Of a stretch of DNA of 64,000 nucleotides, positions 1 through 64,000 are shown piece after piece. This DNA is from the human T2T-CHM13v2.0 reference genome, Homo sapiens. Numbering within the stretch: position 1 is the first letter of the stretch; every line of letters begins with the position of its first letter. The notes beneath the pieces were generated by a model. That model had not been told where the DNA came from. It worked only from the letters and a program-made list of their open reading frames with translations, and did no database searches. A program made the translations under genes and the position numbers. The stretch is taken from assembly GCF_009914755.1 (NCBI RefSeq), contig NC_060926.1; one strand, written 5' to 3'.

Positions 1-129
1 GGACATTTAGATTGTTTCCTTTTTTTTTTTAACTAACACAAATAACACTGCAGAAAATAGCCTCAAGTAACTTTGCACATTTGTATGTTTTTTTGCAGAA
101 TAAATGCCTAAACATGGCAAATCTAATAT

Positions 130-1050
130 GTTTGTGATGGTTTTAAATAACCTCTATAAATTATTTGATCCTCCTCCCATCAAAAGTGGAGTTTAATTCT
201 CCTCCCTTTGAATATGGGCCAGTATTCATACTTGTTTCTAATAAACAATGTGGTAGAAGTGGCACAGGGTGGCTTCTGTGGTTAGGATAGAAAAGGTGAC
301 ACTGCTTCCACCTGGTTCCCTCTTTGTCAGTTCCTCATCCTTGAAACACAGCCACTTCACACTGGAGAGAAGCCCAAGCCACATGGAGGGGCCGCAGCTG
401 GCCGCCAGACCCACCTGAGGTCACAGCCGACAGCTGGCATCAACCTCCAGCCTTGAGAGTGAATGAACCTTCGGATGGCCAGGTCCCATCTCATTATTTT
501 ATATCGAAATGATTTACTCTCAAAAGAAAAATGAAAGAAATACAAATTATAGCAATGTTATCTTTAGCAAGGACTGCTTGCAAGGTTGGCCCTTGGTTCG
601 TATCTGGGAAATTGGATTTGGGGAGGGTTCCCGCCCTTCCCTGATATGAATGGCTCACTGCCCCTAAACTGTGTAAACACTGTGGTTTATGTCTTCGTAC
701 TGGGAGTCCAGAATTTTGGTACATGCTAGGCAGAGGGGGCCTTTGTGACTAGCCTGCAGTAAAACCCTCGGTGCCAAATCTCTAGTGAGTGTCCCTGACA
801 AATGACATTCCACACGTGTTGTCCCAACACACTTCTGGGGGAAGTGGGCGCGTCCAGCATGTGAGAGGGTCTTGGACCCTCACACTCCATTTCCTCTGGA
901 CTTGACCCATGTGCCTTTTTCCTTTGCTGAATTTGCTTCATTTCCAGTTGTCGTAATACATCATAGCCTCGAGTATCACTGTATGCTGAGTTCTGCGAGT
1001 TCTCCTAGCCAATCAACAAACCCAGGGTGGTCTTAGAGACCCCAACACGC
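130..1050. mobile_element. Degenerate LTR fragments (MLT1-like followed by MER21-like)
   Basis: Recognisable phrases only. Boundaries and family are uncertain. Confidence 0.45.
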
Positions 1051-1281
1051 CACAGCAACAAGACAACAGGGAAGCCGGCGCTTCCTGTATGTGTATACAT
1101 TGCTGGTGGTACCTGGGCACTGTGAGAGCAACACAGCCTGTCTGTTGAGAGCCACTCAATGTCCACTTCCTCTGACTCAGTAATCCCATCTGGGAATGTG
1201 TCCTTTGGCAACAATTCCACAGCAGGAAGCAGAGGCTTGAAGATATTCATCACAGCTTGTGCTAAACCTGAACAAAACCTA

Positions 1282-1548
<267 letters not shown>

Positions 1549-1644
1549 TTAAAAAAAAAAATTTGGCCAGGCATGGTGGCTCACGCCTGTAATCCCAGCA
1601 CTTTGGGAGGCCAAGGCAGGCAGATCACTTGAGTCAGGAGTTCA

Positions 1645-1947
<303 letters not shown>

Positions 1948-2139
1948 TTAGAAGTGAAAACGGTTGGGGCTACAAGAGGAAGGCCGGAGCGGATTTTTCC
2001 ATAGATAAATTGGGCCTTCCTTTAATGTTGCTGTTCTGACGAACCCGGAGCTTTCTGGGGACGTGGTGGGAGCAGCTGACAAGGCAAGAACTGTGGCTCT
2101 GGGTGCTTCCTCTGCGGTCACCGCCTGGTAGGATGCCTT

Positions 2140-2520
2140 CAAGGTGTGCGCGTGCGGGAAGGAGAGAGAGGGTGGTAAAGCCAACGTTTTCATCCAAAAA
2201 GCAGAGGCTTACGGGACAAAGGGGACGGAAAATATCCCCTGCAAATTAAAAAATGCAGACACACATTTCCCCTGCCTTCGCCTCCCACGGACCCGCCCCT
2301 TCAGCTCCTTCCCTCGCGCTCCCAAGCTCCGGGGCCCCTGAGCCCTGCGCCGGCGGAACGGGGCGGAGCTCGCGACCCTCCCTCGTCCGCCGACCCGGGA
2401 AGGGGCGGGGGCCTACAGGAAGTGGGCGGGGCTGGCTCGCAGGGCGGAGCCTCGCCTCGCTCTGTGCATCGCAGGTGTGCTTGCTCCCGGGCTGGTGGGG
2501 CCACCCTGTGGCTGCCTGGG
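2140..2520. promoter_or_regulatory. Small CpG-rich promoter-like element
   Basis: CpG-dense. GC boxes near 2360, 2402, 2422 and 2442. ETS motif CAGGAAGT at about 2416. Confidence 0.7.
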
Positions 2521-3184
2521 CTGGAACGTTCTGCCTCGCCCAGCTGAAGGCCCTAAACTTGCTACGCCTTTTGGGGTGAGGAAAACCCAATAAAAGACAA
2601 CTCCAGCAACCTCCCAAACGCAGGGATTCTTGTGCTCCCCTGGAAAGTCTCAGATAAAGTTAGACCACAAAATGTGGGTGTGCCCTGAGCCCTCGCTCAA
2701 GGGCACAGAGCAAGTCACTGGCAGAGCAGGGACTGGAACCCGGTGTCCTGATCCCCAGGTGAGGCCAGCCTCAGAGCTGGCGGGAGGGGCAGGGCGGGGT
2801 TGGTCCTCCCAGGCTGGGGCGCAGTGAGGCTCACCCAGAGTGAATTTGGATGTTTTTCCAGGCAGAAGGACATGTAAAAAGAGACTGGCAGTGACTGACC
2901 TGGACTGGCAGGTGAGTTTTTTTTTCCCCCTCAACATTTTATTTTGAAATTTTTCGGACATACAGAAAAGTTGAAAGAATGGTAGGGCAGACACCCAACA
3001 TATGCCCACCCATACGCCCACCACCTAGATTCTGCAGTTACGTTGTATTGTATTTGCTTTGTCACACATCAGTCCAGCCCTCTATCAACTCTCGGTCTGA
3101 AATGGTTTTTAAATTACATTTTAATTTTTAAAAACCAACCTCCAGCCGGGCGCGGTGGCTCACACCTGTGATCCCAGCGCTTTA

Positions 3185-3460
<276 letters not shown>

Positions 3461-5388
3461 TCAGCCTCTACATACATCAGGAACTCAATCAGTTGTGATG
3501 GTTTGTCACAGATGCCCTTGCTGGCCTTTTTTGCCCTGGTCCCTGTGTCTGGAGCCTGTGGCCAGGGCTGGAGGTATCTGAGCAAACTGCATGGCTGTTC
3601 CCAGCTGCTCAGGGCCACAGCCTGCGGTCAGCCTGACAAAGCCTCCCAGGACACACAGCAAGGACCCCCCAGGACACACCGTCCTCTCTAAAGACACTCA
3701 CGGGATGCCTTCTGGGGGTTCAGGGAAGCCAGAACCGCTGCTCCTTGGGCATGGCAGGAACCTGTCGTCGCAGTGCAGGGAGCACAGACACCTCCACGAA
3801 AACAGCACTCAGAAAAGCCTGACCCAGGGTCCTAGCTCACAGAGGCCCACCCCGCCGCACTCCTGCTGTGCTCATCTTTACCAGGAAAATTTAAGTCACT
3901 AGATGCCACCCTGTGTCATCCCAGCTCCAAGGGGAGGAACAGAGGAGAGACAGAGTCCCAGGCCTGCAGCTCTGATTTTAGACTAATGTTTTTCCAAAAG
4001 GTCCCATCCCTCAGCTCCGTCCTCATGCAAGTGTGGGAAGACGAAGCTGGCAGCTCTTTCTGGCCTGGCTCTCAGCCCTGTCTTCTCCACGCCAGCCCTC
4101 CGCCCGAGCCCAGTAGGGGCTTCGTTGCCACTGCTCACCCACACCACGCCATGGCAATGGTGACCTCACCTGTTTTTTGCCCCTGTCCTGATGGTTCTGT
4201 TCCCTGCAGCTCCCTTGGGGCTCACAGCCCATCGGTATCTCCCCACTGGGTGCAGGATACCGTGGAAAATACCCCGGGGCCTGCCCCCATGTGCCCTGCC
4301 ACCCCCGTCCTTGTCTCCTCCCCCACATCTCCCAAAATACCAGGCTCTCTCTTGCATCCAAGCTTTTGTGGTCACCCCAGTTTTTCTACCTGGCAAGTCC
4401 TTTCACCTGTGAAGTCCCAACTCCTTGCTGCCTCCCTCATAGAAGCAGAATCCAGCAGGGGCACACAGGACTGGCTACAGTGCGAGCTCAGTGGTTCACT
4501 GGCTGCCCTGCTGCCCTGCACCCCGGGCACTCTGCGCAGGCCTCTATTCGTCAGGGCTTTGTCTGCACTTAGCTCTTCCCTTACAAAGATAGGAAGCAGC
4601 GCGCCAGCTGAATGGACCCACAGAGAAGCTGCGTGGAAGGAACTGTGAATCTGCCAGCACCTACCGGAACAGCACAAAACTCAGAGAACCGGAAGCAGAG
4701 AGTGCAGGAGGCAGAAGTGATGAGAGCAGCGGGCGTCCATGGAGCTCAGCTGAGCCAGACCAGGAGAGGCTGCCACGGAGGGAGCCTGGTTGTACCCAGT
4801 TAGAGCAGAAACAGGGCTGAGGGCTCGGACCATAAGCCCTCAGATTCTCACTGTTCCTTTCAGCTGGTGACTGACTGTGTGACCGTGGGCGGTCACTTAA
4901 TCTTGCCGGTAAGGGCCTCAGTTTCCTCATCTGTAGAATGGCGTTGGAAAGGCATGGCTGGGAGGTCTCAGATAAAGCAGAGTGCTGTGTGAACGCTCTG
5001 GGTTTGCAGACAGAGTGGATGTTCCTAGTGCATTGCACTCATTTTCCTCGCCCAACATAAGCTCATGACTTCCGCCATCGTTCCCAAACAAGCAGGAAGC
5101 TTCACACTGATGCCTGATCCACAATTCCCAAAGCGCCCTCAGGGCCACCATTTCTTGCGAGCCTCGCAGCATCCACGAGGGGGCAGCACAGGACTAACAT
5201 CGCCCCACGGCCTGACGGGCTGCCGGAAGCAAGTGCAATAATGGTGGGGGTGGCCCCCAGGAGCCCCAGCTTTGCTCCCTCCCCCTCCCCCACCCTGTGC
5301 GGAGGACTCCGGCCTTGGGGTAGGGGGCTGCTGAACTGGGCGTGGCATCTAGTCAGGAACTCTCTGCCCCCCAGCCCTAGGGCTCAGA

Positions 5389-5390
<2 letters not shown>

Positions 5391-5442
<52 letters not shown>
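5391..5442. repeat. (AC)26 microsatellite
   Basis: Perfect dinucleotide run. Confidence 0.98.
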
Positions 5443-5444
<2 letters not shown>

Positions 5445-5471
5445 GGCCCGCCCCTTTCCTAGGAGCTGTCC

Positions 5472-5485
5472 GTTCCCAGGACAAC
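5472..5485 (+). promoter_or_regulatory. RFX X-box-like motif GTTCCCAGGACAAC upstream of the CIMIP5 ATG
   Basis: 11/14 match to GTTGCCATGGCAAC and fits RYYNYY-N2-RRNRAC. About 250 nt before the ATG of a ciliary gene. Confidence 0.55.
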
Positions 5486-5668
5486 AGTCAACACAGCACA
5501 GGCGGGAGTTCAAAACGAAACTGGGCTCAAATGCTCTCCCCAGCCCGGAGAGCCCTGTCCCCATCGGCCACTCTGAGCTCGAGGCCTAAAGGGACAGTGA
5601 GGAGGACCCTGCCCAGGCTCTCCCGGGGTTAGGAGGGACAGAGTGTTCCAGGAGGAGGTTTGAGCTGA

Positions 5669-5992
<324 letters not shown>

Positions 5993-6814
5993 TGAGTACC
6001 TGCCCTCCCTTTTCCACCCTGACTCCGCAGCCTGACTGCAAGTTGGGGAAGGTTTTGGAGAAAGGGAGATGGGAGGGCAAATGATCTGGCTGAGGGACAG
6101 AGGGCATGGCATGCCCGGGGGAAGGTGGGTCACCAGCCCAGCCCAGAGCCAGACCCGAGCCTGAGCCTAAGAAGCGAGGAAGATGGAAGCCAAGACCAGA
6201 TGCCGCTGGGTCAGAGCAGCCCCACCTCGTTCATTCCGACTGCGACGCGGCCGGTAATCCCTTGAGCTGGAGCCTGCTGGCCTAGTCTGGGTTAGAGGAG
6301 CTGGCTGTCTGACCTGACTCGGGGAAAGGATGCTCCTTCATGCATTCATTCAACCAAAAATACCCATGAGCCGCTCTGAAACGAGACCAGACTGCAACAA
6401 GGGACTAGACAGACCTGGCCATGGCTCCACCGAGCCTTCATACTCAGGACAGGGCAGCCAAAAAGCAAGCAGAGAAGCAAACAAGTACAAATCTGTATGA
6501 AGTGTGACCAGCGGTAAGAAGGAAACAGTTCAGGGTCGGGGGCAGAGCCGGCTGAAGGCCTCTCTGAGGAGGAGACATTTAAGCTGAGACATGAAATAGG
6601 AGAAGGAGCCAAGAGTTTGATGTATCTAAAAAACAAAACAAAGAATTCGTGTAGCTGAGGCACAGGGAGTGAGGAAGGCCACAGGATGAGGGGGAGCAGC
6701 GGGGGCCACCCCAGCCCTTATAAAAGTCTGGATGCATTTTTTCCAAAGGAGACACCATCCAGGATTTTAAGCGGGAACATGGCATGATCTCGATTACATT
6801 TTTAAGTGAGCAGC

Positions 6815-8770
<1,956 letters not shown>

Positions 8771-8972
8771 TGAGTAAATGTGGGAGGAAAGGTGAGGAAG
8801 GAGTAAAGGATGACAGGTCTCAGCTTGAATAATTAATAAGGAGGAGAAGAAAATGATGAAGATGCTGAGTTCTGGTGAGTTTTAAATGCCTGAACCACGT
8901 CTAGATGGAGCTGCCCAGGAGGTAGTTGAGTGTGAGAGTCAGGAGTTGCGCATTAAAAACCCATCCAGAAGG

Positions 8973-9050
8973 GGAGGATGAGGACTGACTGCAAATGGAC
9001 ACAGGTGTTTTGGAGGATGAGGACTGACTGCAAATGGACACAGGTGTTTT
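8973..9050. repeat. Perfect 39-bp tandem duplication
   Basis: GGAGGATGAGGACTGACTGCAAATGGACACAGGTGTTTT occurs twice. Confidence 0.95.
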
Positions 9051-10171
9051 GGGGGTGATGAAATGTTCTGGAATCAGAAAGTGGTGATGGTTGCCCAACT
9101 CCGTGAATATATTAAAAGTCATTTAATTGTGTCCTTTAAAAGGTGAATCTTATGGAATGTGAATTCTATCTCAATTTTAGAAGGAAACGGGTGGGCATTG
9201 GCCCCAGCGATGTGAATAAGCTCTCTCTGGAAGAGCACAATGGATCAGAAGAGGCGAGGATGCAGGACAGAACTTGTAACATTTACTAGAAGGGCAGAGA
9301 CGCTGCCAGGAAACACCAGAGAAGAAAGCCAGGGGCACAAGGAGGCATAAAGACCAAGGGGAAAGAGTTTTGCAAGGCCTGGAAAGCCCAAAGAGGAATG
9401 TGCAAGGCAGTGCTGCCCAACGGAAATACAATGTGAGCCACACACATAGCTTAAATTTTCTAGTAGCCTGCTTATAAAAATGAAACAAGAGGTCGGGCAC
9501 AATCGCTCACACCTATAATCCCAGCACTTTGGGAAGCTGAGGTGGGCAGATCACCTGAAGTCAGGAGTTCGAGACTAGCCTGGCCAACATGGTGAAACCC
9601 CATCTCTACTAAAAACACAAAAATTAGCCAGGCATGGTAGTGTGCACCTGTAATCCCAGCTACTCAGGAGGCTGACGCAGGGAGAATTGCTTGAACCCGG
9701 CAGGCAGAGGCTGCAATCAGCCGAGATTGTGCCACTGCACTCCAGCCTGGGTGACAGAGTGAGACTCCATCTCAAAAAAAAACAAAAAACAAAAAGAACT
9801 TGTAGAAATAAAAATATATAAAGTTGAAATATAAGACATAACTGAAGTGAGACTTCATAAACTCAAGACAGGAGAAATTATTCAGAAAATCAAGACAGAA
9901 AACACAAATGACGAATTAAAAACGTAGAGAAACTGAACAAGAAGGTCCAACCTATCTTTAATCAAAACTCCCAGAGGAGAGAATGGGAGAGAGAATGTCT
10001 AAAGAGAAAGTAAGTGAGAATTTTCCAGAACCAAAGAAATGCATGAGTCCACAGATATTGGAGTAGGTGCTCCACAAAAACAGGTGCATTAACAAGAAAG
10101 TGAGACATGGAATTCCCAAAGAGGGGGATGCCAGTGTGTTGGTGAAGGAAAAGACCAGCCTGTGATCTTGA

Positions 10172-10480
<309 letters not shown>

Positions 10481-10940
10481 TGATCTGCCTGCCTCGGCCT
10501 CCCAGAGTGCTGGGATTACAGGCGTGAGCCACCGCGCCTGGCAGAAAGGTTTTAAAGGAATGTTTATTATCTGATGCACATGACTGTGTAGAAAATAATA
10601 TTGAGAGGGACTTTTCAGTTTTGTTGGAGCATGTGAAATCAATGATCAGTACATAGAAGCCTAAATAAAATTGGGAGGAAATGTAATTTCTCTATTAGCT
10701 CTAGAAAGAATACAAGGTTGTACAAGAACAGAATTGGGGTATATTGCACTCCTTAGTTCACCAGGGGATAACATTTACATAATCATAAGAATCAAAACGA
10801 TACATATCAATTTAACTGAGATCTATAATGATTTTGAAAGAACAAAGGGAAGGGCAGGGGTAAGAATGATAACTCTTCATCTCCCATAATAGAAAGTCGA
10901 TAGATAAGTTTAAATTTTAAAAAATATTAAGAAACAGCAG

Positions 10941-11684
<744 letters not shown>

Positions 11685-12188
11685 GCAGTAGAATCCTATT
11701 ATTTCAAAATATGGATGCAAAGGCCTGAAGAAACAGCTAAAAGGCTGGCAAAGGTTTGACTCTAGGATGTGGGGCTCAGGGGCTGTGAGGATGGGGACAG
11801 AGAAGGCTGTTTTTATTATGTTTTGTAGAATTGTTTGACTTTTTAAGATTAGATTCAAATAAAACTAAATGGCCAGTGCAAGCTAATACTATCCTTATGG
11901 TCCCTCCCTTTTCCTACCTCTCCCTAGCCTTCCTCTATCACTCACATTGGAAAGTTACAAAGGTTTGGGGATGTGAAAACTTTTTTCTTCAGAGAATGCT
12001 TGCCTACTGTAGCCTTCTGAAATGCACAGAGGCAGGGCGAGATGGTAGCCTTTGCTTTCCTTAGGCAGCCCCACCATAGTGACATCATATTTGTCGTTCT
12101 AGGAAAAGTCATTGGAAATTGAAATGTTTGTTCCTTTGGTAGGATACACCATAAATACCTGCTTGACACTTGGCATTTGTTTCACTTA

Positions 12189-12521
<333 letters not shown>

Positions 12522-12524
12522 TCA

Positions 12525-12851
<327 letters not shown>

Positions 12852-12909
12852 TCATTGGTAAAAATGTCCTGGAAGGAACTCACACAGCCAACATGTTTTT
12901 CCTTTCCAG

Positions 12910-12949
12910 GATTCAGAACTGGAGTTTCCTGAAAGACTATGACCCAATG
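12910..12949 (+). CDS. CIMIP5: CIMIP5/C2orf50 coding exon 2 (W-IQNWSFLKDYDPM), 40 nt
   Basis: Acceptor TTTTTCCTTTCCAG|G and donor ATG|GTAAGG. It completes the split Trp codon and joins exon 3 in phase 0. Confidence 0.93.
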
Positions 12950-13431
12950 GTAAGGTAAAATATGTTCCTGCCAAACATACTTGCAATTGAATATTACTCA
13001 TTCTTTCCATCATTCAACTAACATTTATTGAAGATCTACTCTACACCAGATACTGGATGTGCAGCGATGAGTCAAATACACTCTTGTTTCAAGGAATGCA
13101 GGGTCCGTTGGATAGAAAACAGTTACATGAAGCATTTAGAAATGTGTTTCCCTCAGTGTTTCTTAATTTTATTAAGATGAACCAATTGGAAATGACAGGC
13201 ATCTGTTGCTGAAATGTCTCCCCTGATTGAGGATGGCAGCAATATGTAGTCATATCTGTGTGGCGTGCCCGAGAAGGACAATGAGATTGGGTAAAAATAC
13301 TTTGTAAACAAATTCCCTGACTCTGGTATCACCACCTCCAATCCATCCTCCACATTGCCACCAGACTAATTTCCCTAAACGGCAGAACTGGCCATGTAGC
13401 TCCCCTGATTAAAATGCTTCAGTAAGTCTGA

Positions 13432-13653
<222 letters not shown>

Positions 13654-14326
13654 TGAGTAGCTGAGATTATAGGTGCACACCACCATGCCTGGCTAATATT
13701 TGTATTTTTAGTAGAGAGGGGGTTTCACTATGTTAGCCAGGCTGGTCTCGAACTCCTGACCTCAATTAGCCAACTGCCTCGGCTTCCCAAAGTGCTGGGA
13801 TTACAGGCATGAGCCACCACACCCAGCCCCCACAACACTCTTTTATCTATGCCTTTGGGCATGCTCGTCCCCTGCTGGAATGTCCTTCCACCTGGTCAGC
13901 CTGATGGACTCCTATTCACTCTTCAAGATCCTGCTCTAGTGCCCCCTCTTCTAGGGAATCTCACCTTCCTGGGCAGGCTTGACCAGATCACTCCTTCCTT
14001 TGATTCACCAGCATATCTCACCCGTTATTTTGGTATTCCATGTAATGTAATACTGCAATGCCCAATTTCACCAGCTGTGAACTCCTTAAGAGAAAGGATG
14101 AGGCCAGGAATGGTGGCCCATGCCTGTACTTGGGGAGGCTGAGGTGGGAGGATCACCTGGACCCATGAGTTCAAGACCAGCCTGGGCAACATAGGGAGAC
14201 CCTGTCTCTACAAAAATAACATTATTTTTTAAAAAGAGAAAAGATGAATATGAATTCATCACTGCACCCTATCACAACCCTAGCATTTGCCCCATCCCCC
14301 AGAGACCATAAAAGAGTGAACATTCA

Positions 14327-14659
<333 letters not shown>

Positions 14660-15569
14660 TCAGTCTCAAAAAAAAAAAAAAAAAAAAAGATGGTCAAAGA
14701 ACCAACCTGGAAGATGAGCAATATGGAAAGTCACTCGAGGGGGTGGCCATGCTTACCTGGACCCTGCCAGGTTGAGGAAAGTTTTAATGCCTGCATTGTG
14801 GACCTGCTGGACTTGTTGCTGTCTATTCTGGAGGGAAAATTCAGCTCATGGGACCTGATATCCCGACCTGTGCATCTGGTCTGGGCTTCCAGCCTGTAAG
14901 AGTCTCTCCCTGCTAAGGGCTACATGATAGCAACCTGACTACTGAAATCTGCATCATGGCCAAAGGGTGGAGCCACCTCGGCATGGACTTTGCCAGGTGA
15001 AAACCATGATCTCCTTACTTGACAGGTCATGTCATTTCTATTAGACACAGGGTAGCAGAAAGGTAACCCTAAACAGGGGCAGGAAGAGCTGAGGATGTTT
15101 TCCCACTTGTCAGATTTTTTTTTTTTTTTTTTTTTTTTGAGATACGGTCTCACTCTGTTGCCCAGGCTGGAGTGAAGTAGCATGATCATGGCTCACTGCA
15201 GCCTCAACCTCCTGGGCTCTAGTGATCCTCCCACCTCAGCCTCCTGAGTAGCTGGGGCTTACATGCACGTGCCCCCACACCCAACTAATTTTTGTATTTT
15301 TTTGTAGAGACGGGGTCTCACCATGTTGCCCAGGCTGGTCTGAATCTTTCCGCCAAGGCTTCTCAAAGTGCCAGGATTAAAGGCAAGAGCCATGGTGCCT
15401 GGCCATCAGATTACATTTAGTCATTCATTCATGCATGCATCCGTTACAGAGTTTACCCAAACGCACGTTCACATATGGCCAAAACAGCACTACTCATAAA
15501 AGCCCCAAACTAGAATCAACCCAAGTGTGATCAGTGGTGATACAGGTGAATAACTTGTGTGATATTCAC

Positions 15570-15626
15570 ACAGTTCACACCATGGAGTACAGTTCACACC
15601 ATGGAGTACAGTTCACACCATGGAGT
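15570..15626. repeat. Perfect 19-bp x3 minisatellite
   Basis: ACAGTTCACACCATGGAGT occurs three times. Confidence 0.95.
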
Positions 15627-16269
15627 AACGTACAGCACTGAGAATGAATGAACGGCAGCCACACTCCAAAGCTGAATGAATCTCACACACATAATGTTGA
15701 GAGAAAGAAGCCAGACAGAAGAGCCATGATTCCACTAATGTAAAGTTCAAAACCAGGCAAAGCTAATGCGTGGCATTAGAGGTCAAGGTCAGGGTGCCTT
15801 GGGAGCAGAGACAGGGGCTGAGGGGCTGAAAGGAGGTGGGGGAGGGGATCATACCCCTTGATCTGGTTGGGCACATGGGCATCTTCACTTTGTGAACATT
15901 TGTCAAGCTGGACAGTGATGGCTTGTGCGTTTTCTGTGTGAATGTTATACTCTTAAGTACAAATTTACCAAAAAAAAAAAAAAAAATCAAAACCTCCCAC
16001 CAGATGTAAAGTGGCATCTTAGTCCTGGGGATAGAAAGGGGAATAAGACCTGATCCTTCCCTTGATCTCTGCAGGTCGCAGCATGAAAGTTAAGGGATCT
16101 GGGAGGCACCTGGGGAAGGGGAAGTGGAGGAAGAGGAGGGACAAGCTTGGCAGAGGCTGTGGCATCGGGTCACTCTTGGGGGATCCCAAGTCCAAACCAG
16201 GATTGAATCACCTGGAGATGCTTCACAAAGAGAGGCAGCTGCTCTCTGCTCTGTTTTCTCCCATTCTAA

Positions 16270-16512
<243 letters not shown>

Positions 16513-17551
16513 GAGCAAGGAGGGCTGGGCTGGCCTTCCCCAGGTGGGTGTGGGTGGGGACAAGAGACCCAGCCCACAACAGCACCAGTCAGCTCCCCAC
16601 ACAAGGCAGCTTGGGTCTGCACTGTCTGTAAGCTGCAGGACACTCTTCCAGGGGACCCAAGGGGTCACTCTTACACACTTTTTACACGTAAGATTCAGAG
16701 GAGTCAGTAACTGGTCCACGGCCGTACAATCCCCAGCCCTTCCAGCTTGGGAACTCATGGGTGCCCCATGAAAGGGACCCTGCATTGTGGTCAGGAGCAC
16801 TGAATGCCTGGGTTCAAATCCAGCTTGTGACCCTGATGAGCTGTGGGACCTTGAGCTGGCTGCTGCAACACTCTGTGCCTCCGTCTCCCCTCCTGCGATT
16901 CAGTGTGTTCACTCCTTGCAGCTGCTGTGACAAGTGAGCACAAACTGCATAGCTTAAAACAACACAAACGTATCATCTTACAGCTCTGAAGATCACAACT
17001 CTGACATGGGTGACATGTTGCAGAGCTGTGCTCTTTTAGGAGTATCTGGGGAAGAATCTATTTCCACATTTTTTCCAGTTTCTCAAGGCAGCCTGTATTC
17101 CTTAGTTGGCAGCTCCTTACTCCGTCTTTGAAGCCAGCATCCTAGCATCTTCAAATCAGTCTCTATCGCTTGCTCTCTCCTGCCTCACTCCTTCATCTTT
17201 TCTTTCTTTCTCTCTCTCTCTCTTTTTTTTTTAGAGACAGTGTCTTACTCTGTCACCTAGGCTAGAGGGCAGTGATGCAATTATAAATCATTGTAGCCTT
17301 GAACTCCCGGGCTCAAGCAATCCTCCCACCTCAGCCTCCCAAGTAGCTAGGGATACAGACACATGGCAACATGCCTGGCTAATTTTTTTTTTATTTTTAT
17401 TCCAGACAGAGTCTCGCACTGTCGCCTAGGCTGGAGTGCAACAGTGTGATCTTGGCTCACCGCAACCTCCGCCTCCTAGGTCCAGGCAATTCTCCTGCTT
17501 CTGCCTCCTGAGTAGCTGGAATTACAGGCATGTGCCGCCATGCCTGGCTAA

Positions 17552-18078
<527 letters not shown>

Positions 18079-21000
18079 TGAGACACTCCAGGTATTGGCT
18101 TGTTCTCCTTTCCCCATCAGCTGAAGAAGGGAGAGGACTTGGAGGATGCAGGGAAGAGAGGGGCACAAGATGGAGGGAGCATGTCAGGACCAAGCCTGGA
18201 GCCCTGAGTGAGCTCGTGGAGCAGAATCTCCCGACACCCACACTGACACACAAACAAAATAAACAAAAACTGGCCAAAACAAAAACAATAGCCCACACTT
18301 CTAGGGTAAAGCATTTTAAATTTATTTTCTCAACAACCCAAGAGAATCAACAGGCAGGGATTTCGTATTCATTTAATACAGGCAAAACCTGAGATTCAGA
18401 GAGGTGAAATAAAATCCCGAACATACATTAATGCCAGGCCTCAAGCTTGAAGCCCAGTGTTCTCTGCAGGACCCCAGCCGTGGCCTCCAGAAAAGAGAGA
18501 AAAATGGGGCAGGGGCTGAAATGACTGCTCTGTCTTTGATGCTTGCTTGGGTCTTATTCGGCAGTAGCTAAATGTCACTGTTATTTGCATGCATTAACTC
18601 ATTTAATCCTCTCAGCAACCCTATGAGATAGATACTCCTATAAATGAGGCAACTAAAGCGCAGAGAGGTTAAGTCACTTGCCCAAGGTCACACAGCTGGC
18701 AAGTGGTGAAGCTGGGGTTCAGACTCAGCAGTTGAGTCTGGCTCCAAGGACTATATACTTAAGCATTATGCTATATGGGTCCCCTTTAATCCTCAATGAA
18801 TTGATTCCCCCAAATTTAGCAAATTACAGGATTTTTCTGCTTAAAGAAAGTCTCTTGATTCTTGAGAAAGGAAAAACTGATTTTTCCAATCTCTGGGATC
18901 CCTACTACCATCAAGAATAGATCATCGGTGTTTCCAGGAGTTACACAGGACAGGACACGTTATTTCCATGCAACAGCCCCTGTGTTTCATGCCATACCCT
19001 GGCCCTGAGCGACTGTGTGATGGAGCAGACCAGGCCCAGTGTGACTTGGCCAGGAAGAGGCCCAACCCTTCCTACTTGGATCTGGAGGCCACCGCCTTCT
19101 TTCTCAGTGTCTGACATGGAAGCTGGGCTCCCTCTCCACTCTGAGATCATCAGCTGGGTAAAGGTCAGTGGCCAGGACAGCCAGGGGTCCTGGTCACATC
19201 CTGGCTGCATCCCATGAAGGTCAAGTGCTCGTCCTTAGGCTGGGTGGGTACAAAGATGCTGGAGGCTCCTTAAAGACCCAATCTACGTTTTTGCCCTGAG
19301 CCTGCCTTATATTATTCTCACACTCAAAATAAAGAAGATTTCCATTTGAGGGAGGGAGAGGCACAAGAAAAGTCAAGGTTAAGGATGGCTGCAAGTGGTC
19401 AGGCCTGTGCAGAGGGGAGAGAATCACTGAGTGCCCTGGAGGGCAGTGAGGAGGGCCAGGGACCAGCGCCGGTTCTGCCACTCCTGGAAGCACAGCCACT
19501 TACAGACAATGCAACCTATAAGCACAGACTCTGGGCTTGGCACATTACCCACATTGTGTCTTTTGCACGTATTAGAATTGTCACCATTTGAGAGGTTTGG
19601 AAACTAAGCCGAACACTTCATTCAATCTGGTCAGGGTCTCACAACTAGTGAAGAGCCAGGATCCATCTCATGTGTGACTTCTCCATGCTGCCTTCCCCGC
19701 TCCAGGCCTCAGTCTCCACAGTTATAAAATGGCGCGGGAGGGAAGAAGACAGATTTAAGGGCATCTCCAGCTCCAGGATTCTCTTCTTTGAGCATTCAGG
19801 GAGTACTGAAGAAGAAAGGGGTTTGAGTTCTTTTACAGAGTGCATTAGTCAGCTGTGATAATGCTGTGTAACAAAACACCCCCTTCCTTGCTCACAGGTC
19901 TGCATGTAGCTGGGGCTCAGCTGATTTTGGCTGGGCTTGGCTAGACTTGCCTCCACACTTCAGGTTAGGTTCAAGTTTTTTGTGCATGTCTCTCATTCTC
20001 TTGGACTGAAAGCCTCCTGGGGCATGTTTTTCTCATGGCACATCACAAGGGTGCAAGGGCCCAACAGAACTGTGCAGGCACACTGATGGCTTCTGCATGC
20101 AGAACTGCTTTCTGTACTCTGCAATGACCTGTCATCACGCCAAATCCCTCACAACCAGCCCCACCCACCCTCTGCTCCTTGCCACATCTGCCTTCTTTTC
20201 AAGAAGACGCCTGCTTCTAACCTTCCCCATCTCACCCACTGGGAGCCCAGAAAACCAGGACAGAGGGGCATCTGCAGTGAAGTCCCAAGGCCAGCCTTTC
20301 AGCTCGTTTGGGCCAGAACAAGGGAGGGTGGATGGGCCAGGAGGTCATGAAGAAGTGGGCACCAAGCCTGCAGGGTCAGTGCCAGCAAAAGGAAATGGGG
20401 GCATTACCTATAAAGAGATGGGCACTTGGAGACCAAGGGCCAGGAGACAGCAGGGCTTCAGGAAAGGAAGAATCAAGACCTGAGAGCCATAGCAAGCCTG
20501 GAGGGATGCTTGCTTCACATTTTTTTTTTTTTTGAGATGGAGTTTCGCCAGCTTGTCGCCCAAGCTGGAGTGCAATGGTACGATCTCAGCTCACCACAAC
20601 CTCCGCCTACCAGGTTCAAGCGATTCTCCTGCCTCAGCCTCCTGAGTAGCTGGGATTACAAGCATGCACCACCACACCCGGCTAATTTTGCATTTTTAGT
20701 AGAGACATGGTTTCTCCATGTTGGTCAGGCTGTTCTCAAACTCCCGACCTCAGGTGATCCACCTGCCTCGGCCTCCCAAAGTGCTGGGATTACAGGCATG
20801 AGCCACTGCGCCCAGCCAACTTTCCACATGATAAAAAATGACTTCTATCCACGGAAAGTACAAGGCGAGCCTGGAGCAACTTCCTGTGCCAGAAACTAAG
20901 AAAAATTCAAAAAGTGATGAAAATATGGAAAAGGGATACAAGGACCAGCCTAAATTTGGGACAATATGAGCATCGAAATGAAGAACAGTAATAGGCCACC

Positions 21001-21117
21001 CTGACCACGCCCATGCCCACCCCCAGCCAGTGCCACAAGCCCCACCAAATAACATTAATAATAATAACAATAACAAATAATCCATGGGTTCATACCAATA
21101 ATTTTTTTAAATTTTAA

Positions 21118-21435
<318 letters not shown>

Positions 21436-22692
21436 TGAAAACTCTTTTCTATTGAAGAATGCAGAATAAATGATAACAGAAAAATCAGCATTTAATGACT
21501 CAGCAATAACTGACTTAGGCAAGAATCAATAAAAGACACTAAAACGACTGAGTGAAAGATTCTTAGAGAACGGTAAATGCTGAAATCTAGAAGATACTGC
21601 CTTAACCAAACTATTAAGCCAAACCTCACCAATAACAGGACAGCTGACACCGTGCTCCCCTGGTGTGGTTCACTGAGGACAACGCTACCTACTTACCTAG
21701 GAAGCACTCTTGCCAAAAAAAAAAAAAGTAACTAGAATATAATCAGGAAGAAACTCCTGGCAAACCCAAATTGAGAAATATTCTGCCAAAGAGTTGGCCT
21801 TGATTCTTCAAAAATGTCAATGTCTGCCAGGCGCTGTGACTCACGCCCATAATGCCGGCACTTTGGGAGGCCGAGGTAAAAGTATCGCTTGAGCTCAGGA
21901 GTTTGAGACCAGCCTGTACAACATGCTGAAACCGCATCTCTGCTAAAAATACAAAAAATTAGCCAGGTGTGGTGATGCAGGCCTATAGTCCCAGCTACTT
22001 GGGAGGCTGAGATGGGAGAATCACCTGAGCCCAGGAAGTCAAGGCTGCAGTGATTTATGATCTGATCACTGCCTTCCAGCCTGGGTGACAGAATGAGACC
22101 CTATCTCAAAAAAAATTAATTAATTAATTAAAATAAAATAAAAATAAAAAAAGTCAATGTCATAAAAGACAAAGAAAGGCTGAAGAAGTGATTCAGCCCG
22201 TGATCCTTGACTGGATCCTGGGTGAAAGCAAAAGCAGCTCTAAAGGACACTTTGCAGACTAAATGTTAGCTAACACCATTGTATCAGTGAGAAAGTGCAG
22301 AGTGTGGTGAGTCCATTGAGGCTCTGTAGAAGAAAGTCCTTGTTCTTTTTGTTTGTTTGTTTTTGAGACGGCGTCTCACCCCATTGCCCAGGTTGGAGTA
22401 CAATGGCACAATCTTGGCTCACTGCAAACCTCCACCTCCCGGGTTCAAGCGATTCTCCTGCCTCAGCCTCCCGAGTAGCTGGGATTACGGGTGCGTGCCA
22501 CCATGCCCAGCTAATTTTTTGTATCTTTAGTAGAGACGGGGTTTCACCATTCTGGCCGGGCTGGTCTCGAACCTCGTGATCCACTCGCCTCAACCTCCCA
22601 AAGTGCTGGGATTACAGGCGTGAGCCACTGTGCCCAGCCGAAAGCCCTTGTTCTTAGGAGGTGTTTGCTGAAAAGTCCCATGATGTATATAA

Positions 22693-23051
<359 letters not shown>

Positions 23052-23075
23052 TAATGAAGGTGGGGGAATGGCCAC

Positions 23076-23746
23076 TGTGAAAGAAAAATAAATCTCAACT
23101 CCAAAATCACTAAGCTAAGGGAAAAGTCAAGCTGGGAACCTGCCTCCCATTTTAATTCCTGAATAAGATGGCTATAAAGATAAAACAGCTACATGCCTCC
23201 CTCACAATTTGCCCACAAGGAAATTCCTTGTGGGCCTCAAGATCTTTACCCTACTCAGGATCATGCCAAGAATTAAAAAAAAAAACAAAAAACAAAACTT
23301 TACCCTGAAACATTTCTGTTGAATTCATCCTGGCAATGTAAACTGATAGCTGATCTTAACAGGTGCAGGACAGAAAATCATTCCTCTGCTCACCTGAGAG
23401 AAATGCTTATCTGATTGCTTCCTCAGACCTACTGTGTATGTAAAAATGAAGATTCACTGAGCCAGACTAGATTGTGAATTCACTGAAAGGCTGATCAAGG
23501 ACTCAAAAGAATGCAAGCTTTTGTCTCTTATCTACCTATGACCTGGAAGCCCCCCTCTTCGAGTTGTCCTGTGTTACTGGATGGAACCAAAGTATATCTT
23601 ACATATATTAATTGATGTCTCAGGTCTCCCTAAAATGCACAAAAGCAAGCTGTACCCCAGCCACCTTGGGGACGTGTCGTCAGGACCTGTTGGCAAAATA
23701 AACTTTTAAATTGCTTGAGACCTGTCTCAGATATTTTGGGTTTACT
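23076..23746 (+). mobile_element. ERV1 MER4-group solo LTR
   Basis: Starts TGTGAAAGAAAAATAAATCTC...AAGTCAAGCTGGGAAC. Flanked by GCCAC direct repeats at 23071 and 23747. Confidence 0.7.
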
Positions 23747-23859
23747 GCCACCACCAATGGCTCTCGAGTTCAGATCTCCTCTGTTGAAGAGAGTCAGGGG
23801 GTGAGGGTGGGGGAGGCATGGAATCAGTTTCTGCTCAATTCCATGTTCCCACGTGAAGG

Positions 23860-24911
<1,052 letters not shown>

Positions 24912-26128
24912 ATGAGACTCCTTGGCCAGCTTCAGTCAGGGAGCTGATTCACTCTGTGCAGCTGTGGCCCAGGAGTGGGGTTAGGGTCCTGTAACAGATT
25001 GTGACCAGGGTTGCCATGTAGCTGGGGAGGAGGCAGAGGTCTCTAACATGGGGGCACTATCTTGTCCTGCAGAGATATCCCAGTGAGTGTGCACTGTAGA
25101 GACCCCCGTCCAGACACTCCCCAACCTCCTGAAGGGACAGAGGAGCCTCGCAGATCAGCTGTTTTGAGGCCATCCTCCAAGCAGAAGAGCTGGCATGCTC
25201 TTGAGATGTCCCGCTGGGCATGGGGGCTGAGACCCAAACGCCTTCCTGCATGGCCCAAACCTGGCTCCAACCTAGGACCGCCCCCATCCCCACAGCTTCA
25301 GGAGCAAAGCCAGTGCCCACAAATCCCAAAAAGGTTTTGCTAGTTTGCACCTGGTGGGGAATGACCATATACGTTGAGCACCTATTCTGTGCCTCTCAAT
25401 AACCTTCTGAGCGGGATGGTTCTCCCCTTTTAAAAATGACGCTGAGGAACAGGGAAGTTAAGGTCTGTCCAAGATCATGCAGCCTGTAGGGGCCAATGCT
25501 AGGAGGACAGCTGAGGTCTGCCTAACCCCGAAGGGCCACACACCCACATCACTGCATCCTGGTCTTCACGCAAAGTAGCCAGGGAGGGGTCTAGGAGCCA
25601 GGAAGAAACCTCTTCCACAGCCCTGCCTCACCCAGCTGACCCCCAGAGCAGGCGGCTGCAGTGTCCTGGGCCAGGAGCAGCATTTGTTCCACAATGGAGG
25701 AGGCCACTCCCTGCGTGGTCCTGGGGGCACTCATACCTCTCAAAGGCCCCTCATGCTGCCTGCATCCCCAAGTGCTAGCGCAGGCTGACCCCAGGTGGGA
25801 GCAGTTCCCTCCTAAGGCTAGTCCTGGGGGCCCAGATCCTGGCCAACCCCTGGAATAAAGGCTGGGGCAGAAGGGGAAGAGGAGGGAGGGGGATTCCACT
25901 GCCATGTGGCAGGAACCAGGCACTTCCAACCAGGACCACCTCCTTGCATCAAGGGACCTATCACATGGCATGATGAAAGTAAAACACCTGGCACGCAGGA
26001 GGCACTCAACAGGTTCTAGATGTTCCTATAGTCATTGCTGCTGATGCTTGTTAAAAAGCTCTTTACGCTGGGCGCGGTGGCTCATGCCTGTAATCCCAGC
26101 ACTTTGGGAGGCCAAGGCAGGTGGATCA

Positions 26129-26323
<195 letters not shown>

Positions 26324-27329
26324 TCAAAAAAAAAAAAAAGCTCTTCTCTATTTTCTTCTTCAAAAAATTTATATACATATTATTTATTTATTTTTGAGAC
26401 AGGGTCTGGCTCTGTCTCCCAGGCTAGAGTGAAGTGGCGCGATCTCGACTCACTGCAACCTCCGCCTCCTGGGTTCAAGCCATCCTCCTGTCTCAGCCTC
26501 CCGAGTAGCTGGGACCACAGGCACGCGCCACCACGCTCGGCTAATTTTTGTATTTTTAGTAGAGGCGGGGGTTTCCCTATGTTGCTCAGGCTGGTCTTGA
26601 ACTCCTGGCCTCAAGCAATCTTCCCGCTTCGCGGGGTCAATAACGATCAGTATCGATCTAGCCAGGGCAGGTCCAAGCCGTTTCCTTTAAGGGTTCCCTT
26701 CTGAACATCCTTTTCTCATTTAGACTTGGGAGGCAGGACTCAGCACCTGTTTTTTTTTTTCCATAGGCGGAGGTGATGGGCCGGTGAGGCTGGAGAGAAA
26801 GAGCCTCGGCCAGAATTCCGAACTCCGAAGCTGACCCAGCTCCCGTCCCTCACACTTCCCGGCTGAGATTTATGGCACAAAACCAGGGATCGTGGATTCT
26901 GGCATTGCATTTTGGTGCTTTTTTGCCTGCTTCATAACCAGGCCCTAATACACAGGCGATTTTCAGAGGTTGGAAAATGCGTCCTTCCCTTTCCCTCAGT
27001 TTGTGGCTTAGACGGCCACGTCCAAGTTACTTTATCAGGAGAAATCCTTAAGAAACAGTTTCACTGTGAAGTGCTCAAGTTCAAGGCTTCCGGTGGCCCC
27101 TCAGGGCCCACGCCGCTAGGAGGGAAGCCTTCAGTCCCAGGCTGGAGACAGGCCGCGTGCTCTGAAAGGGCACAAATGAGGCGACCCTGGGGCTCTGGTC
27201 CCAGAAAGTCTCTCCAGCCTGGTTCCCCACCTGTAAGTCGGGAGGGTGCACTCAGCCCTTAAGCAGGAGGCTTTAACTCCTGAAATGCTTAGTGAGAGAA
27301 ACTAAAACACTTGCAGGGAGGGAAAAATC

Positions 27330-28330
27330 CCGGCAGAATGGCCCATCCCCCGGGGCCATTTGCCTCTCGGTCCACCCAACCCGTGGAAAAGCCGGACTTC
27401 CAGGGCGGCTCCCGGCGGCGGCTAAACTATCGGGTGGCAAGAACGCGGAAATGCGAAGCAGCTGCTGGTGGAGCCCGCAGGCCAGGGTGGGACTGTCGCC
27501 CGGGGGCGGGGCTAGGAGGGGAGGGGCGGGGCGAGGAGGGGCGGGGCGAGGCGAGGTTGGCCACGGGATTGGGCTAGGTGAGGCCGACCGGGAGGGGGCG
27601 AATCTGGGGGCGGGGCGAGATGAGGGTAGTCCGAGGACTGAGCGAGCCCGGGCGGGCCCGTAGGCGAGGCGAGATGAGGCTGGCCAGGGGGCGGGGCGGG
27701 CCCGGGCGGGAGGGGCGGGGCGGGGCGGGCCCGGGCGGGAGGGGCGGGGCGGGCCCGGGGGCGGGGTGCGTCCAGGGGAGGGGCGGAGCGAGGCGGGTCC
27801 GGGGCCTGGCGGCGCGCGGAGGGGCGGGCCCTGGCCGGGTGGTCCCGGGCGGATCCCGGGAAGGCGGAAGGCTTCGGCAGAGCTGCGCCGCCGAGGCTGA
27901 GCGGTCCCTTCTCGCTGCGGCCGCCCAGGTGCCCGCGCCCGTGGCGCTATGGAGGCGGCGCTGCTGGGGCTGTGTAACTGGAGCACGCTGGGCGTGTGCG
28001 CCGCGCTGAAGCTGCCGCAGATCTCCGCTGTGCTAGCGGCGCGCAGCGCGCGGGGCCTCAGCCTTCCGAGTTTACTTCTGGAGCTGGCAGGGTAAGGCCC
28101 GGGGCGGCCGGGGCTGCCTCCTGCCCCCTCGCAGCTGCTGCCGGCTGGGAGCCCAGGAGAGCCTCGGCTCGAAGTAGGGCGGGGATGATCCCCGCGCGCC
28201 GGCGTCGCAGCTGGGCGGCCGAGGGTGAACTAGGGAGCCTAGGGGCTCGGGGTGCTCTTCCCACGGCCACCCGCCACCCGCGTACATTGTTTCTCACCAA
28301 GCCCCGCGTGGCACGAATTGATTGCGCACG
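27330..28330. promoter_or_regulatory. CpG island and TATA-less SLC66A3 promoter with many GC boxes and ETS-like GGAA motifs
   Basis: Very high GC and CpG content spanning exon 1. Many GGGGCGGG copies at 27500-27830. Confidence 0.92.
27949..28091 (+). CDS. SLC66A3: SLC66A3/PQLC3 exon 1 (MEAALLGLCNW...KLPQI...LELA + GG)
   Basis: ATG lies in the CpG island. PQ-loop motif KLPQI. Donor GG|GTAAGG at 28092. Confidence 0.95.
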
Positions 28331-30876
28331 CCCATTTTACAGATGAGAAAACAGACCCAGCGGAGGCAGCCCTTGGTGCGCTAGTGACAAAACCTGCTGG
28401 CCCTGAGCAAGGCCATTTGCACCTCGAGGCTGTCATATTCATTGTCCCTAAACTCACCACGCACCGTCAACCTCGTTCTCGGGCCTCGGTTTCCTCACCT
28501 GTGAAATAAGGGGTTGAACTAAGAATGTATGAATCTCTTCTCTTCTCCCGGTGATTGGTGGGGAATCTTTCCTGGTTATTTAATGAGATTCCTTGGGAGA
28601 GGGTCTTAAGACAATTGCATTTCTTGTAGAAAGAAGTTTCCTTAGTCATCTGTAAGGAAGTTGGAGAGTCTCTGCAGTTGGGAAGGGGTGACGGAAAGGT
28701 CGTTAAATCCTTGATTCTGAGGCAGCTTCTAAGGCTTTCCTATTCAAAGTATTCATCATGCCAGAGCGCCAAACTTTTGGGGTATCATTTTTGAGCCCCA
28801 ACAATAGGAAAACACATACCTCAACCTAGTGGTCTCGCCCCTTCCCCCTGGCCAGGCCAGGCCTTCCCCTTTGCCCCCCGCCATCACCCAGTGGGGTCTG
28901 AAGCCTGGTCCTCCACACAAGCCTTCCTGGTGGGCGGGGTGGGGGGTGCGGCATACAGGATGGGAAGAAGCCAAGGGGTGCGGGGGAGAAAGAGGAGACC
29001 TCAGGTGTGGGAGGGTGAGGGGTCCCACTCAGGCTTTGGACCCCGCGCCGGCCCTATGGAGCCCGGCCCTGGGCACAGTCATCCAATAGGGGGCTTTGAG
29101 GGGAAATTTTTGGGAAAGGCTTGCAGTGGGAGGGACTGTGACCTCTTCCAGGCTTGTGAGTGACTCTACCCTGCGGGGTGGGGAGGGGGGGGTCCCAGGC
29201 TGGATGGCAGGGTTGAGAGGCACCCAGGGGAGGTGGGCAGCATGCGTTTCAGGTTGGTGCCACCACCAGGCTGGGAGCAGAGAGGCTGGAGCGATGAGGT
29301 TGTGGCAAAGGACACAGGCTGGAAGTGGCTGTGGTGACTGTTCAGGTGGGAGAGGGGACAAGGGCATGAAAGCCAGGAGTGGGATTTGGCCTCGGCCCCT
29401 TGCTAGGTCCCTGAGCTGGGGAAGCTGAAGCTGGACCCATGAAGGAAAAGAAGCCAGGCTGTCTGTAGAGTCTATAGATTCCCTCCTGCCGCCAGCCCCT
29501 AGGCCTGCATTTCCACCACTTTTGCAGCATTGCTTGAAAAATGCAAACCCTCAGAGATACGCAGGTGAGGGCTCCTATTAGATCTGCCAGCTGTCACCTC
29601 TCCCAGCTCACCTTAGTGAAAGCTAGACCTCTGGCAGTGGAAGGATCTTCCTGGGCATGGGAGCTCAAGGGTTGGGTGGGGCAGCAGCTTGCTGCCATCC
29701 CTGCTGGCCTGTCTAAGGGTCTTGCAGTTGATCACGTGCAGGTAAAGGGGGCTCTGTCGGGGCTGGTGCACCAGCTCTGCAGCCTCCAAGCCAGGGCCAG
29801 GGCCAGGCACACAGACTTCTGTAAAATGGGCTTGGCTGTGTCAGGACCCATCCTCCTGGCCCTCCTGTCTCCCTGCCTGCCTCCCTCATGCCCTTCCCAG
29901 CCTTGCCTGGGAGGCCCACCTGGGGCTGGCCATGCTTGCCAGCTGGGCCCCCGGGCCCCTGACCAGATCAGGCAGCAGCCGGAGTTAGAGCAGAAGGAAC
30001 CCCAGGGCTGTCGCAGTCAGCCACCTGGAGGGCACGGGCCCTCTTTGGGTCTCCATTTGAGCAAACTAAGAGCCTGGTTTTGAGAGCACTGAGTCAATTG
30101 GAGCATGAAGTGTGTCTTAATAATGCCAGAAAAGCCTTTTTAGTGTGGCTTGGTGTGAAGGGCAGGAGCCTCTGCCCAGGGACCTGCCTCTGCCACCCAG
30201 GGGCATTCCTTGTAGCTGGAGCCTTCCCCCTCGCAAGTTCCCAACCTTGCTGCTTCTCCTGCCTCCAGGGCTCTGCTGGGCTCTGCCTCCCTGCTCTCTG
30301 CAGCCAGGAGCCTCCTGGAGCACAAGATTCATCCAACCTGCCCTGCCTGCAGCCTTCCATGGACTGCGGCCCTCCCACGGTGGACCCTTAGGCTGTAGAG
30401 CCTTGGCCTCTGGGTAGGATGCCTTTGGAGCCCACCCCTTGCTCCAGGTCACTTGTCCCCCAGCCTGGGTGGGGGTACGTTTTGTTTAACCCTCTAGTAG
30501 GTGTTGAGGGAGAAAACTCCAATGGCTGCATGGAGCAGATGGGAATGGAAACAAATGGGGCTGTGTCAGATGCCCGGCTGGCATGATTTTATTATGATAA
30601 GCACTATAGCGATTACTTATTAAAAGAAACTTTAAAGGGACAGGCATGGTGGCTCATGCCTGTAATCCCAGCCCTTTGGGAGGCCGAGGCGGGCAGATAA
30701 CCTGAGGTCAGGAGTTCAAGACCAGCCTTGCCAACATGGTGAAACCCCATCTCTACTAAAAACACAAAAATTAACCAGTGTAGGCTGGGTGCAGTGGCTC
30801 ACACCTGTAATCCCAGCACTTTGGGAGGCCCAGGCCGGCGGATCACGAGGTCAGGAGATCAAGACCATCCTGGCTA

Positions 30877-31218
<342 letters not shown>

Positions 31219-32867
31219 TCAAAAAAAAAGAAACATTAAAAACTAAAGGAAAGACACTGTCCCCACCCCACCTCCCCAGGCTGCAGGGATGGGGGGAGTT
31301 TGAATCCCAGGGAAAGCAGGGAGTAGACGGCAAAACCTGCAGGGGCAGCAACGGCTGCATCCAGATCAGCCTCGGGAAATCCAGGCTCTTCATCTTGTAT
31401 GTTCTTGGTGTCTATGGGCCTCCATTTCCCCAAGTGGTCTGTAAGTTGTGGAGGCCAGCATGGATGACCCCTGAAGGTGAGAACGGGCTCTGACATCCCC
31501 AGGTTCTCAGGCCTGGCCTGTGGACTGTGGCTGCGTCCCAGGGGTCAGCACACACTTACTTCGATGGTGAAGACCCCCATAGCTTTTGTTCTTCAGCACT
31601 CAGTGGCTGGCTGTGGCCCCACAGAGGGGCTGGGGTGCAGCCTCCCCCTCTGCCAGCCCCCCTGGGCTCAATCTCCCAGGGGAACAGAGGGGGCTGCTCA
31701 GGAGGCTGGCAGGAGGAGAGTCCCTGCGGCAGGGCAGGGCAGAGGCACCGCTTGTCCCTGAAGCTGGGAGGTGGCTCAGCTGCACAGCACCCGGAGGGCC
31801 TGCAGGCAGCTGGGGGTGGGGACCCTGCTGGGCACGGTGGGGGCCCGCACTCGGGGACCAGGCCTGTGGGAGGCCCTCGTGCTCAGGGCAACACTGTGAC
31901 CTCCTCTGACTCCGCCCCCAGCTAAGTTGTGCACTGTCAGAAACAGGCCAGGGAGGCACAGCCTGTTTGTGAATCGGACTTTTCCAGGATTCCTTCCCAG
32001 CTTAGGAGATTGGAGACCCTGGGGGGCCCCTCCTGTGTGTTGAAGTCCCATGGTTCCGGCTCCCCTTTCTTCCTGACCTGAGTGGTCTGAACACACAGGT
32101 GAGAGGGAGGGAGCCAAAAAGCTGGGTGATGAGACAAACAGGTAGCCCCAGGAGACCACAGGGATTCCGGTCCTGAAGGGAGATGGCTGGGTGTGAGGGG
32201 GAGGCAGGAAGCTCTGCCTTTTCTTCTGAGAATGTGGGACCCTGTGGCCTTCGCAGCATCCTCACAGCCGGAGTCTTCTTAGCGAAATTGAGGGTGGTTC
32301 TTCACGCTTTCCCCCACTGCCCTCTCAACCGGGCAGCTCTTCTGGAAGGCAACTGGACCATCCAGGTGCTGTTCTAACTCTAAAAACACGGCCACAGACC
32401 CCCGCATCCAGGGATGGTTGCGGCTCCTCGGATCCTTGCGCCTCTGCAGCTTCTCAGAGTGGAGGGCAGATGTGTGCAGCAGCTGAGGGGCAGCTGCCGG
32501 GGTCAGTGGGAGCCCAACATGGCAGGCAGGCCAGAAGCGTGGGCCCAGAAGGCCCAGTCTCATATTCTTGCTCAGGGATTTGCCTTCTGTAAAAATCCTT
32601 TGTAAGCGACCATCTCAAGGCACTCTATAGAGATCGTGGGTATTGCACTGTGGCCCGGTGCCCAGTAAGTTCTGGATGCTCCAAAAATTGTACAGATGAT
32701 TCAACTGAATTCCATCTATTTTGTTCTAAACCTTCCTCTTTGACACTGGCGTGTCCACACCCCCACTGCAAGGATTCGGCAAACTGACCTCAGTGTTCTG
32801 GTGCCTGCCAGGCCCCGACAGCTGCGTTTTGGGGCAGCCGTGTGGACATGTGCCCTTCTCTCTCCAG

Positions 32868-32950
32868 ATTCCTGGTGTTTCTGCGGTACCAGTGTTACTA
32901 TGGGTATCCGCCGCTGACCTACCTGGAGTACCCCATCCTCATCGCGCAAG
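32868..32950 (+). CDS. SLC66A3: SLC66A3 exon 2 (G-FLVFLRYQCYYGYPPLTYLEYPILIAQ)
   Basis: Acceptor CTTCTCTCTCCAG|A, donor AAG|GTAACA, 83 nt, frame consistent. Confidence 0.95.
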
Positions 32951-33026
32951 GTAACAGCCCCTTCCCTGTCCAGCGGACTGCCACGGGTCTCCCCTTCCCC
33001 CCTCACTCGGAGCCTCTCTCTTTCAG

Positions 33027-33096
33027 ATGTCATCCTCCTGCTCTGTATCTTTCATTTTAACGGGAACGTGAAGCAGGCCACTCCTTACATCGCTGT
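33027..33096 (+). CDS. SLC66A3: SLC66A3 exon 3 (D-VILLLCIFHFNGNVKQATPYIA + GT)
   Basis: Acceptor CTCTCTCTTTCAG|A after a 76-nt intron. Donor GTATCCTTT at 33097 is the U12 consensus. Confidence 0.93.
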
Positions 33097-34915
33097 GTAT
33101 CCTTTCTGAATCTGAGCCAGAAGTGGGAACGGGGATGTTATTTGTGAATGGTATGCATTGTGAAGCAGGCTCCTTTACCAGATGTGTATTTTTTGGTTAA
33201 ACTAAAAAAAAAAAAAAAAAAAATCCCAAATGCAAACGTGTCCATGTACACCAGAGATGCCCTCAGTACAGCCCCTGCTGCTCCTCCGAGACCAGCATGC
33301 CCTGGGCGGTGCCAGCAGGCCGAGTGGAAGGCAGATCGGTAGAGTCCACCCCTGCTAAGAGCAGCATCGTCCAACTGCATTAGTTCATGTGAGACATTTC
33401 TTCCTGCCCTGATAATGTCCTCCGAGGATTGGAAGCAATAATAATGAGAGTATCCGGCGCCTCTCAAGACGTTAGCTTAGAGGCTAAACCTTGAGGTCTG
33501 AGGGGCAGTTGTTGGCCCAGAGGCTTGCAGTGGGAGCCTGGTCAGCTCAGAGACCTGTTCCTGCTCAGTGGCACTTCCTGTGAATGAGGGTGAGGCTTCA
33601 TTTCAGTTCTCTTTGTAAAGACTCACTAGTTGAACGTCACACTCCTTAAAAAGCCAGGAGAGTGTTTTTTTTTTTTTGTTTCATTTTTGGTTTTTATTTT
33701 GAGACGGTCTCGCTCTGTGGCCTAGGCTGGGTTGCAGTGGTGGGATCAAAGCTCACTGCAGCCTTGACCTCCTCGGTCAAGCTTGATTGCCTTGATCAAG
33801 TGATCCTCCTGCCTCAGCCTCCCGAGTAGCTTGGACTATTGAAGAATGCCACCACACCCAGTTAATTTTTAAATTTTTTGTAGATACGGGGTCTCACTAT
33901 GTTGCCCAAGTTACAAGATGTTTTAACCTTTTTTTTAAGAGACAGGGTCTCACTATGTCACCCAGGCTGGAGTGCAGTGGCTGGATTAGAGCTCACTGCA
34001 GCCTTGAACTTCTGGGGCCAAGGAATCTTCCCGCCTCAGCCTCCTGAGTAGCTGGAGCTACAGGTGCATGCTACTATGCCCAGCTAATTAAAAAACATTT
34101 TTTTTAGAGATTGGGTCCTGGTATGTTACCCAGACTAGTCTTGAACTCCCGGACTCAAGCGATCTTTCCACCTTGGCTTTCCAAAGTGCTGGGATTACAG
34201 GCATGAGCTGCCACTTCTGGCCCAAGAAAGTGTTTTGAATGGCACTAGCTGTCAGCCTGTCCTGCCACATCTGTGAAATGGCTTGAGCTGTTTCTTCCCA
34301 TGCCCTCTTCAGAGTGGAGGAAGGAGGGCAGAGCCAGGCCTGTGGCCCGCAGGCCATGAGAATGTGGGTGTGGAGTGGTGGGAAGCAGTTGGCCTGGAGC
34401 CAGACAGGACAGGTCCCTGCCACCACAGGGGTGGCTTCAGCATACACCATAAACTGTGCGTCCCCCATCTGTGACATGGGATCATAATGCCTATGTTTTA
34501 GGGTTACTGTAAGAGCTAGAAGTACCAGAAACACAGTCAAGCAGAGTAAATGACAGGGCCATTGTGGTGGTTTTACTAGAGGCGAGGCTCTGCAGCCTGT
34601 GTCTATGGAGGGAGCTGGGTTCTGGCTGAGTCCTGACCCTCTGCTGTTTCCCCGAGTGGCAAGCTCTGCTGCCTCAGTTTCTGTCTGCGGAAAGAGGGAT
34701 CGCACAGCTGTACTGCACCTCAACACTTCACGGTCAGTCCCAGCTGGTTAAAGGTTTTGGTAAACAGTACTTTGAAGATGAAAAGAGTTACATAATTTAC
34801 TTTTGAAATAAAATGCAACAGCTTTGTGAAGATAGTGAGGCTGCAGATTAGAAAATTTGGGTGCTGGTGGCACTGGGAGATACCACATGGCTGGATGCTG
34901 ATGGCGAGTCTGTAG

Positions 34916-35213
<298 letters not shown>

Positions 35214-36605
35214 TAGCCAGGATGGTTTCGATCTCCTGACCTCGTGATCCACCTGCCTCAGCCTCCCAAAGTGCTGGGATTACAGGCGTGAGCCACCGTG
35301 CCCGGCCTAATGAATACTTTTAAATATTGCTTGGGATATACTTCTACTGATAATTATTGGCCAGGTGTAGCGGCTCATGCCTATAATCCCAGTGTGTTGG
35401 GTGGTCGAAGTGGGAGGATCATTTGAGGCCAGGAGTTTGAGACTAGCCTGGGCAACATAGTGGGATTCCCTAGCGCTCCAAAAATATAAGAGAAAAAATG
35501 AGCCATGTGTGGTGTCTCATACCTGTCATCCCAGCTACTTGGGGAAAGTTACTTGTTTTCGACCTGAAATTAAAATTTAACTGGGTGTCCTGTACTTTTA
35601 TTTGTGAAATCTGGCAACCCTACAAATAAATCATCTGTAGGATCTCAGGAGCTCCTACTATTGGTCAAATTTTATAAAATGTATATTCAGAATACACAGA
35701 ATGAGGTGGGATAGAACAGAATTGGTGGGGGGAGGAGTCACAAAAATTAGATTTAAAAATTGAGTTAGTGTTTTAAAAACAGGATTCTATCCAGCCAGCT
35801 TCGAGCTACCTTCTGGTGTTGATCAGGCTGTGAGTATTTAGTTCCACTGACTTTTAGCACAGGGCATTGTCTGTTTCAATATCTTCATTTAATTAATGTT
35901 TGAAATTATAATAACAGCAGTCTCTTGAGTCGGTGCTACGTGCTTGTAGGCATTTTACAGATAAGCAAATCAAGGTGGAAAGATGGAAAGTGACTTGCCC
36001 AAGGGCACTCCAGAGACTCTTGGCTGTCCCCTTCCAGCCCTGGCCGCTGTCTCCTGGGTGCTTGTTCAGCTCCCTAGCTGGCCTCTATTCCCGTGGCGTC
36101 ACCGAGCTCGGTGCACATGCCTGACTTCCAGCATTGCCCACCCCAGCTGTATCATTTTTACAGTGGAGTTTGTGGGGAAAGGTGGAAGTCAGTAAACAGA
36201 AATTCACATCACAGCAATTTTGCAGAACATTCCTGCTTTATAATGTTGGACTTCTCCTTTAAGTGCTTAGCTTTTGACCATAAATCAGAGAAGTCTGCAT
36301 GGTCTAGAATTCAGTGGGCAGTGAAACCACTAGGAATGTTCCCAATCCTAGGGAGCAGTCCATGAGCGTGGGTGTCTTTGTATTTCTCTTCTGTAACCTG
36401 TTTTCGTTCTTTTGAATTCTGAGCAGGTGTTCACTTGCGACCCTTTTCGTCCCTTCCAAATCCGGCAGGTTCTGGTAGCATGTCCTCCCCTCCCACCCAC
36501 CTGGCTTCTGCGTGCCGCTGTCTGTGGTCTTGGTTTGTATATGTGAGATGGGAGGGTGGCGCGGATGTGGGTGACCCACTGCTGTGTCCCTTAGCACTTG
36601 GTAAG

Positions 36606-36663
36606 ATTGGTGTCTTCTTGGTTCATCCTTGCCCTGCAGAAGTGGATCATAGACCTGGCCATG
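36606..36663 (+). CDS. SLC66A3: SLC66A3 exon 4 (V-LVSSWFILALQKWIIDLAM)
   Basis: AG at 36604-36605 is preceded by a U12-like branch CCTTAGC. Donor ATG|GTAAGT. 58 nt. Confidence 0.92.
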
Positions 36664-36727
36664 GTAAGTATTATGCTTGAAAAGAAAGTAGGAGGAATAA
36701 GCTACCTTGGAGAGAACTTGATAGATA

Positions 36728-36760
<33 letters not shown>

Positions 36761-36762
36761 GA

Positions 36763-38433
<1,671 letters not shown>

Positions 38434-39637
38434 CCCAGCTAATTTTTGTATTTTTAGTAGAGACAGGGTTTCACTGTGTTGGCCAGGCTGGTCTCGAACT
38501 CCTGACCTCAGATGATCCACACGCCTCGGCCTCCCAAAGTGCTGGGATTACAGGTGTGAGCCACGGCAGCTGGCCACTAGCAGTTTTAGAATGAAGAATT
38601 GAGCATCAGTTAACTAGCTTCTTCTTAGGTTCATAATGGCATGTTGGCCTTGTCCTGGAGAGGGGCTGACTTTTTTTCATACTTGGCTCAGGGCCGAAAA
38701 TTTCCAAGGGCTCCTGAGGGTGGTTCAGGATGTGTTTGACCACAGACCTCTCCAAGGTGACAGAAGTGAACGTTTCTACCCAACGAGAAAAGGAGGAGAA
38801 CTAACTGGTGGTCACAGGGCACTGCCTGCCACACGCAGACTCATGAATTTCTTTCCCCTTTCCCCCAACATCTTGTCTGGAAAGTAGACTAGATTCTCTG
38901 TTACATTTCTGTTACATTTCAACCCTGTGACTTGGGAGAGCAAATAAGTAGGGTTGCCATATTAACAAGGAACACTTTTTCAGTACGTGTATGTCCAAAA
39001 TACTGCATGGGTCGAGGTGGGGTGGCTCACGTCTGGAATCTCAGCACCTTGGGAGGCCGAGGCAGGCAGATGACCTGAGGTCAGGAGTTGGAGGCCAGCC
39101 TGGCCAACAGGCGAAACCCTGTTCTCTACTAAAAGAAAATACAAAAATTAGCCATGCATGGTGGCGGGCACCTGTAATCCCAGCTACTTGGGAGACTGAG
39201 TCAGGAGAATCGCTTCAACCCCGGAGGCGGAGCTTGCAGTGAGCCAGGATCACGCCACTGCACTCCAGCCTGGGTGACAGAGCGAGACTGCATCTCAAAA
39301 AACAAACAAAATATTGCATGGGACATACTTGTACTAAAACATTATTTGTTGTTGTTCTGAAATTTAAATTTAACTAGATGTCCTGTATTTTTGTTTGCCA
39401 ACTCTCACAACCCTGTAAATGAGCCATCTCTATGTTCTCAGTAGGTCTTACTACTGATGAGTTGGGGTGGTTCTAGTTCTATTAGCCCCCATACAGCAGC
39501 TGTGAGCCTTCACCCCTGAGGAAACATCCTTCTAGCAGTGTTGAGATACAGGCTTGTCAAGAATGGAGGGATGTGGTGGCTCATGCCTGTTATCCCAGAG
39601 CTTTGGGAGGCCGAGGCGTGCAGATCACCTGAGGTCA

Positions 39638-39880
<243 letters not shown>

Positions 39881-42122
39881 TCAAGGGCAACAACAGCTTT
39901 TAGGTGTTTGTTCTGTGCCCTTAGCAGTAGTCATCTATTCTAACTATAACATTGATGATATAACATTTCATGGAATATAATTTTGATTCTTTCCTTTATC
40001 ATGCAAGGGCTGAACACCAGGCTCCGTGCTGTGTCTGCCCATAGCCCTCCTTCACTGACTCAATGAGTGTTCCTCACGCACCTGCTCTGAGGTACCAGGG
40101 TCCGGGGCACAAGGTGGCCCAGATCTGAGGGTCGTGGAGCCCCAGTGCAGGAGAACGAGCAGGGCCTTCAGAGCTCACACATGGTAGCAAAACCCCAGAA
40201 TCCTAGAGAGGAGCGGGTGCTGCTTGAATCAGTGGAAAACCTCCATTGTAGAATGTTCCATTTTTTTGGCTTTCAAATGCAGGTACCCGAGATCGTTCCC
40301 CCAGAGGTCCTAAACTGTGCTTTCATGGTTAAATTGATAATTCATATACTCATAGTTTATTCACAAGAAAATGATTAAAGTACTTAAAAATGATCTGCAA
40401 GGCCGGGTGCGGTGGCTCACGCCTGTGATCCCAGCACTCTGGGAGGCCGAGACGGGCGGATCACAAGGTCAGGAGATCAAGACCATCCTGGCTAACACGG
40501 TGAAACCTCGTCTCTACTAAAAATATATAAAAAAAAATTAGCCGGGTGTGGTGGCGGGCACCTGTAGTCCCAGCTACTCAGGAGGGTGAGGCAGGAGAAT
40601 GGCGTGAACCCGGGAGGCAGAGGTTGCAGTGAGCCAAGATTGAGCCACTGCACTCCAGCCTGGGTGACAGCAAGACTCTGTCTGAAAAAAAAAAAAAAGC
40701 TCTCCGTGACAGCTAAGCATCCCTTCTTTCCAATCCTGTTCCTGGATTAGACTGTTTTACAGAAAAACTTCATAGTCTCCAATTGAATTAATGTGATAAG
40801 ACATTCCAGGGCTTGGTTGGGGCCCAAACCAACACTACTTCAGGACTGTAAAAATAGCTTTGTTCCTGAAAGATGAATCTGGTAGAATATCTAGCAGGCA
40901 AGCTTGTGTTTAACACGAGTGTGTTGTAATGTGGTCTGGGACCCTGATGTGTGTGAACAAAGCCAGCTTCCCCAGCTCTTCCCATTCCGCACCGACTCCT
41001 CGCCACCCCGCCGAGCCTGTGTTCTGGCTGGTTCTCTGGTGCGAGCCCTCCCCTGCAGTCCTCCCTCCTCTGCTCTGTCCAGGTCTCCTGATTGCACAAG
41101 AGCCCCTCTCCTCACAGGTCTCCCTGCCTGGGGCCAGCCATCCTCCGAGCATCTGCACCCAGCTCTCAGGGTGACTTTAGTCCTGCCACAGGCCTGACCA
41201 CAGGTTCTTGGTCAACTCCTCTGCCCAAGAGCACTCCCTGCGGTTCCCTTCTCCATAATTCCTTTTTTTTTTCTTGTGAGACAGAGTCTGACCCTGTTGT
41301 TCAGGCTAGAGTGCAGTGGTGTGATCTCGGCTCACTGCAACCTCTGCCTTCTGGGTTCAAATGATTCTTGTGCCTGAGCCTCCTGAGTAGCTGGGACCAC
41401 AGGCACACGCCACCACGCCTGGCTAATTTTTATATTTTTTGTAGAGATGGGGTTTCACCATGTTGGTCAGGCTGGTCTCGAACTCCTGGCCTCAAGTGAT
41501 CCTCCTGCCTTGGCCTCCCGAAGTGCTGGGATTACAGGCTTGAGCCACTGCACCCTGCCTCCCTTCTCCATAATTCTTCCTTGTCCAAGTGACGCCTTCT
41601 CTCCTCCCAAGTCATCCTGGATGCACCTTTATCATCACGTTTGCCAGACTGCATTATTATTAAGGATTTATTCCCTCAGCAAGGATTTGTTGAGTGCCGG
41701 CCAGGTGCCAGCACTGTCACAGGTCCTGGGGACCCAGCAGGAAACAGACCGAGTGTTCCCCATGAGCTTTCCTTCTCCAGGGGAGACAGAAGGTAAACAA
41801 GCTGCTCTTGTCAAGGCCAGCGGCTTTCATTCGCGCCAGAGCCTGTGGCCAGTTCTCATTCCTCTTCTTCATTCATATCTCGGTAGCTTTTGACACCATC
41901 GATCAGGACTCCTTCTTGAATCACTGCCCACCGGGCTTCCAGGAAGCCGTGCTCCCCAGTGTCCCTTCCCCTTGATCCTTTCTGTGTCCTTGCTGGTTCC
42001 TCCTCAGCTCCCTGACTTCCGTGTTCCCAGGGCTCCAGCACACACCGCACAGCCAACCACTGGCTACCCTTGCCTGACGACTGAGCCTCTCCAACCTCGC
42101 GTGTCCAGAACTGGGTTTCTGA

Positions 42123-42476
<354 letters not shown>

Positions 42477-42977
42477 TGATCTGCCCGCCTCGGCCTCCCA
42501 AAGTAGTGGGATTACGGCGTCAGCCACTGTGCCCAGCCAGATTTCTCTTTTTGCCACATCCCATTACCACTCCCTCAGCAAATCCTGTTGGCTTTGCCTT
42601 TGAAATATATCCGGAACCTGAACACTTCTCACCTCGTCTGTTTCTACTGCCCTCGTACAAACCCAGGTGACTGCACTAGCCTAACTGGTCTCCCAGGTGT
42701 CACCTTGTCTCCCTTCGGTCTACACTCAACCCAGAGACTGGAGTTTCAGCTGCTGAAGAGGCTGATGCTGGCAGGGCTGGTGGTGGTCAGCGTCGAGGAT
42801 GCTGTGCAGAGCAGCAGGCTTATTTGTGAGGATCTCTTACCTCACTGTATAGCAGAGGCCTGAGCGCACCACCACACAGACTATCAGAATAGCCAGAAAT
42901 TCAGGGCTGAGGTGCCGCGGCTTGCTGCTGGAGTTTGTTTGTCAGTTCAGAACAGCATAGATTTCCCCAAGCTCTAA

Positions 42978-43172
<195 letters not shown>

Positions 43173-43395
43173 TAGTAGAGACGGGGTTTCACCATGTTGG
43201 CCAGGCTGGTCTCAAACTCCTGACCTTGTGATTCGTCCGCCTCAGCCTCCCAAAGTGCTGGGATTACAGGCCTGAGCCACCGCACCTGGCTCCTCAGTAC
43301 TTACTTCTCATTGGAGGTGTAGATAGATGAACCTCTGTGGCCAAGCATTGATTCTTTCTCATTCCCAACTTCAAACTAGCTCTGGCCATTAGTTA

Positions 43396-43931
<536 letters not shown>

Positions 43932-43935
43932 CTGA

Positions 43936-44176
<241 letters not shown>

Positions 44177-44327
44177 TAGCCAGGATGGTCTCGATCTCCT
44201 GACCTCATGATCTGCCTGCCTCGGCCTCCCAAAGTGCTGGAATTACAGGTGTGAGCCACCGCACCTGGCCTCTTTTGCTTTTTTAACAAATCGACTCGTG
44301 ACTTTCTCACATTTTATCTGCAAACAG

Positions 44328-44448
44328 AATCTATGTACTTTCATCAGCGCGGCCAGTAAGTTTGCACAGCTCCAGTGTCTGTGGAAGACGAGAGACTCAG
44401 GAACTGTGAGTGCGCTGACTTGGAGCCTCTCTTCCTATACCTGTGCAA
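44328..44448 (+). CDS. SLC66A3: SLC66A3 exon 5 (NLCTFISAASKFAQLQ...SSYTCA + A)
   Basis: Acceptor AAACAG|AAT, donor CAA|GTAAGA. Carries the second, degenerate PQ-loop (KFAQL). 121 nt. Confidence 0.95.
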
Positions 44449-45109
44449 GTAAGAACCGGACTCACATGGTGGGGAGGCCTTTGGTAGCACCAAGTGTCTA
44501 CGTAGTAGGGTGTTAAGTTGGTGTTGAAGTAACATGGTCCCTGGCGCTTTACTACTTTACAAATGGCTACTCAGCTAGAACCTCCTAAGTGTATCCATGT
44601 TTACAAAGATGATTTAATGCAAACTGCTCTCCATTTTCTGTAAAATCCAAGTTGCCAAGAAAAAAAAAAGTGAAAGCCTATTTTTCTCCAAAAACCTGGC
44701 CTGATATTAATTAGCTCTGTCTTCTTTGAAAGGATAAAGAGGTTGATTATATTGAATGTACTAATTTATCTTAAGAATTTGAATATAACAGGTTTTAAAA
44801 TATGAAAATCATACAGTGGCTTTTGAGAATGAATGAAATGTGTAGTGATGGAGATTTTCGGCAGCCACATTGTTTGGTCTCAACTTTAGAATTTTCACTC
44901 TTCATTTGGATTCTTACAAAAACTACCTAAAATACATATATGGTATATGTAGGTAGAAACATTTTTATAATTCAGAGCTATCACATTAGTTGGATTTACT
45001 AGTTTTAGATATTTTAAGTAGACTTCATCATGGTTCTTCTGCATCTTAAAGGGCTAATGTCTCCATCCATGGTTGCTGGTCTTTATATTCAACAAGTTAC
45101 TTGTCTTAA

Positions 45110-45779
<670 letters not shown>

Positions 45780-46325
45780 TAACCCTTGTCAGATGTGTGG
45801 TTATTAACAGCCTTTTAAAAAGTTTGTCTGAGAGTCCTTTGTTGGCCGCCTTCCTAACTGAAGTCTTCTGTCTACTTATATGATTGAATTCTTTTATTTA
45901 AATGATGATTTAATCAACAACTATTTATGTGGTGTCTGTGTGTAAAGTCTTGGTTTATCAAATGTGTCAACAAAACATTTTATAGGATTTGGCCTCTGCC
46001 CTTCAGGGGCTTGCAGTTTAGTTGGAAGGTAGACCAAAAAACTTCTATGTCAATATGTGCTAAATGCAGAATGTGTTAGCAGAGAGTTTTGACAGGCTGG
46101 TTTTGGGCTAGGAAAGGCATGCCTTGAGCTGCAGGCAGTGGTCTTCTCTAACTCCCAAGTCACGCCACTCCCTGCTCTTGTGTGTCGGTTTAAACTGTTA
46201 CTCCAATTTCCTAAATGTTTACTAAGTAAAGGGCTATGGCACACAAATAAACTAAACAAAATAGTTCTAGTTAGACCCTTGGAAAAATCTTCCCCTTTTC
46301 TGGGCCTCAGTCTGTTTATCTATAA

Positions 46326-46639
<314 letters not shown>

Positions 46640-46878
46640 TGAGCCACTGTGCCTGGCCAAAACATTGTTTTTAATTAGTGGGAGCCTTTCTTTAAATAAA
46701 ACTACCCAGATGCTCAATTTGTAAATGAGAGTTGCTTTTGGAGGGTTGGGGGTTGCAGGTTAGCACAGAGACAGTGGAAGGGAGCTCAGTCTCTCCGGCC
46801 TTCCGCAGGCAGCGCTCGAGTACCTTCTAGGTACCTTCCCTCATGAGCAGTTTCAAAACCATTGGGCCATTGGGGTAG

Positions 46879-47130
<252 letters not shown>

Positions 47131-47370
47131 TGACCTCAGGTGATCCGGCATGGCTAGTTTTTATGTAATTATGAAATACAGCACTATTTGGTTTTCTGTA
47201 CTACCAAACTCTGTCAAGAATAGTTAATATATGTTGTTAAAAAAAGAATAAAAATAATTTAAAAATAATGGTTAATATATATTGGGATATTAAAAGGGAA
47301 AGACATTATTAGCTAAGCCCCAAAATGTCCGAGAGGCAAGTTACTTATTGCTGCAAGTTTTCTTTTACAG

Positions 47371-47412
47371 CAAGAATAATCACAACCTTAATGACCACCA
47401 ATGATTTTACAA
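47371..47412 (+). CDS. SLC66A3: SLC66A3 exon 6 (T-RIITTLMTTNDFT + A), symmetric phase 1-1, 42 nt
   Basis: Acceptor TTTTCTTTTACAG|C, donor CAA|GTAAGC. Confidence 0.93.
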
Positions 47413-48594
47413 GTAAGCAAAATATCTTCTCACTTCCTTTTTGAGTTTTGTGCTATTTGTGTCTCCTTCATTTGTAAACTGTCTTAGGGTTTAATGGATG
47501 GACTTGGCTCTGTTGGATTATAGATTTAGAAGATGGCAACAATGTATTCCTAGTCTTATTGGTCACCATTTTTATTGTTAAGCCTCTCCTTCTTATAGTA
47601 CAGGGGATAGACTATGCACAAGACAATAGATTCCTATCTCCATGGAACTTCCACTTAAGCAGTGGAATTGGACATGAGGTAATCACACAATTCCCTATTG
47701 AATTCTAATGGGACATGGTTTGGAAGAGTAGGGCAGGATGAGCATCTAAGGAGAACCTGGCCTAGTTTGCAGGAGTTGGGCAGATTAATTTGAAGAAGAG
47801 TGATCGTAAGGATGAGTAGAGGTTTAGCCAGAGGAAAGGATGTGGGCGGAGGCCAGACTCTTAACAAGGAGCAGCATTGTGAAGGTCATGAGCGAAGGAC
47901 AAAGGGCTAGAGTGCGGAGAGCAGGGGGACAGTGACAAGCGGGTTTCAGGAGAGGAAGGATGCGAGACTGGCAGTGGCCCAAGTATCCAGGGCCTACAAG
48001 AACTGCCTACAAAACAGTAGGAAGGCTCTGGAGGCTTTGAAGCAGGGAAGTGGTGTCACCAATGGACTATGTTTTTGTTCTGTTTCTTTAAAAGAAAAAG
48101 CTGTCATGGAGGAGGAAATACTATGGTTAACCACAAAAGAATTTAGTAATTCCTTAGGCTGTTTTCAACTCCCAAATCAAGCATATATTATACATCTTTG
48201 GAAAATGATTAGAACAGATGGTGTCACCTGTGAAGATCAGAAAATGTCCCCAGCATGTAGACCTTTTAAATGAGCTAATTATTATTTGAGAAATAGTGCT
48301 TCAGAACAGAGATATGTTTGTTAGTCTCTTCCTGGAGGTTATACCTTTGCTCGAATACTTTTTGTCAGCTCTGATGATAGGACTAAAATTGTTCTGGTCA
48401 AAGCATAAACTTTGATCAAGTGGGAAATGGGAAGGAAGACAGGCTTGGGTCTTTCCACAGGACTTGAATTCTCAGCATGGAAAGGAAAGTCAAACCACAA
48501 GTAAACAGCAAAACCTATACATTAGAAATTAAAAGATCAAGATTGTTCTAATTGTGATTTATTTCTTATCTATGACAGCTGTTCTTGAAAGTGA

Positions 48595-49245
<651 letters not shown>

Positions 49246-50144
49246 TTAAAAACAGTTCAGCTAAAATCTTACATGTGTTTTTCAAACACAAAGATATCAT
49301 CTTAAATCTCATTAAACCTATTTATCAGGAGTGTATCCGTACCTTAAAGTAGAAGTTAAGTCACTGTTAAAGTTATATATATTTATTTATTTATTTTTCC
49401 ACAAAGAGACACATTTTCATGGTTACTTGAATATAAAATATGCCTTGTCCTGTGGGCCAGTTTTTCAGGATGATCTTAACAGAGTATGTTAAACCACCCT
49501 TGCTTAACATGGAACGTTCTGAGACAGCAGCACCCTCAGGACGTCAGATGAGTAAAGGGATTTTTAAAAGTTATAACCCTTCTTAGGCTGGGCACAGTGG
49601 CTCACGCCTGTAATCCCAGCACTTTGGGAGGCCAAGGTGGGCAGATTACTTGAGGTCAGGAGTTTGAGACCAGCCTGGGCAACATGGTGAAACCCTGTCT
49701 CTACTAAAAATACAAAAAATAGCCAGGCGTGGTGGTGGGCACCTGTCATCCCAGGTGCCTGGGGGGCTGAGGCGGGAGAATCACTTGAACCCAGAAGGTG
49801 GAGGTTGCAGTGAGCCAAGACAGGCCACTGAACCCCAGCCTGGGTGACAGGGCAAGACTGTCTCAAAAAAAAAAAAAAAAAGTTAAAAGTTATAACCCTT
49901 CTTAGCCAGAGCCACATTACTGTCAATTGAGCACTTAAGATGATAAATTATTATTTATGAAGTTGGGCCAAGGGGCCAAAAATTGTCATGATAGGGAGAT
50001 CATTTCCCCAGAAATAACTGGAACCAAAATTGTTCATTTCGGAGGTTGGGGGTGAAGCTTTATTTAGGCTTATACTTTGAGCAGGAGGTGGTTTTGGTCT
50101 GTATTGTAAAGACAGTTTTTAATACACTTTTTTTTTTATTTCAG

Positions 50145-50236
50145 TTCTTCTACGTTTTGTGATCATGCTGGCTTTAAATATATGGGTAACAGTGACAGTA
50201 CTTCGCTACCGGAAGACCGCTATAAAGGCTGAATGA
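50145..50236 (+). CDS. SLC66A3: SLC66A3 exon 7 coding part (I-LLRFVIMLALNIWVTVTVLRYRKTAIKAE*)
   Basis: T-rich acceptor ending ATTTCAG|TT. Total CDS 143+83+70+58+121+42+92 = 609 nt, i.e. 202 aa plus stop. Confidence 0.95.
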
Positions 50237-51235
50237 TGGATACATTATTCCTTCACACAGTGGATTTTGAGTAACTGAACCAAAGGAAAAAGAAGCTCTT
50301 TGCTAAATTAAGGTCTTTTATAAATTTAGTAAATCAGTTTATAATCTTTAAAGCCAAAGGTTTTTTTAGACTTGAAAGAAAGAGCCACTTAAATTCTTGT
50401 TTAAAAATACCAATTTGCCTCCTCCTTCCTCACTTCGTTAGGTTATGGTAGTGCTCAGACATCTGCAGTGTTGAGAAGGCCAGTCACTGTTGGAAGTCAT
50501 CCAAGAAGCCCATTTTGAGCCTTACTCTTAAGTTCTCTATGAAGAACTACATTGATTTGTTGGCTTTCAGAATCTTTTAGGAAATAAATCCTCTCCAGGA
50601 CAAAAATGAACATGAATGGAGTGGCATTTTGTTCCAAGTCAGAGGTGGGCACCTATAATAAATGACTAGGGTTCACTTTCTGGGACTGATGTTTAATTGT
50701 AACACAGATACAACAGGGTGGCCTTGTTGTATATAATACGGTATTATACCTGCATGTGCTCTAGCAAGGATACCAAGGCAAGCATACATGTAGCTGGCTT
50801 GAGTTTGTACCAAAACAGTCCTTCAACTTTGCACTGTGCCTTAAGTAATTACTAACAAAAGGTACTAGGATTAGCTGCAATCTCTACTTTCGATGAGGAA
50901 ATCCCAGTAAGCTTTCTGATTCAAGTACAATGCTGCCATTTTTTAAAGGGCCACAACTATAGAATTACCACTGTTGGAATTTGGTACAAAATATGTTTTG
51001 TCTATTGAAAACATACACGGTAAATGGTGTTGTTAGGTAGGTTCTGTCCAGTTCTTAGGGACTTTTTTCACATTATAGCATTTTTACCCTAAACATGATG
51101 TTGAGATTATTATATACTGTATTTTCTTCTAAATTAACCCTAATGTTTAAAAACTCACTTTCCCCCTTTAATTGAAGGCATTGTTTTGTTAGATGCAGTA
51201 ATGATGTTTACCAGAGATTATTGTTTCCTATGCAA

Positions 51236-51241
51236 AATAAA
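51236..51241 (+). terminator. Probable SLC66A3 poly(A) signal AATAAA (proximal alternatives at 50583 and 50657)
   Basis: Canonical hexamer about 1 kb after the stop, followed by T-rich sequence. Confidence 0.7.
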
Positions 51242-52178
51242 TTTTCATATTTTGAATTCTGCTGAGTCTTAAAACTGTCAATCATTAATATGACTATTTT
51301 ATGTAAGGTATAGTTTTTAAACAAACTGGTTAATCCTTTTAGAACTACTGCTTGGGACCAACAGGAAGAGAAACATGGTATCTAAAGACAAAATTATTCA
51401 TTCTGTAGTTGTTAAAATTACAGATGTCATATTTTTAAACATGCAAGTTAATCTTTTTTCATTTGCAGTTATAATCTGACCATTAGCATCAATACAAATT
51501 ATATGATTTTTAGTCCAACAAATGTTTTATTTAGATAACATTAGTACTTTATCACTGCTTAAAGCAACTCCTTTAAGAGCATACTTAGGTGACAGGGTCT
51601 CTGTTTTTCCCCCTTTGTAAGGCAACAAACACTCGAGCCATCTCAGACATTCTACACACATCATACTTACTTAATCTGCCAGTGATCCTGTAAAGTAGAC
51701 ACAATCTATATCTCCATTTTACAGATGAAAACACGGAGGCTCAGAGTGAATAACCTGCCCAAGAGCACATAGCAAATAAGTGCCCTAGAAAAGGTTCCAC
51801 TGATTGCCAGAGAAACACTTTCTAGAAAATCACCTATCAATCAATCAGCACACTATTTCCTGACAAAACAGACATCCTGCCTCTTTTCCCTATCCTTACC
51901 AATTCAAATGAGTTTGTTCTATTATTTGCGTGCATCTTAAAACACCCAAATCAGATCAGAGACAGGCTCCTGGTTGAAATTTGGTATTTCTCCATGAATT
52001 AAATCATAGGGCAGAAGAATCACAAGTCTACAGCCTTAGTTCTAAGACTTATTTACTATCCTCATCCCACTGTTTATACCCATCTTATAGAGAAAGCAAA
52101 TGTTTTGGGTAAACTTTAGAAGGTTGCCGTATTCCAGGACTATTTCACAGGAGAAGTATGAAAATGCTTATGTCTCCA

Positions 52179-52194
52179 TTTATTTTATTTTATT
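52179..52194 (-). terminator. ROCK2 distal poly(A) signals: three overlapping AATAAA
   Basis: Plus strand TTTATTTTATTTTATT gives minus-strand AATAAA at 52179-52184, 52184-52189 and 52189-52194. Confidence 0.75.
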
Positions 52195-53578
52195 TTTTTA
52201 TAAAAAAGCAGGCATAAAATACAATTACATTACTACGAAGATGCAACAAAATTTTAAAAAAGAAAAAGGGGTGCAATTTTTTTCAGAGAGGACAGCTGAT
52301 CAAATATTTATAATTTTCTAAACCATGCAGTTCATTACTTATTACAATTCCAAACAAAACTCATTATTATGGGGATGGGAGTCAGGGAGAGGCCCCCCCC
52401 CAAGCATGATATCCAGCGCTGTCACACAGTGCTTATGTTCAAAGTGCTTACAAATGGTGTCTTCACAGCATAGGGAAGCTGAAGCCTTATTCCAGGGAAG
52501 GAGAGGTGAGTCAGTAGCAGTGTCAATGCAGACTCAGAAGCTCGGCAGTGACTTGCTCAAATCAGATTTTAGACACGATTTAAAGCATGTTTCAGTAAGG
52601 TTAATATAGTGTCCGAGTTTCTCTACTTTACCACCAGAATCCTAGAAGAGAGTAACAGCAGCAGCATAACTTCTTAAAACTGTGGTGTGGCAACCTAGAG
52701 TATTTCTGTTTAAGATCTATATATAAATGGATGCAAAATAGATACTTTAGAGCCAGATTCATGTAACTCTAACACAGGTTAGTTTTAAAGGCACTAACCT
52801 TTACTTTGGCTTTACTGGTATGCTTATCCATTAGTTAGCTGGAACATTTTAAAACTTTCATATAGATTTTTAAAACTTGTTTCTAGAGAACATGGTTTTT
52901 TAAAATTAATACTTTAAAAACATTCACTGTACATTAATTTCAACAGTAATACCGGCACCAGTTTTCCTTTCACTTCTGTCTCGTTATCCCCACAAAACAA
53001 AAGTAAAAAATCCAATAAGAAAATCCCAGTATTCATGATTTCTTAGTTCCCCATAGGAGGTATTTATGGTTCTAGGAGAAATCAGGTGTGAAGGAACAAG
53101 CAAATTTTAGTCTTATATTTATCTTGGAAGCTTCAGGGCCTCAAGAAAAATGAGAAACGAGCACAAAATCAGGTTGTTTTATATTTAATAAGTGTTGGGA
53201 AGAAAACACATTGATAGGTGCATGCACTCATGTATGTACATGAAAGCGGCAATGCGGTAAAAAGCGAATTCTTACCCAAGGTCAGAATTTTTTATTAAGC
53301 GCATTTTCATTAGTTGGACAAACAACCTTATAAACCCTTATGTCAAACCATATAATGTGAAGAATCTCCATGGGAGAGATTTTTTTTTCACCCTTCAGAA
53401 TTATCTTTTTCCCCTAAGACCTTCATATGAATCTTCCTTGTACAGTTGGTCACACCATGATTCCCCATATTCTCTAATATATACAGCATTCCAAATTTAA
53501 ACTTTTGCCTTTTTTACTCAAATATTTCAGTTACTCATATGTAAACTTGAAATTATTTCACCTTAATAAAGTTTATTA

Positions 53579-53582
<4 letters not shown>

Positions 53583-53612
<30 letters not shown>
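53583..53612. repeat. (TA)n microsatellite in the ROCK2 3'UTR
   Basis: Seen directly. Confidence 0.95.
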
Positions 53613-53613
<1 letters not shown>

Positions 53614-53997
53614 TCTCCAATTCAGAATAGGATAGAACCTCCCATAATGTAACAAAATCTTTATATAAAATATTAATTCAGTCTCCTTTTAACAACTCTA
53701 ATGAATGGAAATATTTATTCTATATAAATTTATATATTTTTCATTTTTTAATCTTACTTAAAAAAGAGCTATCCCCCAAAACCAGAGCTGCAGAACACAC
53801 CTGCAAAGGAAACGGCATGCACGTCTAGTCTGAGCACAGACAGCACAGCAGAGTGCAGACTGGAGAACGTTAAGAATAACAAAACCAGTTTCAGTCTATC
53901 AGTAGGCCAGTAGCTACTCTTCAGTTTCCACAATAGTATCTATTATGGGGATCTAACTTTTTAAATATCTCTAACTGACATCAGAGGGAATCAATGA

Positions 53998-54377
<380 letters not shown>

Positions 54378-55842
54378 TAAAGAGAGACTGTTAAAAGACT
54401 TCATAATATAAAAAAAAACAAAAACAAAAACAAAAAAAAAACTTTACGCTTACCATTGCTGCATATTGTTGCAGTATAAAACACACACTTATCTGGGATC
54501 ATGAGAATACGGCAAGAATGTCCTGCGTAAACTGTAACTTTGACAGCATTTAAAAAATAAAAATCAAATTAAGTGCCTTTGAGGCCACTTCTTCCCAGTT
54601 GCCAGTTTTCTTAACCCGGTACTAAAATACTGCCACACACAGCTGCATGTCTGAGGATCATATTTAAATATTTAAAATGCATCTACAGTCTGTCTTAGTT
54701 TTCTTTATATTTGGGAAAAATTTTGAATCTTAAGTGTGAAAATGTAATCACAAATGTCTTTACCAGGAATAAAAACACATCTAGGGTAGCCAGCAAATTT
54801 AAAGCAAATAAAATATTTTGTAGTCACAGACTAATACTGAGGTCTGTAAAAAGAGTTGAATGAATAATAGACAGACATCAAGGATATATTAGTTCCAACA
54901 CCATCCATTATTGTTTCTATAACCAATAATACTTTAAAAACATTTGTTAATCAAAATAGGCTGACATTGATATAACTATTTATGTGTAAAAATAGTGCAC
55001 GATTTATCTTCCACAAAGCTAGTTTACATCCTAAGAGCTGGTAAACGCTTTTTTTGTTTTTTAATACAGACAGGGCTGAGACTTTGAAAAAAATTAAATT
55101 AAGGCATTCAAAATGGGTAAAGTTGCCTATCATGAAGCATTAGGAAACTGATATAATTAACTTTAAACTTCTTGTTACAGTAACTGCTTAAACATGAACA
55201 TGCAACTTCCATCAGGTACACAGGAATGAGTGATATAAACTCCAACATTATGGCTTTATACAAGTGCATAGTTGCAACTGCAGCAAGTAATGATATCTGA
55301 TTAATGTGTATAAAAAATAAAGTGGGAAGTTTAAAAAACCTTCTTGCAGTATTAGAGTACTATATATATATATATATGTGTGTGTGTTTATATATATATA
55401 CACAGTATAATGGTCACTTCTTAAAGATGCAGTCAATATCACTGTAGTGGAATCCATTCCCAGATTCTTCTGGTAAATGTGCTGGTGAAACCTCTCTGTT
55501 GAAGCTAGAAAAGATGTTTTCTTTAGCCTTTAACTCTTCTCAATCCTTGTGTGCACTGTAGTGTGAGCGACTGCCGAGAGAGCTTTATGGAAAAGTCTGG
55601 AAGAGTTGCATATATCCTTAGTCTATCAACCAATCATTGTTGGTTCAACCTGTTGCTTCAAAGGAGCCCAGATTTGTAATTTATATTACAGGGAAAAGGG
55701 GAACACATATATGTATGAGTGTATGTATCAGTCTCTCAGGAAAATATAGCTTTTTAATAAATTTTGGGCCATCATATTTCAGTCTTGTTTTCACTGGAAG
55801 AATACGATCACCTTGAATAATGACTGCTTTCATAGAAGGCAG

Positions 55843-55846
55843 TTAG
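55843..55846 (-). CDS. ROCK2: ROCK2 terminal exon coding part: C + TAA (completes the final Ser of ...NKPS)
   Basis: Minus-strand acceptor TTTATTTTTTCCTTTCTTTTCAG|CTAACTGCCTTCTATG. Matches my recollection of the ROCK2 stop context and the known SLC66A3-ROCK2 adjacency. Upstream coding exons are outside the window. Confidence 0.85.
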
Positions 55847-57087
55847 CTGAAAAGAAAGGAAAAATAAAGTTAGTTGATACAGTGAAATAATTTAAGAGTG
55901 TTAAATTCCTAGAAAAAGCATTCCATTCACATTATTAAACTATATAGTCTTCCAGCTACTATATTTTTTAACACTAAAATCATGCATAAACATACTTACT
56001 GTATTACTTTTCCTATAGGTACAACATGCAATTATATTCTTTCCCAAAACAACTTGGGATTTTGGAATATTAGCTACACACATTACACACACATTTTAAT
56101 ATGGTTAACAAGCTATTAGGGTTAAACAATATACCACAGAATAACTTAGAAGATAAAGTTTGATTTGGGGTTTAACTGCCAGCTGCCTCATGTAGCTGAA
56201 AGGGAAATGGGCCTATTGATCAGGTTCTACTTGGCTGTTCAACCCTAAGCCACATTTTGTTTTTCTATAAGATAGGACCAACTACATTGTTGTAGTAAAT
56301 ATATACAAGCTACTCTATGAAATCTGATTATAAATAGATACCAGTACTACCTGATTTATGTTTTGCAACTTGCTTACTTACTTAGACTAAAACACACATT
56401 ATTTCTTTTAAATCCTTCTATGTAAAAGGTTTAACTTGAGGCTCAACTTTCATTCAAATCTCCTTTAGCCACTATTAACCAAACTATTTTACATTTTCTA
56501 AAAGCACAATTCTCACAGCGTATCACTGACATTCTTCAGCAAGGGTAACATTAAATTCTCACAAAGCAAACATTTCACAGCACCACACACAAAAATGCCA
56601 AATCAGAAATAGCTATTTCACAGCACTTATTAGACTTATAAAGTTTTTATGCTTTCAATTCTTGCAAGTTGGAAATAAAAGGAGAGAGATGGAGAAAGGA
56701 ATCTCATGCTATGTTCACAAACTAATATAGCTGTAGGAACTTGAAAACGTTGTAAATTTTACTTCTCTTCTGAATATGGCTTCTTTGGAATGAACAGAAC
56801 GTATCAGAATTAACTCCTTTTGTGATTTCTACATCTCATTCCTAAGATAAATTCTAATTGTACTAAAAATTTATAGCCAATAAAGAATCTGAACATAGCA
56901 TTTCACTTTTACACTTAACATGTAAATTTCAGTTAGCAACTTTTCGAAAACTACTTTTAACTATATACTATTAAAAACAAGTTTCAAAAATAAAAAATAA
57001 TGAAAGCCCAAGTGGCAAACCACATGCACTACGTTGAAGTACTAAAATAACTGATTTTTCATTTTTTGATTTACCCCATTTATTTCT

Positions 57088-57178
57088 TCAGAAATCAAAA
57101 ACATCGTCATCATCATCACCACCACCATCAACATCATCAAATGACCAATCCCAGTCTTTAAATGCCAAATCAAGCAAT
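57088..57178 (-). CDS. ROCK2: Candidate alternative ROCK2 C-terminal exon: (R)LLDLAFKDWDWSFDDVDGGGDDDDDVFDF*
   Basis: Acceptor CCTCCTATTGCAG|A at 57178. Open in the same phase (2) as the canonical last exon. TGA at 57090-57088, then AATAAA and a GGG|GTAAAT donor at 57074. Confidence 0.6.
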
Positions 57179-59579
57179 CTGCAATAGGAGGTTTGTAAAT
57201 TTATACTCTAACACTCTTTAGAAACTGTAACTTAATGTTATGACTTAGAAATCATACTTTGAATGTGCTTGTAAGCATTTTAATTTTCCCTTCATGGATA
57301 ACAACAAGATTAAAATTAAGACGGACGCACATAGGGAAGCCTTGCCCTTTATATATAAATGCATATAATCATGTTGGCCAAGTACACTTTCCAGATATTT
57401 GAAGACAGCGATCATATTTGGGATAATAAGAAACAATCTGCTTCTCCCTCCTCACTCCCATACCCCAGATAAACACATAACCATCCTGATGCCCAGTTTG
57501 ATTTGAGAATTATGAAAGCACATTTGTCAATGTTCCCCTTCACCAAAGTGGTCAGATTGTCAGCTCAGTTTTTCCATCATAGCACCAAAAACCATGGGGT
57601 AAAAAGGGAGTAATAGAATAAGAAAGCAGCTTTCTGAATTCCAGTAGGACCCTGCCTGCTCAATGTGTCACCAAGAGCTTTGTCCTGCATATGAAAAACT
57701 AGGGACAAGGGAAAAGCCACAGGTACATAAGTAGCATTAGCAAGTCATCTTGGCTAAATTGGACTTAGAGTTGGGATATATGTGGTCTTTTCTTTCTAAT
57801 TCAATAACCTAAACTGTAATATTGCTATCATCTTTGTTTTTAAAAATAGCCACCTGGCCAGATGCGGTGGCTCACGTCTGTAATCCCAGCACTTTGGGAG
57901 GCTGAGGCGGGCAGATCACCTGAGGTGAGGAGTTCAAGACCAGCCTGGCCAACATGGTGAAACCATGTCTCTACTAAAAATACAAAAATTAGCTGGGCAT
58001 GGTGGCAGGTGCCTGTAATCACAGCTACTCAGGAGGCTGAGGCAGGAGAGTCACTTGAATCCAGGAGGCGGAAGTTGTAGTGAGCCGAGATCGTGCCATT
58101 GCACTCCAGCCTGGGGAACAAGAGTGAGACTTCGTCTCAAAAAATTAATAAATAAATAAAAATAAAAATAAATAAATAATAAAAAAAAAGCAGTAACTTT
58201 TTCATTTTTAAAACTGTGGTGTTCATGAATCAACTTGTGCCAAGGAACTCATCTGGTCCCCAAAGTCTCACCTGTAATCACTATTGTCAGTGGTTCTTAT
58301 TTACACACTTCTAAAGTAAGAAACTTTAGTGTATATGATTTACCTACTGCTCTTTATAAGGCCTCATTCCAAGAGATTTAGATATGACTGAAAAGGGCCC
58401 AAATATTTGCATTTTCAAATAAAAAACCTGAGGCGATTTCTGATACAGCTGGTTAACTTTGAGAAACACTGACAGAATAGGTTAATGGATGATTACTCTA
58501 ATTTAAAATAAACACAGCGACTCAAATTACTCTTTTAAAATGTGCTAAACACAGCACAACATTTGAGAAAACACACAAACAGATATAATTACTCACTGAA
58601 CACATATCGCAACCTGGCACACACTCACTTCTCTAGACTTATATATAATGTAACTTATAGCCATAGTTTCAGCTCTACTGCTTGGGAGATTGTGATCAGC
58701 AGGCCTTCCAGGGCATCCAAGCCTCAGCTTTAGCATAGGTTAGGAGAAAGCTGCATTGCATACCCTTTCAAAACCTTTGAAGTGTGTGCCAGTGTCACAA
58801 TCTCAAATTTAAGTCTAATCGCTAGATGCGACTGTAGTGTATGACGAGACTTCCCTTACAACCCTCTCCCTCATCCCTTCGAATCAGTCATCTAATTCTA
58901 GTTATTTCAACTGAAGAAATCTTTCCAAATCCAGGTTTATTTTCTTCGTTTTCATTGTCAAGTACTCAGTTCAGGATCTCATTAAGCCTGAATACCAATC
59001 CCTTACTGAAAGACTTCTACTTATAAATCAAAACTCCTAAGCACAGTGTACATGGAGCTTTTCAGTTGGGTTCAGACTTTCTCTCTAGTGTCACATCATC
59101 TTTTACCACTCCCTACCCTTGCCTTCTCCCAACGCCAAGCCAACACAAAATTACAAATACATAAGTAATTCTGATGACTTTGTACCTCTGCACATGACAT
59201 TTTGCTTGGAACTGATTTTCCCTTATTTGTCTGCTTGTAAAATTATCCATCCTCCATTGTTTGAGATCTTTCTTAATGTCCTCAGGCAGAATTCTCCATG
59301 CTTCCCTCGTTTCCCCAAGCGCTCTGTTCATCCCTATATTATAAACAGCATTTTACATAGTACTGTAATTGCCTGTTGCTTGACTGTCTCCACCATTAAC
59401 AGGGATATAGTTCAGGCCTGCGAAACTTATTGTCAAAGATGCTTTGGAAAGAGTGCATTTAATTTGGAGTTCTACCAGCAGTCCACAAAAGTACCCATTT
59501 CGTTTCTTAACCCGTGCCAGTTTGGCAGGTGAAAAATGGTTTTATGTTATAGTTTTAATTTAATGCTAATTTCTTAATA

Positions 59580-59923
59580 CAGTAGTCCCCCCATATCCTT
59601 GTCTTCACTTTCCATGGTTTCAAGTTACCAGTGGTGAACCACAGTCTGAAAACATTAAATAGAAAAGCTCAAAACAACTTAGAAGTTTTAAACTGCCCAA
59701 CGTTGTAAACAGCGTGATGACATCTTGTGCCATCCCACTCTGTCCTGCCTGGGATGTGAGTCATCCCTTTGTCCAGCATATCCATGCTTGTTAGTCACTT
59801 ACTAATGGTCTTCATTATCAGATTTTAAAAAATTGTATGTGTACGGTCCAGTACTATTCGTGATTCCAGGCATCCACTGGGGGTCTTGGACTACATATCC
59901 CTTGAGATAAAGGGGGACTACTG
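59580..59923. mobile_element. MER44-type (Tigger) non-autonomous DNA transposon
   Basis: TIRs CAGTAGTCCCCC / GGGGGACTACTG flanked by TA on both sides. 344 bp. Confidence 0.85.
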
Positions 59924-61052
59924 TAATCAGGCTGATCACTTTTTTTTACATTTAACAGCTATTTCCATAATAATGCCTGCATGCGCCTCATTAATTTTGT
60001 ATGGGGATGAGGCAATCTTTTTTCTCAATGATTTATAAGAACTTTTCGTATGTGAAGATACTAACTCATCTTTCTCATATATTTTGGAAATACATGGTGT
60101 TTTTTAAATTTACAAGGCTTTACTTTTGGGGTAGTTGATCTTTGGCTTTGTTTTCTTTGCTTTTATTATTTGGAAGTTCTTCCCCAATTCAAGATCAGGT
60201 ATATATTCACCTATGGATTTATTTTTGACACTTCAAATTGTATATAACTTCATTATTTTCCCAAGTAGACTGTTAATTCTTTAACATTTAGAAATGAGGA
60301 AGAGCAAAGATAAGATAATAATGACACAATAGCTACTTCCTCCTTTAAGTTTTAACTGTGCTGCCATGTTTTACACTTCTTAAAACTCGGTAAGTGAGCA
60401 TTTGTTACATTTTTGCTTTATACTTTTCTGCATGCATTAAATACTGCGTTAAAAAAAATCTTTAAAAGAAAAATAATTAAAGAGAAATACCCTCTAGCCA
60501 AACTGGTATATAATTTTTTTTTTTTTTTTTTTTTTTGTGTGACGGAGTCTCGCTCTGTTGCCTAGGTTGGAGTGCAGTGGTGCGATCTCGGCTTACTGCA
60601 ACCTCCACCTCCTGGGTTCAAGCAATTCTCTGCCTCAGCCTCCCCAGTAGCTGGGATTACAGGCGCCTGACACCACGCCTGGCTAATTTTTGTATTTTTA
60701 GTAGAGATGGGGTTTCACCATCTTGGCCAGGCTTGTCTTGAACTCCTGACCTCAGGTGATCCACCTGCCTTGGCCTCCCAAAGTGCTGGGATTACAGGTG
60801 TGAGCCACCGCGCCCAGCCCAGACTGGTATATTTTTATCTTGCATTGAAACAAATTAGGACTCCCCAAATTGTCTTCATCAAAAATTAGCATTTTATTCA
60901 CAAATTTCCTACTTTTCCAGTATGGCATTTTAATTTTAATTCAAAAGTACCAAGAAAACATTCCTGTAGAATAGCATTTCTATACATTATTTTTATGAAC
61001 TGTCAATTAATTTCTAGTCTTATTTTATTTTTTTTTTATTTTTATTTTTTGA

Positions 61053-61211
<159 letters not shown>

Positions 61212-62060
61212 TAGTAGAGATGGGGTTTCACTGTGTTAGCCAGGATGGTCTCGATCTCCTGACCACGTGATCCACCTGCCTCGGCCTCCCAAAGTGCTAA
61301 TTTTGTAGGGTGCATGTCTGTAATCCCAACTACTCAGAAGGCTGAGGCAGGAGAATTGCTTGAACCTGGAAGGTGGAGGGTTAGGGTGAACCGAGATCAC
61401 GCCACTACACTCCAGCCTGGGTGACAGAGTGAGACGTCATGTCACAAAAAAAAAGAAAAAAGAAGAGAAAAAGATGTAATGATGTAATGGCAGATGACCA
61501 CAAAGAAAGACACAGAGGAAAAGTTACCAAAAATGGTTAAGTGAACATTTATGGGTTCACTTTATATTTGATGTATCTAACAAAGCCAAACTTTGTTTTA
61601 AGAAGGATACCATGTCAAATTAGTTCAACTAAAGCTAGATTGACTAATGCTAAGACTAATATTAAACAAACTCAAATGAACAGCTAGATGTTAGATCACT
61701 GCTGAGACACACCAGCAATTCTGTGCCTCTGTTTTCTTGGATGACCCTTTACCATTTCCACCCATTTGTATACTGAATGGGCTTTAGTCCAGTAGAATGT
61801 TAAAAACCATCCAGCCTGAGGCTTGATTCCTCCCTGGAACCATGCTACTCAATGAGATTTACAATTTGCCTCTCTGATTGGTTCTTCTTCTAATACATCT
61901 TCCAAGGAAAAGGTCTTTAACTGTTTAGTGCTATTTATGATCTCTCACACTTTCAAATAATGTCTTTAGAGAACAAAATATCCTCAGTTCCTTCGCTTGC
62001 TACATAATACTTTCAAATGACATACTGCAACCTCTGTTATTCTCATCTATATACCATTCA

Positions 62061-62222
<162 letters not shown>

Positions 62223-62699
62223 CTACAGAAAATAAAAACAAAAAAAAATTAGCCAGGTGTCATGGTGCATGTATGTGGTCCCACCTACTCTGGGAGGCTG
62301 AGGTGGGAGAATAATCAGTTGGGCCTGGGAGGTCAAGGCTGCAGTGAGTCATGATCGTGCCATTGCACTCCAGCCTGGGCAACAGAGTGAGACCCTGTCT
62401 CAATAATAATAATAATAATAATAAAATGCAGGTTGATTGATTCATGTAAGAGATACAGACACAATGCTAGGAGTACATGAAACAATGGAGACTCAAATGC
62501 CAAAAACAATGGAAATAATGTTGCAGATGTACAACAAAATCCAAATTATATTATAAATGTGACCACCTTTATGTTTAGAATTTCAAAGAATGTATTAAAT
62601 GAATTTTTTCACAAAATATACACTACACATTTTACAGTCAATTTTGATATTAGTTTTATTTACATGCAGATATGAGGGAAAGAAATCCTTACTACTTAC

Positions 62700-62704
62700 C
62701 GTTG
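62700..62704 (-). other. ROCK2: Candidate 5-nt ROCK2 microexon CAACG
   Basis: Minus strand TTTTGTCATAG|CAACG|GTAAGT, with a 105-nt AG-free upstream zone and UGCAUG and ACUAAU downstream. Confidence 0.5.
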
Positions 62705-64000
62705 CTATGACAAAATGTGTTTTTTAAAAAAATCAATGAAGAATGATTCACAGGGCAAGGCCAGAAGTTTTTAAAAAAAAAAAAAAGTAACAAAAATCAA
62801 AAGTAAATGTACTCTCAAATAGACCATAATGCTGATTTGGACTGGGAAAGGAAGGTATTTGTAAGTCAGTGTACATAAAAACAGCCTGTTACATAACTGG
62901 GAGCGTGCCTCATAAACTAATTCCATATATGTTATCGTATGTAGTGAAATCATTAATGTGTCAAATAGCACAAAAGAAAAAAATGTATCAAAAGGATATT
63001 TGGAGTTATTATAGTTCTAGATCTAGACAAACCCCTTCTGGAGTCTTAATCAAAAACAAATATAACAATACCTATTCTATTCCATAGGACTATTTTAAAG
63101 AGCAAATGAGATAATATATAAGAAGTTAAATGAGAGAAAAGAATACACAGAGAAGTACTTTGGAAACTGAAATCACTACACACTATAAGGTATTAAAATA
63201 CCATTTAAGCATTAATAGTTCTACAATATTAATAATAGAAATTTAATTTTCAGATGTTTTACAGAAGGCACTTGAAATGGCCTTCAGTGTCTCTGAATTC
63301 TGAGTTTCTTTAGCTTTAGTCAATAATCATTAATTTTGTTTAGTTTTATCATACCTCACACAAAATATTCAACATTTTCACTGCTGAAACACCAATTCTG
63401 CCTTTGTCATTCTAAATTATTTCCTTGAGAGATTAGTTTCAGAAAGTTTCATCTAAGATGTTTGTGATTAGAATTTCTGACAATACAGCCAATGCTATCA
63501 ATATTCATATACTGAAGGTCCTGTGTTAGGGAACCAAAAGGATACCTGAAATCAGATACCTGATCAAAGGATATGCTTTTTCCTTTAGCTAACCAAATTC
63601 TTGTGTTCATTTCATGTTCAATGGATAGCAATGTTTATAAATGCTGAAGTAGTTAGTAAGCCAAGAAATGGCTATTGTGAATCACGATATTTAACTAAAG
63701 GACTTTCACATAGCTATCCGAAAATGGCTCCATCAAAATGTTTTTGTGCATAATGATCATCCCTGACCTTACTCCATTTTCCTAACTCTACCTCAATTCC
63801 AAGGAATAACCACTTTACCCATTAGCTAATATTTGCATTTTTAAAGCTGGTCTATGTTGCTGTTAAAATCACACTCAAGTTACTGTTTTAAATTTATAGA
63901 TTTGATTTAAAACTTAAGCTGATTTTAAACCTGCCTCCCAAGTCACCCAACATAATAAAAGCTTATAATATGAAACACAGTGTGTGCACTTGACAATGTG

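What the first reader, a model, noticed from the sequence alone, without database searches (positions are those of the whole stretch)
62649..62811. Candidate 5-nt frame-shifting microexon in the ROCK2 last intron
Seen: minus strand ...CATTTTGTCATAG|CAACG|GTAAGT, a near-consensus donor only 5 nt after an AG. Upstream is a U-rich zone with no AG for 105 nt (62707-62811). Downstream are UGCAUG (62668-62663, RBFOX) and ACUAAU (62654-62649, QKI) within 50 nt. Established: long AG-exclusion zones, strong donors and downstream RBFOX/QKI sites are typical of regulated microexons. Inference: inclusion shifts the frame past the canonical stop and gives ...KPSNANCLL* (stop 55832-55830), a new hydrophobic end with a Cys at -3. 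Standard aligners miss 5-nt exons.
Basis: partly seen in the sequence, partly recalled or inferred. Interest (0 to 1): 0.8.

Follow-up and report, generated by a model that had tools for sequence, protein, structure and literature searches.

The report
Relic of ancient ROCK2 tail exon
The splice-like signals in the last ROCK2 intron are the human remains of a very old alternative exon that gives ROCK2 a different tail in other vertebrates; they do not show that a new 5-base exon is used.

Summary
AG-N(3-27)-GTRAGT on its own is common: 84 pairs in the window. The full cluster is the outlier among 339 such pairs in 220 kb.

The cluster has an ancestry. Of 182 vertebrate ROCK2-like proteins fetched, 17 end in ...NKP-S-SGPxLRIILH*. 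They come from ray-finned fishes, frogs, a caecilian, turtles, a lizard, platypus, a marsupial and camel. This match is unique in 220 kb over six frames, and 0 of 2000 simulated introns reach it.

The region is therefore the remnant of an ancient alternative C-terminal exon. In this human assembly the expected acceptor reads AC, and codon 6 is a stop.

The 5-nt exon is what splicing to the first AG after the lost acceptor would produce. That is mechanistically plausible but has no support: 0 of 182 proteins carry a NANCLL-like tail, and the mouse MicroExonator table has no matching row. RNA-seq and ortholog DNA could not be examined.

The parts
62769..62811 (-). Intron stretch before the old exon. 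It holds branch-point-like TTTAC (A at 62804) and TTGAT (A at 62797), then a T14 polypyrimidine tract (62786-62773) and an A run.
   Evidence: The pyrimidine fraction at -20..-4 of the expected acceptor is 0.82, within the 0.47-0.94 range of 19 annotated acceptors. This 43-nt AG-free stretch is of normal size for an acceptor (31 real acceptors: median 28, maximum 78).
62767..62768 (-). Place where the acceptor AG of the old exon is expected. This assembly reads AC.
   Evidence: The position follows from the orthologous tails ...NKP-S-S/T/G-G-P... The first Ser is the split codon AG|N, so the exon must start one base before the TCT codon at 62765. No ortholog DNA was seen, so this is inferred.
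62700..62766 (-). Remnant of the ancient alternative C-terminal exon. It is 67 nt if the GTAAGT donor is its 5' splice site.
62733..62765 (-). Coding remnant SGLAL*IILH*. Orthologs read SGPALRIILH*. It shows Pro to Leu at codon 3, a stop (62750-62748) where orthologs have Arg, and the old stop codon kept at 62735-62733.
   Evidence: tblastn hit and translate. It scores 9 of 11 allowed-set matches. It is unique in 220 kb over 6 frames (next best 7), and 0 of 2000 simulated introns reach 9.
62705..62706 (-). Nearby branch-point-like TTCAT (A at 62737) and TTGAT (A at 62733) lie 32 and 28 nt upstream, followed by a T7 run (62732-62726).
   Evidence: The proximal pyrimidine fraction is 0.47.
62700..62704 (-). 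CAACG, the candidate 5-nt exon. It is the last 5 nt of the old exon.
   Evidence: AGCAACGGT occurs once in the 8705-nt intron, which holds 32 AG-N5-GT sites.
62694..62699 (-). Strong 5' splice site: ACG|GTAAGT, with seven contiguous consensus positions from -1 to +6.
62663..62668 (-). UGCAUG (RBFOX motif) starting 31 nt into the downstream intron.
   Evidence: The other conserved alternative exon of this intron has one 46 nt after its donor. The intron holds 6 TGCATG in 8705 nt.
62649..62654 (-). ACUAAU, a QKI-like core with no UAAY half-site seen nearby.
   Evidence: ACTAAY lies within 50 nt of 20 of 339 pseudo-exon pairs.
62655..62660 (-). AAUAAA followed by a GU-rich stretch. This may be a poly(A) signal of a composite terminal exon. 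AATAAA occurs 11 times in this intron.
   Evidence: Not tested.
55830..55846 (-). Start of the last ROCK2 exon: the canonical C|TAA, and the TGA (55832-55830) reached after a 5-nt shift.
   Evidence: with the hub annotation.

Best explanation
The motif cluster is the human remnant of an ancient alternative C-terminal exon of ROCK2.

In many other vertebrates the penultimate exon is joined to an exon that encodes the tail ...NKP-S-SGPxLRIILH-stop. In human DNA that exon would span 62766-62700. A branch point and a T14 tract lie upstream of it. The other conserved alternative exon of this intron has the same arrangement.

In this human assembly the expected acceptor reads AC instead of AG, Pro has become Leu, and the Arg codon is a stop. 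The old tail therefore cannot be made.

The 105-nt AG-free zone is the old 43-nt branch-point and polypyrimidine region plus 60 AG-free bases of exon body (two AC bases lie between them). If the old branch point, T14 tract and donor still assemble a spliceosome, first-AG selection would yield exactly the 5-nt insertion. That step is inferred, not shown.

Shown: the human sequence, the orthologous protein tails, and the statistics. Inferred: the exon limits in other species, RBFOX control, and any residual splicing in human.
For: - The tail S[STG]G[PH]xLRI[IV]LH* occurs in 16 of the 120 proteins listed. The species are camel, platypus, a marsupial, two turtles, a lizard, a caecilian, four frogs, sturgeon, paddlefish, gar, bowfin and arowana. 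One more frog appears, giving 17 of 182 proteins held. Many are RefSeq isoforms X2 or X3.
- Human 62765-62733 reads SGLAL*IILH*. It lies on the sense strand, in the right intron, is preceded by T (AG|T = Ser) and is followed by the stop at the orthologous place.
- The match scores 9 of 11. It is unique in 220 kb over 6 frames (next best 7), and 0 of 2000 simulated introns reach 9.
- A T14 tract gives a pyrimidine fraction of 0.82, and a branch-point-like TTGAT lies 30 nt before the expected acceptor.
- With an AG at 62768-62767 the AG-free zone would be 43 nt, typical of 31 real acceptors (median 28, maximum 78).
- Both alternative exons of the intron have TGCATG within 50 nt of their donors, at 31 and 46 nt. 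The intron has 6 TGCATG in 8705 nt, so the joint chance is about 0.001 (and my arithmetic).
- The locus is single copy in the genome.
Against: - No ortholog DNA could be fetched. The acceptor position, the 67-nt length and the use of GTAAGT as donor in other species are inferred from protein ends only.
- The shared peptide is only 10-11 residues long.
- Only one placental representative, camel, shows the tail, and that is not a RefSeq model. Clustering at 90% identity hides isoforms that differ only in the tail, so the state of the exon in placentals and primates is unknown.
- Most database isoforms are computational models.
- I could not check whether AC and TGA are fixed in humans or when they arose.
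- The exon might be a terminal exon using the AAUAAA at 62660, in which case GTAAGT would not be its donor.
Confidence: 0.75

Rival explanations
1. One reading: a regulated, functional 5-nt frame-shifting microexon (62704-62700). It would be enhanced by RBFOX or QKI in brain, heart or muscle and give ROCK2 the tail ...KPSNANCLL.
For: - All motifs are present and the frame arithmetic holds.
- The site is the top outlier of 339 pseudo-exon pairs.
- The architecture fits what is described for regulated microexons: a strong 5' splice site, with the pyrimidine tract and branch point far from the AG (passages of bioRxiv 10.1101/2024.09.17.613571).
- Alternatively spliced micro-exons have T-richness more than 20 nt upstream and TGCATG enriched downstream (PMC4317164, sections read).
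- Exons under 6 nt were dropped from that catalogue, so absence from it means little.
- The relic-exon reading gives a route to it, namely first-AG use after loss of the old acceptor, with branch-point-like sites 28-32 nt upstream.
- The new stop is in the last exon, so nonsense-mediated decay is not expected.
Against: - There is no expression evidence.
- 0 of 182 ROCK2-like proteins have such a tail. This is weak evidence because of clustering.
- The mouse MicroExonator table has no CAACG row. It has only two rows for the transcript I take to be Rock2: a 12-nt annotated exon and a 19-nt novel exon.
- The proximal pyrimidine fraction of 0.47 is at background level.
- There is no UGC within 50 nt of the AG, whereas 74-79% of SRRM3/4-dependent microexons have one between branch point and AG.
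- The length is not a multiple of 3, while tissue-regulated mouse microexon clusters are 0.74 in-frame.
- The new tail has no recognised signal, and the old conserved tail is destroyed.
Confidence: 0.08
2. A pure chance cluster of splice-like motifs in a T-rich, G-poor intron stretch, with no splicing ancestry.
For: - AG-N(3-27)-GTRAGT is common: 84 pairs in the window and 339 in 220 kb.
- 8.9% of shuffles of the zone lack AG.
- 13% of GTRAGT sites have at least 2 regulator-motif families within 50 nt.
- The RNA fold is unremarkable (z = +0.73).
- By my arithmetic, hundreds to thousands of comparable clusters are expected genome-wide.
Against: The in-frame match to the conserved vertebrate tail, with its stop codon, lies right after a T14 tract in the right intron and strand. 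0 of 2000 simulated introns reach it, and it is unique in 220 kb over 6 frames.
Confidence: 0.05
3. The old exon is still used in human in another form. One form is a 112-nt exon from the next upstream AG (62813-62812), which is in frame and would end ...SGLAL*. The other is a composite terminal exon ended by the AAUAAA at 62660.
For: - The upstream AG keeps the frame: 62811 to 62766 is 45 nt plus the split codon (my reading).
- AAUAAA with a GU-rich stretch lies 40-90 nt after the donor.
Against: - The 62813-62812 AG has no pyrimidine tract before it.
- RefSeq lists no exon or transcript end here (hub table).
- AATAAA occurs 11 times in the intron.
Confidence: 0.05

Closest known systems
ROCK2 isoforms ending ...NKPSSGPxLRIILH (RefSeq X2/X3 and UniProt models in fishes, amphibians, reptiles, platypus, a marsupial and camel)
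   Same: Same gene, same intron, same strand and same reading frame. It matches 8 of 10 residues plus the stop codon, and the split Ser codon fits.
   Different: The human copy has AC where the acceptor AG is expected, Leu for Pro, and a stop for Arg. No human RefSeq transcript uses it (hub table).
The annotated 104-nt alternative ROCK2 exon (57178-57075), which encodes the acidic tail RLLDLAFKDWDWSFDD...VFDF
   Same: It lies in the same last intron and also gives an alternative C-terminus. It is also deeply conserved (20 of 120 proteins; 47 of 182). It also has TGCATG within 50 nt of its donor.
   Different: That exon is intact and annotated in human. It is probably among the "C-terminal exons" whose inclusion was reported to lower Rock2 kinase activity. 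I saw that statement only as a passage in PMC7532667 citing Singh 2014. The original paper is not held.
Neural and muscle regulated microexons (3-27 nt; SRRM3/4-, RBFOX- or PTBP1-dependent)
   Same: Strong 5' splice site, distant pyrimidine tract and branch point, long AG-free zone, and downstream UGCAUG.
   Different: No UGC near the acceptor, length not a multiple of three, no evidence of inclusion, and flanks that are conserved as a longer coding exon and not as intronic enhancers.
Use of the next downstream AG after loss of a 3' splice-site AG (first-AG scanning from the branch point; recalled textbook knowledge, no paper read here)
   Different: It lies 61 nt further on, which would shrink the exon to 5 nt. 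Whether this happens here is untested.
The constitutive 12-nt ROCK2 exon (91183-91172, encoding ESQE at residues 441-444)
   Same: A true microexon in the same gene, which served as a positive control. The mouse counterpart is listed as annotated and included in MicroExonator.
   Different: It is in frame, has a good proximal pyrimidine tract (0.71 against 0.47), and is present in the protein.

Membership tests
Regulated microexon (3-27 nt) | Exon of 3-27 nt bounded by AG and GT | tested here: met
   AG|CAACG|GT at 62706-62698. This is trivial on its own: the window has 84 such pairs with GTRAGT.
Regulated microexon (3-27 nt) | Strong 5' splice site | tested here: met
   ACG|GTAAGT. No MaxEntScan score could be computed here.
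Regulated microexon (3-27 nt) | Pyrimidine tract and branch point far from the AG, with a long AG-free zone | tested here: met
   The zone is 105 nt. 5 of about 9,360 gaps in the window reach that length, and it is longer than all 31 real acceptors. It is explained here as an old tract plus old exon body.
Regulated microexon (3-27 nt) | UGC motif between branch point and AG (SRRM3/4 type) | tested here: not met
   The nearest TGC is at 62757, 51 nt before the AG, and there is none closer. 74-79% of SRRM3/4-dependent microexons have one.
Regulated microexon (3-27 nt) | UGCAUG in the downstream intron (RBFOX type) | tested here: met
   62668-62663, 31 nt into the intron. 8 of 339 pseudo-exon pairs have one within 50 nt.
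Regulated microexon (3-27 nt) | Frame preservation (usual, not absolute) | tested here: not met
   The exon is 5 nt. Tissue-regulated clusters are 0.74 in-frame in mouse.
Regulated microexon (3-27 nt) | Inclusion seen in transcripts | not testable with these tools
   No RNA-seq, EST or long-read data were available. 0 of 182 database proteins show the predicted tail. There is no row in the mouse MicroExonator table.
Ancient ROCK2 alternative exon (tail SSGPxLRIILH) | Lies in the last intron on the sense strand, in the frame set by the penultimate exon | tested here: met
   62766-62733, which is 1.8 kb into the 8705-nt intron. AG|T gives Ser, then SG....
Ancient ROCK2 alternative exon (tail SSGPxLRIILH) | Encodes the conserved tail followed by a stop | tested here: inconclusive
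   9 of 11 positions including the final stop are kept, which is significant. The reading frame is broken by a stop at codon 6. This shows homology, not function.
Ancient ROCK2 alternative exon (tail SSGPxLRIILH) | Canonical acceptor AG directly before the exon | tested here: not met
   62768-62767 reads AC, and there is no AG for 105 nt.
Ancient ROCK2 alternative exon (tail SSGPxLRIILH) | Polypyrimidine tract and branch point upstream | tested here: met
   T14 at 62786-62773, pyrimidine fraction 0.82, TTGAT with A at 62797.
Ancient ROCK2 alternative exon (tail SSGPxLRIILH) | Orthology at the DNA level (aligned flanks, donor conserved) | not testable with these tools
   No vertebrate genome other than this one could be read.

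The most novel reading that the evidence does not exclude
In the human lineage, loss of the acceptor AG has shrunk a 67-nt alternative exon into a 5-nt frame-shifting microexon. The 67-nt exon is conserved from ray-finned fishes to mammals. The old branch point, T14 tract, GTAAGT donor and downstream UGCAUG would still assemble a spliceosome in RBFOX-rich tissues, and the first AG downstream would be used. Human ROCK2 would then swap the ancestral tail SSGPxLRIILH for a lineage-specific ...SNANCLL. This would be a worked example of a microexon born by exon erosion.
Probability: 0.1. Interest if true: 0.7.

Novelty: new member of a known kind. Interest (0 to 1): 0.35.

Why it matters
The C-terminal region of ROCK2 folds back on the kinase and holds it off (general knowledge), so alternative tails are plausible regulators. 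One passage reports that inclusion of Rock2 "C-terminal exons" lowers kinase activity in myoblast fusion (PMC7532667 citing Singh 2014).

The database proteins show three vertebrate-wide C-termini: S*, the acidic tail, and SSGPxLRIILH*. The human sequence explains why the third is not annotated in human, because its exon is broken here.

If the break is specific to humans or primates, it is the loss of a very old ROCK2 isoform. In that case mouse or zebrafish work on that isoform would not carry over to human.

The case also carries a methodological warning. A textbook "microexon signature" can be the shadow of a decayed longer exon, so motif-based microexon calls should be checked against orthologous protein ends.

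If the 5-nt product exists, it would show one route by which microexons arise.

Tried and rejected
  - "ROCK2" + "microexon" gave 21 papers, of which 17 were listed. "ROCK2" + "micro-exon" gave 7.
  - In the five of these that I opened, ROCK2 appears in the main text only in citations of, or one sentence about, Singh 2014.
- I found no printed description of a ROCK2 microexon in the last intron or of the SSGPxLRIILH tail.
  - Singh 2014 (Mol Cell) and Irimia 2014 (Cell) are not held, so they may describe these exons.
- **Supplements.**
  - MicroExonator tables have no "Rock2" by name, but the main table gives coordinates and transcript ids, not gene names.
  - A search by transcript id (recalled) and by sequence gave two rows and no CAACG row.
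  - 12 of 18 supplement files of PMC7935315 have no ROCK2; the other 6 were not searched.
  - Supplements were closed, so PMC8627023 and Li 2015 Supplemental File 1 were not seen.
- **Mouse 19-nt novel exon.** There is no human counterpart within 3 mismatches in the window.
- **Known RNA families.** There are none at the site. Only Alu-like SRP hits at 62108-62403.
- **RNA structure.** Nothing unusual (z = +0.73).
- **Repeat origin.** The stretch is single copy.
- **Third protein search** (lengths near). It gave 13 hits. 11 of them run into the intron and end in R*, one fish-like hit has another tail, and one frog hit carries the SSGP tail. It was uninformative for human transcripts.
- **Prenylation.** A CaaX reading of NANCLL is rejected because the Cys is third from the end (rule recalled).
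- **Recursive splice site.** Rejected because the AG is not directly followed by GT.
- **Not used.** Complex prediction, structure prediction and fold search do not bear on the question.
Full report
**1. Observation**

On the minus strand the window reads ...cattttgtcatAG|CAACG|GTAAGT. The AG is at 62706-62705, the five bases at 62704-62700 and the donor at 62699-62694. The previous AG is at 62813-62812, so 62811-62707 (105 nt) is AG-free. TGCATG lies at 62668-62663 and ACTAAT at 62654-62649, starting 31 and 45 nt into the downstream intron.

The penultimate ROCK2 exon lies just outside the window. I fetched it and found that it ends at window coordinate 64552 with ...AAA CCT AG|gtaata. With the last exon start, the canonical end is ...KPS*. 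A 5-nt insertion gives ...KPSNANCLL*, stopping at 55832-55830.

The Cys is third from the end, so this is not a CaaX box (recalled rule).

**2. Is it more than chance?**

- The core pattern is not unusual. The window has 48 GTRAGT sites. 40 of them have an AG 3-27 nt upstream, which gives 84 pairs.
- I added 156 kb to cover the rest of ROCK2. The resulting 220 kb holds 339 such pairs on the two strands. This site has the longest AG-free zone of all and is the only pair with TGCATG and ACTAAY within 50 nt.
- Zones of 105 nt or more follow 5 of about 9,360 AGs in the window. Among 31 real acceptors the median is 28 and the maximum 78. Those are 19 annotated in the window plus 12 ROCK2 acceptors that I mapped with a ROCK2 protein.
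- Against this, the zone is G-poor, and 8.9% of its own shuffles lack AG.
- If the regulator motifs are not named beforehand, 13% of 202 GTRAGT sites show at least two of ten motif families within 50 nt (the family list is recalled).
- By my arithmetic, a genome-wide scan should meet hundreds to thousands of similar clusters by chance.
- The immediate acceptor context is poor. The pyrimidine fraction at -20..-4 is 0.47, against 0.47-0.94 for 19 annotated acceptors and a mean of 0.485 for all AGs.
- No TGC lies within 50 nt of the AG.

At this stage I held the site to be a chance pseudo-exon.

**3. The turn**

As a stand-in for transcript and conservation data, I searched the protein database with the 70 residues of the penultimate exon (P0001). 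The search returned vertebrate ROCK2 proteins: 762 hits, of which 120 were listed.

Their ends after ...NKP fall into these classes:

| Tail class | Count of 120 |
|---|---|
| Canonical S* | 30 |
| R* (read into the intron) | 35 |
| Stop at NKP | 21 |
| Acidic tail RLLDLAFKDWDWSFDD...VFDF | 20 |
| S-SGPALRIILH* or S-SGHALRIVLH* (camel, platypus, a caecilian) | 3 |
| Other, each unique | 11 |
| NANCLL-like | 0 |

The acidic tail is the translation of the human annotated 104-nt exon 57178-57075.

A local tblastn of those tails against the 220 kb placed SGPALRIILH at human 62765-62736, read there as SGLAL*IILH.

A second search, scored on the last 40 residues of the camel protein, listed 16 representatives with this tail. 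They are camel, platypus, the marsupial Antechinus, two turtles, a lizard, a caecilian, four frogs, sturgeon, paddlefish, gar, bowfin and arowana. Many are RefSeq isoforms X2 or X3. A further frog came from the third search. In all, 17 of 182 proteins held have this tail, 47 have the acidic type, and none is NANCLL-like.

**4. Strength of the match**

Human 62765-62733 translates to SGLAL*IILH*. I scored it against the residues allowed at each position in the 16 orthologs, final stop included. It matches 9 of 11. The next best place in 220 kb over six frames scores 7. Of 2000 first-order Markov simulations of the 8705-nt intron, none reached 9 and two reached 8.

The match is on the sense strand, in the correct intron, and in the frame fixed by the penultimate exon. 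The base before it is T, so AG|T gives the first Ser.

Directly upstream lie a T14 run (62786-62773; pyrimidine fraction 0.82 at -20..-4) and a branch-point-like TTGAT 30 nt before the expected acceptor. The stretch is single copy.

**5. What is there**

The region is the human counterpart of a deeply conserved alternative C-terminal exon of ROCK2. Its first base must be 62766.

If the GTAAGT at 62699 is its donor, the exon is 67 nt, with the stop 33 nt before its end. Inclusion would then not be expected to trigger nonsense-mediated decay (recalled 50-55-nt rule).

UGCAUG lies 31 nt after this donor. The other conserved alternative exon of the intron has one 46 nt after its donor. With six TGCATG in 8705 nt, the chance that both 50-nt windows hold one is about 0.001 (my arithmetic for six sites). 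This supports RBFOX control of both exons, but it is an inference.

In this assembly the exon is broken in three ways:
- The expected acceptor 62768-62767 reads AC.
- Codon 3 is Leu where orthologs have Pro or His.
- Codon 6 is TGA where orthologs have Arg.

The hub's RefSeq table lists no exon here.

The 105-nt zone thus resolves into a normal 43-nt pre-acceptor stretch, the two AC bases, and 60 AG-free bases of exon body.

**6. Where this leaves the 5-nt exon**

If the old branch point, T14 tract and donor still recruit U2 and U1, selection of the first downstream AG would give exactly CAACG. This is textbook scanning behaviour, recalled and not read here.

Branch-point-like TTCAT and TTGAT with a T7 run also lie 32 and 28 nt before that AG. 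The architecture also resembles what is described for regulated microexons (passages; sections of Li 2015).

The idea is therefore mechanistically reasonable, and more so than I thought at step 2. It remains without evidence:
- No protein tail matches. This is weak evidence, because clustering at 90% hides small tail differences.
- The mouse MicroExonator table has no matching row.
- The length is not a multiple of three.
- The new tail has no known signal.

In that mouse table, the transcript I take to be Rock2 has only a 12-nt annotated exon and a 19-nt novel, poorly conserved, low-inclusion exon in what is probably the same intron. The identity of the transcript is supported by the human 12-nt exon at 91183-91172, which encodes ESQE at residues 441-444.

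Li 2015 discarded exons under 6 nt. I put detectable use at about 0.1 and selected function lower.

**7. Limits**

- No vertebrate DNA other than this genome, no RNA-seq and no variation data could be read.
- The exon limits in other species are inferred from protein ends.
- Only one placental representative, camel, shows the tail, and it is not a RefSeq model. I therefore cannot say whether the exon is alive in placentals or when the human lesions arose.
- Three changes in about 36 nt are compatible with long neutral decay, but the count is too small to date anything.
- Singh 2014, which may describe these exons, is not held. I saw only one sentence about "C-terminal exons" in PMC7532667.
- Supplements were closed.

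**8. Verdict**

The best explanation is a decayed ancient alternative exon whose surviving splice signals mimic a microexon signature. The 5-nt exon is a testable by-product hypothesis.

As a kind of thing it is known: lineage-specific loss of a conserved alternative exon. The particular case appears undescribed in the papers I could search.

Noticed in passing
window 57075-57178 (-): The annotated 104-nt alternative exon encodes RLLDLAFKDWDWSFDDVDGGGDDDDDVFDF*. This acidic tail is found from amphibians and reptiles to mammals (20 of 120 proteins; 47 of 182). TGCATG lies 46 nt after its donor.
   Followed up: partly
L008 region; window coordinates 91183-91172 (-), outside the window: A constitutive 12-nt ROCK2 exon, GAAAGTCAAGAG, encodes ESQE at residues 441-444. 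It is flanked by a good pyrimidine tract and gtatgt. It differs by one base from the mouse exon listed as annotated and included in MicroExonator.
   Followed up: yes
mouse chr12:16978673-16978692 (mm10), from PMC7821500 supplement 1: A novel 19-nt microexon with 42 reads, conservation score 0.08 and cluster "Excluded". It lies in what is probably the last Rock2 intron. No human counterpart within 3 mismatches was found in the window.
   Followed up: partly
window 62101-62432 (+): An Alu element, seen as SRP-RNA-like Rfam hits below the gathering score. It is antisense to ROCK2 and lies about 270 nt downstream of the relic exon's donor.
   Followed up: no
window 62610-62660 (-): AAUAAA at 62660-62655 is followed by a GU-rich stretch, 40-90 nt after the GTAAGT donor. 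This could be an intronic poly(A) site or the end of a composite terminal exon. AATAAA occurs 11 times in the intron.
   Followed up: no
proteins P0003-P0073 etc.: 35 of 120 database ROCK2 proteins end in ...NKPR. That is the reading of the penultimate exon straight into the intron (AGG TAA). These are probably gene models that miss the 4-base coding part of the last exon, or intron-retaining transcripts.
   Followed up: partly
window 58198-59333 (-): The other RefSeq alternative exon (1136 nt) would add RDEQSAWGNEGSMENSA* after ...KP. Its acceptor has the weakest pyrimidine tract of the annotated set, 0.47.
   Followed up: no
window 61400-63000 (-): Three of the five AG-free gaps of at least 98 nt on the minus strand fall within 1.5 kb: 98 nt ending at 62918, 105 nt ending at 62706 and 141 nt ending at 61418. 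The local sequence is generally AG-poor on the sense strand.
   Followed up: no
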